Origin: Escherichia phage P1
Sequence record: NC_005856.1
Reading direction: 5' to 3' (one strand)
DNA: 64,000 nucleotides
Shown: positions 1-64,000 of the stretch, one piece after another
How the letters are laid out: every line of letters starts with the position of its first letter
How positions within the stretch are numbered: the first letter of the stretch is position 1
Translations under genes and position numbers: made by a program
The notes under the pieces: model-generated
What the model was told of the DNA's origin: nothing
Seen by the model: the letters and a program-made list of their open reading frames with translations, nothing else
Database searches by the model: none

Positions 1-17
1 ACATTATACGAAGTTAT
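1..17. other. loxP recombination site, partial (last 4 nt of spacer plus right 13-bp arm TATACGAAGTTAT); window begins inside the site
   Basis: Window starts ACATTATACGAAGTTAT, matching the 3' half of the canonical 34-bp loxP (ATAACTTCGTATA-GCATACAT-TATACGAAGTTAT); the Cre gene follows about 420 bp downstream. Confidence 0.85.
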
Positions 18-36
18 ATTAAGGGTTATTGAATAT

Positions 37-109
37 GATCAATTTACCTGTAAATCCATACAGTTCAATACCTTAGCAGGTCAAATAGTGACCACTTGAT
101 CATTTGATC
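37..109. promoter_or_regulatory. Cluster of three Dam GATC sites (each in TGATCA context) in the cre upstream region
   Basis: GATC at 37-40, 98-101 and 106-109; cre promoters are reported to be Dam-sensitive (established knowledge); exact promoter hexamers not assigned. Confidence 0.45.
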
Positions 110-115
110 AAGGTT

Positions 116-174
116 GCGCTACGTAAAATCTGTGAAAAATTGGCGGTGTTAGTCCTACAGATTTCGCGTAGCGC
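116..174. repeat. 18-bp imperfect inverted repeat (GCGCTACGTAAAATCTGT / ACAGATTTCGCGTAGCGC) with 23-bp spacer
   Basis: Arms at 116-133 and 157-174 differ at 2 positions; lies between loxP and the first strongly ribosome-binding-site-led ORF. Confidence 0.5.
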
Positions 175-206
175 ACTTAGCACCACCAATCAATCAGAGG
201 TGAAAA

Positions 207-428
207 ATGGGATATTCAACTGCTAAAGTGTCCACTCATCTTGAGCTTGAGAAAAACCGTGGTTACTGGCGGGCAAAAGGGTTTGATCGTGATAGTTGCC
301 AACTGTCATTATCGCGCGGTGAAGAGAAAATAGAACGCACGCGCGGTCGCTGGCGTTTCTATGACGAGAACCATAAACAGGTAAAGGCAGAGCCGATCCT
401 GTACACTTTACTTAAAACCATTATCTGA
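207..428 (+). CDS. Hypothetical small protein (73 aa) immediately upstream of cre
   Basis: ATG at 207 preceded by GAGG 6 nt upstream; stop TGA 426-428 lies 8 nt before the cre ATG; no recognisable domain, so it may be non-coding leader sequence. Confidence 0.3.
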   Translation: MGYSTAKVSTHLELEKNRGYWRAKGFDRDSCQLSLSRGEEKIERTRGRWRFYDENHKQVKAEPILYTLLKTII

Positions 429-435
429 GTGTTAA

Positions 436-1467
436 ATGTCCAATTTACTGACCGTACACCAAAATTTGCCTGCATTACCGGTCGATGCAACGAGTGATGA
501 GGTTCGCAAGAACCTGATGGACATGTTCAGGGATCGCCAGGCGTTTTCTGAGCATACCTGGAAAATGCTTCTGTCCGTTTGCCGGTCGTGGGCGGCATGG
601 TGCAAGTTGAATAACCGGAAATGGTTTCCCGCAGAACCTGAAGATGTTCGCGATTATCTTCTATATCTTCAGGCGCGCGGTCTGGCAGTAAAAACTATCC
701 AGCAACATTTGGGCCAGCTAAACATGCTTCATCGTCGGTCCGGGCTGCCACGACCAAGTGACAGCAATGCTGTTTCACTGGTTATGCGGCGGATCCGAAA
801 AGAAAACGTTGATGCCGGTGAACGTGCAAAACAGGCTCTAGCGTTCGAACGCACTGATTTCGACCAGGTTCGTTCACTCATGGAAAATAGCGATCGCTGC
901 CAGGATATACGTAATCTGGCATTTCTGGGGATTGCTTATAACACCCTGTTACGTATAGCCGAAATTGCCAGGATCAGGGTTAAAGATATCTCACGTACTG
1001 ACGGTGGGAGAATGTTAATCCATATTGGCAGAACGAAAACGCTGGTTAGCACCGCAGGTGTAGAGAAGGCACTTAGCCTGGGGGTAACTAAACTGGTCGA
1101 GCGATGGATTTCCGTCTCTGGTGTAGCTGATGATCCGAATAACTACCTGTTTTGCCGGGTCAGAAAAAATGGTGTTGCCGCGCCATCTGCCACCAGCCAG
1201 CTATCAACTCGCGCCCTGGAAGGGATTTTTGAAGCAACTCATCGATTGATTTACGGCGCTAAGGATGACTCTGGTCAGAGATACCTGGCCTGGTCTGGAC
1301 ACAGTGCCCGTGTCGGAGCCGCGCGAGATATGGCCCGCGCTGGAGTTTCAATACCGGAGATCATGCAAGCTGGTGGCTGGACCAATGTAAATATTGTCAT
1401 GAACTATATCCGTAACCTGGATAGTGAAACAGGGGCAATGGTGCGCCTGCTGGAAGATGGCGATTAG
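436..1467 (+). CDS. cre: Cre tyrosine site-specific recombinase (343 aa)
   Basis: Protein MSNLLTVHQNLPALPVDATSDEVRKNLMDMFRDRQAFSEHTWKMLLSVCRSWAAWCKLNNRKWFPAEPEDVRDYLLYLQARGLAVKTIQQHLGQLNMLHRR...MVRLLEDGD is recognisably P1 Cre; adjacent to loxP. Confidence 0.97.
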   Translation: MSNLLTVHQNLPALPVDATSDEVRKNLMDMFRDRQAFSEHTWKMLLSVCRSWAAWCKLNNRKWFPAEPEDVRDYLLYLQARGLAVKTIQQHLGQLNMLHRRSGLPRPSDSNAVSLVMRRIRKENVDAGERAKQALAFERTDFDQVRSLMENSDRCQDIRNLAFLGIAYNTLLRIAEIARIRVKDISRTDGGRMLIHIGRTKTLVSTAGVEKALSLGVTKLVERWISVSGVADDPNNYLFCRVRKNGVAAPSATSQLSTRALEGIFEATHRLIYGAKDDSGQRYLAWSGHSARVGAARDMARAGVSIPEIMQAGGWTNVNIVMNYIRNLDSETGAMVRLLEDGD

Positions 1468-1484
1468 CCATTAACGCGTAAATG

Positions 1485-1501
1485 ATTGCTATAATTATTT
1501 G
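1485..1501. promoter_or_regulatory. C1 repressor operator-like 17-mer (ATTGCTATAATTATTTG)
   Basis: 13/17 match to the asymmetric C1 operator consensus ATTGCTCTAATAAATTT; located between cre and the next ORF. Confidence 0.4.
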
Positions 1502-1517
1502 ATATTTATGGTGACAT

Positions 1518-1829
1518 ATGAGAAAGGATTTCAACATCGACGGAAAATATGTAGTGCTGTCTGTAAGCACTAATATTCAGTCGCCAGCCGTCATTGTCAC
1601 TGTAAAGCTGAGCGATAGAATGCCTGATATTGACTCAATATCCGTTGCGTTTCCTGTCAAAAGTATGCGTAGTGCTGAACATTTCGTGATGAATGCCACC
1701 GAGGAAGAAGCACGGCGCGGTTTTGCTAAAGTGATGTCTGAGTTTGGCGAACTCTTGGGTAAGGTTAACAATGTCCTTTCAATCAGTTCAGCAAGGTCCA
1801 AAGCGTTAACAGCTTCCATGATGAAATAA
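1518..1829 (+). CDS. cra: Hypothetical protein, cre-adjacent (position of P1 cra)
   Basis: 103-aa ORF directly downstream of cre; symbol assigned by position from memory of the P1 map; no domain recognised. Confidence 0.45.
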   Translation: MRKDFNIDGKYVVLSVSTNIQSPAVIVTVKLSDRMPDIDSISVAFPVKSMRSAEHFVMNATEEEARRGFAKVMSEFGELLGKVNNVLSISSARSKALTASMMK

Positions 1830-1855
1830 AAAAAAGCCTGGCAAGGAGCCAGGCT
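1826..1855 (-). terminator. Intrinsic-terminator-like hairpin oriented for leftward (minus-strand) transcription
   Basis: Stem AGCCTGG/CCAGGCT (1835-1841/1849-1855) with 7-nt loop; A9 run at 1826-1834 on the plus strand gives a U-tract on the minus strand; no U-tract on the plus side. Confidence 0.4.
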
Positions 1856-1961
1856 GCACAAAAGAGCGGGTTTGTATTCCGCATCCAATCAATCAAGAAG
1901 GAGTATAGCACACAGGTACTGAAGTGAAAAAATGTGATTCGCGATAAACAAAATATCTATC

Positions 1962-1991
1962 ATTGCTCTAATTGATTGCTATAATTGAGCC
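1962..1991. promoter_or_regulatory. Two overlapping C1-operator-like 17-mers with a TATAAT -10 (ref promoter/operator region)
   Basis: ATTGCTCTAATTGATTG (1962-1978) and ATTGCTATAATTGAGCC (1975-1991) resemble ATTGCTCTAATAAATTT; TATAAT at 1980-1985; position (~2% of a ~94 kb genome) fits the map-unit operator naming I recall for P1 (Op2). Confidence 0.6.
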
Positions 1992-2045
1992 GCAGTTTTT
2001 GTCAACTACGAAGACGTTGCCATTACTTCACTCCTTGACATCATT

Positions 2046-2071
2046 GGCGGCCATTAGGCCGCCTTTTTTTT
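2046..2071 (+). terminator. GC-rich hairpin plus T8: intrinsic-terminator-like structure in the ref 5' leader
   Basis: GGCGGCC-ATTA-GGCCGCC (2046-2063) followed by TTTTTTTT (2064-2071), ending 5 nt before the ref ATG at 2077. Confidence 0.55.
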
Positions 2072-2076
2072 GCCAT

Positions 2077-2637
2077 ATGAAAACAATCGAACAAAAAATT
2101 GAACAGTGCCGCAAGTGGCAGAAGGCAGCCAGAGAACGAGCGATCGCTCGGCAACGGGAGAAGTTGGCTGATCCGGTCTGGCGAGAATCTCAATATCAGA
2201 AAATGCGGGATACTCTCGACCGCCGTATCGCTAAACAGAAAGAGCGCCCACCAGCCAGCAAAACGCGGAAAAGCGCGGTAAAAATAAAATCTCGTGGCTT
2301 GAAGGGGAGAACACCAACGGCGGAGGAACGGCGCATCGCCAATGCTCTTGGCGCTCTCCCCTGCATTGCCTGCTATATGCATGGAGTAATATCTAATGAG
2401 GTGTCTCTGCACCATATCGCCGGTCGTACCGCGCCGGGTTGTCATAAAAAGCAATTGCCACTTTGTAGATGGCACCACCAGCATGCAGCTCCGGCTGAAG
2501 TAAGAGAAAAATACCCATGGCTGGTCCCTGTTCATGCCGATGGTGTGGTTGGAGGCAAGAAAGAATTCACCTTGCTGAACAAGTCAGAGATGGAGTTACT
2601 GGCTGACGCCTATGAGATGGCAAACATCATGCACTAA
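2077..2637 (+). CDS. ref: Ref, RecA-dependent HNH endonuclease (recombination enhancement function), 186 aa
   Basis: ATG at 2077 gives 186 aa (MKTIEQKIEQCRKWQKAARERAIARQREKLADP...); charged N-terminus then a Cys/His-rich HNH-like core (CIACYMHGV...LHHIAGRTAPGCHKKQLPLCRWHHQH); preceded by C1 operators. The table ORF 1972-2637 starts at a TTG inside the operator and is not the likely start. Confidence 0.85.
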   Translation: MKTIEQKIEQCRKWQKAARERAIARQREKLADPVWRESQYQKMRDTLDRRIAKQKERPPASKTRKSAVKIKSRGLKGRTPTAEERRIANALGALPCIACYMHGVISNEVSLHHIAGRTAPGCHKKQLPLCRWHHQHAAPAEVREKYPWLVPVHADGVVGGKKEFTLLNKSEMELLADAYEMANIMH

Positions 2638-2665
2638 TAAATATATTATTTTTAATGATAAATGA

Positions 2666-2696
2666 TTGACAACTGACAAGTGACTTCAGTCAGAAT
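2666..2696 (+). promoter_or_regulatory. Composite promoter upstream of mat: -35 TTGACA plus late-promoter -22 element and -10
   Basis: TTGACA at 2666-2671; GACAAGTGACT at 2675-2685 (10/11 to the AACAAGTGACT family), N5, CAGAAT at 2691-2696; P1 mat is reported to carry both early and late promoter elements (established knowledge, from memory). Confidence 0.5.
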
Positions 2697-2826
2697 CATC
2701 ACACGCCCGGTACGGATGGATCCCTTTTCAAATATTCCATGGACGGCACAGTCTGAGTACCGGGCGCTACCTTCAGTTGTATTGCTAAGCCGCCGCTGGT
2801 GGCTTTTCTTTTTTGTAGGGGGCGCT

Positions 2827-3468
2827 ATGGATAAGAAAATATGCGTTGTTTCGATGAGCGTCGGCAAACCGGCGTCAATGACTGCTGCATGGATCAATAA
2901 CGAGCTGATAATGGCTGAGCGGACCAGCTACCCTGAACGCCGCCGCGATATGGAACTCCAGCTGCTGCGCGAATTGCGAGAAAAAGAGGAAAAGGGTTTT
3001 ATCGTGCTGGTGGAAGAGGAAAACAGCTTTATTACTGGACGAGTTGGCCAGCGTGTAAGGTTGCGTGATCCCTTCATGAACGGTAGACCGGTACTGATTG
3101 AAGCAATGCAGATTTACAAGGAATTGGAACGCCAGAAAGCGATCAAGTTACCGCGCAAGGAATCCGGCAAATACATCCTCCACCAAAGCATCTTCGATTC
3201 CGAACATGACAAAAAAGGCGATGAATTTTTCAACATCAACTGGAGCGAAATAACGACAGAGCACGTTCTGACGTTGTTATGCTGCTTCGCAACGGAATAC
3301 AACAACGTTGCAAACTCCGACTACATCAGGGCAATGGCTGGAGAAGTTGAGCCACGCCAGGAACCATCGTTACTAAGTCCACTGATTAACATAATTCGCG
3401 GCACACAGAGACTTGCGGAAAAAAGCGTTCCACATGGAATCTTAACTGGAAAGGGAAACTATTTTTAA
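2827..3468 (+). CDS. mat: Particle maturation protein candidate (213 aa from ATG 2827; longest ORF begins 2680)
   Basis: ORF downstream of the composite promoter; ATG 2827 preceded by a G-rich Shine-Dalgarno (TAGGGGG); starts at 2680 or 2716 would lie inside or too near the promoter; name assigned by position from memory. Confidence 0.5.
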   Translation: MDKKICVVSMSVGKPASMTAAWINNELIMAERTSYPERRRDMELQLLRELREKEEKGFIVLVEEENSFITGRVGQRVRLRDPFMNGRPVLIEAMQIYKELERQKAIKLPRKESGKYILHQSIFDSEHDKKGDEFFNINWSEITTEHVLTLLCCFATEYNNVANSDYIRAMAGEVEPRQEPSLLSPLINIIRGTQRLAEKSVPHGILTGKGNYF

Positions 3469-3510
3469 CGACCTGAGCGCCACTTCTTTCAGGTCGTGTT
3501 GGATGTCATA

Positions 3511-3534
3511 AAAAGGAGGTTTTCACCTCCTTTT
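3511..3534. terminator. Bidirectional intrinsic terminator between convergent mat and res
   Basis: Perfect palindrome AAAAGGAGGT-TTTC-ACCTCCTTTT (10-bp stem, 4-nt loop) gives hairpin plus U-tract on both strands. Confidence 0.65.
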
Positions 3535-3543
3535 AAACTGGAA

Positions 3544-6456
3544 TTATGGTAATGCGCTCTTGATTAACTGATAAATATCATCATTAGCAAACTGCGTTTT
3601 GAATTCAACTTTAACAGACTGACTTATTTGATTGAAAAGCGCCTGGGCATGTTCAATTTTCTTTTTTTCTTCAAGCCGTAAACTATCCTTACTATCTACG
3701 TTTTTTGTTTCAATGATAAAGTTAAGATAATCACCTTCTGCTGTTTTTACAACATAAGCAAAATCGGGTGAGTAAGTGTATCCACCAGCTACCGGGATCT
3801 TAATAGAATTCTTCGGTATCTTTGAAAAAACAACAACAGACTGGATCTCTCTATCTGTTATATTACGCCTTTCAAGCTCTGAATCATAAAAAACTTCTTC
3901 AAAAAGATAAGTATCTAATGGTGCTTTTGAATTATCCTGTAATACACCAAGATCACTTGATAATACCTCGTCTAGAGGCTTACCATCAGCATTTGTGAAC
4001 TTTGTGGGATGAATTGAACCCGAAATCAAATTATATCCGAGGCTGAATTTATTAAACGAATTGTTCAACAAATACTTACTAAAACCAGATTTAATTTTTC
4101 TGATTGTTTGAATATTCAGGTATTCAGTGATATTAATAGTGTCTTTTATATCACAAAAAACTTTATGTAAAGTATCGTGTTTAACAAAAATAGTCTGTGA
4201 TAAGTTATCGAGAAACTCTCGATAACTCATTGTGTTTAGCTTAGCAAAGTCATCGTCATCACTAACAATGCTTTTCGACATTGCCATATCATTGTGGATG
4301 TAAATTTTATCAATGCGAGTATGAACGCCTGATTTGGTAAATCGTTCTGTTTCTTCGAGCATGAATGACTTGAAAATGGATAAAAACTCATTTTCACTGT
4401 TTATTTTGTACTCAATCACCGCTTTTTGATTGATTAATTCCCATAGTTCTTTCAGCTCACTGAACTTACCAACACGCATTTTAGTGCGTCTTTTTCCATC
4501 AGTAGCTTTTTTGATTTTACCTGGTTTCACTCCTATAGGGAATGCTGCTGGATATTTGGATTTTAAGCGGCTGTAGGCATCTGAATCTTTGAAATTATCA
4601 TTGTCATCAATGATTTCATCATTGAAAAGTTCATTCATTAGTGCTCTGGATGAAAGCTCAGGATACTGAGCCCTGATTTGTTCCTTAAGCTCTTGAGTAA
4701 ACTTACTTGGAACCCTTTCTTTGAAAGAACTCTCATTGACCTCTTTAACAAGTGAGTCAACAAAATCCTTTTCTGTAAAATCGACATAATATTTAAGGGT
4801 AAAATTGCGGTCTTTCACTCGACACATGTATTCATTCACAGGAAGACGCAAACCGCGCCCTACCTCTTGAAGCTTGGATGTGGTACTACCGCTCGAACGG
4901 AGCTTACAGATCTGAAAGACATTAGGATTATCCCATCCCTCACGCAACGTCCATTTGGAGAAAATGAAACGACGTGGATTATCTAAAGACAGCAAAAGCT
5001 CTTTGTCATGAAGGATTTCGTTGATTTCCTTCTCGATTTTATCATCCTTATCACTGTTATCTTTTGAAAAATAACCGCCATGAACGGAAGATATATCTTT
5101 AACTGTTTTTTCAAGATAGTTACTATAAAACTCATCTTTTTCTATTTTTAACAGTTCATTAGCTTCTGCCAAAACATATTCTTCGAACTTAGCTTTCAAA
5201 CTTCCGGCAATATTATTACCGTCACGATAACCTTCAATATCATCAATAAAGAAAAGAGTAAGAGGCTTTATGCGTGGCCTTTGTGTCAGAAACTCTTTTT
5301 CTAACTTAAAGTGTTCTTTGATAGCTTTCCTCATCATGCTGTCAGCAAGTGTCTGATCGTAAGAATAGGGGTTTATTGAGCAACCAATTTTTAGCTCAAT
5401 ACCATTACTCAACACTACTGTATTCTTGCCTAAGGCATCAAGAGTTAAATCGTGAATAGCACTATGTGTCTTAGATAGAGATTCACCTTTTGTTAACTTA
5501 AATAAAGTTTTCTTGTTATTTTCATTTAGCTCAAATGTAACTTCTTCCCCATCAGATTTAATGAACTTTAGGTTGGCGTCACCATCACCAACAATATCCT
5601 CAATGTACGCATCAATACCTTTAACAAGGTCTTCATTAAATGCATCCACAGCTGTAAGTCGATAAACTAAATTCTTATAGCCTTCACTAAAGGTCGCACC
5701 GTAGCGGATAATATATTGAGCATTAAACTTCTCTATATTTTCCCATGTCTTTTTACCAGTAGGAAATTTATGTGGTTCATCAATGATAATGAATGGTTTT
5801 ACCGCACCAAGAGCTGAAAAGGGAGAATCAAAATGATTGTCAAGCAAGCCAACATCATAAGTGGAATTTAAATTCTTAGAGTGAATCATTCCCGTGTTAA
5901 TAACAAGAACGTGTATATATTTCTTATTGAAATTACTAGCTTCAACAAAATCATGTATAGCTTGAGGCATATACGATTTTGTGCTTTTACCGGCATTTTT
6001 CTGACTTTCAACAACGTAAGTCTTTATTTCACGCTCATAATCATCTCTAAAGTGTTCTTTTAACGCATCGCTTTTCAAAAAGTTCACTGTTCCAGCTTTG
6101 ATCGATAGAGTAGGAACAATAATGATAAACTTATTAATGCCAAATGATTTGTTCAGATCAAAAATTGTTTTAGTGTAGGTATACGTTTTACCTGTACCTG
6201 TCTCCATAGAAACATCAATTACGTTGCTTCTAGCATCGTAATTATTTTTTACATGTTCAATACCATTGAGTTCCTGAACTTTTTTTATATTTTTATAGTA
6301 TTGCTGTTCAGTAAGCCGTAATTCTGGATTAACTAACAGGCGAATAGAAACATTATCCTCCTGATGAGATGTCGCGGAAACAAAAACGTTCATCACCGCA
6401 TCGACACCTGCTTTCTGATGCGGTAAGTTCTTTTCGAATGTGAACCCTTTTGACAT
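3544..6456 (-). CDS. res: Type III restriction enzyme Res subunit (EcoP1I-like, 970 aa)
   Basis: 970-aa ORF with helicase-like motifs (TGTGKTYT Walker A; IIDEPH DEAH-like box); directly downstream of, and overlapping by ATGA, the mod reading frame on the same strand. Confidence 0.92.
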   Translation of the reverse strand: MSKGFTFEKNLPHQKAGVDAVMNVFVSATSHQEDNVSIRLLVNPELRLTEQQYYKNIKKVQELNGIEHVKNNYDARSNVIDVSMETGTGKTYTYTKTIFDLNKSFGINKFIIIVPTLSIKAGTVNFLKSDALKEHFRDDYEREIKTYVVESQKNAGKSTKSYMPQAIHDFVEASNFNKKYIHVLVINTGMIHSKNLNSTYDVGLLDNHFDSPFSALGAVKPFIIIDEPHKFPTGKKTWENIEKFNAQYIIRYGATFSEGYKNLVYRLTAVDAFNEDLVKGIDAYIEDIVGDGDANLKFIKSDGEEVTFELNENNKKTLFKLTKGESLSKTHSAIHDLTLDALGKNTVVLSNGIELKIGCSINPYSYDQTLADSMMRKAIKEHFKLEKEFLTQRPRIKPLTLFFIDDIEGYRDGNNIAGSLKAKFEEYVLAEANELLKIEKDEFYSNYLEKTVKDISSVHGGYFSKDNSDKDDKIEKEINEILHDKELLLSLDNPRRFIFSKWTLREGWDNPNVFQICKLRSSGSTTSKLQEVGRGLRLPVNEYMCRVKDRNFTLKYYVDFTEKDFVDSLVKEVNESSFKERVPSKFTQELKEQIRAQYPELSSRALMNELFNDEIIDDNDNFKDSDAYSRLKSKYPAAFPIGVKPGKIKKATDGKRRTKMRVGKFSELKELWELINQKAVIEYKINSENEFLSIFKSFMLEETERFTKSGVHTRIDKIYIHNDMAMSKSIVSDDDDFAKLNTMSYREFLDNLSQTIFVKHDTLHKVFCDIKDTINITEYLNIQTIRKIKSGFSKYLLNNSFNKFSLGYNLISGSIHPTKFTNADGKPLDEVLSSDLGVLQDNSKAPLDTYLFEEVFYDSELERRNITDREIQSVVVFSKIPKNSIKIPVAGGYTYSPDFAYVVKTAEGDYLNFIIETKNVDSKDSLRLEEKKKIEHAQALFNQISQSVKVEFKTQFANDDIYQLIKSALP

Positions 6457-7651
6457 GATTAGTTCCTTACCACTAAATCTAACTCAATAGATTTTTTGTT
6501 AGCATAACTTTTTAGCGCCTCATTAAGCTCCCTTTGTTTTGCACTTTCAAAGTTACAACCATAAAACACGACTTTGTTTGGGGCAAAATCTTCATCTGAA
6601 TCCAGCTTTTGGAGCAACGCTTTCAATGCTTCGCTAGTAAAATTAGGTGCAATCAAATACAGACGGCCATTGCAAAAGTGTGCTGTATAGCCACTAAGAT
6701 CAACATCTTCAATAGGTGTTGTTAACAAGCTACCATCATATACACACCATGTAGTCAATAGGGCATCATACTGTTCAGGCGTTAATACCGCATCATCAAA
6801 GAATGTATGATTAGTGAGCGTAAGTTCAGACTCAACTTTTGCTCTAAAGTCATCAATAGTATGAATCACTTTGAAACCTATTTTAGCCGCATTATCACTT
6901 GTGGTTGTGCTTTTTTTAAATACCTCCTGTATCCTTTTTTTTGTTATTTCAAAAATAGATCTATAGCCAAGAGAATAGGCATTCTTTGTTTTATTTATAA
7001 CTTCATCTTTTTGTATGCATATAAAATTCCTACAGCCTGAATCTTTTTCATTTAAATATGCAACAGCTTCTGCTGTCGTACCAGAGCCAGCAAAAAAGTC
7101 AAGAACTAATGAATCCTTTTTTGTTCCTATTTTTACAAGATCGGTTATAAGAGGAACAGGTTTTGGTCCTTCAAATAATTTTGCACCTAAAAGATTTTTA
7201 AGCTCAGTTGTCGCCGTGCTTGTACTATATTCAGGTTTATACCAAATTGATTTTGGCTTTTTAGTTGGTAGCTCTCCAAGAGCAGGCCGCTGTTTTTTAT
7301 AGATATTTTTACCATCTTTTATATCTATTACTATTAGATTATAAAACTCATCATTTATTTTTTTCTTTCCCCACGACCATGAAAGCTCTTCACCCGTAGG
7401 GCTTACTGGGTAAAGTACATAGTCATCTTCGTTAAGAGGTTTATCATCATCTGTTACATAAACCTTATTTTCTGAATTGATGAATACCGGAAACCAACCT
7501 TTTGGTCTTGATTTTCTAGAAGCATCTTGGCCAGTACGCTTTAATGTATCAGCTCTTTTAAATAGCCCATATTCATCTTCATCCCACTCTTTTTCAACTT
7601 CACTTTCATCAATATCGAATTGCCCCAAACTACAAACATCTTTGTTTTTAG

Positions 7652-8846
<1,195 letters not shown>

Positions 8847-9749
8847 TTAGCGTATACATATATATATTCATGCGTATCTGAAAAGCCAAAGTTATCATGA
8901 TTGCCTTTGAGATTCATGATTGTAGGGAGTTTTGCAACAAAATTACCTTGCCCAAATACTTCGTCGCATAATAATCCCAACTGTTTATCTTCGTTATCGT
9001 CTATGGAGATGAATATTACTCCATCCTCTTTTAAAAGTTCACGTGCAATATAAAGACGAGGATAAATGAATGTCAGCCATGCACTATGACTGCTTGAACC
9101 CTTGGTGGTAAATTCAAGTATGCGGTTAGCCTCATCAAGCTCGATACCTGCCAGTTCAGAAAGCTGTTCTGGTGTAAACTTGCGATCATCGTTATAGACG
9201 AATCCATCTTTACCCGTATTGTATGGTGGGTCAATGTAAATCATATTCACCTTTTCAGCATAAGCATTAACCATATGCTTCAATACTTCGAGGTTATCCC
9301 CTTTGATTAACAGGTTTTGACTGTTCTTGTTCTCTTCTTGTTGGTTATGTGTTTTATCTTCTGCCAACAACGTTTTCGGTGGTAGATTGGCCAACAAACG
9401 GGCATAAGATTTACCCAGCCAGTTTAAACTGTATGATTCTTTAGAGAGTTCAACCTCCGATGCTCTAATAATCTCAAGCAATTTTTCTTGAATGAAGGCT
9501 CCGTTTTTATCAAAACACTGTGGGAAATTAGCTTTCAACACAGCCAGTTGCTTGCTGTTAGCCGTTTCTACTTCGGAAAAAATCGTTTCTTTTTTCATAT
9601 CCATTTTAAACCAGATCATTTAGCAACAAAGCGCCGCCTCCCCAGCCCGTTAGAGCCAGAAGTTGTGGCACTATCACTATCTATATGTTTGAAGAATCGT
9701 GCTTCTTTGAGCGATGCTCGGTGAGCAAACAGCCATAATTTGGGGAAGT

Positions 9750-9998
9750 TTAATCCGCATTGAGAAGCAATGCATTATCTATGATGATCTGCTCCCATTC
9801 TTCGAATGCCCGGTCACGGACGCCCTGGGGAACACTGTTTGTTTTGAAATCGACGACCGTCCGCCATTTCCCGTCCGGACGGTACATGCGCAGAGCTTTA
9901 CTTCCCCCTTCCCTGCGCACCTCAACGTTATGCTTGTCAGCAAACTCTTGTAATGCTCGTAGCGTCCCATGCTTTACTGTGTAGTATCGCTTTTTCAA
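9750..9998 (-). CDS. lxc: Small regulatory protein, position and size of P1 Lxc/Bof (C1 co-repressor), 82 aa
   Basis: 82-aa basic protein MKKRYYTVKHGTLRALQEF... upstream of mod; identity by position and size from memory. Confidence 0.55.
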   Translation of the reverse strand: MKKRYYTVKHGTLRALQEFADKHNVEVRREGGSKALRMYRPDGKWRTVVDFKTNSVPQGVRDRAFEEWEQIIIDNALLLNAD

Positions 9999-10435
9999 GT
10001 TTTCTCTCCAGCCTGTGCCAAGGCTTCAACTTCCAAATCGTAAGACTCAAACTCATAGTCCTGGTCGTCAACTTCTTCAGGGACTGGCAGTAAATGCCAG
10101 GCTGAGTATATCTGACCATTATCAAAACGCTCATGGCTGTAGAGCGTCGCGGCTATGAGTGTTAGCGCCGGGCGGTCATAACGGTAAAATTTGCGAACGT
10201 CACGGTCAACGAGACGACCGAAATTACCATAACCGCGCTCCAGTAATAATTTTTTAATTTCCGGCCAGTATGGGCCATAGCTGCGGTACAGGCGGGGATT
10301 TTTCAGTAATCGCCCGCGTAGCCCTGACAGGAAGAAATCAACGTATTCGTCTTCTGTCTTTCCTAACAATGCCGTACGCAGTACCGCCTCAAGATATGTT
10401 TTATTCGGTTTTATTGTATCAGATAGTGTGGCCAT
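9995..10435 (-). CDS. ulx: Hypothetical protein (146 aa), first gene of the darB operon region (P1 ulx position)
   Basis: ORF overlapping the lxc start by 4 nt and lying 33 nt downstream of darB on the same strand; no domain recognised. Confidence 0.45.
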   Translation of the reverse strand: MATLSDTIKPNKTYLEAVLRTALLGKTEDEYVDFFLSGLRGRLLKNPRLYRSYGPYWPEIKKLLLERGYGNFGRLVDRDVRKFYRYDRPALTLIAATLYSHERFDNGQIYSAWHLLPVPEEVDDQDYEFESYDLEVEALAQAGEKT

Positions 10436-10468
10436 ATTATGCGACGCCCGGCGAACCGGGCGCTCCTG

Positions 10469-13400
10469 TTATGCGTATTGTTGGATGACGGCCAGAACGT
10501 CCGCCACGTTGTGTTTTGTCTCGATAATCCACCAGTTACCCGGGAAATCGCTGTTCTTCGCCTTCGCTGGCAGCCAGCGAGCGCCGAATTTCGTCTTGAT
10601 TGCGTCTTTCGCACGGAAAAGAACGCCTTTCATGCCTGAGGCTTCCTGAAGCCCAAATACCTCGCCAGCGGCGAATTTTGGTGCGTACATCATCTTCAGG
10701 TCGGCGGTGGATACGCGATAATTCAGACCAAGAGACTGAGCTATGCTGGTGGCATCACCCTGTATTGATGATAACTCTTCTTGTTTCTCGTTTCTGGCGG
10801 CAATTTCTTCCTCCGTGATGTTGCCAAGGGCCAGGTTTATCCGATCAGCGTCGGCCTGTTTCTCTTCATCGGTGCGCCCGGCAAGAACCGTGTTAATTCT
10901 CTGCAATATCTCCACATGATTCTTGCGCATGCTGAGCAATTCCGGCGTAACCTCGTTAAGATCCACCAGCCCAAGGATGGCAAGGTCGGAAAACATTGAT
11001 ACCAGGTTGTAGGTCATGCGATAGCTGAGTTGGCCATAGGCTGATGGCAACTGCACCGCATCCATTTTATAGGCATCCATAAATTTAGAGCCGTCGTTTA
11101 CGACATCCGCAATTGCCGGTGTGATTTTCCCTGTGGTGGCGGCCTCCCTGATTGCTGTTACCCACGATTGAGTCAGTGCGGCGACTGCATGATTCAGATT
11201 GGCTTCCCGTTCTGCTGCGATGCGCGCGCTTGCTGCGTCCATTGCCTGCTTGATCTCGGCTTTATTGCTGTAAATGCCAATGGTGCCAAACTGTGCTGTG
11301 GTGATCTCATAATCTGACGCCCGGAACTCATGGGTACCGAAAATGGCATTGGTGACCTCAAGTTCAGAATCCCCGTTACGAGTAGCCCCCTGGCTTGTTT
11401 TCTCCGGCATTCTGGCGATCGCATCCGCTATTTTCTCCTGAATTGCTTCAGGGGATAGCGTATCTCCATATGACGCGATTACATCGCCATAATTGGAGCC
11501 AAACAGTTCAGTCAGGAATACTTCTGCCAAACGGACCTGGCGGTTATTCCCTTCAGACATCATACCAAGCACCCATTTTGCAATTGACGACTTCAGCGCG
11601 CCGTCACGGCGATCCGGGTAAACCGCATGCTTCAGTGGGTCCGTATAGGTACCAACAAAATCAATGCTATAGCCTGACTCTGTAGTCTGAACGCCGTATG
11701 AGTCAGTGATTTTGATCATGCCGCGCTGCTGGAAACGGTAGAAATCGTCACAGGAAATGATGTCGTTAATCCCGGCGATGGAGACGCCACCACTGATTTT
11801 CTGCATAACAGCATCTTCATCGGGAGTTACATCCACCTGTTTATCCAGCGTCTTCACATCCCAGTTACCCGATTTGGTGCCTTTGAAGGTAAAGATGATC
11901 TCCACGTCTGCGCGCTGGCTGTCGAAGTCCAGCGACTTAATGCGAACGATATCACCGGCACAATCGTAGTATTGGCCTACACGCCATGAGCGATCGCCGA
12001 TAACAAGGAACTCACTCGCATGGTTAACCAGGTCAGGATCAACATCCAGAATGCCTTTATTTATTGCATCCTCCACCAGCGGGCGCAGGCGTTTGATATC
12101 CGTCGCGGCCTTCTGAGTACGGTTCAATAATTTCTCATAGGGGGAGATGGCCTGAGAGATATTAGCCTTGCGCTGAATGGCGCTTTTCAACGACGCGCGA
12201 TACTGTGCTAACAACATACGGTCTGTGTGATGGACGCTACCCCAGCGGGCTTTCCAGTCTGCGTTATCAGCTGCTTTGGCCATTACCGCCTGTTTGAATT
12301 TAGCTACCTCGGCGGTGGTCTTTTCAAGTTCCGCTTTGCTTCGCTCTAATTCAGCGGTAAGTACCTCCACATCCTCGCCAGCTGCGTGCTGCGCCTTGAT
12401 GTAGTTCTGAAGGTCGATAGTAGCCTGTTCTTTCTGGCGAGCGCGTTGCGCGGCTTTCGCCTTATCCATTTGAACCTGCATCATTGCCAGACGTTCGCCA
12501 TCATCCTTAGCGGTATACATCTGCATTTCGATCATATCGTTGGCGTCGGCGTTCTCCATTTCAGACTTATCTGAGCGGAGGATATCGGAGATCCAGCCTG
12601 CTTTACGCTTCAGCGTCTTCAGTCGGTATTCATCGAAAGAACCCTTGCCGCAGTAGTAGTGAACGCGAACGCTTGCACGGTTGGAACCAACTCGGGCACC
12701 GCGACCGTTACGCTGTGCGATACTGGCTGGTGTCCATGGCAACGTCAGATGATGGATGTCAGTCGTTCCTCGATGCAGGTTGATACCCACCTCTGCCTTT
12801 TTGTTGCAGATGATGATCGGAGTCCGGCCCTCCTGGAAGTCGGCAGCAATCTTTTCCAGCCCGCCCAGCGACATTTCATTTTGCTGCGCGATATAGGCGT
12901 CATACAGAGCCATTTGCTCGTTGTATTTCGCTATCTGTGCATCTGTTGGTTCATCCGGTAACTCTTTCGGCGGTTTAACCGCTTTCAGTTTCTTACCGGT
13001 TTTACCTGCCTCGGCAACCGTCTGAGCATTCAGGATCCCCACCTTTGAAGGTTCAAGGTTAAGAGCATTGCAGATAATGCGCTTGAGCTTCTGGTGCTGC
13101 GTTTTTTCATCGGTGAAGATGATTTGCTTACCTTCCGGGAAAAACTCCTTCAGCGTGGCGATCAGCTTCGCGTATTTTGGTGTAACGGGGTGAGTTACGG
13201 TCTGTTCGTCAATGCCAAACCTGGCCAGGCGCTTATTCACTTCCTGCTCGAACGCTTCCGGAACCTGCAACTGAATAAACTCGCCCTTATCTATCAGGGA
13301 GTATTGCGATTGCTGCGTGATTGAATCATCACTGTCGTCGTCTTCGCTGGTGGCTTGTTTAGGCAAACTGTCCGCCAGCTGCTGCACCGCATCGGCGTAC

Positions 13401-16400
13401 TCCGGCAGGAAACGATAGGTGATCCGGCGATAGTACAGGTCCATGTCAGTACATACGCGGTCCATATCCCTGATTATTGAGAAGATCGGACGGGCTTTCT
13501 CGTGCTCAATCACGCCGTCTTCATTGACCGAGGTCGTTACGCCATTGTTGGCTTTGGCTGCCGCTTCCGCCTGCTGACGCAATTCTTCATACGCCGCCAG
13601 TTGTTCTTCAGTAAGTGGCGCATCCTGCTGGTGTTCGTCCAGCTCCGGGATCTCCACGGTATCCTTAACGTCTTCCGCTGTTTTAAGCGTTGTCCAGCGA
13701 TGGAATATGCCGCGCAGCGCATCAAGGTTTTCAAAGCCCACCAGCGCCATTTTTTCTTCAACTTCACCGCTGATTTTCTGTACCGTTTCCAGCCTGGTCT
13801 TGCCGAAGAATTTAACGAAGTCATCAGGACCGTAGATCCCCATCTTCTGCCAGTATTCTTTCGGCAGAACATGAGAAAGCATGTTGTATGCATCGATCGG
13901 GGTGTTAACGACTGGCGTTGCAGTCAGGAGAACCGGTCCGCGCCCGCCATTCTTTTTCATCAGGTACGCGTTTTTGATTGCCATATCTCGCGCCGATTGC
14001 GCCACCGCGCTGGTGGGCAGATAGGCCAGCTGTGACGCTTCGCGACCATTTTTATAGCTATTGCGGTAGTTGTGGCCTTCGTCGGCGATCACGCTGTCGA
14101 AGCCCATATCCTCAAAGTACGGATACTTCTCTGCTTTTTCGGTACCGGTATCTGAATACTCCGACAATACCCGGCGACGCGCCGCCTCTTTGCGATGGGA
14201 ATCGGAATCCATTGCGCTGGCTACGCGCCCGGCGGCAACGAAGTCATAAAGCATATCCTGTGCATGCTCATCTACGGTGTCATCACGTAGCGGAATGCGG
14301 GCGTATTGTTCTTTGGTAAACACGACTGCACGGTAATTTGAGTGCGGGATCGCATTCATCCGCGCCGTGATAGTGGCTTCATCTGCCAGCTTAAGAGCAT
14401 CGCGCATAACTGGAGTGCCATCAGTACCAAGAACAGGTTTACCGTTCTCATCGAGCACCGGCACCTGGCGAATCTGATCGCCATCCATCAGCACATCAAG
14501 ACCGACGAACAGGTAGTTACTGAATGCCTCTTCACTCAGGAACTCTTTTGCTTCGTAATACCAGTTTTCCAGCACTGATTTAGGCACTACATAAGCAGTA
14601 CGGGTGGAGCGACCGTTCTCATAGTTGAACGCCTCAAGCGCCAGCGCGGTCGTGGTTTTACCCAGCCCGGTGCCGAAGCCCAGGATGCCGCGCCCATCTT
14701 CGGACAGTCGGCGCACCTCGCTATTCTGGTAATCAAATGGCTGGCGCTTACCGCTTAATCCCTTCAACCCAAGCGGATCGCCAGAGTGTTCATACGGGAT
14801 ATTGCTATTGAACACATCGTTGTATTTGGCAACCAGCTCATCGTAGCGATCGTGCGTCTTGATCCACTTATTGAACTGGTCCTCAAGCAGTGCCATCTGC
14901 TCGCGGTAGCCGTTCGCCGTCGCGCTATCTTTGCCACCGATACGCGCACCATTGAGATACTTTTCCAGCTGTGCCGGGAACCCGGTCGCGTTTTCACCTG
15001 ATTTACGGTCCCACTCGTAGCGGATCTCGCCTGTTTCTTTATCCTTGCGCTGGACGACACCGTATCGGTGCCCGACGAACAGACCATCACCACCGTGATA
15101 GGTGTCAGAAACCATTTCGTCGCCTTCCAGCTGCACTGACTGCACATAGCGCAGATCCGGATAGCCGTTTTCCTGCAAAAATTCCAGAATGACGGAACGG
15201 TCGAACCAACGGCTATTGAGCTTAAACCGGATATTCTCTGCTGGCGTCTTGATGCGCTTCTCTTCGATCGCTGCCAGCTGATTAAGGACGTTGTTCTTTA
15301 CTGGACCGTCGGTGAGCGTGGCGAGGAATTCCTGTTTTGGAGCCACTATCTCGTTAATGTCGCCGCTGGTGGCGCGGGCGAACGGAACAATCCCGCCATA
15401 CGGTGAAACCGCAATGCCAGGGGTGCTGGCCAATAAATTAAGCAACTCGTCATCACTGGCTGGCAGTTCGCCGGTAAACGCAAGGCGGAAATCATCGAGC
15501 TGGATTGGATCGCGAGTGAGATCACTGTAGAGATAACGCAGGGTGTCCTGATAGCTGGTGGAGTCATAACTGGCGCTGGAATCATGCGTAACCAGTTTTC
15601 CTGTCAGCTCGTCAGAAATAGTGCCATCCAGCTTAATTGCACCACGGAAAGCAAACCAGGCGCGCGCACCGCTTCCCGATAATTTAGCTATCGGACCGCG
15701 ACCGGGGTTACCAAAACGGTCAATCTCTGCCTGCAAACGGGATACCAGAGAAAGGCGCTGCTGTTCGATTTGTTCAGCACTATGCCCGGCGGCCTTCATA
15801 TCCTGATATTCAATTAACATCCGGCCAATCATCGCCCCGCGATACAAGCGTTCACGGTATTTTTCAGGCTGGCTGTTAATCCAGTCCACCAGCTGCACCA
15901 TATCGTCGCTGATTGATGTGGTGTACTTATCGCGGACATTTGCCATCTGGGTAAATGTCATACCGAGACGGCCTTCTGTTGTAGTCAGGTTACGCTGAAG
16001 AGCCTCCCAGCTGTCCGCGCCATAACTGGCAACATCAATCTTCAGCTCCTTCCCGGCATCAGATTCAATCCAGCGACCACCAGCATATTTTTGCCATACG
16101 CCATTAATCAGGCGCATTTCCCCTTCATCAACAACATCTGCGGTCGGTGACGGTTCAGCCATATCGAGCAAATACCAGTCGATACGGCTTTCGAAACAAT
16201 GAATCAGCTTCGCTTTAAGAGCCTGGTTATCAATCTGACCGTCGGCACGAACCTCAATACGCCCCTGGAAGCCCTTTTCCTGGGTGCCATGAACAAACCG
16301 GCGGCCGTCCTTTTCAAACCACTTGCCAGAAATAAACGTTGGCCAAAGCACATTTGCCGATTCGAGAGTGCTTTCATGCACCAGGGGGATTTTCTCAGCC

Positions 16401-17236
16401 ATCTCTGCCGGATGTTTGCGCATCAGCACCACATCAACGACTGTACTGGTCCCGTTTGCGTCAAAAGTACCGGTAGGCAAGCGGTGAGCGCCAAGAAATT
16501 CAGCTTTACGGGATAAGCGCAGGCGTAACCGCTTCATGTTTGAACCTGAAACAATGGACGGCGGCACAATCACACACATGAATCCGCCAGGTTTTATCTT
16601 GTCCAGCATGCGGAGCATGAAGTAAGACCCCATGTCCGTTTCTTCTGCGTAAGGCTTATCGATGTTGCGTGTGTTATCACGACCGCCGAACGGAACGTTA
16701 CCCACAACATGGTCGAATGAATCGTTAGGCGTGCTTACAGCCAGTTGTTCGAACGGGGAAATCTGTACGCTGTCTTCCGGATGTAACAGCTGGTTTATAC
16801 GACCGGAAACACTGCTGATCTCAGTCGCGGTCATCACCGTACCAACCGGTTTTGTCTCATTAAAAACGCCGGTGCCCGCCGATGGTTCCAGAGTGTTACC
16901 TACGTCCGCGCCGTAGAGCTTCATGATCTCCCAGACACCTTCAGCGATCGGCTTTGGTGTGTAATATTCGGAGACGGACCCGCCAATGCCGCCTTCACCG
17001 GTGTACCCAGCCAGGATCTGGCGCTGTTCATCTGTCAGTGTCGCGCCGTCCACCAGCGAATTAAGCAAATCTATCGCCTTCTGATTCGCCTCCCGGCGCA
17101 GTCGGTCATAGCTTTTGCCTTCCACCTTTTCCACGCCGTATTTAATCGGCGCTCGGTGAGATGTTATTGCCCTAATGTATTTCAATATTTCGCTGACACT
17201 TGAACAGCGAAACACCCCCATAGATAGCTTGTTCAT
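10469..17236 (-). CDS. darB: DarB antirestriction protein, 2255 aa (N6-adenine methyltransferase-like N-terminal domain fused to DExH helicase)
   Basis: Giant ORF; N-terminal region has MTase-like motifs (GNVPFGG, SAGTGVF); central region has helicase motifs (GFGTGLGKTT Walker A, VIADEGHNYRN DExH box); size matches P1 DarB. Confidence 0.9.
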   Translation of the reverse strand: MNKLSMGVFRCSSVSEILKYIRAITSHRAPIKYGVEKVEGKSYDRLRREANQKAIDLLNSLVDGATLTDEQRQILAGYTGEGGIGGSVSEYYTPKPIAEGVWEIMKLYGADVGNTLEPSAGTGVFNETKPVGTVMTATEISSVSGRINQLLHPEDSVQISPFEQLAVSTPNDSFDHVVGNVPFGGRDNTRNIDKPYAEETDMGSYFMLRMLDKIKPGGFMCVIVPPSIVSGSNMKRLRLRLSRKAEFLGAHRLPTGTFDANGTSTVVDVVLMRKHPAEMAEKIPLVHESTLESANVLWPTFISGKWFEKDGRRFVHGTQEKGFQGRIEVRADGQIDNQALKAKLIHCFESRIDWYLLDMAEPSPTADVVDEGEMRLINGVWQKYAGGRWIESDAGKELKIDVASYGADSWEALQRNLTTTEGRLGMTFTQMANVRDKYTTSISDDMVQLVDWINSQPEKYRERLYRGAMIGRMLIEYQDMKAAGHSAEQIEQQRLSLVSRLQAEIDRFGNPGRGPIAKLSGSGARAWFAFRGAIKLDGTISDELTGKLVTHDSSASYDSTSYQDTLRYLYSDLTRDPIQLDDFRLAFTGELPASDDELLNLLASTPGIAVSPYGGIVPFARATSGDINEIVAPKQEFLATLTDGPVKNNVLNQLAAIEEKRIKTPAENIRFKLNSRWFDRSVILEFLQENGYPDLRYVQSVQLEGDEMVSDTYHGGDGLFVGHRYGVVQRKDKETGEIRYEWDRKSGENATGFPAQLEKYLNGARIGGKDSATANGYREQMALLEDQFNKWIKTHDRYDELVAKYNDVFNSNIPYEHSGDPLGLKGLSGKRQPFDYQNSEVRRLSEDGRGILGFGTGLGKTTTALALEAFNYENGRSTRTAYVVPKSVLENWYYEAKEFLSEEAFSNYLFVGLDVLMDGDQIRQVPVLDENGKPVLGTDGTPVMRDALKLADEATITARMNAIPHSNYRAVVFTKEQYARIPLRDDTVDEHAQDMLYDFVAAGRVASAMDSDSHRKEAARRRVLSEYSDTGTEKAEKYPYFEDMGFDSVIADEGHNYRNSYKNGREASQLAYLPTSAVAQSARDMAIKNAYLMKKNGGRGPVLLTATPVVNTPIDAYNMLSHVLPKEYWQKMGIYGPDDFVKFFGKTRLETVQKISGEVEEKMALVGFENLDALRGIFHRWTTLKTAEDVKDTVEIPELDEHQQDAPLTEEQLAAYEELRQQAEAAAKANNGVTTSVNEDGVIEHEKARPIFSIIRDMDRVCTDMDLYYRRITYRFLPEYADAVQQLADSLPKQATSEDDDSDDSITQQSQYSLIDKGEFIQLQVPEAFEQEVNKRLARFGIDEQTVTHPVTPKYAKLIATLKEFFPEGKQIIFTDEKTQHQKLKRIICNALNLEPSKVGILNAQTVAEAGKTGKKLKAVKPPKELPDEPTDAQIAKYNEQMALYDAYIAQQNEMSLGGLEKIAADFQEGRTPIIICNKKAEVGINLHRGTTDIHHLTLPWTPASIAQRNGRGARVGSNRASVRVHYYCGKGSFDEYRLKTLKRKAGWISDILRSDKSEMENADANDMIEMQMYTAKDDGERLAMMQVQMDKAKAAQRARQKEQATIDLQNYIKAQHAAGEDVEVLTAELERSKAELEKTTAEVAKFKQAVMAKAADNADWKARWGSVHHTDRMLLAQYRASLKSAIQRKANISQAISPYEKLLNRTQKAATDIKRLRPLVEDAINKGILDVDPDLVNHASEFLVIGDRSWRVGQYYDCAGDIVRIKSLDFDSQRADVEIIFTFKGTKSGNWDVKTLDKQVDVTPDEDAVMQKISGGVSIAGINDIISCDDFYRFQQRGMIKITDSYGVQTTESGYSIDFVGTYTDPLKHAVYPDRRDGALKSSIAKWVLGMMSEGNNRQVRLAEVFLTELFGSNYGDVIASYGDTLSPEAIQEKIADAIARMPEKTSQGATRNGDSELEVTNAIFGTHEFRASDYEITTAQFGTIGIYSNKAEIKQAMDAASARIAAEREANLNHAVAALTQSWVTAIREAATTGKITPAIADVVNDGSKFMDAYKMDAVQLPSAYGQLSYRMTYNLVSMFSDLAILGLVDLNEVTPELLSMRKNHVEILQRINTVLAGRTDEEKQADADRINLALGNITEEEIAARNEKQEELSSIQGDATSIAQSLGLNYRVSTADLKMMYAPKFAAGEVFGLQEASGMKGVLFRAKDAIKTKFGARWLPAKAKNSDFPGNWWIIETKHNVADVLAVIQQYA

Positions 17237-17247
17237 TGGTAATCCTT

Positions 17248-17269
17248 AACAAGTGACTAGTGTTAAATT
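17248..17269 (+). promoter_or_regulatory. Late promoter upstream of prt: AACAAGTGACT (-22 element) N5 TAAATT (-10)
   Basis: Motif shared with sites upstream of pmgC, gene 23, mat and lyz; P1 late promoters are reported to have conserved -22 and -10 elements and depend on the Lpa activator (established knowledge). Confidence 0.55.
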
Positions 17270-17302
17270 CCGTTCAAACACGATGTGAATTATTCTAATT
17301 AA

Positions 17303-20033
<2,731 letters not shown>

Positions 20034-20046
20034 CCACCAAAAATAA

Positions 20047-20072
20047 CCCCGGCAGCTGCCGGGGTTCTCGTT
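20047..20072 (+). terminator. Intrinsic terminator downstream of pro
   Basis: Hairpin CCCCGGCAGCTGCCGGGG (20047-20064) followed by TTCTCGTT. Confidence 0.6.
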
Positions 20073-20077
20073 AACTA

Positions 20078-20332
20078 TTATCGCCTTCGCCTGCGTGCCA
20101 TATATTTGCGCACCGCGCGGCGTGGACAATCTGAAGCGGTTTCTTTCTGCTGCATCAATCTTGCAGCCATGCTCAAAAATGTCAGGCACAGCCGAAGCCC
20201 TGCATACAATAGCGGTTCCAGTGGCCACGTCTCATTGAGCACATATACCGCCATGAAAATCGAGTCGAAAACTATCGCCGCCAGCGATAACTTCATTGTC
20301 GAAAGTCGGCGGAGCTGCCGGAGTTTATTCAT
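20078..20332 (-). CDS. Putative small membrane protein encoded immediately downstream of, and overlapping, lyz (84 aa)
   Basis: ATG at 20332 overlaps the lyz stop (20325-20327) by 8 nt in another frame; two hydrophobic segments (LSLAAIVFDSIFMAVYVL and LLYAGLRLCLTFLSMAA); Arg-rich C-terminus. Confidence 0.35.
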   Translation of the reverse strand: MNKLRQLRRLSTMKLSLAAIVFDSIFMAVYVLNETWPLEPLLYAGLRLCLTFLSMAARLMQQKETASDCPRRAVRKYMARRRRR

Positions 20333-20882
20333 TGACCAGTCCCGTCAGGCAAAGCTGGCGTTCTTTTTCACGGCGAATCTTTAAACCTCGCAGGGGCACG
20401 CCGTTACTGTTCACGAAATCAGGGAGATGGTTACACATATTCACCCATTCCCCTTTCTGCGCCCACTTGTGGATGGACGTTTCGACTCGCATGCCTCGCG
20501 CTTTGCTGTAGTAGGTCCGTAAGCTATTGCATCCCATATTGAATGCCGCGCTTGTCATTGCGCTGAAGGCATTATCGGGCATGTCTTTGCCCCGGAAGTG
20601 CTGATTAATACAGCGTTCAGCGATCAGGATATTCTTTTCCCAATCAGCGGCGATTTGCTGGTCGGTTTTTCGCACACCCGGCGTTACCCCGTGTGTATTA
20701 CCGATCCCGTCAGTCCATACCCCCGCCGGGCACATGTATGGATCACGTCGGCAACCTTCAGCGTTACCAATCAGCTCAAGCCCCGCCTGGTTGGTTCGCA
20801 CATTGCCATTACCCATTACGATGGTAATCATCACCGCGATAGCGCAAATTGCACCGCCTCCTGCGGCTGTTTTTCCCTTCAT
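20325..20882 (-). CDS. lyz: Lyz endolysin (lysozyme with N-terminal signal-arrest-release domain), 185 aa
   Basis: Protein MKGKTAAGGGAICAIAVMITIVMGNGNVRTNQAGLELIGNAEGCRRDPYMCPAGVWTDGIGNTHG... has T4-lysozyme-like catalytic signature after a weakly hydrophobic Gly/Ala-rich N-terminal helix. Confidence 0.9.
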   Translation of the reverse strand: MKGKTAAGGGAICAIAVMITIVMGNGNVRTNQAGLELIGNAEGCRRDPYMCPAGVWTDGIGNTHGVTPGVRKTDQQIAADWEKNILIAERCINQHFRGKDMPDNAFSAMTSAAFNMGCNSLRTYYSKARGMRVETSIHKWAQKGEWVNMCNHLPDFVNSNGVPLRGLKIRREKERQLCLTGLVNE

Positions 20883-20968
20883 AAAGACCTCATAAGCGAA
20901 TTTTTACGCTCCAGGACAAACACCCATTCACAGCCAATACCGACTGACTCGATCCCTTTAGAAGACAC

Positions 20969-20990
20969 AGGATAATGCAAATCACTTGTT
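20969..20990 (-). promoter_or_regulatory. Late-promoter-like element upstream of lyz (AACAAGTGATT N5 TATCCT on the minus strand)
   Basis: 10/11 match to the -22 element; weaker -10; about 90 bp upstream of the lyz start. Confidence 0.35.
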
Positions 20991-21014
20991 AGCTACGTTT
21001 CAAAGATATACATT

Positions 21015-21031
21015 ATTGCTCTAATTAATTT
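21015..21031. promoter_or_regulatory. C1 operator (ATTGCTCTAATTAATTT) upstream of ssb
   Basis: 16/17 match to ATTGCTCTAATAAATTT; 20 bp upstream of the ssb GTG start. Confidence 0.65.
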
Positions 21032-21050
21032 ATTTTATTAGGTAAGATAA

Positions 21051-21539
21051 GTGGCACAACGCGGTGTAAACAAAGTCATCCTGATTGGTACCCTGGGGCA
21101 AGACCCGGAGATCAGGTATATACCAAATGGCGGCGCGGTCGGAAGACTCAGCATCGCAACGAATGAATCATGGCGCGACAAGCAAACGGGCCAACAGAAA
21201 GAGCAAACAGAATGGCATAAAGTCGTTTTGTTCGGAAAACTTGCTGAAATTGCGAGTGAGTATTTACGAAAAGGTTCTCAGGTCTACATCGAAGGGAAAC
21301 TTAAAACCCGTAAGTGGACAGATGACGCCGGTGTAGAACGTTACACGACGGAAATTATCGTCAGCCAGGGCGGCACCATGCAAATGATCGGCGCTCGCCG
21401 TGACGATTCACAGTCCTCAAATGGCTGGGGGCAATCAAACCAACCTCAAAACCACCAGCAATACAGTGGTGGCGGTAAACCTCAGAGCAACGCTAATAAC
21501 GAACCCCCAATGGACTTTGACGACGATATTCCGTTTTGA
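21051..21539 (+). CDS. ssb: Single-stranded DNA-binding protein (162 aa, GTG start)
   Basis: Protein [91 protein letters not shown]... with acidic C-terminal tail DFDDDIPF, closely resembling E. coli SSB. Confidence 0.95.
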
Positions 21540-21736
21540 ATGTGTAAAAAACGACTGAAAGAAAAGCGGTGGTCCAGACGCCGACAAAAGCACGAACTCG
21601 CAAACAAACGCCAAAGTTGGCAATGGCACGCGCTTTTCACGAAAAGAACACCCCGAGATATTGCTTTCGCTGGTGGGAAAACATTCCTGACCCACCTGAA
21701 GGCGCAATACATCAGTTTTTAAGCAGAGAAAAGACT

Positions 21737-22531
21737 ATGACAGCACAAAATACTAAAACCATTCAATACCGCCTACGTAATGGCCAGAGTGTCGAAGTGA
21801 CCATCAATAATGATGGAGTGCCAGGCGAAAAGGTTTCTATCTCCGATCTGGCTATCGAAAAAACCATCATGTGCCACCTTGGCTTTACTGAAGAAGTGAG
21901 CAAAAAGCATGGTGTAGCTATCTGGCGCACAATGGATACTGGAATGCGCAGATTCATTACTGCTCGTACCCCTGGTATGACCATGATGGACCTCATGCAG
22001 ATTGCGCCGCTGTTTGAGTGTGAACCTTTGGATGTATTCAGCAATCCAGCTATCTGCCAGCAGTTATATGGTGAGATGAAACTCGCGGTTACCCCCATTG
22101 TGCTGCATGAAGGATCGCTTGCTGGCGTATGGAAAGTAGAGCGAATTTCAAGCTACATGCCCTTCCACTTCCATGTCAACGGCGTAATCACTGGTGAAAA
22201 TCAACCTGTTTCCGTTACAAAGTCAGACCTCAAGCGCGCAATTCTTGAAGCAAGTTGTCGAGTTATCGGCCTGGGCAAACAGTCTTATGTTTGCTTCCCC
22301 GCAGGCCCAGAAGGCCCGGCTGAAATACTGACGATGGATGCCGATCTGCTCTGGCAAATAGAGTTTATGATTGGGAAAAGCATCATCCGAGCTGAAGAAC
22401 TCGATCAGTACATTACCTGCACGATGACGGATGAAGTCAAAAGTGTGGCTATAGCCAATGCCAGGAACCTGTGTCGTACTGCATTGGCAGAGCTGCAAGA
22501 AAACACCACGGAAGAGGTGGAAAGTGATTAA
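21737..22531 (+). CDS. isaB: Hypothetical protein flanking IS1 (264 aa from ATG 21737; longest ORF from GTG 21569)
   Basis: ORF ending 85 bp before the IS1 target duplication; the N-terminal 56 codons of the longest ORF are Arg/Lys-rich and look non-coding; name by position from memory. Confidence 0.45.
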   Translation: MTAQNTKTIQYRLRNGQSVEVTINNDGVPGEKVSISDLAIEKTIMCHLGFTEEVSKKHGVAIWRTMDTGMRRFITARTPGMTMMDLMQIAPLFECEPLDVFSNPAICQQLYGEMKLAVTPIVLHEGSLAGVWKVERISSYMPFHFHVNGVITGENQPVSVTKSDLKRAILEASCRVIGLGKQSYVCFPAGPEGPAEILTMDADLLWQIEFMIGKSIIRAEELDQYITCTMTDEVKSVAIANARNLCRTALAELQENTTEEVESD

Positions 22532-22640
22532 TTTTTACTAGAATAAAAAGGGGTGCCAGAGAGCACCCTGATAATACGAAATTAAAGGGAAATAAATTAC
22601 ATGAAGTGTAATTCTTTGCCCTCTGGGTAATGACTCAAAC

Positions 22641-23144
22641 TTATTGATAGTGTTTTATGTTCAGATAATGCCCGATGACTTTGTCATGCAGCTCCACCGA
22701 TTTTGAGAACGACAGCGACTTCCGTCCCAGCCGTGCCAGGTGCTGCCTCAGATTCAGGTTATGCCGCTCAATTCGCTGCGTATATCGCTTGCTGATTACG
22801 TGCAGCTTTCCCTTCAGGCGGGATTCATACAGCGGCCAGCCATCCGTCATCCATATCACCACGTCAAAGGGTGACAGCAGGCTCATAAGACGCCCCAGCG
22901 TCGCCATCGTGCGTTCACCGAATACGTGCGCAACAACCGTCTTCCGGAGCCTGTCATACGCGTAAAACAGCCAGCGCTGGCGCGATTTAGCCCCGACGTA
23001 TCCCCACTGTTCGTCCATTTCCGCGCAGACGATGACGTCACTGCCCGGCTGTATGCGCGAGGTTACCGACTGCGGCCTGAGTTTTTTAAATGGCGGAAAA
23101 TCGTGTTGAGGCCAACGCCCATAATGCGGGCGGTTGCCCGGCAT
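22641..23144 (-). CDS. insB: IS1 InsB (transposase C-terminal frame, expressed as InsAB' fusion by frameshifting)
   Basis: Protein [64 protein letters not shown]... is recognisably IS1 InsB. Confidence 0.9.
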
Positions 23145-23338
23145 CCAACGCCATTCATGGCCATATCAATGATTTTCTGGTGCGTACCGGGTTGAGAAGC
23201 GGTGTAAGTGAACTGCAGTTGCCATGTTTTACGGCAGTGAGAGCAGAGATAGCGCTGATGTCCGGCGGTGCTTTTGCCGTTACGCACCACCCCGTCAGTA
23301 GCTGAACAGGAGGGACAGCTGATAGAAACAGAAGCCAC
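23063..23338 (-). CDS. insA: IS1 InsA (91 aa)
   Basis: Protein [91 protein letters not shown]. Confidence 0.9.
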
Positions 23339-23526
23339 TGGAGCACCTCAAAAACACCATCATACACTAAATCAGTAAGTTGGCAGCATCACCTGCCCTC
23401 TGAATATGCAATGATGGTTAGACAAGCAAGATAGGGCGAATTAAAATTAATCAAGAGTCACTTTGTTAAGATGCGTAACATCACTTTAACACTTTATGCT
23501 TGTCATGATATTTGCTTGGAAGCCTC

Positions 23527-24132
23527 ATGAATACATATTCTGATAAAATACACAACCTTATAGATATAGCCAAATTAGCTGTGGCCATGAGGGAACATAG
23601 GTATTTTTTCGCACTTCGTCGAGGAATAGATGTTAATTTTTGTGCTGATTTAAACGGGAGTGGTACACAAGGGATATTCATAAGAAAAAAAAGTTTTAAC
23701 GCGTATGAGCCAAGTTTTATTGAAGTAATTTTTGAACCCACTCATAAAAACGATGATTCATTTCTATACGAAGAGGACCTTACTACCGATCAACGAAAAG
23801 ACTACGAACCTAGTATTAACAGAGGAAAACATCGATTCGTTGCCCAACGTGCTAAACTAAATCTCGACTGGGACAGTAATGAAATCCAACAATGGCGTTT
23901 GGATATTGAGCGACTTTCTAAACCACACAACACTCTTAATGACTGGTTAGAAAATGATTCTGAGATAATGATAATACATCTCTGCGGCGGTTATAGGTTC
24001 CGTGAACCAGTGATACTCTCTCAAAGAGACATTAAAAAATATGTAGCTTCAGGATTGACTCTGGAAGACTTAAAAAATCGGCTAAAGTGCTCAATATGTG
24101 GTGAGCGAAACGCCAAAATTAAAGTTTTTTGA
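23527..24132 (+). CDS. isaA: Hypothetical protein in an AT-rich segment flanking IS1 (201 aa from ATG 23527)
   Basis: AT-rich ORF starting about 130 bp beyond the IS1 right end; no domain recognised; name by position from memory. Confidence 0.45.
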   Translation: MNTYSDKIHNLIDIAKLAVAMREHRYFFALRRGIDVNFCADLNGSGTQGIFIRKKSFNAYEPSFIEVIFEPTHKNDDSFLYEEDLTTDQRKDYEPSINRGKHRFVAQRAKLNLDWDSNEIQQWRLDIERLSKPHNTLNDWLENDSEIMIIHLCGGYRFREPVILSQRDIKKYVASGLTLEDLKNRLKCSICGERNAKIKVF

Positions 24133-24150
24133 TCTACTTTAATAGGAAAT

Positions 24151-24178
24151 GGCTTGCTTCCATAACCTAAAGCAAGCC
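24151..24178. terminator. Hairpin between convergent isaA and the acidic ORF (weak terminator candidate)
   Basis: Stem GGCTTGCT/AGCAAGCC with 12-nt loop; no strong U-tract on either strand. Confidence 0.25.
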
Positions 24179-24243
24179 ACTACACATTTACCTTAAGCAC
24201 ACGATAACATGCCAGAACAGGTTATTTTTGCACTATCAGGTAG

Positions 24244-24552
24244 TTAATATACTATCTGGTCTACATGATCACCAAAATCATCGTCGTCGTCCTCATCGCC
24301 ACCATCTACAACAGGCCAATCAACAAACCAGCCAGCGTAAAGATGCAGCGTTCGGAGAACATCACTTGCGGGAGCATCAAGGGTGTCAACGAATCCCATA
24401 TAGCTATTGGGATTTGCTCCAGCTATGGCTTCAGCGATCATGTCCTCGGTAATGTCACCGGAGATAATGCTTAAACGCCCGGAAACTTCTTCATTATCAT
24501 CAAATTCGATAATGGCATCTCCGCCTAATGGCGCTGCGATTTTAATCTGCAT
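24244..24552 (-). CDS. Small acidic protein (102 aa) translationally coupled to the 3' end of ddrB
   Basis: ATG 24552 with AAGGAG 7 nt upstream, overlapping the ddrB stop by 11 nt; C-terminus DGGDEDDDDDFGDHVDQIVY; no helix-turn-helix evident. Confidence 0.5.
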   Translation of the reverse strand: MQIKIAAPLGGDAIIEFDDNEEVSGRLSIISGDITEDMIAEAIAGANPNSYMGFVDTLDAPASDVLRTLHLYAGWFVDWPVVDGGDEDDDDDFGDHVDQIVY

Positions 24553-27529
24553 TATTTAGCTCCTTTGCCACACCTAATAACAGTTCCAGCAATCCGTCAC
24601 CATTCATCAGTGATGCGGCAGCGGCCTCTTTGTCATGATACAACTGAAGAGCCATAGAGAATACTTCCGTTGCTGACGTTTTGGAAATAGTCGGAGATTT
24701 CTGCCGAATTTTCCCGGTGTTACTTACTGAGGCTGGCGGGTATACCTTCGCCATATAAATATTACTCAATCGAGATCTGAAGCACCATTCAGGCTTGCCA
24801 CGCCCACCGATATTGACGAAAGATGGCTTATCCCCTTCAACATTGGCCTTCAGGAATGACCGGGCTTTCTCTAACAAACCAGGGTTACTGTACTCAAGAT
24901 GATGACCCAGCTCGTGCCACAGTGCACTTGCATTTTCATCGTTCAAATTGACAGCAACAACACCATTAAGATTTGCATATGCCCTTCCCTGGTGGTGAAC
25001 TACCTTTGATAAGGTCGATATTTTCCCGCCGGTCAGGCGATAAATATCAGCAAGTTCCTTGCGCAGGTCTATCCCACCATTCTGTCCAGCGCGGACTTCT
25101 TCCACTTCTTCTGTGATAAAAGAGTCGGCCCACTCAAGAGCTTTTTCTTCAGATACGTATGAGTTTGCGATCGCACTGTTCATGGCAGATAACACTTTCT
25201 CGTGGACCGAACCCATACTTCGCTGATTCATTTGCCAGCGTGTCTGCGGGTTATATGAGAATCGCTTAAGTAGTTGGTCAAGCTGCTCAAGTTCTTCTTC
25301 ACTGACATACTTTTTAGCCTCACCAATAATGCCAGGGAGAATATTGCCGTTAGGATTAAACGCTCGCGAAAGGAAGAGTTTCAGTACCCCCATGCCCTCC
25401 GATGCTTCAATATCACCAATAACCCGGTTAACAATGGCCGCACTCTTCGGATTAGCATCCGCCAACGCTCTGGCTACGATTTGCAGGGACGATACGACCT
25501 CACGCTGCATATCAGTCCTGATCTCATCAATAAACTCTGGCGTTATACCGTGCTCTTTAAGGATATCCCGGCCTTCCGCCGTTACCCCATCGATATCACC
25601 GACATGTTTATTAACACGACTTTGCAATGCCTTAAATGCCTTCAGAATTCCACGGGCATCATCCGCTTTACTAACGGCCTTCCTGAATGCTGTCAAGAAG
25701 TCTGAGTTAACCTCATTTTGTTGATCGGCCCACTGAATGGAGGCATCTTTCATCTCGTCCAGAGTCAGATCACCCAACGCGGTATGGTCTGTGAATATGA
25801 GCGACAACCTCTGAACCATTTCTGCCAATGATGATGCCGAATGCGCCGCGCTAAGGAATGCTTTCACCCTGGTTGGGCGAATGGAAAACCAGTCAATAGC
25901 TGGTGGCATATCTCCGTTTTTTATCGCCTGCGCTATCTCGTCAAAGCCATCGCGCCCAAGGGAGGATGCGTGATTTAACAAGCCGCGAAGTAACGAATTG
26001 CTGATACCGAATAATCGGCACCATTTTTTCACGTCGGCAACAGGCATTCGAACAAAATGCGCAAGCACTTGTACAAGCTGTTCATCATGGGGATCTGTAC
26101 GGGAAAGCAGCCTGATCAGATGAATAATGTCTTTGATGCCGGATGCCCGATGTAATAGCAAACTGGTATATGGAGCAACACCGTTGTAACTACCGCCGGA
26201 AACGGACTCGAAAAGACCGCCGGATATCCCTTGCATGCCTTCGTTTTCCAGTTCCTGAGACACCTGGCGAAGGATATCCTGTAACGACACATCGCCGCCG
26301 CCAAACATATCCCCCAGCGCCTGGCCCTGGTGCTGTAACTCATCATTGATACGTTGAGCCATCAACTTAAAGGCGGTGGCCATACGCTTCGCGCTACGGT
26401 TATTCGCGACGATGAACAACGCGAGTGCTTTCACTTCCGGGGCCGTTTCGCTGAACATATCCCCCTGAGCAATAACATCGGTAATATGCTGGCCTGACTC
26501 CTTCGATTGCCTTACCAGGTCTACCGCATCTTTCAATGCCGCCAGCGCCTTTTTATCGAGGCTATCCGCTGTCTCAATGCCATCAACAATAGTTGTCACA
26601 GCCTGCTTGTGCGCTTCTCCTGATAAAGCCTGCATCTGGACAAAATCATTGGCTGCCGCATTAAGCGCCGTCAGAACATTACGCATATCCGGATCAGGTT
26701 CTTCTGCAACCATCCTTACCAGGCGCGCATCCTTATATGCCTTGGCAAAGATCGCGTTTTGTATACGGTCTACAAGTTGCCGTGTTGGTCGCCCATCTTC
26801 AGTTACAAGGCCAGCCGCCTGTGTGGCACCAACTTGCGTCATAAATCCGCGAATAAACGCGTCATTACTGCGGCTAAGCAGATCTCCGCTTTCTGACGGG
26901 TTAAAAAGCGCCATCATCGCCGGTGTTATGCTGTCGGCATCAACAAAAGCCTTTTCACTGGCTGCCATTTCCTGAAGATCAGAAATATTTGAGTCCTTGG
27001 CAAACTGAACGCGGTCAACCTTAGTTAACCGGCGGCGCACCAGTACCGGAGCCGTCATTGATTCAACCTTTTCAGGAGGTATGCCGAATTCGGTCGCATG
27101 ATCAATCAGGTACTCACGATACCGATCCGCATTGCCGTCCTGATAGGCTTTGATGATCCCCATGGTCCGTCCATTACCTGACTCAACGGCATTGTCCTCA
27201 CCAATTATCGGCGCGCCATGGCTGGATAAACCGGAATCGGTAAGCTGGGCAGGACGCAAATCCTTGGATATCTGGTTGACCTGAAGAAGACTGGATGCGC
27301 GGGTCCGGTCGCGCGGCTGAAGTTCCTGGGGATAGTCAGGGTTAATTTTCCCGTCCAGAGTATTGGATACCAAAAGAGCCGAGGCATCGACGATATCAAA
27401 CGCTGTTTTTACCTCGTCACCCTTCGCTGTCACCACATACGAAACCCGCCCGAAATCGGGCAGGTTCTTTAGCAGCTCGATCAGCGTTTCTATGCTGGTG
27501 GCCATTACCACCTGATCGCTTAAGCTCAT
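24542..27529 (-). CDS. ddrB: DdrB, large dar-operon protein (995 aa)
   Basis: Large ORF downstream of ddrA/darA in the same operon; name by P1 map position and size. Confidence 0.65.
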   Translation of the reverse strand: MSLSDQVVMATSIETLIELLKNLPDFGRVSYVVTAKGDEVKTAFDIVDASALLVSNTLDGKINPDYPQELQPRDRTRASSLLQVNQISKDLRPAQLTDSGLSSHGAPIIGEDNAVESGNGRTMGIIKAYQDGNADRYREYLIDHATEFGIPPEKVESMTAPVLVRRRLTKVDRVQFAKDSNISDLQEMAASEKAFVDADSITPAMMALFNPSESGDLLSRSNDAFIRGFMTQVGATQAAGLVTEDGRPTRQLVDRIQNAIFAKAYKDARLVRMVAEEPDPDMRNVLTALNAAANDFVQMQALSGEAHKQAVTTIVDGIETADSLDKKALAALKDAVDLVRQSKESGQHITDVIAQGDMFSETAPEVKALALFIVANNRSAKRMATAFKLMAQRINDELQHQGQALGDMFGGGDVSLQDILRQVSQELENEGMQGISGGLFESVSGGSYNGVAPYTSLLLHRASGIKDIIHLIRLLSRTDPHDEQLVQVLAHFVRMPVADVKKWCRLFGISNSLLRGLLNHASSLGRDGFDEIAQAIKNGDMPPAIDWFSIRPTRVKAFLSAAHSASSLAEMVQRLSLIFTDHTALGDLTLDEMKDASIQWADQQNEVNSDFLTAFRKAVSKADDARGILKAFKALQSRVNKHVGDIDGVTAEGRDILKEHGITPEFIDEIRTDMQREVVSSLQIVARALADANPKSAAIVNRVIGDIEASEGMGVLKLFLSRAFNPNGNILPGIIGEAKKYVSEEELEQLDQLLKRFSYNPQTRWQMNQRSMGSVHEKVLSAMNSAIANSYVSEEKALEWADSFITEEVEEVRAGQNGGIDLRKELADIYRLTGGKISTLSKVVHHQGRAYANLNGVVAVNLNDENASALWHELGHHLEYSNPGLLEKARSFLKANVEGDKPSFVNIGGRGKPEWCFRSRLSNIYMAKVYPPASVSNTGKIRQKSPTISKTSATEVFSMALQLYHDKEAAAASLMNGDGLLELLLGVAKELNNAD

Positions 27530-27541
27530 CCGTGTTACGCC

Positions 27542-27907
27542 TTATGCTGCCTCTTTAATGTTGGCGGCTATCCATGCCGCCGTGTGCTGTTTAACCTGGT
27601 CCAGGTCGATGTATATGCCAACATATTGACTCAAGTCCTGTAACGTACCGATAAATGCATCTGTGCTCTGATCGACGAATTTATCAGCCAGGAAATCAGC
27701 AACCAGTTTTGGCACACCATCATGTTCCGAAGGTTGTTTCTCCTCGCCACTACCGTCGCCAGACGCGCCGTACCCCATCTGTTGCATGATCTGGTCAATT
27801 TCATCGCTGATATCCAGCAACTCCATGCCACTCGCGGTAGCTGCTTTGGACATCAGAGCATCCAACTTATCGCTGAGGTCCATTAACTCAATAGCTGATA
27901 GTGTCAT
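27542..27907 (-). CDS. ddrA: DdrA (121 aa), acidic dar-operon protein
   Basis: Small acidic ORF overlapping the darA stop by 4 nt. Confidence 0.6.
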   Translation of the reverse strand: MTLSAIELMDLSDKLDALMSKAATASGMELLDISDEIDQIMQQMGYGASGDGSGEEKQPSEHDGVPKLVADFLADKFVDQSTDAFIGTLQDLSQYVGIYIDLDQVKQHTAAWIAANIKEAA

Positions 27908-29823
27908 GCTGCTACCCCCGCTTTCTGGATTGCTACCAGCAGATCAGCCAGGTGGCGAGCTGCGCCATTAACCAGCTCTTCGTTTTCCTCAAAACGCCCG
28001 GCAGTCTGAAGGGCTGCAATCGCTTCCCGGACATTACCCCGGGCGTTACGGATCTCCGCCATGTCAGTGCTTTGCATATCCATCACGTTATTGAGATATT
28101 CAATGGCTTTATTAGCCTCTGCATCTGCTTCGCTAACCGTTTCATCAGGCTGTGCCGGGGCCGGTTCTGGCTGAGTAATCTCACCGACTTCGGCCTGCAA
28201 TGCATTGATCATGCTCTGCACCATTTTCTCGGTGCCAGCGCCACCCGGAAACGCAATATTGGGGAAAGTTTTTTGAAACTGAGTTTTCAGCATTACGCGG
28301 AACTCGTCTGGTGAGTTGGTGGCCAGCTCCAGAGCTTTTTGTGCATATTTGCCAAACGGACCATTAGTAAGTGTCTTCGCCAGGAAGTCGAAAGAATCCT
28401 CGCGAGGCAATAACTTCAGATCGTACTCACTCATTTGCTGATCAGAAAGCGGGGTATCGTAAGTAGCAATGCCGTAGCGTGCATATTCATAATACGGGTC
28501 ACCTTCATCAGGGCGCGGAAGAATTGCTTTGTTACCTTCAGGTATCGCGCCAGGGGCCGCCGGACGCATTTGCAGGGCATATCGATATGCACCTACAGAG
28601 ACTTCTGGTTCAGGCGAAGAGCTACCGGTATCCTCCGCTGATTCAGGTTCGACGTTTTCCGGTTTATGTTCTTCTGGTTGGACCAGATATTCCGATACAT
28701 TACCCGCTTTATAGGCTTTAAACAGCTTGCCGATCGCATCTGCCATGTCCACACCCTGTATGGATTTAGCCTTGATCATGTACACGCTGCCATCCGGATC
28801 GGTTAACTGGATATACCCTTCGCCATCCCCAATGAATTGCTTCATTGATGCACCATTACTGAGCGTCGCTTCCCCGTCCATATGCATACGATTTTTGATA
28901 CTGGCAAGGCGATCCGTCAGCGCGCGAGAGTGCCCACCAGTCATCCCCGCAGGGGCAATGGTATCGCGCCCACCAGTGCGATTGAGCCGATCAATCTCCC
29001 CCTGCAAACGCTCATTCTCTTCATAAAGGGAATCCGCTTCCGATGCAACAGCGTTAATTTTCTGCTCCAGATCTGCCTTCTGCCCTTCTACCGCTGCCAC
29101 CTGATCCGCGAGGTCGCTCATGGCATCCTCTTTCTGGTCACTGTCAGCCTGTAGTTGGGTTATTTCATCAACAAGGGCTTTTTTCTTCTTCTGCGCACGC
29201 TGGAATTTTGCCGAGTTTTTCTCTGCAAGGTTGGCAAGTTTCATGGTGACCTGCGCCAGCGTCATATCACGTCCACTCATCGGAGCAACTGTGTGAGTAA
29301 CGTCTTTTTTATTCAGTAAGAACTGGAAAGCAACCAGCGTATCGCTATTGGTGATCCGGTTTTCCGCTGTCGGGCTATGAAACAGAATGCTGATAGTCTG
29401 ACCATCACTGAGCGGAATAATGGCTGGCAAGACCGGCAGCCCGTTAACGTTACGTGCCCGGCCAATTTCAGCGCCGCCGATCGCGCGCGCGCCGCTCTGG
29501 GCCACATCCCCCGTTTTATCACTCCCCGCAGAGATTCCGGTACCATTCAGCTTCTGGTTCAATGCCCGGACAAATGCCTGCATGGTCCGGTGTAACTGCA
29601 AACGAGTAGAACTAATCGCCTCCAGTAAATCCGTAGCACACCAGTGGATCGGCGTGTCATAGAAGAACGTAGCCTCGATTTCCTCCAGGGTGTTGGATTC
29701 CGTCATCAGATAGCGGTCCTCACCGGCCATTAATGCGCGATATTCATCATCAGTCACTGGCGGGGGAAGCACGTCAAGCCCAGGCTTGATCGTCATCCCT
29801 TTATTGATATTGAACTGTTCCAT
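27904..29823 (-). CDS. darA: DarA antirestriction/capsid-internal protein (639 aa)
   Basis: 639-aa ORF with a central coiled-coil-like segment; shares a KNSAKFQ-containing region with the upstream Hdf ORF; size matches P1 DarA from memory. Confidence 0.75.
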   Translation of the reverse strand: MEQFNINKGMTIKPGLDVLPPPVTDDEYRALMAGEDRYLMTESNTLEEIEATFFYDTPIHWCATDLLEAISSTRLQLHRTMQAFVRALNQKLNGTGISAGSDKTGDVAQSGARAIGGAEIGRARNVNGLPVLPAIIPLSDGQTISILFHSPTAENRITNSDTLVAFQFLLNKKDVTHTVAPMSGRDMTLAQVTMKLANLAEKNSAKFQRAQKKKKALVDEITQLQADSDQKEDAMSDLADQVAAVEGQKADLEQKINAVASEADSLYEENERLQGEIDRLNRTGGRDTIAPAGMTGGHSRALTDRLASIKNRMHMDGEATLSNGASMKQFIGDGEGYIQLTDPDGSVYMIKAKSIQGVDMADAIGKLFKAYKAGNVSEYLVQPEEHKPENVEPESAEDTGSSSPEPEVSVGAYRYALQMRPAAPGAIPEGNKAILPRPDEGDPYYEYARYGIATYDTPLSDQQMSEYDLKLLPREDSFDFLAKTLTNGPFGKYAQKALELATNSPDEFRVMLKTQFQKTFPNIAFPGGAGTEKMVQSMINALQAEVGEITQPEPAPAQPDETVSEADAEANKAIEYLNNVMDMQSTDMAEIRNARGNVREAIAALQTAGRFEENEELVNGAARHLADLLVAIQKAGVAA

Positions 29824-29824
29824 G

Positions 29825-30436
29825 TTAATTTCCTGCTTTCAGTTGCTTAAGACGACGTTTGAGTTCGCCATTCCGTGCCTTTTCGTTATTGAGTCGGCCC
29901 GTCTCCTTATCCAGCTTCGCCCGCAAATCAGTGATCTGCTGTTGATTGAAAGACACCGAATTCTGCGCGGACTTATAAGCGGCAACCACCTGAGCATTCC
30001 GCTGTTTTGCTTCTTGCAGGCGCTGAAAGTTGGATTTAACTGCCGGTTTCTTGTCTACCGGATTGGCAACACGTTTCGCTTTGGCGATCAGTGATTTCTG
30101 GAATTTTGCGGAGTTTTTGCGGGCCGCTTGCCCCATGACGGTACCAAGCGTCTTGATATCCGGCGACTGAGCGTTAGGAATAGCTTTTCCATTCAGCTTC
30201 ACAGACGATATATCGCCAGTATCGTTTACCTGTATGGCAAGAATTTGTCCGTCGCTAAGAACCAGCTTTGCGGTTTTAACTTTAACGCCATCTTTCGTTG
30301 TTGCGCGGTTGCTGGAGTCAACCTCAATTACCGTAACACCGGTTTTATTGATCGCCGTGATAAGGGATTTCAGCCCCTTTTCATTAACCTGGTCAAAATC
30401 GACCGTTGCATACTTATTTTTCGTCATCTGACACAT
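29825..30436 (-). CDS. hdf: Hdf (homolog of a DarA fragment), 203 aa
   Basis: Contains RKNSAKFQKSLIAKAKR, similar to DarA NSAKFQRAQKKKKA; immediately upstream of darA. Confidence 0.6.
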   Translation of the reverse strand: MCQMTKNKYATVDFDQVNEKGLKSLITAINKTGVTVIEVDSSNRATTKDGVKVKTAKLVLSDGQILAIQVNDTGDISSVKLNGKAIPNAQSPDIKTLGTVMGQAARKNSAKFQKSLIAKAKRVANPVDKKPAVKSNFQRLQEAKQRNAQVVAAYKSAQNSVSFNQQQITDLRAKLDKETGRLNNEKARNGELKRRLKQLKAGN

Positions 30437-30857
30437 CCTGTGCGAGATTTATTACGTAACTGCTGCGGATTTGCTGAGTAACAGGGAAAATCCGATACAA
30501 CGGGTTAATGAACGAGTCGCCATGCGTAACCATGACGTTGAAATGCCACAGTCGCTCTCCTTTACCCATATATTCAGTGGGTATGTACAACCATTCACTG
30601 TTTTCGCCCTGTTCAGCCGACGCCAGACAACGTTGTTCGCCTTCAATCACTGTCGTCGGCTTCTGAACATCGCGGATCCAATATCTGACCGTTGCGCCGC
30701 GCAAAAACGGGAATTTAGACCGGTACTTGAACGGCACCCGGATGAAACCCGGTTTAATTTCCACATCACCAAGTTCTAAATGCGTGATGTCCTTGCGTTT
30801 TAGCAAATAGCGATCGGCTAAGGCTAACGCAAGAACGCATACACCCCAGCCAATCAT
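30414..30857 (-). CDS. lydB: LydB antiholin-like lysis regulator (147 aa)
   Basis: ORF overlapping the lydA stop (ATGA); N-terminal hydrophobic segment; name by P1 map position. Confidence 0.65.
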   Translation of the reverse strand: MIGWGVCVLALALADRYLLKRKDITHLELGDVEIKPGFIRVPFKYRSKFPFLRGATVRYWIRDVQKPTTVIEGEQRCLASAEQGENSEWLYIPTEYMGKGERLWHFNVMVTHGDSFINPLYRIFPVTQQIRSSYVINLAQDVSDDEK

Positions 30858-31183
30858 TTCCCGCCTCCCTTTTTCACCAAACTTGTAAGAACATTCAGAA
30901 TGCTATCGATATTCACTCGTTTCATCCCTGAAATCACCTCATGACCGTTATTGCTGGCTATCGTTACCATTAAGTACGTAATTGATAACTCCCAGCCCTC
31001 GTGTTGCCCCAATAGGTACGCCACCGCGCCAGCTGTCACTGCAACAAAGATCTCCGTAACCAATCCCAACAAATTGCCAGACTGGCGACCGTCTCGGACA
31101 TCCATCAGGAACGTGCCTATCCCACCAATTACTGAAAGCAGGAGCGCAATAGCAACTGGAGCTAATTCCTGTGTGTCAAGCAC
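30854..31183 (-). CDS. lydA: LydA holin (109 aa)
   Basis: Protein has hydrophobic helices (LAPVAIALLLSVIGGIGTFL, EIFVAVTAGAVAYLL, LSITYLMVTIA) and a charged C-terminus, typical of holins. Confidence 0.7.
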   Translation of the reverse strand: MLDTQELAPVAIALLLSVIGGIGTFLMDVRDGRQSGNLLGLVTEIFVAVTAGAVAYLLGQHEGWELSITYLMVTIASNNGHEVISGMKRVNIDSILNVLTSLVKKGGGK

Positions 31184-31250
31184 AAGTTCCCTCCTACGTT
31201 GTCAGGAGGTAATGGTATGCAAAGTAACTTCTCAACCGGTCATTTGTTGC

Positions 31251-31532
31251 TTAAGAGGCATTTCTATTGAGGTACGAATCAATAATCCTTTGTAACTTTT
31301 CAAGAATGAGCCTGTTATTGATGCTGCAAATAATAGTCACGCAATTCTGAAGACTTTCATCCATACCCTTATATTCCGCGAAATACATGCCTATAAAGCC
31401 TGCAAGTACGGCAGCAATACACTCGGCCATCAATTGCCTGCATGACGCTTCGTAACGTTTTTCACAAACCCCATTCAGAAACGAATGCACCCCGCCAAGG
31501 ATGGAGAGGAGCATTATTGTGAAATCACACAT
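31251..31532 (-). CDS. lydC: Holin-like small membrane protein (93 aa), position of P1 lydC
   Basis: Hydrophobic segments (FTIMLLSILGGV, ECIAAVLAGFIGMYF); directly upstream of lydA. Confidence 0.5.
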   Translation of the reverse strand: MCDFTIMLLSILGGVHSFLNGVCEKRYEASCRQLMAECIAAVLAGFIGMYFAEYKGMDESLQNCVTIICSINNRLILEKLQRIIDSYLNRNAS

Positions 31533-31659
31533 AACTATTTCCTTAATAGTGAATTAAATATCATTGGGAAACGGTATGTACTTTGTGATTTCCACACATA
31601 CTGGTTTTTGTTAATTAAAATCCGCAGCTTGCTATAAATAACGATAGTGAGCAGAAAAT

Positions 31660-32220
31660 ATGCTAATAGGCTATGTACGCGTATCAACAAATGAACAAAA
31701 CACTGCTTTACAACGAAACGCTCTTGAAAGCGCAGGATGTGAGCTAATTTTTGAGGACAAGGCGAGCGGCAAAAAGGCTGAGCGCCCTGGGTTAAAAAAG
31801 GTACTCCGTATGCTTTCCAGAGGTGATACCCTGGTCGTATGGAAGTTAGACCGTCTTGGGCGCAGCATGCGTCACTTAGTTGTGCTGGTGGAAGAGCTGC
31901 GTGACAGAGGCATTAACTTCCGGAGTCTCACTGACTCCATCGACACCAGTACACCAATGGGGCGCTTTTTCTTTCACGTAATGGGGGCGCTGGCAGAAAT
32001 GGAACGTGAGCTTATCGTTGAACGTACACGCGCTGGACTTGATGCAGCTCGCGCAGAAGGTCGTATAGGTGGGCGTCGGCCTAAATACCAAGAAGAAACA
32101 TGGCAGCAAATGCGGCGATTGCTGGAGAAGGGCATCCCCCGTAAGCAGGTTGCAATCATCTATGATGTGGCTGTTTCCACGCTTTATAAGAAGTTTCCGG
32201 CGTCATCATTTCAATCCTAA
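31660..32220 (+). CDS. cin: Cin serine DNA invertase (186 aa)
   Basis: Protein MLIGYVRVSTNEQNTALQRNALESAGCELIFEDKASGKKAERPGLKKVLRMLSRGDTLVVWKLDRLGRSMRHLV... is a Hin/Gin/Cin-family resolvase-type invertase; abuts the invertible segment. Confidence 0.97.
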   Translation: MLIGYVRVSTNEQNTALQRNALESAGCELIFEDKASGKKAERPGLKKVLRMLSRGDTLVVWKLDRLGRSMRHLVVLVEELRDRGINFRSLTDSIDTSTPMGRFFFHVMGALAEMERELIVERTRAGLDAARAEGRIGGRRPKYQEETWQQMRRLLEKGIPRKQVAIIYDVAVSTLYKKFPASSFQS

Positions 32221-32237
32221 ACCTTGGTTTAAGAGAA
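32212..32237. other. cixL crossover site (26 bp, CAATCCTAAACCTTGGTTTAAGAGAA)
   Basis: Gix/hix-like dyad (half-sites around a central 2 bp) at the cin-proximal boundary of the inverted repeat. Confidence 0.7.
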
Positions 32238-32830
32238 CTCGGTACCAGCGGTGAAAAGATCCCCCTGTTGAGCACGGCTAACACATGGAGTGCACGCCAG
32301 ACTTTCAACGGCGGGATCACCGGGGCGCTGACAGGGAACGCCGATACCGCAACGAAATTGAAAACAGCCAGAAACATTAATGGCGTCAGGTTCGATGGTT
32401 CTGGTGACATTAATATCAATACTCTGGTATCGCGCGGTCGCGTAACGGCCCTGGAGGCGAATGCACAGGGAACATCCGGGATTCAGCTGTATGAGGCATA
32501 CAACAATGGCTACCCTTCCCCCTATGGCAATGTGCTTCACCTTAAAGGTGCCACCGCTGCTGGCGAAGGTGAGTTATTCATTGGCTGGAGTGGCACGAGC
32601 GGTGCCCATGCGCCCGTACATATCCGTTCGCGGCGGGATACTGATTCTGCCAACTGGTCTGAATGGGCGCAGGTCTATACGTCAAAAGATTCAATTCCCG
32701 GCGTCAATGCCAAAGGGGATCAGGATACCTCTGGTAATGCGGCTACAGCGACCAAGTTGCAGACAGCATGTACTATCAACGGTGTCTCGTTTGATGGTTC
32801 TAAAAATATTGAGCTAACGGCTGAAAATTT
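32226..32830. repeat. Left inverted repeat of the C-segment (~0.6 kb)
   Basis: Reverse complement of 35875-36480; identity decays near 32820-32835. Confidence 0.85.
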
Positions 32831-61770: not shown

Positions 61771-62631
61771 TTATTCGGGGAGTTTCAGCTTTGGATTGCG
61801 AGAATGGACGATTACAAAACTTTCCCGGCCTTTCTTCTCAATAGAACAGTCGAGATAGCCGATTGTTTTAAGCTGTTCTATCGCTTTCTTAATGATACGG
61901 TTTTGCTCGCCAACAGCTGACTGCAAAGCCAGGCGCTCACGGATTCGCGCGAACGATAGCGGCAACGGGTTCTGCGGAAGGCTTTCGATGAAAGTGTAAA
62001 TGGCTTGTGCAGCTTCTTTCTTCGGAAGGGCACGCAAGGCGTGGTGTTGCAACAGAACGCGATAATCAAGCTGGAACAGCTCCCACAACTTCGAATCAGC
62101 CTCCAGCTCTATCAGATCAAGGTCAGCATCAAAACGCCCGACCTTCAGCAGACCAGTCTGATAGCCGCCTTTAGCATCTTTTCCGCGCTTAAAAGCGATA
62201 CCCTTGTTACGCAAGCGTCCAAGTGATTCATGAATGGTTAAACGCAGTTTCGCATCCAGACGTTTTGAGGGGAAACCACAGGCTTTAGCGAATTCCTGAA
62301 ACGATAACTGGATGGTGTTTGAGGACAAGCCGTATTTGCTGAACGCGTAGATGACACCGATCCACGTTTTGAAATCAGTATCCATATCGAGTCGAGGACC
62401 GGTGATTTTAATATCATCGTAACCCTCGGCTTTAGCTATCTCCAGCTGGGAAAACGCTTTGGTGGCATCAATCTCTTTACTTTCTCCTTTGCTCTTTGAT
62501 GGCTTCGGCACGAATACCCCCAAGCGCATCAACGCTACAGGCTGCACAGTGTTGTTTGAATTAACTGTTAGTTCTTTTGCCTTACTTTCAATGTCTGCGT
62601 AAAGAATATCGGAGATAAATGATTGATTCAT
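61771..62631 (-). CDS. repA: RepA plasmid replication initiator (286 aa)
   Basis: 286-aa ORF flanked by iteron arrays on both sides; size matches P1 RepA. Confidence 0.95.
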   Translation of the reverse strand: MNQSFISDILYADIESKAKELTVNSNNTVQPVALMRLGVFVPKPSKSKGESKEIDATKAFSQLEIAKAEGYDDIKITGPRLDMDTDFKTWIGVIYAFSKYGLSSNTIQLSFQEFAKACGFPSKRLDAKLRLTIHESLGRLRNKGIAFKRGKDAKGGYQTGLLKVGRFDADLDLIELEADSKLWELFQLDYRVLLQHHALRALPKKEAAQAIYTFIESLPQNPLPLSFARIRERLALQSAVGEQNRIIKKAIEQLKTIGYLDCSIEKKGRESFVIVHSRNPKLKLPE

Positions 62632-62687
62632 ATTACTTTTTCCGAATTGTGTGGATAGTTTTTATAAGTGGTGATAACTACCCAAGC

Positions 62688-62791
62688 TTTCCCGTCAACA
62701 CACATCCTATATCCCGCCAGCACACATTAGCAACCCGTCAGCACACATTTTTATCCCTCCAGCACACATCGTTTTCCCTCCAGCACACATC
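62688..62791. repeat. incC iteron array (five direct 19-bp iterons) forming the core of oriR
   Basis: Five copies of a CC(C/T)(G/T)(T/C)CA(A/G)CACACAT-type repeat at about 21-23 bp spacing, upstream of repA. Confidence 0.85.
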
Positions 62792-62824
62792 GCGATACAC
62801 TTCTAAGCCAGACGTGGCGCGGCC

Positions 62825-62912
62825 TGCAACGATCAGGGATCTATATGGATCTAATTGGGATCTGTATGGACCTGATTATTGGATCTATCCAGTGGATAAT
62901 GTGGATAAGTGA
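62825..62912. other. oriR flank: five GATC (Dam) sites and tandem DnaA boxes
   Basis: GATC at about 62831, 62838, 62848, 62859 and 62883; TTATCCACA-type boxes as GTGGATAAT/GTGGATAAG at 62893-62910; another DnaA-like box near 62650. Confidence 0.75.
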
Positions 62913-62915
62913 AAA

Positions 62916-62937
62916 ACCGGCCAACGTAGCCGGTTGG
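62916..62937 (-). terminator. Terminator-like hairpin downstream of upfA
   Basis: AACCGGC-loop-GCCGGTT with T-run on the minus strand. Confidence 0.4.
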
Positions 62938-62949
62938 AAGGGAGTCGTA

Positions 62950-63342
62950 TTATTCTACGCTTTCGATGAGAAGACCATGTTCATAGCATTTAAGCTCATC
63001 GCCCTCGTACAGGAATTGGTATCCAATACCACCATATTCAGGCACATTAGGGAATAACTCATCACTTACCGAAGAACAAATCACACCAATGCAGCGATCA
63101 ACGCCTTCTCGTTCTTCAGTGCTGAAAAAATCCTCTTCGGTAAGAACATGAGTACATTGCTCATCAGCATAGGTCGGAAATACATGCTCAATGCAATCCG
63201 GGTGTTTTAAACCAAGCTGATCGGCAAGCTCGAAAGCACGACGGTATTGTTCAGATCCTGGCTTGCCAACAGTGATTTGCTCAATTTTGTAGATTGAAGT
63301 CGCTTTGTTGATAGTTTGCTTTACTGTTACTTTATCAGACAT
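62950..63342 (-). CDS. Hypothetical protein (130 aa; P1 upfA position)
   Basis: ORF adjacent to oriR; no domain recognised. Confidence 0.4.
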   Translation of the reverse strand: MSDKVTVKQTINKATSIYKIEQITVGKPGSEQYRRAFELADQLGLKHPDCIEHVFPTYADEQCTHVLTEEDFFSTEEREGVDRCIGVICSSVSDELFPNVPEYGGIGYQFLYEGDELKCYEHGLLIESVE

Positions 63343-63353
63343 AAAAATCCCTT

Positions 63354-63605
63354 TTAGTTACCGCTAATAGCTCGGTTGTAATCATTAACGTTGCGATTCT
63401 TCCTGTTAATCCCCATCAGCATCGTTTCTGTATCGAGGATATACGCTGGCAGATCATCAAAATATTCACTGCTAAACTCTGGCATCCTACACATAAATGC
63501 ACTTTTGGGGGCAGGGTGGTTAACCTTTGTCGGCGTCGGCGTTAAATTCGCTGATCGACTCCCGGAGCAACCGCTGAGTGTCAGCAGGAATACGCTGGCG
63601 AACAT
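63354..63605 (-). CDS. Putative lipoprotein (83 aa from ATG 63605; lipobox LLTLSGC)
   Basis: Signal peptide MFASVFLLTLSGCSGS with a Cys in lipobox context; the longest ORF (from 63686) adds 27 N-terminal residues. Confidence 0.45.
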   Translation of the reverse strand: MFASVFLLTLSGCSGSRSANLTPTPTKVNHPAPKSAFMCRMPEFSSEYFDDLPAYILDTETMLMGINRKNRNVNDYNRAISGN

Positions 63606-63942
63606 TACCCGCCGCAACCAGTTGTTTCTGAACTTCAGCTTTTCGTTCCATTTGCCTGTCAGCATACTTGGCTTGTTCTGATTCATTTTTCACTTCCTGG
63701 CTGTGAAAATGTTGCTCTGCTTTGTTCATCGTCTCAATGGTCTGGTTAAGATCCATTATTGACTTATCACGTTCCTTAACAGCCTGATCAAGACTGCCAA
63801 TTTTCTCTATGGCTTGCTTTAGCTGATGACGTTCCCATGCAAACCCAGCACCAACAAGTGCGCAAATCAGAACAAGAACACCAGTAGCAGCAAGTTTCTC
63901 CTTCAAAGACAAAGCTGTTTTTAACGTAGAAAAGAATGACAT
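63520..63942 (-). CDS. Putative membrane-anchored coiled-coil protein (start probably MSFFSTLK... at 63942)
   Basis: One hydrophobic helix (GVLVLICALVGAGFA) followed by a charged, coiled-coil-like region; overlaps the lipoprotein ORF in another frame. Confidence 0.35.
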   Translation of the reverse strand: MSFFSTLKTALSLKEKLAATGVLVLICALVGAGFAWERHQLKQAIEKIGSLDQAVKERDKSIMDLNQTIETMNKAEQHFHSQEVKNESEQAKYADRQMERKAEVQKQLVAAGNVRQRIPADTQRLLRESISEFNADADKG

Positions 63943-64000
63943 GTCTTCCTCCTGAAGAAAAATTATCAATGAAGTCCTTTGTTACTGTGCCGCTTTGTTT

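Follow-up and report, generated by a model that had tools for sequence, protein, structure and literature searches.

The interval between loxP and the recombinase gene cre of Escherichia phage P1 holds a small open reading frame (ORF), and the locus raises two linked questions: whether this ORF encodes a real small protein, serves as a leader, or arose by chance, and whether the translation of cre is coupled to it. Few genetic tools are in wider use than Cre-lox, and the ORF is the gene directly upstream of cre in the native phage. The stretch of DNA analyzed in this work (referred to here as the window) comprises 64,000 nucleotides of P1 (record NC_005856.1). Its first base falls midway through loxP, and its sequence matches positions 1 to 1500 of the P1 genome record AF234173.1 with 100% identity. 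On the + strand, the ORF begins with an ATG at 207 to 209, continues for 73 sense codons, and ends with a TGA at 426 to 428. The next ORF listed for the window is cre (436..1467, + strand, 343 codons), with its ATG at 436.

The Shine-Dalgarno sequence of the small ORF, AGAGGTGA at 196 to 203, has a GAGG core at 197 to 200, after which six bases (201 to 206) precede the ATG. Its calculated duplex with the 3' end of 16S rRNA has an energy of -11.7 kcal/mol, a value that only 0.6% of random 20-mers drawn from the window reach, whereas the corresponding value for cre (-3.0 kcal/mol) is the median of such 20-mers. The original prediction had placed the ORF at 207 to 428, with its GAGG 6 nt upstream and its stop ahead of a cre ATG at 436, and had described a strong Shine-Dalgarno sequence for the ORF and no obvious one for cre. 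Each of these coordinates agrees with the sequence and the ORF listing, and the duplex energies bear out the difference between the two genes. The accompanying suggestion that no described protein lies at this position did not hold: the ORF is cra, an already annotated P1 gene, and its detection here is a rediscovery rather than a new finding. It appears as "pot. ORF1 (aa 1-73)" in the 1986 record of cre (X03453), where a putative rRNA-binding site is annotated at its Shine-Dalgarno sequence; as cra (CDS 207..428, AAQ14085.1, "putative cre associated function") in AF234173; and as upf0.2, at the same coordinates, in phage P7 (AF503408). The gene is also drawn in a published loxP-cre map (PMC2409434) and is among the genes counted in an RNA-seq study. 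Under the designation P1_gp002, it has been found to be nonessential for plaque formation, with an efficiency of plating of 0.66 upon CRISPRi knockdown (PMC10695390). The features of the region are collected in Table 1.

Table 1. Annotated and predicted features of the loxP-cra-cre region, in window coordinates
Feature	Position(s)	Strand	Evidence and remarks
loxP, right half (end of spacer and 13-bp repeat)	1..17	+	Annotated in AF234173 and P7; sequence ACATTATACGAAGTTAT read in the window
LexA box, cre regulatory region	46..65	+	GenBank annotation (AF234173, AF503408)
Dam (GATC) sites	37-40, 98-101, 106-109		cre regulatory region
Promoter P3cre (pR1)	104..129	+	Annotation (AF234173, X03453); upstream of cra; -35 overlaps Dam sites
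cra Shine-Dalgarno sequence, AGAGGTGA	196..203	+	Sequence, duplex energy, X03453 annotation
cra CDS	207..428	+	Annotation, PHROG 804 match, purifying selection, structure prediction
Promoter P2cre (pR2), within cra	283..312	+	Annotation (AF234173, X03453)
Promoter P1cre (pR3), within the 3' end of cra	400..424	+	Annotation (AF234173, X03453)
cra-cre spacer GTGTTAA, 7 nt	429..435	+	Sequence; length kept across lineages, letters not
cre CDS, 343 codons, without its own Shine-Dalgarno sequence	436..1467	+	ORF listing, annotation, duplex energy

Taken as a whole, the locus is best explained by a genuine, annotated gene for a small basic protein, with a proposed partial coupling of Cre synthesis to its translation. 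We assign this overall reading a probability of about 0.8. The evidence for the protein, for the junction with cre, and for the coupling is considered in turn below, and the individual parts carry different weights.

Chance expectation and selection on cra

The length of the ORF is unremarkable by itself. In shuffled versions of the 64-kb window, approximately 34 ATG-initiated ORFs of at least 73 codons are expected, which is the point in favor of regarding cra as a fortuitous reading frame within a regulatory spacer. ORFs of this length that also carry a Shine-Dalgarno sequence as strong as that of cra are rarer in the shuffled DNA, with approximately 2 expected per window versus 15 observed. 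Taken alone, the ORF and its Shine-Dalgarno sequence are thus suggestive; it is the evidence from conservation that marks cra as more than a product of chance.

To gauge this conservation, loci were retrieved with Cre as the anchor, so that the sample is unbiased by the state of cra. Among 85 close cre-anchored loci, 79 carry an intact 73-codon cra whose stop lies 7 nt before cre. In two loci (L019 and L051), the start ATG of cra is replaced by CTG, and in two others (L021 and L071), cra has a 1-nt frameshift; cre is intact in all four. The remaining two loci have an extra gene between cra and cre. More divergent P1-like elements from Klebsiella, Salmonella, Cronobacter, and Pantoea, in which Cre is 65 to 82% identical to that of P1, have a 71- to 72-codon cra homolog (41 to 68% identity) in place ahead of cre.

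The substitutions between these lineages are of the kind expected for a coding sequence. With dS at approximately 1 or saturated, dN/dS for cra is 0.04 to 0.29 (NG86), compared to approximately 0.04 to 0.1 for cre among the enterobacterial P1-like lineages. Individual lineage comparisons gave, for example, 35 synonymous versus 15 nonsynonymous differences and 18 versus 4, and most differences fall in third codon positions (e.g., 8/4/34 and 17/13/45 at positions 1/2/3). Within the P1 clade, cra shows 41 synonymous and 34 nonsynonymous variants, with an excess at third positions (p=1e-4) and a pN/pS of 0.23 versus 0.08 for cre. Across lineages, the cra frame contains no stop codon and remains open at 55 to 66% nucleotide identity, whereas each of the other two + strand frames contains 2 to 10 stops. 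Judged from these substitution patterns, cra is a protein-coding gene whose amino acid sequence is under purifying selection, and a chance frame has next to no probability. The original prediction had named conservation and dN/dS of this frame across P1-like phages as a check, and a frame broken in close relatives as the outcome that would count against it. The frame is conserved, at the dN/dS values given above, and breakage is confined to a small minority (4 of the 85 cre-anchored loci).

The intact form also predominates in larger collections. The exact P1 Cra sequence is present in at least 1,000 contigs and belongs to a cluster of 633 members, and a 41-amino-acid frameshifted form (P0043) was found in 115 contigs, with the junction to cre unchanged. 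In PLSDB, 1,470 plasmid records match Cra; a single match spans at least 80% of the protein in 1,460 of these and in none of the other 10, a measure that is approximate, since a frameshift can go unnoticed where pieces of a match are joined.

Two local features of cra were observed in these alignments. The frameshift of P0043 (seen in L021, IMGVR_UViG_3300015177_000009, at the equivalent of approximately 285 to 292 in the window) is a 1-nt deletion that converts GAGCGTGAT to GAGGTGAT. The result is an internal GAGGTGA that no start codon follows, and cre and the junction stay as before. Separately, 7 of the 8 lineage representatives share the codons at 399 to 407 (CTG TAC ACT) without any change, synonymous sites included, against a background of synonymous saturation in the rest of the gene. 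This block covers the annotated -35 element of P1cre/pR3 (TGTACA, 400 to 405), which may hint at an overlapping constraint at the nucleotide level.

The Cra protein and its family

The product of cra is a protein of 73 amino acids and 8.7 kDa with a pI of 9.6, and the pI values of its homologs range from 9.4 to 10.9. AlphaFold predicts an alpha-beta4-alpha arrangement for Cra (pLDDT, 85; pTM, 0.71). The protein matches PHROG 804 over the full length of the profile (E=1e-34; Cra residues 3 to 73 on profile positions 1 to 72 of 72). Searches of the Cra sequence against Pfam and NCBIfam (both at E<=1) and PADLOC, and a profile search of the PDB sequences, returned no match, and the structural matches of Cra in BFVD are uncharacterized proteins only. 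A profile search run exhaustively over 1.8 billion representatives retrieved only 16 clusters, and the family is therefore narrow. A profile search of a larger collection gave 125 proteins of 65 to 81 amino acids. Common to the family are the motifs ELEK..GYWRAKGF and R.D..I, an invariant W (in RG.W), and a C-terminal LLK.II; the ELEK..GYWRAKGF, RG.W, and LLK.II motifs are kept down to 33% identity. As far as these sequence searches reach, the PHROG 804 family is confined to enterobacterial phages and phage-plasmids.

In NCBI and UniRef, hundreds of records of the 73-amino-acid protein (including P0003, P0024, P0027, and P0029) carry the name "creatininase." Real creatinine amidohydrolases are much larger than 73 amino acids. 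As the protein matches nothing in Pfam or NCBIfam at E<=1, we rejected the name as spurious; it looks like a propagated annotation error, possibly one that arose from the gene symbol cra.

Members of the family also occur with no cre beside them. Approximately 770 PLSDB plasmids of ~100 to 115 kb, from Klebsiella, Enterobacter, Citrobacter, Salmonella, E. coli, and Yersinia pestis (pFra), encode a Cra homolog at ~40% identity. From their size range and hosts, we take these plasmids to be the SSU5/pHCM2/pMT1 group. Homologs without cre were located in L252 to L256 and in Y. pestis pFra (L257), at positions 3001 to 3219 of L252 and L253 and 4010 to 4222 of L257. The SSU5/pMT1-type homolog invariably closes an operon that runs convergent to repA and that also encodes a RecA-like recombinase, an SPFH protein, and a NinX/DUF2591 protein; no tyrosine recombinase gene follows the homolog. 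Two further genomic contexts of Cra homologs likewise lack cre. Proteins of the SSU5, pHCM2, and pMT1 (pFra) types resemble Cra in size (65 to 79 amino acids), in motifs, and in their full-length match to the profile. They differ from P1 Cra in their sequence identity (31 to 48%), in their position at the end of the repA-convergent operon, and in having no tyrosine recombinase gene downstream.

The genes upstream of cra homologs vary. A partner gene shared between contexts was considered and rejected, as the 111-amino-acid gene before the SSU5-type homolog is unrelated to the 143-amino-acid gene upstream in Pantoea. A gene for a phrog_7674 protein (352 to 356 amino acids) precedes cra in the Klebsiella-type and Pantoea elements (1434 to 2504 in L244 to L251; 759 to 1817 in L006); the proteins are 57% identical between the two, and the gene is absent from P1. 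In the Klebsiella type, it overlaps the start of cra by 4 nt, at the place where P1 has loxP and the promoter region.

This distribution bears on the possibility that cra is a regulatory leader ORF, in which only the act of translation would matter and the peptide would be irrelevant. Such a role would fit a strong Shine-Dalgarno sequence, a stop codon 7 nt before a gene without one, and a protein without known function. It is at odds with the purifying selection on the Cra sequence, with motifs that stay invariant to 33% identity, with the confident fold prediction, and with homologs that no cre follows. By the selection and distribution data, the leader reading is effectively refuted, and we regard it as hardly credible. 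The combination of purifying selection and homologs without an adjoining cre indicates instead that Cra acts in its own right rather than as a mere leader for cre. Of the three options in the original prediction (a leader ORF, a real small protein, or chance), the real protein is thus the one that stands, and the other two fall away. If Cra serves plasmid maintenance, this would matter for the P1-like and the SSU5/pMT1-like phage-plasmids, two large groups that together make up ~2% of the sequenced plasmids in PLSDB.

The cra-cre junction

The imbalance between the two Shine-Dalgarno sequences recurs across lineages. For cra, the duplex energies range from -8.6 to -12.0 kcal/mol and are made of different sequences in different lineages. 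For cre, they range from -0.7 to -5.8 kcal/mol (P1, -3.0; Salmonella, -2.6; Klebsiella, -0.7), and the Pantoea cre has a weak GGGA.

The distance between the genes is similarly constant. Of 95 distinct cra-cre sequences, 89 have a stop-to-start gap of 7 nt. The gap is exactly 7 nt in the P1, Salmonella, and Klebsiella types, the spacers of which are unrelated (GTGTTAA, GCAGACA, and CTAACTT, respectively). In Pantoea, the gap is 8 nt if cre starts at the ATG at 2462; a later ATG would give 23 nt.

In some contigs, a 131-amino-acid gene (phrog_20152) sits exactly between cra and cre (448 to 843 in L086, and also in L093, L099, L100, and L111). The inserted gene has its own Shine-Dalgarno sequence, GAGGTGA, and its TGA overlaps the ATG of cre as ATGA. 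In these contigs, the start of cre (433 to 520 in window coordinates, or roughly its initial 85 nt) shares only ~91% identity with that of P1, which points to a mosaic junction.

RNA structure that masks the start of cre was considered as a further property of the junction and rejected. A single-sequence fold gave a z score of -0.79, and a fold of the seven-lineage alignment gave three trivial pairs with no covariation. As for transcription, a scan of the window detected no terminator-like site on the + strand at 1 to 1600. Our own scan of the + strand for the sigma-70 consensus yielded no strong match and did not recover the three annotated cre promoters; pR1 to pR3 are weak matches to the consensus and rest on the GenBank annotation.

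Proposed translational coupling of cre to cra

These properties can be combined into a model for the expression of cre. Promoter pR1 (P3cre), which is flanked by the Dam sites and the LexA box and lies upstream of cra, would give rise to a long bicistronic cra-cre mRNA. On this transcript, ribosomes would load at the strong Shine-Dalgarno sequence of cra and translate it. After termination at the TGA (426 to 428), they would reinitiate 7 nt further on, at the cre ATG that lacks a Shine-Dalgarno sequence, and part of Cre synthesis would thereby be coupled translationally to cra. Transcripts from pR2 and pR3, which start within cra, would provide a low level of Cre that is independent of cra. 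If coupling of this kind takes place, it would explain how P1 holds Cre low and would tie Cre to the promoter flanked by Dam and LexA sites.

On structural criteria, cra has the properties of an upstream gene in a translationally coupled pair. Its stop and the start of the next gene lie within a few nucleotides of each other (7 nt; 8 nt in Pantoea; an ATGA overlap in the insertion variant), and cre is without an effective ribosome-binding site. The two genes share a strand and may be cotranscribed: an annotated promoter precedes cra, and the + strand scan gave no terminator-like site. Comparable pairs are hyfH-hyfI, ydbH-ynbE, and menD-menH of E. coli and orf121-tnpA of IS91. In these pairs, as in cra-cre, a small upstream ORF with a strong Shine-Dalgarno sequence is followed by a recombinase or enzyme gene that lacks one, with the stop and the start a few nucleotides apart. 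There are two differences: the classical coupled pairs overlap by -4 or -1 nt, as opposed to the +7-nt gap of cra-cre, and in cra-cre the internal promoters offer an alternative route to cre.

A gap whose length is kept while its letters vary, together with the lack of a Shine-Dalgarno sequence for cre, is what termination-reinitiation predicts, which makes reinitiation of cre after cra plausible on comparative grounds, in line with the coupling that the original prediction had offered as a possibility. In E. coli reporter pairs, reinitiation persists to a variable degree at gaps of 2 to 14 nt and is 80 to 100% lost at 38 nt (PMC10666635), and the -4/-1 overlaps that coupled pairs typically show are more favorable than a 7-nt gap. 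The spacing of cra-cre would thus allow reinitiation without being ideal for it. Since no structure lies over the start of cre, coupling, if any, would proceed by reinitiation and not by unmasking. The mRNAs from the annotated promoters pR2 and pR3 would start inside cra and could not be translated from the cra start; this, together with the lineages in which cra is broken and cre is intact, means that coupling cannot be obligatory. The absence of a plaque phenotype upon CRISPRi knockdown of cra (efficiency of plating, 0.66) also weighs against a large role for coupling. We infer that coupling may account for a measurable share of the Cre made from the long transcript, a proposal that we hold tentatively, at slightly below even odds.

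A competing account is that cre is translated independently of cra, with the 7-nt spacing and the weak site reflecting only genome compaction and selection for very low Cre. Initiation would then depend on the unstructured, AU-rich sequence that surrounds the ATG, or would take place on a short-leader transcript from pR3. Several observations are consistent with this possibility: pR2 and pR3 lie within cra, with the -10 element of pR3 ending 11 nt before the cre ATG; where cra is broken, cre is still intact and the junction unaltered; the start of cre is unstructured (z = -0.8); and 23% of the long ORFs in the window have a Shine-Dalgarno sequence as weak as that of cre. Against independent translation stand a gap that is fixed at 7 nt though the spacer sequence and the synonymous sites have wholly turned over and an insertion variant that swaps in an ATGA overlap with another gene preceded by a strong Shine-Dalgarno sequence, and in no lineage examined has a real Shine-Dalgarno sequence evolved for cre. 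We consider independent initiation, too, to have not quite an even chance of being the correct description of the junction.

Cra as a candidate partner of Cre

The position of cra also invites comparison with excisionase genes. In phage lambda, the excisionase gene xis lies upstream of the integrase gene int, and cra-cre is similar to this arrangement in that a gene for a basic protein of ~70 amino acids directly precedes a tyrosine recombinase gene. Cre itself needs no directionality factor. Cra could be a trans-acting partner or regulator of Cre-lox, either as an Xis-like accessory or directionality factor or as a regulator of the cre promoters. A small basic protein encoded directly upstream of a tyrosine recombinase gene, as is the case for many excisionases, would suit such a function, and synteny with cre is kept down to 65% Cre identity (in Pantoea). 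In addition, PepA and ArgR were tested and excluded as the source of Cre's in vivo resolution of plasmid multimers without multimer formation (PMC2409434).

Membership of Cra in the Xis/recombination directionality factor (RDF) group was rejected on two grounds. Cra matched no Xis-type family and no winged-helix or helix-turn-helix fold, and its linkage to recombinases is inconsistent, as the homologs in SSU5/pMT1-type plasmids and in other elements adjoin no tyrosine recombinase gene. Cra is thus unlike Xis/RDF proteins in sequence and fold, and its family also occurs without a recombinase. Because many homologs lack cre, a Cre-specific role for Cra is unlikely, and we rate a partner or regulator of Cre-lox as quite improbable. 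A specific version of this idea, in which Cra would bias Cre toward multimer resolution or feed back on the Dam/LexA-flanked cre promoters, with its amount stoichiometrically tied to Cre by reinitiation on the pR1 transcript, has a very slim prospect of being correct.

Neighboring genes and a stray cre fragment

Downstream of cre in the window, the ORF at 1518 to 1829 is annotated as c8 ("establishment of lysogeny, putative") and matches PHROG 1968 (E=6e-53) and no Pfam family. In Klebsiella-type loci, a gene of c8-like size (104 to 105 amino acids) comes after cre. Finally, a 237-bp contig assigned to Acinetobacter idrijaensis (L007) encodes Cre residues 165 to 242 at 97% identity, a fragment that most likely comes from a vector or from contamination in the laboratory rather than from a native gene.

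Follow-up and report, generated by a model that had tools for sequence, protein, structure and literature searches.

A terminator-like hairpin in the ref leader of bacteriophage P1 and of relatives with C1-type operators

In the trp, his and leu leader attenuators of enterobacteria, expression depends on how often RNA polymerase reads through an intrinsic terminator placed between promoter and first gene. With the lambdoid early terminators tL1 and tR1, which N/nut antitermination overcomes, a terminator separates a lytic-cycle gene from a promoter under repressor control, and rnTrpL of Sinorhizobium is a short terminated leader RNA with a stable fold that could act in trans (PMC6614838). The leader of the bacteriophage P1 ref gene resembles each of these systems in the features named. 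The nearest precedent concerns ref itself: the title of Windle, Laufer and Hays (1988, J Bacteriol 170:4881-4889) reports "attenuator-antiterminator control" of the gene.

Three later papers on Ref (PMC4713147, PMC3973344, PMC10695390) name C1 (two of the three) and H-NS (PMC4713147) as controls of ref; the main text of all three leaves the terminator out, and the 1988 paper appears in their reference lists only. In full-text searches, P1 ref termination or attenuation surfaced solely as reference-list citations, and no work was found that combines "ref gene", "phage P1" and "terminator". The P1vir RNA-seq paper is silent on ref, and the literature search found no Term-seq or RNA 3'-end data for P1.

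The GenBank entries of Windle et al., M23246 and M27041, cover the ref regulatory region, and M23246 maps to 1808-2063 of the sequence analysed here, ending at the last base of a hairpin just upstream of ref. As this hairpin is the only plus-strand candidate and M23246 ends at its stem, we infer that it is the "attenuator" of 1988. The ref leader terminator is already known, and the original prediction from the P1 sequence is a correct rediscovery of a described element; it named no earlier account of the hairpin as a regulatory element, and the 1988 title corrects it on this point. What the comparative evidence from this analysis adds is compensatory change in the stem, linkage to C1-type operators and a parallel arrangement before mat, with possible overlap with the content of the 1988 paper. 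The remaining value of the locus lies in the mechanism of read-through, the comparative support and the parallel design before mat.

Anatomy of the ref leader

The window, by which we mean the whole 64,000-nucleotide stretch of the P1 record NC_005856.1 that was analysed, was 100% identical over 1830-2700 to the P1 records AF234173 and OP279344 (Table 1). The ref product matched the profile PHROG 2321 ("Ref-like RecA filament endonuclease") over residues 1-186 of 186, and Ref homologues carry PF16786. AF234173 annotates no terminator at the ref leader, nor anywhere in the first 14 kb of the record. The original prediction had named cra as part of the upstream transcript; the gene between cre and ref is c8, and cra lies upstream of cre. 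A minus-strand open reading frame that spans the hairpin (2535-2041, 164 aa) was rejected as an antisense artefact, judged by its composition.

Table 1. Positions of features at the ref locus and of strict-scan terminator sites in the window. Arrows (>) give the direction of minus-strand features.
Feature	Position	Strand	Remarks
loxP	window's first bases, within the site		
cra	207-428		upstream of cre; AF234173 annotation
cre	436-1467		AF234173 annotation
c8	1518-1829		between cre and ref; AF234173 annotation
Promoter P2ref	1957-1985	+	-35 1957-1962; -10 TATAAT 1980-1985; "promoter 2 for ref" in AF234173
C1 operator Oref, ATTGCTCTAATTGATTG	1962-1978	+	between P2ref -35 and -10; protein_bind in AF234173
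ref leader RNA before terminator	1992-2045	+	predicted 5' stem-loop 1992-2020, then CU-rich single-stranded stretch
Candidate antiterminator strand GUUGCCA	2016-2022	+	pairs with UGGCGGC 2045-2051; predicted, weak
Promoter P1ref, predicted	2017-2044	+	TTGCCA (-35 2017-2022), 16 nt, TGaCATCAT (-10 2039-2044)
Terminator hairpin GGCGGCC-AUUA-GGCCGCC	2046-2063	+	from sequence, fold and comparison
Stem arms	2046-2052/2057-2063	+	7 G-C pairs
Loop ATTA	2053-2056	+	
U8 tract (T8)	2064-2071	+	directly 3' of stem
Spacer GCCAU	2072-2076	+	five bases, U-tract to ATG
ref ATG	2077-2079	+	
ref	2077-2637	+	186-aa RecA-dependent HNH nuclease; CDS in AF234173
Strict-scan site, ref leader	as hairpin and U8 tract	+	
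Strict-scan site	1855>1835	-	
Strict-scan site	49767>49742	-	

A hairpin with a T8 run ending five nucleotides before the ref ATG had been predicted, and its coordinates proved exact (2046-2071, with the ATG at 2077). A consensus scan flagged it as terminator-like, with seven G-C pairs, and the RNA folding that had been proposed as a check gave -16.2 kcal/mol (z = -3.0 against dinucleotide shuffles). A strict scan of both strands of the 64-kb window for perfect stems of at least six pairs, with at least five GC and at least seven T in eight, returned three sites, one of them the ref leader hairpin, compared with 0 in 50 shuffles. Between the C1 operator and the ref ATG, the hairpin with its T8 was the sole plus-strand terminator-like structure. 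On the minus strand no T-run follows the stem, and thus the element is unidirectional. It has the features expected of an intrinsic terminator: a G+C-rich stem of seven pairs, a four-nucleotide loop, a U-tract on the transcribed strand and pairing that has been kept in evolution. The 1988 account of the gene reportedly includes a terminator-like dyad immediately ahead of its start codon.

Reading of the sequence found no purine-rich Shine-Dalgarno in the 20 nt preceding the ref ATG, in agreement with the earlier remark that no good one was present. The U8 tract may also act as a U-rich translation enhancer for this Shine-Dalgarno-less start.

The C1 operator and TATAAT noted upstream of the hairpin are annotated in AF234173 as Oref and P2ref. 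The -10 of P2ref is preceded by TGc, forming an extended -10, and transcription is expected to start at about 1992. The resulting leader is predicted to form the 5' stem-loop listed in Table 1, followed by a CU-rich stretch that contains a conserved CUCCYUGAC. As a whole, the 80-nt RNA 1992-2071 folded at -23.4 kcal/mol (z -3.85), and 0 of 200 shuffles were equally stable.

The second promoter, P1ref, is annotated as "predicted" in AF234173 and had 9/12 matches in a consensus scan. Its -10 ends one base 5' of the hairpin stem, so P1ref transcripts are expected to start at about 2049-2053, within the 5' arm, and so to be without the terminator hairpin; when folded, RNAs with a 5' end at 2050 or 2052 indeed did not form it. 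The original prediction that there was no room for a separate promoter therefore holds for the five nucleotides after the U-tract but not for the sequence before the hairpin, where the predicted P1ref ends.

Several other motifs were seen in this region. CGATAAA, described as an H-NS nucleation motif by Ronayne et al. 2016 (PMC4713147), occurs at 1942-1948 on the plus strand, about 14 bp upstream of Oref, and nowhere else in the intergenic region do P1-type sequences vary as much as in the stretch around it. Two copies of the motif TGATTGCTATAATT lie on the plus strand, upstream of c8 (~1484-1497) and at P2ref (~1973-1986). The c8-proximal copy resembles a second extended -10 promoter; the record puts Pc8 at 1394-1425.

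Conservation in P1-type loci and diverged relatives

The P1-type set comprised 80 IMG/VR loci encoding Ref proteins 77-100% identical, of which 79 were analysed, giving 48 distinct upstream sequences. Oref was conserved in 48/48 of these. Across the 79 loci the stem was essentially invariant, with the loops ATTA, ATCA and TAAA, and the spacer before the ref start took the forms GCCAT, GACCAT and ACCTT. The T-run was kept in almost all relatives, at a length of 7-10, with UUUUUAUU in the locus L099.

We compared segments by the fraction of variable columns across 58 aligned, distinct P1-type sequences. Variability was lowest in the stem (14%), followed by the T-run plus spacer (31%), the operator plus -10 (33%), codon positions 1 and 2 of ref (41%), the leader (46%), third codon positions of ref (54%), the loop (75%) and the upstream intergenic DNA (82%). 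Stem variants GGCCGCT and GGCCGTT yield G.U pairs, and so pairing is preserved only in plus-strand RNA. Natural indels in the T-run and spacer shift the frame, which excludes both a leader peptide and an in-frame N-terminal extension of Ref from TTG 1972, a candidate considered because the frame is open. The search for a leader peptide likewise found the frame broken by indels and no start codon with a Shine-Dalgarno.

Ref-family proteins were gathered by protein search down to about 45% identity, with loci taken from GTDB genomes, IMG/VR and assemblies. In Klebsiella aerogenes and Salmonella phage-plasmids, which have a Ref 65-68% identical and NinX-like genes upstream instead of cre/c8, the order was a C1-type operator, TATAAT, a leader of ~60 nt, a hairpin, U7-8 and 10-13 nt to an ATG or GTG. 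The operator, -10 and start-region layout of P2ref was kept in these relatives, the operator counterpart being ATTGCTCTAATAwTTAT; the P1ref -10 was missing.

The hairpin of the Klebsiella/Salmonella loci is GACGGUC-UUCG-GACCGUC or the same stem with a UACG loop, both UNCG tetraloops. Compared with P1, both members of two stem pairs differ (A-U for G-C, U-A for C-G), and one locus had a U.G intermediate. In an 11-sequence alignment, 77/77 stem cells were paired, compared with 14-71% when partners were slid by 1-3 columns, and three G.U stem variants occurred across the alignment. When whole leaders of 12 sequences were folded with RNAalifold, the terminator hairpin was the only consensus structure; the 5' stem-loop of the P1 leader (1992-2020) was not conserved across clades. 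With few independent compensatory events (one clade split plus three wobble variants), the covariation is supportive but not overwhelming.

In the Pantoea-type loci L086 and L180, a C1-like operator precedes GCCGCC-UCCG-GGCGGC and U7, which lie some 100 nt ahead of the start. Here the operator-terminator module precedes a conserved ~100-nt leader (which includes GCGGGCATAAGCCGGATTGCTCGGGGTGAAAACATCCTGACCGGCAAG) and then the ref ATG, compared with a gap of 5 nt in P1. The order of promoter, terminator and start codon held in three lineages beyond P1. A terminator was found in 0/12 Ref loci that have no C1-like operator, with 220-260 nt upstream of the gene examined; these came from Buttiauxella, Enterobacter, Pantoea, Leclercia, Raoultella, Klebsiella chromosomal prophages and other sources. 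Among the loci examined, the ref leader terminator was therefore present only where a C1-type operator was present. At the level of sequence comparison, these patterns show a hairpin that has been selected as a plus-strand RNA structure and is linked to C1-type ref operators and promoters.

A further pairing was observed in the Klebsiella/Salmonella leaders L098-L103, where the sequences flanking the terminator can pair with each other and sequester a Shine-Dalgarno-like GGGA or GGAGA (AUCCU with GGGAU in L102, UCUCC with GGAGA in L103). In the same leaders ACAGU at the GUG start is a possible pairing partner for a 5' segment, ACUGU. This pairing may constitute an extra translational layer in those loci; P1 has no equivalent.

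Probable attenuation of ref and alternative readings

We favour, at a probability of roughly 80%, the reading that the element is a Rho-independent terminator in the ref 5' leader which attenuates transcripts from P2ref and, besides, halts read-through from cre-c8. Once C1 no longer represses the promoter, RNA polymerase would initiate at P2ref at about 1992, make the 80-nt leader and mostly stop in the U8 tract at ~2068-2071. Only the read-through fraction would reach ref, where translation would have to start without a Shine-Dalgarno. The weak predicted P1ref, starting inside the hairpin, may contribute ref transcripts. Under this scheme Ref nuclease would be low in amount and late, and the terminator would in addition shield ref from the cre/c8 transcription that is active in the lysogen. 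Termination in the ref leader, its efficiency and the mode of read-through are what we infer here.

Since the extended -10 of P2ref is perfect, the promoter should be strong once C1 leaves. Published RT-qPCR found that ref RNA rose 73-fold after thermal inactivation of C1, and that ref expression was delayed relative to other derepressed genes (PMC4713147), which fits a damped and delayed expression of ref. Ref lowers lysogenisation 40-fold (PMC4713147), and this cost provides a rationale for tight control. The original prediction had read the hairpin as limiting the nuclease or as ending the cre-cra transcript: the terminator structure that both readings assume stands on composition, statistics and comparison, limitation of the nuclease is plausible, and ending of the upstream transcript is possible.

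The candidate antiterminator helix of P1, GUUGCCA with UGGCGGC, is predicted to form co-transcriptionally (P ~1.0), at a stage when the 3' arm of the terminator has yet to be transcribed. Pairing as good arose, however, in 32 of 300 shuffled leaders, and the helix is absent in the natural variant L060; with this helix neither above chance nor conserved, the control of ref may be conditional or may be a constitutive damping. A counterpart in the Klebsiella/Salmonella leaders, ACUGUCA with UGACGGU, overlaps the terminator and is above chance, being equalled in 1-4 of 300 shuffles, but it is absent in L097. RNAalifold found no antiterminator helix in the cross-clade consensus of 12 leaders. Another P1 candidate, UGUCAA (2000-2005) with UUGACA (2035-2040), was rejected, as the helix does not overlap the terminator. 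An Rfam search of 1400-2900 in permissive mode gave no riboswitch or cis-regulatory family at threshold. An RNA-binding protein is possible as the sensor of the leader, and simple leakiness, a bypass promoter and factor-dependent antitermination are all possible modes of read-through.

We considered whether the chief role of the hairpin is to end the cre-c8 unit as its 3' terminator, insulating ref, with its place downstream of P2ref incidental. There is no canonical plus-strand terminator between the c8 stop (1829) and the ref leader hairpin, and at the 1835-1855 hairpin a T-run is present solely on the minus strand. The ref leader site is thus the first canonical, strong plus-strand stop after cre and c8, and it should insulate ref from upstream transcription. 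An insulator would serve equally well upstream of the promoter, however, and in the Klebsiella/Salmonella and Pantoea-type loci the upstream genes differ (NinX-like, dUTPase-linked) while the terminator still lies between a C1-type promoter and ref. Because this position is kept despite unrelated upstream genes, insulation alone does not explain the placement, and we regard insulation as the main role as unlikely. It is compatible with attenuation, the difference being one of emphasis.

It is considerably less probable that P2ref and the terminator form a C1-controlled sRNA gene of ~80 nt with a target of its own, ref being expressed mostly from P1ref. The RNA 1992-2071 has the matching architecture, with a 5' stem-loop, a CU-rich single-stranded region, the terminator hairpin and a U8 tail of the Hfq-binding type, and its fold is sRNA-like (z -3.85, 0/200 shuffles as stable); P1ref is predicted to start inside the hairpin, and several sRNA families gave weak sub-threshold Rfam matches here. 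Yet the best of those matches scored 22.9 bits against a gathering threshold of 41 and they are driven by the terminator, which alone is conserved across clades, without the 5' stem-loop or linker. P1ref is not conserved in relatives either, and the module always lies immediately before ref. Least credible, to the point of being very improbable, is that the inverted repeat is a DNA-level palindrome bound by a protein, or an element acting in translation only. GGCGGCCATTAGGCCGCC is indeed a perfect palindrome except for the loop, ref has no Shine-Dalgarno and the U-tract abuts the start codon. Against a DNA site, the natural variants are G.U-compatible only as plus-strand RNA, the stem sequence has been replaced wholesale with pairing kept, the UUCG and UACG tetraloops of relatives are a feature of RNA stability, and the T-run is always retained on one side only. 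A purely translational role is at odds with the Pantoea-type hairpin, which at ~100 nt from the start codon is too far away.

Under the preferred reading of a terminator that attenuates P2ref transcripts, ref would be controlled at four levels or more, by the C1 operator, by H-NS binding, by the terminator and through the missing Shine-Dalgarno. The setting of the Ref level is of biological relevance, given that Ref harms the host, cuts lysogenisation and drives phage-antibiotic synergy (the last reported in PMC4713147). Reporters of ref, deletions of the region and readings of ref RNA levels should allow for the leader terminator.

Neighbouring elements and comparison with known systems

The mat gene is annotated at 2716-3468 on the plus strand, but its annotated start is probably too early and ATG 2827, preceded by GGGGG, is the likely start. 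PHROG 1837 aligns from residue 38 at profile position 1, and anchored extraction across loci revealed natural frameshifting indels in 2806-2826 (G4/G5 and T-run length). The sequence that follows ref, when aligned crudely over all loci, was too heterogeneous for a codon-position signal in mat. A terminator-like hairpin, AAGCCGCC-GCT-GGTGGCTT, lies at 2787-2805 on the plus strand with the tail TTCTTTTTT; with mat starting at 2827, this hairpin and tail would belong to the mat leader, some 12 nt ahead of the ATG. The hairpin is downstream of a C1 operator and the promoters Pmat and LPmat, the same design as at ref.

P1 thus has the cassette of operator and promoter, leader, terminator and gene at both ref and mat, and three or more diverged lineages have it at ref. 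A tentative extension, to which we give little weight, is that this cassette is a conserved design of P1-like phage-plasmids, or else that the 80-nt leader is a C1-controlled regulatory RNA. If true, the cassette could imply a further mechanism of read-through, such as a phage or host antitermination activity or a timing device.

The minus strand carries further elements. A strong terminator, AGCCTGGCT-CCTTG-CCAGGCT followed by T8 (1855>1835), lies just past the c8 stop and faces leftward, so that the c8-ref intergenic region has an outward-facing terminator at each end. A promoter-like site at 1930>1902 (TTTTCA, 17 nt, TGcTATACT) would give an RNA of ~68 nt, 1895>1828, that folds at -23.2 kcal/mol (z -3.1) and is partly antisense to the 3' end of c8. 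A second promoter-like site, 2672>2645 (TTGTCA, 16 nt, AATAAT; 10/12 matches, in the region 2628-2672), abuts Omat, a C1 operator that the record assigns to the minus strand and that precedes the Pmat -35 by ~20 bp. From this site an antisense RNA to ref could arise under C1 control and would end at the 1855>1835 terminator.

The likenesses with which we began have their limits. Compared with rnTrpL, the P1 ref leader is not conserved in sequence beyond its terminator, and a role in trans is hypothetical here. The lambdoid N/nut systems differ in that no boxA/boxB-like nut site was seen on the plus strand when the leader was read by eye. P1 is not known to encode an N-like antiterminator. In contrast to the trp, his and leu attenuators, the ref leader has no leader peptide and no conserved, mutually exclusive antiterminator, and its terminator lies only 5 nt from the start codon of the gene.

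What the first reader, a model, noticed from the sequence alone, without database searches (positions are those of the whole stretch)
17248..17269. Shared late-promoter architecture (AACAAGTGACT-N5-TAAAAT) recoverable at five or more operon starts
The same -22 element followed 5 bp later by a -10 hexamer occurs upstream of prt (17248-17269, plus), the pmgC-sit tail operon (46608-46629, minus), the gene 23 operon (58825-58846, minus), mat (2675-2696, plus, combined with a TTGACA -35) and more weakly lyz (20969-20990, minus). A possible extra copy (AACAAATGACC, 31238-31248, minus) lies between lydC and lydA with a poor -10. This agrees with reports that P1 late promoters have conserved -22 and -10 elements, and it delimits the late transcription units.
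Basis: partly seen in the sequence, partly recalled or inferred. Interest (0 to 1): 0.4.

Follow-up and report, generated by a model that had tools for sequence, protein, structure and literature searches.

The report
Known phage P1 late promoters, rediscovered
The repeated motif is real, but it is the long-known set of "late" promoters of bacteriophage P1, switched on by the phage protein Lpa and already annotated in GenBank, so the finding is correct and ordinary.

Summary
The window is bacteriophage P1, nt 1-64000. It is 100% identical to AF234173.1 over the stretch searched and keeps that record's coordinates, apart from the IS5 position and 10 SNPs.

Five of them (mat, prt, lyz, pmgC-sit, gene 23) are the GenBank-annotated late promoters LPmat, LPpro, LPlyz, LPsit and LP23. 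Each has a 9-bp inverted repeat AAGTNACTT ("-22 box"), a 4-bp spacer and a -10 hexamer TANNNT. None has a -35 except the dual Pmat.

The enrichment is far beyond chance:
- The 22-nt pattern gives 5 hits against 0.24 expected.
- At PWM >= 18 bits there are 8 hits against 0.025 expected.
- All annotated sites lie in the 6.8% of the window that is intergenic, 19-86 nt before a lysis or morphogenesis gene.

Three other lines agree: a matrix built only from Cronobacter phage JK004 ranks the same seven sites first; the sites are conserved at matching positions in three lineages; and in published RNA-seq the downstream genes are late (median log2 30/10 min 6.8 vs 4.2, p = 6e-14).

Two corrections. 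Its "extra copy" (31238-31248) is a non-conserved look-alike; the real lydA/dar promoter LPdar is 31212-31233.

Side finds: a conserved, unannotated weak candidate before ppfA, and a D6-type variant element before lydC.

The parts
2675..2696 (+). LPmat: late promoter of mat (GAC AAGTGACTT cagt CAGAAT). It shares its -10 with the sigma-70 promoter Pmat.
   Evidence: Annotated as 'late promoter LPmat' 2678-2696. 19 nt to the mat start codon. Conserved in JK004 and the S. arizonae plasmid. mat log2(30/10 min) = 6.6.
2666..2671 (+). TTGACA -35 hexamer of the predicted sigma-70 promoter Pmat, 19 bp upstream of the shared -10.
   Evidence: Annotated minus_35_signal Pmat.
17248..17269 (+). LPpro: late promoter of the prt-pro (portal / head-processing) operon (AAC AAGTGACTA gtgt TAAATT). 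This is the site the finding is anchored on.
   Evidence: Annotated LPpro 17251-17269. No -35-like hexamer. The 22-mer has no substitution in 80 P1-like viral contigs while the flanks vary. Orthologous sites in JK004 and CP053320. prt and pro log2(30/10) = 6.5 and 6.3.
20969..20990 (-). LPlyz: late promoter of lyz-lydD-lydE (AAC AAGTGATTT gcat TATCCT).
   Evidence: Annotated LPlyz 20969-20987. PWM 24 bits; leave-one-out 16.7. Orthologous sites about 94 nt before lyz in JK004 and CP053320.
31212..31233 (-). LPdar: late promoter of the lydA-lydB-hdf-darA-ddrA-ddrB operon (GAG AAGTTACTT tgca TACCAT).
   Evidence: Annotated LPdar 31212-31230. Invariant in 80 P1-like loci, directly at a mosaic breakpoint. 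Weaker orthologues AAAGCACTT-N4-TAACAT in JK004 and CP053320 at the same distance.
38318..38339 (-). LPs (Ps): late promoter of the tail-fibre operon R-S-U (GAC AAGTTACTT atct TACAAT).
   Evidence: 3 mismatches. Annotated LPs 38318-38336 with -22 and -10 boxes 'previously identified'. PWM 27 bits. R, S and U log2(30/10) = 7.4, 7.8 and 6.5.
46608..46629 (-). LPsit: late promoter of pmgC-tub-pmgB-sit-pmgA-bplA-16 (AAC AAATGACTA ctcg TAGAAT).
   Evidence: Annotated LPsit 46608-46626. 31 nt to the pmgC start. Orthologues 30 nt before pmgC in JK004 and CP053320. Unit mean log2(30/10) = 7.8.
58825..58846 (-). LP23: late promoter of the 23-22-21-pmgG-bplB-pmgF (capsid/sheath) operon (AAC AAGTGACTT tcaa TAAAAT).
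   Evidence: 0 mismatches. Annotated 'predicted late promoter LP23' 58825-58843. Top PWM hit with both the P1-derived and the JK004-derived matrices. Orthologues 50 nt before gene 23.
63962..63983 (-). Candidate, unannotated weak late-type promoter before ppfA-mlp-upfA (AAC AAAGGACTT catt GATAAT). Tentative.
   Evidence: PWM 11-12 bits, not significant on its own. Box and hexamer positions are conserved 18-19 nt before ppfA in P1, E. albertii, JK004 and two Salmonella plasmids, while the spacers differ. Unit log2(30/10) = 6.0. Caveats: the first 3 nt overlap the upfB stop codon, and the upstream genes upfB and upfC are also late.

Best explanation
These are the Lpa-dependent late promoters of bacteriophage P1. 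The window holds seven of the genome's eleven annotated ones: LPmat, LPpro, LPlyz, LPdar, LPs, LPsit and LP23.

Each is a host sigma-70 -10 hexamer (TANNNT) with no usable -35. In place of the -35, a 9-bp inverted repeat AAGTNACTT sits 4 bp upstream of the hexamer, centred near -22.

Early in infection the promoters are nearly silent. Once the C1-controlled gene lpa (gene 10, outside the window at about 89.7 kb) is expressed, Lpa binds the box. Together with the RNAP-associated host protein SspA it lets E. coli sigma-70 RNA polymerase start about 7-8 nt downstream of the hexamer. This turns on the lysis, head, tail, tail-fibre and packaging operons.

Shown here: the sites, their statistics, their position before late operons, their conservation, and the late kinetics of the downstream genes.
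Taken from the literature: Lpa binding, the SspA requirement and use of sigma-70.
Inferred: Lpa binds the palindrome as a dimer through a winged-helix domain.
For: Identity and annotation:
- The window is 100% identical to P1 record AF234173.1 over 16000-19000, and the record annotates late promoters at these coordinates.

Statistics:
- 5 hits against 0.24 expected for the 22-nt pattern.
- PWM >= 18 bits: 8 hits against 0.025 per shuffle. Leave-one-out scores for the nine canonical P1 sites are 14.6-25.4 bits.
- A matrix built only from Cronobacter phage JK004 ranks the same seven window sites 1-7.

Position:
- All seven lie in the 6.8% intergenic fraction, on the strand of a downstream lysis or morphogenesis gene and 19-86 nt from it.
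- No -35-like hexamer except at LPmat.

Conservation:
- The LPpro 22-mer has zero substitutions in 80 viral contigs while its flanks vary.
- LPdar is invariant at a mosaic breakpoint.
- Across P1, JK004 and Salmonella plasmid CP053320, motif columns are 81% invariant against 35% for the spacers and flanks.

Expression:
- In Table S1 of PMC8201110, genes behind the nine canonical sites have median log2(30/10 min) 6.8 against 4.2 for the others. Mann-Whitney p = 6e-14 genome-wide and 3e-8 within the window.

Mechanism:
- PMC10695390, PMC3152322, PMC1891329, PMC8198154 and PMC8201110.
- Lpa belongs to Pfam PF25716. Its AlphaFold model has a confident helix-helix-helix-hairpin core, and the nearest folds are all winged-helix DNA binders.
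Against: - No transcription start sites, Lpa dependence or SspA dependence were measured here, and the primary papers could not be read.
- The three-lineage footprint has ascertainment bias, because the orthologous sites were found with the P1 matrix.
- The RNA-seq is a two-time-point fold-change. Some genes with no motif site upstream are equally late (darB, simABC, upfB/C, dbn), so late kinetics are not exclusive to motif-driven units.
- The fold-search E-values for Lpa are weak (>= 0.02).
Confidence: 0.95

Rival explanations
1. The matches are chance occurrences, or ordinary constitutive sigma-70 promoters whose upstream similarity means nothing.
For: The 11-mer alone is only modestly enriched (29 against 16.7). 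Single 22-bit scores do turn up in shuffles on rare occasions (maximum 23.6 in 200).
Against: There are eight hits at >= 18 bits against 0.025 expected. All the annotated sites are intergenic and correctly oriented. They lack -35 hexamers. An independent matrix from JK004 finds the same sites. The downstream genes are late, not constitutive.
Confidence: 0.01
2. The shared 22-mer is a recombination or module-junction sequence of mosaic P1-like genomes (a linker repeat) and not a transcription signal.
For: LPdar sits exactly at a breakpoint. Upstream of it, P1-like genomes carry at least five unrelated sequences.
Against: The other sites are not at breakpoints. The fixed 4-bp spacing to a TANNNT hexamer and the 19-86 nt distance to start codons are promoter features. 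Kinetics and the literature on Lpa binding explain the motif fully. A promoter at a module boundary is expected in mosaic phages anyway.
Confidence: 0.02
3. The box is an operator for a repressor that keeps these promoters off early, not an activator site.
For: A palindrome overlapping the core promoter between -26 and -17 is where repressors often bind. The sequence alone cannot tell the two apart.
Against: The promoters lack a -35, so they should be intrinsically weak and need activation. The P1 repressor C1 has separately annotated 17-bp operators with a different sequence. The literature reports Lpa as a trans-activator essential for late expression, with SspA as co-activator, and lpa is essential in a CRISPRi screen.
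Confidence: 0.02

Closest known systems
Bacteriophage P1 Lpa/SspA-dependent late promoters (LPmat, LPpro, LPlyz, LPdar, LPs, LPsit, LP23; from memory: Lehnherr et al. 1991/1992, Hansen et al. 2003, Lobocka et al. 2004)
   Same: The sequences, coordinates and architecture are identical: a 9-bp inverted repeat at -22, a 4-bp spacer and a -10 hexamer. They are the very features annotated in AF234173.1.
   Different: Nothing of substance. It thereby captures a conserved RAC (AC in 8 of 9 canonical P1 sites and 8 of 8 JK004 sites) that lies outside the annotated 9-bp box.
Late promoters of P1-like phage D6 (Lpa homologue 31% identical, same Pfam family PF25716)
   Same: A -10 hexamer plus an upstream box with no -35, placed before the orthologous late operons (prt, R, pmgB, 23, 7, 26, mat, ddrB, lydA). 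The box core AAATCAC fits the P1 core AARTNAC.
   Different: The D6 box is AAATCACA. It lacks the second half-site and the RAC prefix, and it sits 7 nt (not 4) from the hexamer, so the core is 2 bp further upstream. The P1 matrix finds only one strong site in D6. I could not check whether this is already published.
Phage T4 middle promoters (MotA box at -30 plus AsiA; from general knowledge)
   Same: A sigma-70 -10 element is kept and the -35 is replaced by a phage-activator box. A second small protein bound to RNAP is required.
   Different: Different proteins and box (MotA/AsiA against Lpa/SspA). The T4 co-factor is phage-encoded and remodels sigma region 4, whereas in P1 the co-activator SspA is a host protein. 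The P1 box lies closer to the -10.
Francisella MglA-SspA-PigR virulence activation (PMC1891329)
   Same: An RNAP-bound SspA-family protein is proposed as the docking surface for a DNA-bound activator. P1 Lpa/SspA is cited there as the precedent.
   Different: Bacterial virulence genes, different activators, different DNA sites.

Membership tests
P1 Lpa-dependent late promoter | Sigma-70-type -10 hexamer (TANNNT; A at position 2, T at position 6) | tested here: met
   All seven window sites have A2 and T6. Six begin with T; LPmat has CAGAAT. They match TATAAT at 4-5 of 6 positions.
P1 Lpa-dependent late promoter | 9-bp inverted repeat AAGTNACTT, 4 bp upstream of the hexamer (centre near -22) | tested here: met
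   The seven sites carry AAGTGACTT, AAGTGACTA, AAGTGATTT, AAGTTACTT (twice), AAATGACTA and AAGTGACTT, each with a 4-bp spacer. This matches the '-22 region' features in GenBank.
P1 Lpa-dependent late promoter | No functional -35 hexamer | tested here: met
   The best TTGACA match at 15-19 bp spacing is 1-3 of 6 for six sites. Only LPmat has TTGACA, which is the annotated dual promoter Pmat.
P1 Lpa-dependent late promoter | Located at the start of a lysis, morphogenesis or packaging operon, on the same strand | tested here: met
   The sites lie 19-86 nt upstream of mat, prt, lyz, lydA, R, pmgC and gene 23, all within the 6.8% intergenic fraction.
P1 Lpa-dependent late promoter | Late kinetics of the downstream genes | tested here: met
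   Re-analysis of published RNA-seq gives a median log2(30/10 min) of 6.6 for 29 window genes behind the sites against 4.5 for 28 others, p = 3e-8.
P1 Lpa-dependent late promoter | Transcription depends on Lpa (gp10) and host SspA; Lpa binds the box | not testable with these tools
   Literature only: PMC10695390, PMC3152322 and PMC1891329. lpa lies outside the window at 89672-90124 of AF234173.1.
P1 Lpa-dependent late promoter | Mapped transcription start about 7-8 nt downstream of the hexamer | not tested
   The primary mapping papers are not held, and no TSS data set was found.
   The hexamer would be AGAAGT. PWM -1.1 bits overall and -6.9 for the -10 part. The sequence is absent or replaced in many of the 80 P1-like loci.
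P1 Lpa-dependent late promoter (candidate before ppfA, 63962-63983) | Box plus hexamer at canonical spacing, conserved, late unit | tested here: inconclusive
   AAAGGACTT-N4-GATAAT scores 11-12 bits, which is below the range reached by chance. Even so, the motif positions are conserved in five lineages at 18-19 nt from ppfA, and the unit is late (6.0). The upstream genes are late too.

The most novel reading that the evidence does not exclude
The P1 late regulon may be slightly larger and more varied than the 11 annotated promoters suggest.

(i) There may be a weak, unannotated Lpa-type promoter (AAC AAAGGACTT-N4-GATAAT, 63962-63983 minus) before ppfA-mlp-upfA. It is conserved in P1, E. albertii, Cronobacter and Salmonella relatives.

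(ii) There may be a second architectural class in which the core AARTNAC lies 2 bp further from the -10 (AAATCACA-N7-hexamer). This class is the standard late promoter of phage D6, whose Lpa is only 31% identical. It also survives upstream of lydC in P1 (31571-31591 minus) and in 61 of 80 P1-like contigs examined. That would imply either flexible spacing in Lpa-dependent activation or exchange of promoter modules between Lpa specificity groups.
Probability: 0.3. Interest if true: 0.3.

Novelty: already known. Interest (0 to 1): 0.1.

Why it matters
For the scan, this is a positive control. A tool-less reader recovered a genuine regulon motif from raw sequence, with 5 of the 7 sites in the window correct.

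Biologically it adds nothing new for P1. The promoters, their activator Lpa and the co-activator SspA have been known since the 1990s and 2000s and are annotated in GenBank.

Some open ground remains:
- I found no solved structure of Lpa and no structural paper on the Lpa-SspA-RNAP complex.
- The conserved AC prefix of the box may matter for recognition.
- The 2-bp-shifted D6-type box would make a convenient natural specificity pair for dissecting how a winged-helix activator replaces -35 recognition.
- The ppfA candidate would add a membrane/lysis-related operon to the late regulon.

Tried and rejected
- Primary papers: I tried to read Lobocka et al. 2004 (PMC523184), Lehnherr et al. 1991 (PMC208978) and Gilcrease & Casjens 2018 (DOI and PMC5800970). 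None is held, so mapped start sites and any published D6 promoter consensus could not be checked.
- TSS data: a literature search for P1 transcription start data returned nothing usable.
- Lpa relatives in genomes: a genome-contig scan with Lpa returned only three loci with 91-100% identical matches.
- Low divergence in viral contigs: scans with Prt and LydA returned 80 loci each, all >= 98% identical in protein. Those footprints therefore have limited depth. Divergent lineages had to be taken from the phage and plasmid collections instead (JK004, D6, CP053320).
It has no -10 and is not conserved.
- PWM candidate 30900-30921 (-): this site inside lydA, 42 nt before lydB, scores 15-18 bits. I rejected it because the motif is not kept in JK004 or the Salmonella plasmid and its score falls within the range reached by shuffles.
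- The palindromic LPpro box as a divergent promoter for darB: rejected. The implied hexamer AGGATT ends 4 nt from the darB start codon.
- Two annotated late promoters outside the window fit the matrix poorly. LPpmgL scores -11 bits in leave-one-out and LPhot has a 9-bp spacer. Their genes are not late in the RNA-seq.

Full report
**What the window is.** A megablast of window 16000-19000 gives a 100% match to Escherichia phage P1 record AF234173.1 at the same coordinates. The whole window equals nt 1-64000 of that record except for the position of the IS5 insertion in mod (window about 7647-8850) and 10 single-base differences. Gene coordinates also match those used for NC_005856 in a published expression table. 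The window is therefore probably the other sequenced P1 strain. None of the differences touches the sites discussed here.

**The observation.**
- The full 22-nt pattern with up to 3 mismatches has 5 matches against 0.24 expected; 0 of 100 shuffles reach 5.
- The 11-mer alone is barely enriched, 29 against 16.7. The signal is the box plus a -10 hexamer at fixed spacing.

**What is annotated.** AF234173.1 carries explicit 'late promoter' features, each with a '-22 region' and a -10 signal.
- In the window: LPmat 2678-2696 (+), LPpro 17251-17269 (+), LPlyz 20969-20987 (-), LPdar 31212-31230 (-), LPs 38318-38336 (-), LPsit 46608-46626 (-) and LP23 58825-58843 (-).
- Beyond the window: LP26, LPpmgL, LPhot and LPpac, plus lpa itself at 89672-90124.
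- The TTGACA it noted at mat is the annotated -35 of Pmat, which shares the -10.
- The canonical description is a 9-bp inverted repeat AAGTNACTT, a 4-bp spacer and TANNNT.
- Those 3 nt are a real feature. AC precedes the box in 8 of 9 canonical P1 sites and in all 8 orthologous JK004 sites.

**Statistics and position.**
- A PWM built from the nine canonical P1 sites gives 8 window hits at >= 18 bits against 0.025 per dinucleotide shuffle. Leave-one-out scores are 14.6-25.4 bits.
- A matrix built only from sites in Cronobacter phage JK004 ranks the seven annotated window sites 1 to 7.
- All seven sit in the 6.8% of the window that is intergenic. Each is on the strand of, and 19-86 nt upstream of, mat, prt, lyz, lydA, R, pmgC or gene 23.
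- Apart from LPmat, none has a -35-like hexamer.

**Conservation.**
- In 80 P1-like viral contigs the LPpro 22-mer has no substitution, only a T-run length change just after the hexamer, while 20-odd flanking columns vary.
- In 80 lydA loci the sequence upstream of LPdar is replaced by at least five unrelated sequences. Homology resumes about 10 nt before the box, and LPdar itself is invariant.
It is changed or absent in the others, including the commonest, and it scores -1.1 bits as a promoter. It is a look-alike. The promoter in that gap is LPdar.
- Two diverged lineages carry motif sites at the same distances before the orthologues of mat, prt, lyz, lydA, R, pmgC, 23 and pacA. These are JK004 (Lpa 67% identical) and Salmonella arizonae plasmid CP053320 (Lpa 73% identical).
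- Across the three lineages, motif columns are invariant in 81% of cases against 35% for spacer and flank columns. This comparison is biased, because the orthologous sites were found with the P1 matrix.

**Expression.** Table S1 of PMC8201110 gives log2 fold-changes at 10 and 30 min after P1vir infection.
- The 37 genes in units behind the nine canonical sites have a median log2(30/10 min) of 6.8, against 4.2 for 62 other genes (p = 6e-14).
- Within the window the values are 6.6 against 4.5 (p = 3e-8).
- The two annotated late promoters that fit the matrix poorly, LPpmgL and LPhot, head units that are not late (4.0 and 3.4).
- Some genes with no motif site upstream are late as well: darB, simABC, upfB/C and dbn.

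**Mechanism.** The literature I could read gives the following.
- Lpa binds a sequence centred at -22 and needs the host co-activator SspA (PMC3152322).
- SspA is thought to bridge RNAP and DNA-bound Lpa, and it does not bind late-promoter DNA itself (PMC1891329).
- Late genes depend on Lpa (PMC8198154 and PMC8201110).

My own additions are these.
- Lpa belongs to Pfam PF25716 and has no relative in the PDB.
- An AlphaFold model (pLDDT above 90 for residues about 20-90) shows three helices plus a beta-hairpin. Its nearest folds are all winged-helix DNA binders (Fur/PerR, MarR, PadR, BlaI), at weak E-values of 0.02 and above.
- A winged-helix dimer on a 9-bp palindrome is therefore an inference, not a result.

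**Beyond the finding.**
1. *Candidate before ppfA.* A weak site lies 19 nt before ppfA: 63962-63983 (-), AAC AAAGGACTT catt GATAAT.
   - It scores only 11-12 bits.
   - In P1, E. albertii, JK004 and two Salmonella plasmids the box and hexamer positions are kept at 18-19 nt from ppfA, while the spacers differ.
   - The ppfA-mlp-upfA unit is late (6.0).
   - It is not annotated as a late promoter.
2. *Phage D6.* D6 has an Lpa of the same Pfam family but only 31% identical, and it does not use the P1 box.
   - Its late operons carry AAATCACA-N7-hexamer: 9 regex matches against about 1 expected, all before late genes.
   - The core AAATCAC fits the P1 core AARTNAC but lies 2 bp further from the -10.
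3. *The lydC element.* P1 has exactly one such D6-type element, at 31571-31591 (-), 38 nt before lydC.
   - It is the best-conserved block between the P1 and D6 cin-proximal spacers.
   - It is present in 61 of 80 P1-like contigs.
   - It also overlaps the predicted cin promoters, so its function is open.

**Verdict.** Novelty: already known. Interest is low. The corrections (LPs missed, LPdar misplaced) and the side observations are the only additions.

Noticed in passing
window 63962-63983 (-): Unannotated weak late-promoter-like site, AAC AAAGGACTT catt GATAAT, 19 nt before ppfA. The motif positions are conserved in five lineages at the same distance, and ppfA-mlp-upfA shows late kinetics. 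The first 3 nt overlap the upfB stop codon.
   Followed up: partly
window 31571-31591 (-): GGAAATCACAAAGTACATACCGT is the only P1 match to the D6-type late-promoter pattern AAATCACA-N7-hexamer. It lies 38 nt before lydC, in the cin-lydC spacer. It is the best-conserved island when that spacer is aligned with D6's, and it is present in 61 of 80 P1-like contigs. It overlaps the predicted cin promoters P2cin and P1cin.
   Followed up: partly
L006/L007 (phage D6, MF356679.1), e.g. 25221-25241 (-), 38115-38135 (-), 54124-54144 (-): D6 late operons (prt, R, pmgB, 23, 7, 26, mat, ddrB, orf16, lydA) carry AAATCACA-N7-(T/C/G)ANNNT in place of the P1 box. The core is the same (AARTNAC) but sits 2 bp further from the -10. 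D6 Lpa is 31% identical to P1 Lpa and belongs to the same Pfam family. D6 also has one lone P1-type site at 71093-71114 (+).
   Followed up: partly
window 31234-31300 (-), upstream of LPdar: This is a mosaic breakpoint. Among 80 P1-like lydA loci the sequence upstream of about 31240 falls into at least five unrelated variants, and identity resumes about 10 nt before the LPdar box.
   Followed up: partly
AF234173.1 76461-76482 (-), L003 12461-12482; outside the window: A strong unannotated P1-type match, AACAAGTGACTGGTGATAACCT (21-22 bits, like LPdar), lies inside the 5' end of gene 7. Related sequences occur at the same place in JK004 and CP053320, but a conserved peptide (Q-V/M-T-G-D) confounds the comparison.
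   Followed up: partly
AF234173.1 89549-89570 (-), L003 25549-25570, and CP053320 21728-21756; outside the window: A late-box-like palindrome (GACGAATGACTTGTGATAACGC in P1, GACGAGTGACTTGTGATAGCAC in the Salmonella plasmid) lies just upstream of Plpa/Olpa and points away from lpa. It could be an Lpa autoregulation site or an antisense promoter.
   Followed up: no
window 10469-17236 (-) darB; 46786-48070 (-) simCBA: In published RNA-seq, darB and simABC show late-type kinetics (log2 30/10 min of 5.8-6.8) although no late promoter is annotated or detected directly upstream of them. How they are transcribed late is unclear.
   Followed up: no
window 6503-8850: The window differs from AF234173.1 in where IS5 interrupts mod (about 7647-8850 here, 6503-7697 in the record), plus 10 SNPs at 19820, 34936-35267, 41857 and 54155-54352. 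It is probably the other sequenced P1 strain, NC_005856.
   Followed up: partly
AF234173.1 78176-78194 (+) LPpmgL and 86202-86225 (+) LPhot; outside the window: Two of the 11 annotated late promoters fit the motif poorly: LPpmgL scores -11 bits in leave-one-out, and LPhot has a 9-bp spacer. Their genes are not late in RNA-seq (log2 30/10 of 4.0 and 3.4).
   Followed up: partly

Follow-up and report, generated by a model that had tools for sequence, protein, structure and literature searches.

The resident IS1 of bacteriophage P1 and its neighbours isaA and isaB: insertion history and possible functions of the flanking genes

Organization of the locus

The stretch of DNA analysed here (64,000 nt, referred to as the window) is 100% identical to the sequence of phage P1 (AF234173.1), with the same coordinates. 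The annotation of AF234173.1 at the locus under study comprises isaA, IS1, and isaB, and the locus is very probably the long-known resident IS1 of bacteriophage P1, placed between isaA on the left and isaB on the right. The ORF list confirms both flanking ORFs that a first-pass annotation of this DNA had recognized (21737-22531, 264 aa; 23527-24132, 201 aa). Their names were swapped in that annotation: the left gene, called isaB-like there, is isaA in GenBank, and the right gene, called isaA-like, is isaB. Both are encoded by the + strand. The isaA gene has a GC content of 0.477 and a product of pI 5.1, and the isaB product has a pI of 7.7. The right gene was correctly described as AT-rich (GC 0.365 and GC3 0.294, vs. 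0.469 for the window).

The ssb-isaA transcription unit is preceded by the C1 repressor operator Ossb (Op21; 21015-21031, + strand), which is annotated in AF234173 and departs from the consensus of C1 operators at one position. An ORF present in the ORF list as well as in the GenBank annotation (21051-21539, + strand) lies between this operator and isaA. A predicted terminator-like hairpin with a T-run (22551-22568, - strand) is located 20 nt past the isaA stop codon, and is found also in plasmids in which the insertion site of IS1 is empty. On the right, the locus ends at hxr (24244-24552, - strand; ORF list and GenBank annotation), with which the darA antirestriction operon ends. A search of Rfam over positions 20900-24700 returned zero RNA families.

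The isaB module occupies a slot that extends from ssb/isaA to the end of the darA operon, with hxr as its right boundary, and that differs in content among P1-like phage-plasmids. The isaA-IS1-isaB region is already described as variable in P1-like plasmids, the slot being region RD-2 in PMC6906374 and region 2 in PMC9603915. Elsewhere the same slot holds other cargo, namely, an nmpC/ompC porin gene (nmpC in P7) or an autotransporter gene. In MH422554 a 364-aa gene stands in place of isaB, and a comparison showed that it does not share the C-terminus of IsaB.

Structure of IS1 and the site of its insertion

IS1 (22626-23393, - strand) is recognized in the GenBank annotation and in the sequence itself. 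It is 768 bp long, as stated by the first-pass annotation, and shows 99% identity to IS1 V00609 according to the GenBank note. Its insA (23063-23338, - strand), which encodes a zinc ribbon and an HTH motif (PF03811 and PF12759), and its insB frame (22641-23144, - strand; DDE_Tnp_IS1, PF03400, E = 2.3e-78) are both intact, and the E-values of the matches to these three Pfam families range from 3e-21 to 2e-78. The A6C programmed -1 frameshift motif TTTAAAAAAC, which joins insA to insB' (23081-23090, - strand; position 304 of IS1 on its own strand), is intact as well. Its two ends, GGTAATGACTCAAACTTA... and GGTGATGCTGCCAACTTA..., are imperfect inverted repeats with 21 matches in 35 positions. The insA-proximal terminal inverted repeat (23371-23393) is supported by GenBank and sequence. 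The insB-distal one (22626-22638) has A in place of C at IS position 12 and is described in the GenBank note as 'mutant; possibly defective in transposition'; the wild-type C is present at this position in another IS1 copy.

In its length, its imperfect terminal inverted repeats, the presence of insA and insB with the A6C -1 frameshift, the 9-bp target duplication, and the insertion in an AT-rich region, the P1 copy resembles IS1 of the IS1A/IS1R type known from E. coli and R plasmids. It differs from this type in the single C-to-A substitution within the insB-distal inverted repeat (position 12), and from the copies in related plasmids in a few internal polymorphisms.

The direct repeats reported to flank the element are intact: the 9-bp sequence TGCCCTCTG directly abuts IS1 at both ends (22617-22625 and 23394-23402). 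The chance that one 9-mer recurs at those two fixed positions is about 4^-9, and target-site duplications of the IS1 family are 8 or 9 bp long (PMC12428005). IS1 interrupts no ORF, and 25 bp separate it from the -35 hexamer of the predicted isaB promoter. The isaB module is bounded on its left by the insertion point.

The comparison with P1-like genomes lacking IS1, which had been proposed as a check, revealed the ancestral junction. Four PLSDB plasmids (pMB3362_2, pYZLc23-1, and two more) contain an empty site, in which isaA is followed by a 218-bp spacer and isaB, without IS1; in all four TGCCCTCTG is present as a single copy and the rest of the region is collinear with P1. The occurrence of the same flanking genes with no IS1 and with one TGCCCTCTG in these plasmids is proof that IS1 entered the 218-bp intergenic spacer by simple transposition, as had been supposed from the P1 sequence. 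Plasmid p2018-05-2CC_1 carries an insertion identical to that of P1, including the mutant inverted repeat.

In six plasmids the resident IS1 is a landing pad for IS1-flanked autotransporter cargo. The order in CP062860 is ssb, isaA, target-site duplication, IS1 with the P1-type mutant end, a 4359-bp autotransporter segment, IS1, target-site duplication, and isaB, and the right junction of CP062860 is common to five further plasmids.

The isaB gene, its signals, and its distribution

A sigma-70 promoter, PisaB, is predicted upstream of isaB (23419-23447, + strand; TAGACA, a 17-nt spacer, and TAAAAT, with 10 of the 12 positions matched), at a distance of 25 bp from the end of IS1. Both its hexamers are kept in all variants with intact isaB, and are deleted in P7. 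Our operator scan detected a C1 operator only upstream of ssb and none near isaB. To judge from these sequence signals, transcription of isaB probably starts at a promoter of its own and does not depend on C1.

The hairpin noted earlier past the right gene is indeed present. It has a 10-bp stem and a 10-nt loop (24150-24179; z = -2.6), and starts 18 nt past the isaB stop codon, between the convergent isaB and hxr. It has a clear U-tract on neither strand, went unrecognized in the terminator scan, and is located inside a feature of AJ000741 (24141-24214 of the window, minus strand) that earlier annotation gives as the terminator of the darA operon, which is convergent with isaB.

The three cysteines C153, C188, and C191 of IsaB are invariant, and at least 90% of sequences have a fourth Cys at position 158. 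In P1 IsaB, Phe158 is found at this position, with His151 nearby. The conserved cysteines are candidates for the two pairs of Cys/His ligands that a zinc ribbon would have. The predicted structure of IsaB is confident and has zero neighbours in PDB; the search of BFVD with this model gave nothing below E = 0.08.

Among PLSDB plasmids, isaA is carried by about 345. Intact or near-intact isaB is present in about 25, only a remnant is present in about 90, and most of the isaA plasmids contain no isaB. Phage P7 and the approximately 90 plasmids with the remnant retain only the last 108 bp of the gene; in P7 this remnant is unannotated. The decay or deletion of isaB in most P1-like plasmids implies that any benefit from this gene is conditional. 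In plasmids with ompC next to isaB, the homology of the isaB module to that of P1 also begins at about 23394-23402.

The IsaB family is small, widely transferred, and patchily distributed on mobile elements across Alpha- and Gammaproteobacteria, and in 10 of 11 contexts its genes are lower in GC content than the flanking DNA. Certain IsaB homologues are encoded in defence islands, next to Septu PtuAB or to a system of a PLD-helicase and a DUF1156 protein. Others are encoded in accessory regions of ICEs, where they adjoin replication, partition, and transfer modules, and one is encoded at the end of a prophage. The DNA homology between most unrelated contexts stops about 0-60 nt from the ends of the isaB ORF, which leaves no evidence for isaB being a self-mobile cassette with conserved flanks or repeats.

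The isaA gene and its product

In GenBank, isaA starts from GTG at 21569 and encodes 320 aa. We rejected this version of the gene and consider its start doubtful because an in-frame TAG interrupts the 320-aa frame in pMB3362_2. PGAP annotates isaA of the relatives as a 795-bp gene. The GenBank start codon, as the reading frames suggest, is probably wrong.

Residues 4-264 of IsaA are covered by PHROG 2326, a family of unknown function. The AF2 model of IsaA has a pLDDT of 86 and a pTM of 0.82. IsaA may bear some likeness to the PD-(D/E)xK/Hjc-like nuclease fold and to the B. cereus phage protein 1r7l, with low scores and over part of the 264 aa only, and conserved catalytic residues are not seen. 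In an alignment of 18 IsaA sequences the columns M1, Y11, G126, L128, W132, and A168 are invariant and D223 is the sole nearly invariant acidic residue; neither the D...(D/E)xK catalytic residues nor an invariant acidic-lysine set is visible in it.

In SJ46 and in D6 a Tad2-like gene is directly upstream of isaA, with a spacing of 6 nt in both, and such a gene is also present near the IsaA homologue of a D6-like contig. The Tad2 domain (DUF2829, Thoeris anti-defence 2; PF11195) is found only in these upstream neighbours in SJ46 and D6: the Pfam search matched PF11195 in neither IsaA nor IsaB. P1 contains no Tad2-like gene, and the link between Tad2 and isaA is one of position only. Searches of viral contigs with single distant IsaA homologues as queries gave no match.

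The earlier statement that the flanking ORFs have no recognizable domains agrees with our searches, in which neither product matched Pfam, NCBIfam, or PADLOC and both matched only PHROGs of unknown function. In particular, no PADLOC defence profile reached E <= 1 for IsaA or IsaB, and the sequences in PDB gave no hit in profile searches with the two families. The homology searches and structure predictions assigned the two ORFs to no housekeeping phage functions, an outcome that would have spoken against the earlier interpretation.

Discussion

That P1 DNA naturally contains IS1 was reported in 1978, as cited in PMC12428005. The element is an ordinary, already known feature of this phage, and the annotation of the 2004 genome includes it. 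As P1 IS1 is textbook material, the finding of the insertion as such adds nothing new. The related plasmids allow its history to be outlined: one structurally intact IS1 transposed by the usual mechanism, with the duplication of 9 bp, into the AT-rich 218-bp spacer between isaA and isaB. An alternative is that isaB was not resident before and that IS1 brought this AT-rich gene in, as part of a composite transposon, by one-ended transposition, or by an adjacent rearrangement. The names of the genes, which mean 'IS1-associated', the exact coincidence of IS1 with the left limit of the isaB homology block, and the fact that in other plasmids IS1 does bring cargo to the same site speak for it. However, isaB adjoins isaA without IS1 at a clean single target site in the empty-site plasmids, which effectively refute IS1 as the deliverer of isaB; it adjoins ompC elsewhere, P7 and about 90 plasmids keep its 3' remnant without IS1, and a perfect 9-bp duplication is a mark of simple insertion. 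Delivery by IS1 is thus extremely improbable. On the evidence of these sequence comparisons, isaB is old at the locus, since P7-type remnants of it exist, and was not delivered by IS1.

The resident IS1 has since served as a portable homology: in natural plasmids, a second IS1 and a 4.4-kb autotransporter cargo are found inside it, and the outer junctions of P1 are kept. IS1-mediated cargo capture by P1 is exemplified by the classical P1Cm/Tn9-type derivatives, and goes back to work by Iida, Meyer and Arber. The plasmids described here are like those derivatives in having a second IS1 in direct orientation together with cargo at the position of the resident IS1, and in keeping the outer junctions and the target duplication. 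They differ in what is carried: an autotransporter segment of 4.4 kb, in natural plasmids of pig, human, and chicken E. coli, takes the place of the laboratory chloramphenicol-resistance transposon.

The low GC content of the right gene, its own predicted sigma-70 promoter, its patchy distribution, and the GC content of its family below that of the flanks favour the earlier suggestion that it is acquired cargo. IsaB would be a stand-alone, horizontally acquired cargo gene of moron type. Like phage morons and lysogenic-conversion cassettes such as nmpC of P7, isaB has a GC content lower than the backbone, a predicted promoter of its own, and a hairpin downstream; lytic growth does not require it, and the slot in which it is located varies in cargo among relatives. 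It differs from them in that no host-benefit phenotype is known for it, and in that its hairpin has no U-tract and is assigned by earlier annotation to the convergent operon. IsaA, in turn, would belong to the backbone of P1/D6-type phage-plasmids and be transcribed together with ssb under the control of C1, and it would consequently be made early after infection or induction. Both genes were non-essential in a CRISPRi screen (PMC10695390).

We infer possible functions of IsaA and IsaB from their neighbourhood, regulation signals, and predicted folds. For IsaA, an accessory role in either DNA transactions or counter-defence, the two taken together, may be suggested with reserve as the best guess. 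An action of IsaB in conflicts between mobile elements and hosts, by defence or exclusion and by counter-defence taken together, can be put forward tentatively as its most likely role. One form of it, unlikely in itself, is that isaB is a classical moron, a single gene whose product, made in lysogens, serves in defence or superinfection exclusion to the benefit of the P1 prophage's host. The predicted sigma-70 promoter with no C1 operator, the low GC content, the dispensability of isaB for lytic growth, the presence in the same slot elsewhere of lysogenic-conversion-type genes (nmpC/ompC porin, autotransporter), and the homologues in defence islands beside Septu and the PLD-helicase system fit this possibility, while no PADLOC match and no reported phenotype accompany it, isaB is often deleted, and the defence-island neighbourhood fits counter-defence equally well. 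Counter-defence, which is unlikely to the same degree, would make IsaB an establishment factor of mobile elements with a role like that of plasmid or ICE antirestriction proteins, and IsaA an early counter-defence protein. It is in line with the adjacency of isaB to the Dar antirestriction operon, with the IsaB homologues in ICE accessory regions near replication, partition, and transfer modules, with the C1 control of isaA and its place directly after the Tad2-like gene of SJ46 and D6, 6 nt apart in both, and with the Tad2-like gene near the IsaA homologue of the D6-like contig. This is, however, guilt by association only; the near-neutral pI of IsaB (7.7) indicates that it is not an acidic DNA mimic, and the lack of a C1 operator at isaB would be unusual for an infection-timed function.

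Even less likely is that IsaA is a DNA-transaction protein of nuclease fold, a partner of Ssb in either replication or recombination, and that IsaB is a small zinc-dependent DNA-binding regulator. The boldest reading, a rather doubtful one, is that IsaB founds a structurally novel, probably zinc-binding single-gene family, exchanged by phage-plasmids, ICEs, and prophages of Alpha- and Gammaproteobacteria and acting in host-element conflicts (defence/exclusion or counter-defence), and that IsaA, encoded directly after a Tad2-like gene in two divergent phages, is in parallel a protein, uncharacterised so far, with which P1-type phages counter defences early.

IsaA and IsaB are cheap and well-defined candidates for defence and counter-defence screens in the best-studied transducing phage, and the confident IsaB model is without a neighbour among solved structures. 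These candidates, the probable error in the GenBank start of isaA together with the unannotated P7 remnant, and the plasmid series described next are by-products of modest value. The natural plasmids provide a clean series of states before, after, and with cargo loaded for a single IS1 insertion. This series shows how, through an IS that resides there, a slot of a phage-plasmid becomes an entry point for cargo, which bears on the spread of virulence and resistance genes by P1-like elements.

Resident IS1 of P1 and the history of its insertion

Over 21000-24600, the sequence and Escherichia phage P1 AF234173.1 agree at 100% identity, with equal coordinates, and the annotation of that record runs from lyz through the operator and promoters of ssb, which are under C1 control, to ssb, isaA, IS1 (insB, insA), isaB, hxr, and ddrB; thus, the element is the long-known resident IS1 of P1, which as a feature is ordinary. 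As recorded in the first-pass annotation, it is 768 bp long exactly (22626-23393), and its intact 9-bp target-site duplication, TGCCCTCTG (22617-22625 and 23394-23402), directly abuts both ends. A domain search revealed Zn-ribbon and HTH domains in InsA and a DDE domain in InsB, the A6C -1 frameshift motif joining insA to insB', TTTAAAAAAC, is present at 23081-23090 on the minus strand, and the element is structurally complete. One of the terminal repeats contains a C-to-A substitution, flagged in GenBank as possibly impairing transposition. The two flanking genes lie where they had been placed, with their names interchanged: in GenBank, the left one (21737-22531) is isaA and the right one (23527-24132) is isaB. 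Apart from this swap, the initial observation is confirmed and its interpretation is supported.

The suggested comparison with P1-like genomes lacking IS1, for which PLSDB and RefSeq E. coli plasmids were used, allowed us to rebuild the ancestral junction. Plasmid pMB3362_2 (NZ_CP103706) lacks IS1 and contains TGCCCTCTG once: its gene order is ssb, isaA, isaB, and hxr, isaA and isaB being separated by a spacer of 218 bp, and apart from IS1 and the second TGCCCTCTG it is collinear with both P1 junctions; the same empty site occurs in pYZLc23-1 and two further plasmids. The filled site of P1, including the mutant inverted repeat, is present in p2018-05-2CC_1, and the insertion is therefore shared by descent. 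The empty and filled sites together prove the simple transposition into an intergenic site that had been proposed.

Plasmid CP062860 carries two IS1 copies at this site, with 4359 bp that include an autotransporter gene between them; the arrangement reads ssb, isaA, TGCCCTCTG, IS1, autotransporter segment, IS1, TGCCCTCTG, and isaB. The left IS1 copy retains the P1-type mutant outer end, the inner end of the right copy is wild-type, and both P1 outer junctions are intact, which shows that the resident IS1 has served as a landing pad, namely, as the region of homology by which IS1-flanked cargo entered. The right junction of this type is common to five more plasmids. Such cargo entry is a parallel, in nature, to the classical P1 derivatives that arose through IS1. 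When IS1 copies at this site are compared across plasmids, their differences fall into clusters (IS positions 12, 373/376, and 465-507), a pattern suggestive of gene conversion or recombination among variants of IS1. The natural series of empty, filled, and cargo-loaded sites for one IS1 insertion is mildly novel.

The variable slot between ssb and hxr

The content of the ssb/isaA-to-hxr stretch varies among P1 relatives: it comprises isaA, IS1, and isaB in P1, isaA and an unrelated 364-aa ORF in MH422554, a Tad2-like gene and isaA in SJ46, ompC and isaB in pHNBY4G-2 and E. fergusonii plasmids, and nmpC with an unannotated isaB remnant in P7. The slot has already been named RD-2 (PMC6906374) or 'region 2' (PMC9603915) in published comparisons of P1-like plasmids. 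Coming from the left, the isaA-type and ompC-type flanks become homologous only some 10-20 bp before the IS1 target, which puts IS1 on the left border of the isaB module. In MH422554, IS1 and isaB are replaced by the 364-aa ORF (2525-3619 of locus L002), which is annotated as 'terminase large subunit'; it has no match in Pfam or PADLOC, and this label looks doubtful.

The isaB gene is largely intact in about 25 plasmids, compared with about 345 that contain the 3' end of isaA. Positions corresponding to P1 23415-24023 are deleted in P7 and about 90 plasmids, so that the 19 nt after the target site now border the final 108 nt of isaB. In P7 (AF503408), this remnant occupies 3482-3608 of locus L034 (record positions ~27144-27270) and is unannotated; in the ~90 PLSDB plasmids, the match is limited to P1 24024-24243, at 89% identity. 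In pEC17CM13_2, just a 201-bp ORF is annotated at the 606-bp isaB site despite 93.6% DNA identity to P1 isaB, and the reading frame therefore appears disrupted. The P7-type remnants and disrupted copies indicate that isaB predates IS1 at this locus and has frequently been lost. That such remnants were left unannotated is a mildly novel point.

IsaA

Both flanking proteins lack matches in Pfam, NCBIfam, and PADLOC, and the only hit of each is to a PHROG whose function is unknown, in agreement with the earlier reading that neither contains recognisable domains. The GenBank start of isaA (GTG 21569) gives a protein of 320 aa, and ATG 21737 one of 264 aa. The shorter form is preferred because pMB3362_2 has an in-frame TAG within the extension (21569-21736), the leader is conserved in SJ46 as far as ATG 21737, beyond which another gene starts, and a length of 264 aa is supported by both PGAP and the PHROG profile. 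The GenBank start is thus probably wrong, the 320-aa form being over-extended, which is again mildly novel.

The IsaA family is small (30 cluster representatives among 1.8 billion at E <= 0.001) and limited to P1-, SJ46-, RCS47-, and D6-type elements, together with more distant contigs (about 90-110 kb) that have genes for a C1 repressor of the P1/P7 type and for a Cre-like integrase. Its alignment reveals no conserved catalytic set. In P1, isaA is located downstream of ssb, behind the only C1 operator nearby, which suggests that it is expressed early and controlled by the repressor. In SJ46 and D6, isaA directly follows, with 6-nt spacing in both, a gene (1570-2415 of SJ46 locus L003 and 2594-3034 of D6 locus L033) with a C-terminal domain similar to Thoeris anti-defence 2 (Tad2, PF11195; E = 2.6e-22 and 7.7e-23, respectively); P1 lacks this gene. 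Just past the plus-strand isaA stop, a hairpin that, together with its T-run, closely resembles an intrinsic terminator is present on the minus strand (22551-22568). It also occurs in empty sites and is therefore older than IS1; this predicted terminator would now stop IS1 read-through into antisense isaA.

IsaB and its surroundings

As had been noted, isaB is AT-rich (GC 0.365, GC3 0.294 vs. 0.469 for the window), and GC of isaB-family genes is below that of their flanks in 10 of 11 contexts. The family comprises 56 cluster representatives of 47-95%, mostly 47-60%, identity, from Enterobacterales (Serratia, Citrobacter, Enterobacter, Mixta), Aeromonas, and many Alphaproteobacteria; a pattern-based scan confirmed matches in 12 of ~186,000 species genomes. 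These genes stand alone in every setting examined, including a Serratia prophage end and the accessory region of alphaproteobacterial ICEs. In two further settings, the neighbours are a Septu system in Aeromonas media (L043, 6935-8846; PtuA E = 2.9e-139, PtuB E = 2.7e-86) and a PLD-helicase and DUF1156 gene pair in Novosphingobium (L045, 7043-12600), both of which are defence-island settings. DNA homology between unrelated contexts mostly ends within ~60 nt of the ORF ends, and isaB therefore shows no sign of being a self-mobile cassette.

Conserved motifs of IsaB comprise DLNGSGxQG and a block with invariant L80-Y81-E82, D88, and K91-D92-Y93-E94-P95 (FLYEEDLTTDQRKDYEP in P1). Three cysteines are invariant; in at least 90% of the sequences, a fourth site is also Cys, whereas P1 and its 95%-identical relative have Phe there, with His151 close by. 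Residues 151-158 (23980-23999) have the lowest pLDDT of the model (69) apart from the disordered N-terminus. The predicted fold is confident but orphan, also a mildly novel point.

A predicted sigma-70 promoter (23419-23447) precedes isaB and is kept in all intact variants; a consensus scan found no C1 operator near this gene. The consensus also matched at 48140-48156 and 49810-49826 (1 mismatch each) and at 1962 and 17166 (3 mismatches); matches in the window far exceed the 0.36 expected by chance, and these are presumably known P1 operators. The hairpin reported to follow isaB exists (24150-24179, 10-bp stem), but it has no U-tract and lies inside the AJ000741 'terminator' of the convergent darA operon. 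The hxr gene (24244-24552, minus strand), placed at the end of this antirestriction operon, is annotated as encoding a possible Xre-like repressor. No Pfam family matched Hxr at E <= 0.001. Its 102 aa include 24 D/E vs. 3 K/R, and such extreme acidity (pI 4.05) is unusual for a repressor that binds DNA and rather resembles that of a DNA mimic.

Possible functions of IsaA and IsaB

In a CRISPRi screen, isaA, insA, insB, and isaB were non-essential for P1 lytic growth (PMC10695390). From gene neighbourhoods and regulatory signals, we infer that IsaB may be a moron-type cargo gene product that takes part in conflicts of mobile elements with their hosts, any one specific role being unlikely when taken singly. 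The same kinds of evidence point to IsaA as the product of an early accessory gene, which may be a counter-defence or a DNA-transaction factor, each particular role being similarly improbable.

Follow-up and report, generated by a model that had tools for sequence, protein, structure and literature searches.

The ppfA and mlp genes of bacteriophage P1, an overlapping pair near oriR, as a predicted two-component spanin

Close to its oriR, bacteriophage P1 carries two small overlapping genes, ppfA and mlp, which very likely encode the two subunits of a two-component spanin of the 'overlapped' architecture, judging from the features of their sequences. The pair is known and is already catalogued as the predicted spanin of one of the most studied phages. 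In PMC9025707 (2022), ppfA and mlp are named as the P1 spanin genes, and Summer et al. 2007 is credited with identifying them from predicted features. SpaninDB (supplement, Kongari et al. 2018) enters P1 (NC_005856) as 'ovl', that is, an overlapped i-spanin/o-spanin pair; its i-spanin, gp064, has the sequence of PpfA and 0 periplasmic Cys, and its o-spanin, gp063, has the sequence of Mlp and 1 periplasmic Cys. The mlp homolog already bears the name 'Rz-like spanin' in the RefSeq records of P7, SJ46 and RCS47, and several GenBank records of P1-like elements call the pair Rz and Rz1. (Note that the introduction of PMC9025707 calls ppfA the o-spanin and mlp the i-spanin, which is the reverse of SpaninDB and of the sequences themselves, the membrane helix being in PpfA and the lipobox in Mlp.) What is new here is limited to start-codon evidence, the location of the dual constraint, and a candidate late promoter.

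The window analyzed is the whole 64,000-nucleotide stretch of P1 (NC_005856.1). Its annotation was taken from record AF234173.1, whose coordinates are identical to those of the window (bases 62600-64000 were compared and are 100% identical). In this record the gene pair consists of ppfA and mlp, both on the minus strand:

63942-63520, minus strand: ppfA, CDS AAQ14144, 140 aa, record note 'possible periplasmic function'
63686-63354, minus strand: mlp, CDS AAQ14143, 110-aa precursor
63520..63686, minus strand: dual-coding overlap of 167 nt, mlp lying in the +1 frame of ppfA (256 nt offset)

The mlp product is given as 'membrane lipoprotein precursor', with the note 'possibly involved in regulation of lysis (by homology)'. 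A first-pass annotation, made from the letters of the window, had described a lipoprotein ORF overlapping a membrane ORF without giving either an identity, which the record, PMC9025707 and SpaninDB supply: they are P1 ppfA and mlp, a predicted overlapped i-spanin and o-spanin. The two minus-strand ORFs overlapping in different frames were reproduced, at 63520-63969 (TTG start, 149 aa) and 63354-63686 (ATG start, 110 aa).

Are both frames genes, or is one of them a chance ORF? The first-pass annotation held only that at least one was likely a real envelope-targeted protein, and named the conservation of a single frame among relatives as the outcome that would count against the pair. Relatives were collected as 95 loci, which reduce to 71 distinct ppfA-mlp segments. 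A scan of genome contigs gave only 3 loci and a first scan of viral contigs 80, near-identical in both scans; diverged loci were gathered separately, through contigs encoding homologous proteins. The latter comprise eight lineages (P1-like elements of Cronobacter, Klebsiella and Salmonella) with 68-70% DNA identity to P1. Both frames are open in 71 of the 71 distinct segments, these eight lineages with their roughly 30% divergence included, so it is not the case that only one is conserved. Nei-Gojobori comparisons of P1 with the eight diverged lineages gave the following values:

ppfA-only part, ppfA frame: dN/dS 0.19
mlp-only part, mlp frame: dN/dS 0.09
wrong-frame controls: dN/dS about 1.0 and 1.5

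The unique part of each gene is under purifying selection in its own frame. The overlapping pair is real, well above chance, and the earlier claim of at least one real protein is exceeded, both genes being real.

Within the overlap the picture is not uniform. When it is divided at the end of mlp codon 26, the two parts compare as follows:

first 78 nt (mlp codons 1-26): nucleotide difference 0.33, PpfA identity 66%, Mlp identity 25%, ppfA pS 0.88
last 87 nt (mlp codons 27-55): nucleotide difference 0.15, PpfA identity 81%, Mlp identity 69%, ppfA pS 0.31

The nucleotide difference in the flanking non-overlapping sequence is 0.39 and 0.26. It is the last 87 nt that code for the h-region and lipobox of Mlp, together with 15 residues at the beginning of the mature protein. 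Synonymous divergence in ppfA falls from 0.72-0.88 to 0.31 precisely over the part that codes for the h-region and lipobox. Over mlp codons 1-26, pN/pS in the mlp frame is 3.6. Only the last ~87 nt of the overlap are under dual-coding constraint, and the first 78 nt evolve as ppfA-only sequence. The +1 frame has no stops over 111 codons in every lineage, as against 4-8 stops in the preceding 84 codons. We judged the open +1 frame over mlp codons 1-26 to be weak as evidence of translation; stops are probably rare there because the overlapping PpfA segment has few codons with T in second position.

These data bear directly on the notion that one frame only is a real gene, which we regard as extremely unlikely. 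It could draw on the absence of a constraint of its own in mlp codons 1-26 (25% identity and the high pN/pS) and on the mlp stub of only 46-65 aa, or nothing at all, that gene callers often report in relatives. Set against these are the low dN/dS of both unique parts beside control frames at about 1 or higher, a lipobox Cys and h-region that are invariant or conservatively substituted, the long stop-free +1 frame in every lineage, and the fall in ppfA synonymous divergence at the h-region and lipobox.

The extent of the overlap depends on where mlp starts. The start-region features are:

63953-63948, minus strand: Shine-Dalgarno AGGAGG of ppfA, read directly from the sequence, conserved in all relatives
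63693..63698, minus strand: Shine-Dalgarno-like AGGAAG of mlp, 6 nt upstream of ATG 63686, present in every lineage and reading AGGAGG in the diverged group
63615..63617, minus strand: mlp codon 24, a conserved NTG (TTG in the P1 group, ATG in the diverged group)

For ppfA the choice is simple. The left-hand ORF (63520-63969) was indeed in the first-pass list, but its TTG start at 63969 was rejected in favor of ATG 63942, which has AGGAGG before it and opens a conserved N-terminus, MS[FI][FI]STL. For mlp the remark that starts are ambiguous was fair, but the start proposed with it, at MFAS (M28, 63605), is the worst candidate. That Met is V, L or F in relatives, and a protein starting there would lack a basic n-region and does not fit even a loose lipoprotein pattern. 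The overlap of 'about 85 nt' reported earlier rests on this least supported start (86 nt) and has to be replaced by the 167 nt that follow from the annotated, conserved ATG. A start at M8 (MLTGK) was also rejected, not being conserved in the diverged group. Every lineage keeps the ATG at 63686, displaced by one codon in the diverged group, and we take it as the main mlp start. It yields a 39-residue, highly basic signal peptide. The very basic n-region is probably a by-product of reading the E/K/Q/R-rich coiled-coil segment in the +1 frame.

A second start may exist at mlp codon 24, where 96 of 97 loci read NTG; residue 109 of PpfA, which overlaps it, is by contrast variable (V, H, D, Y). Mlp residue 24 aligns with Met1 of P2 LysC in BLASTP, and initiation here (63617) would give a canonical 16-residue lipoprotein signal peptide and a 98-nt overlap. 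Since there is no Shine-Dalgarno sequence upstream of codon 24, this start is no more than a possible one. The mature lipoprotein is identical whichever start is used.

How far do the two proteins fit a spanin? The features that define membership of the two-component spanins were taken from Summer 2007 and Kongari 2018: an i-spanin with a single N-terminal membrane helix (N-in/C-out) and a mostly alpha-helical or coiled-coil periplasmic domain with a linker, an o-spanin with a lipobox and an outer-membrane sorting signal, adjacent genes, and a usual (not obligatory) place in the lysis cassette. The i-spanin candidate is laid out thus:

63520..63942, minus strand: PpfA, predicted N-terminal cytoplasmic stub, membrane helix 17-36, periplasmic helix 37-110, linker 111-119, C-terminal helix 120-138

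PpfA has a single hydrophobic segment at residues 17-36 (63894-63835), with a Kyte-Doolittle 19-residue maximum of 2.35. The N-terminal stub has a net charge of +2 and the part after the helix a net charge of 0, and the predicted topology is N-in/C-out. The C-terminal 104 residues are 36% charged and contain no Cys. AlphaFold2 (18-sequence alignment, mean pLDDT 69) gave two helices, 13-110 and 120-138, separated by a low-confidence linker at 111-119. The 3.5-residue hydrophobic (heptad) periodicity of residues 37-80 was matched by 0 of 2000 shuffles; at residues 81-110 the periodicity is weaker (p about 0.03). The coiled-coil reading comes from this hydrophobic periodicity and AlphaFold2, and the mostly helical periplasmic domain with a linker that is expected of an i-spanin is found in PpfA on the same two grounds. 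The earlier description of an ORF with one transmembrane helix and a long charged coiled coil is borne out by the hydrophobicity, charge, structure prediction and periodicity. PpfA is accordingly predicted to be a type II inner-membrane protein with a short cytoplasmic N-terminus, one membrane helix and a helical, partly coiled-coil periplasmic domain.

The o-spanin candidate has these features:

63686-63570, minus strand: Mlp signal peptide, counted from the annotated ATG
63578-63567, minus strand: Mlp lipobox, L-S-G-C in the sequence

The lipobox reads LTLSG|C, with Cys40 at 63569-63567; the h-region plus lipobox is VMFASVFLLTLSG|C and is followed by Ser-Gly. An o-spanin should carry, besides its lipobox, an outer-membrane sorting signal, and Mlp has no Asp at +2. 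As a lipoprotein rule we used K/R, 7-20 uncharged residues and [LVI][ASTVI][GAS]C, with a start codon no more than 45 aa upstream and a mature part of 25 aa or longer. Among ORFs in all six frames of the 64-kb window, Mlp alone fits it. The lipobox-containing ORF of the first-pass annotation is thus real, being the single consensus match in the window with a Cys that is invariant in relatives. As to the signal-peptide prediction that was proposed as a check, Mlp passes this consensus rule; SpaninDB (Kongari 2018) lists for Mlp a LipoP cleavage site at position 39 and no PROSITE match, and flags the 39-aa signal as 'too long'. From ATG1 Mlp fails a strict N-terminal lipoprotein pattern because its n-region is too long. 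In relatives the lipobox is kept as LSGC, LSAC, LNGC or LNAC, and the h-region is invariant or conservatively substituted. Mlp is predicted to be made with a lipoprotein signal peptide. Its mature part is 71 aa long and has 6 Pro, Ser-Gly after the position of the acylated Cys, and one further invariant Cys (C66). Across 11 diverse Mlp homologs there is little or no variation at C40, at C66 or in the motifs AFMCRMPEF, SEYFDDLPAY and INRKNRN. AlphaFold2 gave Mlp no globular fold, at low confidence (pLDDT 54).

As regards gene arrangement, the pair is of the overlapped kind, with mlp starting inside ppfA in the +1 frame and this 167-nt overlap conserved in 71 of the 71 distinct relatives.

The nearest known system is LysB/LysC of phage P2. 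PpfA matches phrog_89 'Rz-like spanin' over its full length (5.1e-25), and P2 LysB belongs to the same family (5.8e-61). Mlp matches phrog_30284 (6.5e-79) and phrog_456 (2.7e-5); P2 LysC is in phrog_456 (1.7e-31), and its reciprocal match to the Mlp family phrog_30284 is at 5.4e-4. BLASTP also links Mlp to P2 LysC directly (E 1e-7, 37% identity over 68 residues, Mlp 24-90 to LysC 1-67), the common features of the aligned region being the lipobox, a PTP motif and a C-x-MP cysteine motif. Pairwise BLASTP of PpfA against P2 LysB detected no significant similarity (E 58), and the PpfA-LysB link is visible only at the profile level. The best NCBIfam match of PpfA, phage_LysB TIGR03495, is below its cut-off (18.2 bits against 92.75, E 0.0023), as is that of Mlp, P2_Rz1/LysC NF038368 (14.7 bits against 27). 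Because TIGR03495 stays below cut-off while phrog_89 is matched over the full length, PpfA is best described as a remote homolog rather than an equivalog. By profile and pairwise comparison, then, PpfA and Mlp classify as remote homologs of P2 LysB and LysC. Pfam Rz and Rz1 models gave no match to either protein even at E up to 1, and a Pfam scan of the pair returned only sub-threshold coiled-coil noise.

The P2 pair is organized like that of P1: the o-spanin gene begins toward the 3' end of the i-spanin gene, is read in its +1 frame and continues beyond it. The two genes share 146 nt in P2 and 167 nt in P1, with a +1 register in both, and the i-spanins are of similar size (140 aa for PpfA, 141 aa for LysB). 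The differences are that the P2 genes lie in the lysis cassette after Y, K and lysA, whereas the P1 genes are unlinked to lyz and lydA, and that Mlp as annotated has a 23-residue basic N-terminal extension that LysC lacks.

Since the P2 record describes lysB as 'nonessential; affects timing of lysis' and lysC as 'regulation of lysis', and the P1 mlp note points the same way, one could suppose that the pair regulates the timing of lysis, as in the older reading of lysB/lysC, and is not a machine for outer-membrane fusion. We consider this very improbable, for three reasons. In the first place, LysB/LysC are now classed in the spanin literature as the tested prototype of the overlapped spanins. 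Moreover, an inner-membrane anchor combined with an outer-membrane lipoprotein is the very topology that a complex spanning the periplasm needs. Finally, delayed lysis is also an expected phenotype of spanin loss.

Two better known spanins complete the comparison. Lambda Rz/Rz1 is the prototype of the 'embedded' spanins and the only one studied in mechanistic detail. Like the P1 pair, it combines a type II inner-membrane protein having a helical, coiled-coil periplasmic domain with a small outer-membrane lipoprotein encoded in the +1 frame; the o-spanin has a periplasmic Cys in both cases (C29 in Rz1, C66 in Mlp). The two systems differ in that Rz1 lies entirely within Rz whereas mlp runs past the end of ppfA, in that lambda Rz has two periplasmic Cys and PpfA none, and in the mature lipoprotein (71 aa with 6 Pro in Mlp, 40 aa with 10 Pro in Rz1). 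T4 PseT.3/PseT.2, a separated spanin, resembles the P1 pair in having an i-spanin without periplasmic Cys and an o-spanin that carries the cysteines; its genes do not overlap, unlike ppfA and mlp. The T4 spanin genes lie, as those of P1 do, away from the holin and endolysin genes.

A mechanism can be proposed by analogy with lambda Rz/Rz1. PpfA would be anchored in the inner membrane with its predicted helical domain in the periplasm, and Mlp, after cleavage and acylation at Cys40, would go to the inner leaflet of the outer membrane. The two would pair across the periplasm by way of the peptidoglycan mesh, and Mlp C66 could form a homodimer disulfide as Rz1 C29 does. Once the Lyz endolysin has degraded the wall, the freed complexes would collapse and fuse the inner and outer membranes, letting the progeny out.

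Several points are counted against the spanin reading. The pair has no lysis-cassette location, the NCBIfam scores are far below cut-off and Pfam Rz/Rz1 is not matched; the 39-aa signal is unusually long, PpfA is without a periplasmic Cys, the P1 copy of the candidate promoter described below has three mismatches, and in the CRISPRi screen discussed further on neither gene scored as essential, unlike lambda Rz.

The genomic setting deserves a closer look. In the AF234173 annotation the genes form a leftward string, upfC-upfB-ppfA-mlp-upfA, that ends just before oriR. The neighbors of the pair are upfC, upfB, upfA and oriR/repA, with no holin or endolysin gene beside ppfA-mlp, so that the usual location of two-component spanin genes is not seen here. 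PMC9025707 likewise describes the P1 spanin genes as an operon unlinked to the other lysis genes. The features that flank the pair are:

63962..63980, minus strand: candidate Lpa-dependent late promoter, AAAGGACTT-CATT-GATAAT, in the 39-nt gap between upfB and ppfA
62950-63342, minus strand: upfA, the gene downstream of mlp, variable among relatives
62935-62915, minus strand: intrinsic-terminator-like hairpin downstream of upfA, with a 9-bp stem (5 GC pairs) followed by a T run

The terminator-like hairpin abuts the annotated oriR and adjoins its DnaA box. At the upfA position a Gp49-family (PF13876) gene is found in relatives from Salmonella and Cronobacter, and the gene is absent in a Klebsiella aerogenes relative (L088); in phage JL22 a blaCTX-M-55 insertion interrupts upfA (PMC9603915). 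Because upfA varies among relatives and a hairpin stands before oriR, there appears to be no functional tie between the pair and either upfA or oriR. We looked for a functional link to oriR and found no support for one. The phrase 'next to oriR' in the first-pass annotation holds as far as position goes, but with the terminator-like hairpin in between the proximity appears incidental.

UpfC, the first gene of the string (P1 64779-65063, minus strand, just outside the window), matches phrog_281 'PAAR motif' at 2.5e-30, and is 31% identical to T4 gp5.4 according to its record note. UpfC is probably a tail-spike tip protein, which would place a virion gene in the same string as the spanin pair.

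For the pair AF234173 annotates only predicted sigma-70 promoters. From five annotated P1 late promoters we derived the late-promoter consensus AAGTGACTT-N4-TAnAAT, and with it located the motif upstream of ppfA, whose -10 element ends 19 nt before the ppfA ATG. The P1 sequence, AAAGGACTT-CATT-GATAAT, has 3 mismatches to the consensus, and by itself it is not significant, since the window contains 14 such matches where chance would give about 7. Four diverged relatives (L088, L091 and L093 at 2464; L099 at 1464) have, at the same position, a perfect -22 box and one mismatch overall, and these four are the only matches with at most one mismatch in 93,602 scanned positions. Other lineages keep AAATGACCT-N4-xAxAAT; the spacer between the motif and the Shine-Dalgarno sequence shows no conservation. 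This phylogenetic footprint suggests that the pair is transcribed late and in an Lpa-dependent manner, which would fit a role in lysis. Expression of ppfA and mlp is probably late, from the candidate Lpa-dependent promoter directly upstream of ppfA, going by the conserved motif. P1 late promoters are usually counted as 11, and the candidate would be an addition.

The setting also bears on a different view of the pair, namely that Mlp is an accessory lipoprotein expressed by the prophage (a Bor-, Cor- or Llp-like agent of surface exclusion or lysogenic conversion), that PpfA is unrelated to it, and that the overlap is mere gene packing. This is consistent with a location beside repA, oriR and par instead of lysis genes, with the sigma-70 promoters being the only ones in the record, and with the absence of an effect of knock-down on plaque formation. 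On the last point, a CRISPRi screen rated neither gene as essential for plaque formation (EOP 0.24/0.19 on knock-down of mlp, 1.3/1.2 on knock-down of ppfA), and rated lambda Rz as essential. The screen is weak evidence either way because the spanin phenotype is condition-dependent (PMC9025707). Against an accessory lipoprotein, the two partners independently match the two halves of P2 LysB/LysC, their pairing and +1 overlap are kept in every relative, a late-promoter-like motif is conserved upstream, and the terminator-like hairpin separates the operon from oriR. We therefore think it quite unlikely, and continue to favor a spanin.

Could the two additions be combined? We have considered that mlp uses two conserved starts (ATG 63686 and NTG 63617) and that the pair is driven by a twelfth, unannotated Lpa-dependent late promoter. 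That both would hold is unlikely in our estimation. Neither the codon-24 start nor the late-promoter-like motif upstream of ppfA is in the AF234173 annotation or in the literature searched, which did not include the 2004 P1 genome paper. If both were true, the two mlp starts could tune the amount or timing of o-spanin export, loosely as holin dual-start motifs do.

The genes are widespread among P1-like elements: in a set of 77 P1-like phage-plasmids both belong to the 21 best-conserved genes, and PpfA is found in 631 PLSDB plasmids. Annotation of mlp is nevertheless prone to error. In relatives L003 and L087-L095 and among proteins P0011-P0014, gene callers reduce the mlp homolog to a C-terminal stub of 44-65 aa or miss it altogether; most relatives have a stub of 46-65 aa or no call. 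Overprinted o-spanin genes are routinely shortened or lost in this way by automatic gene callers. Another pitfall is a 5.9-kb contig, JAFAFU010000017.1, from a metagenome-assembled genome labeled 'Bacillota bacterium', whose ppfA is 99% identical; it is most likely a mis-binned fragment of a P1-like element from Enterobacteriaceae.

As a discovery, the spanin pair of P1 matters little; the additions concerning its start codons, the place of its dual constraint and its promoter should be useful for genetic tests of P1 lysis.
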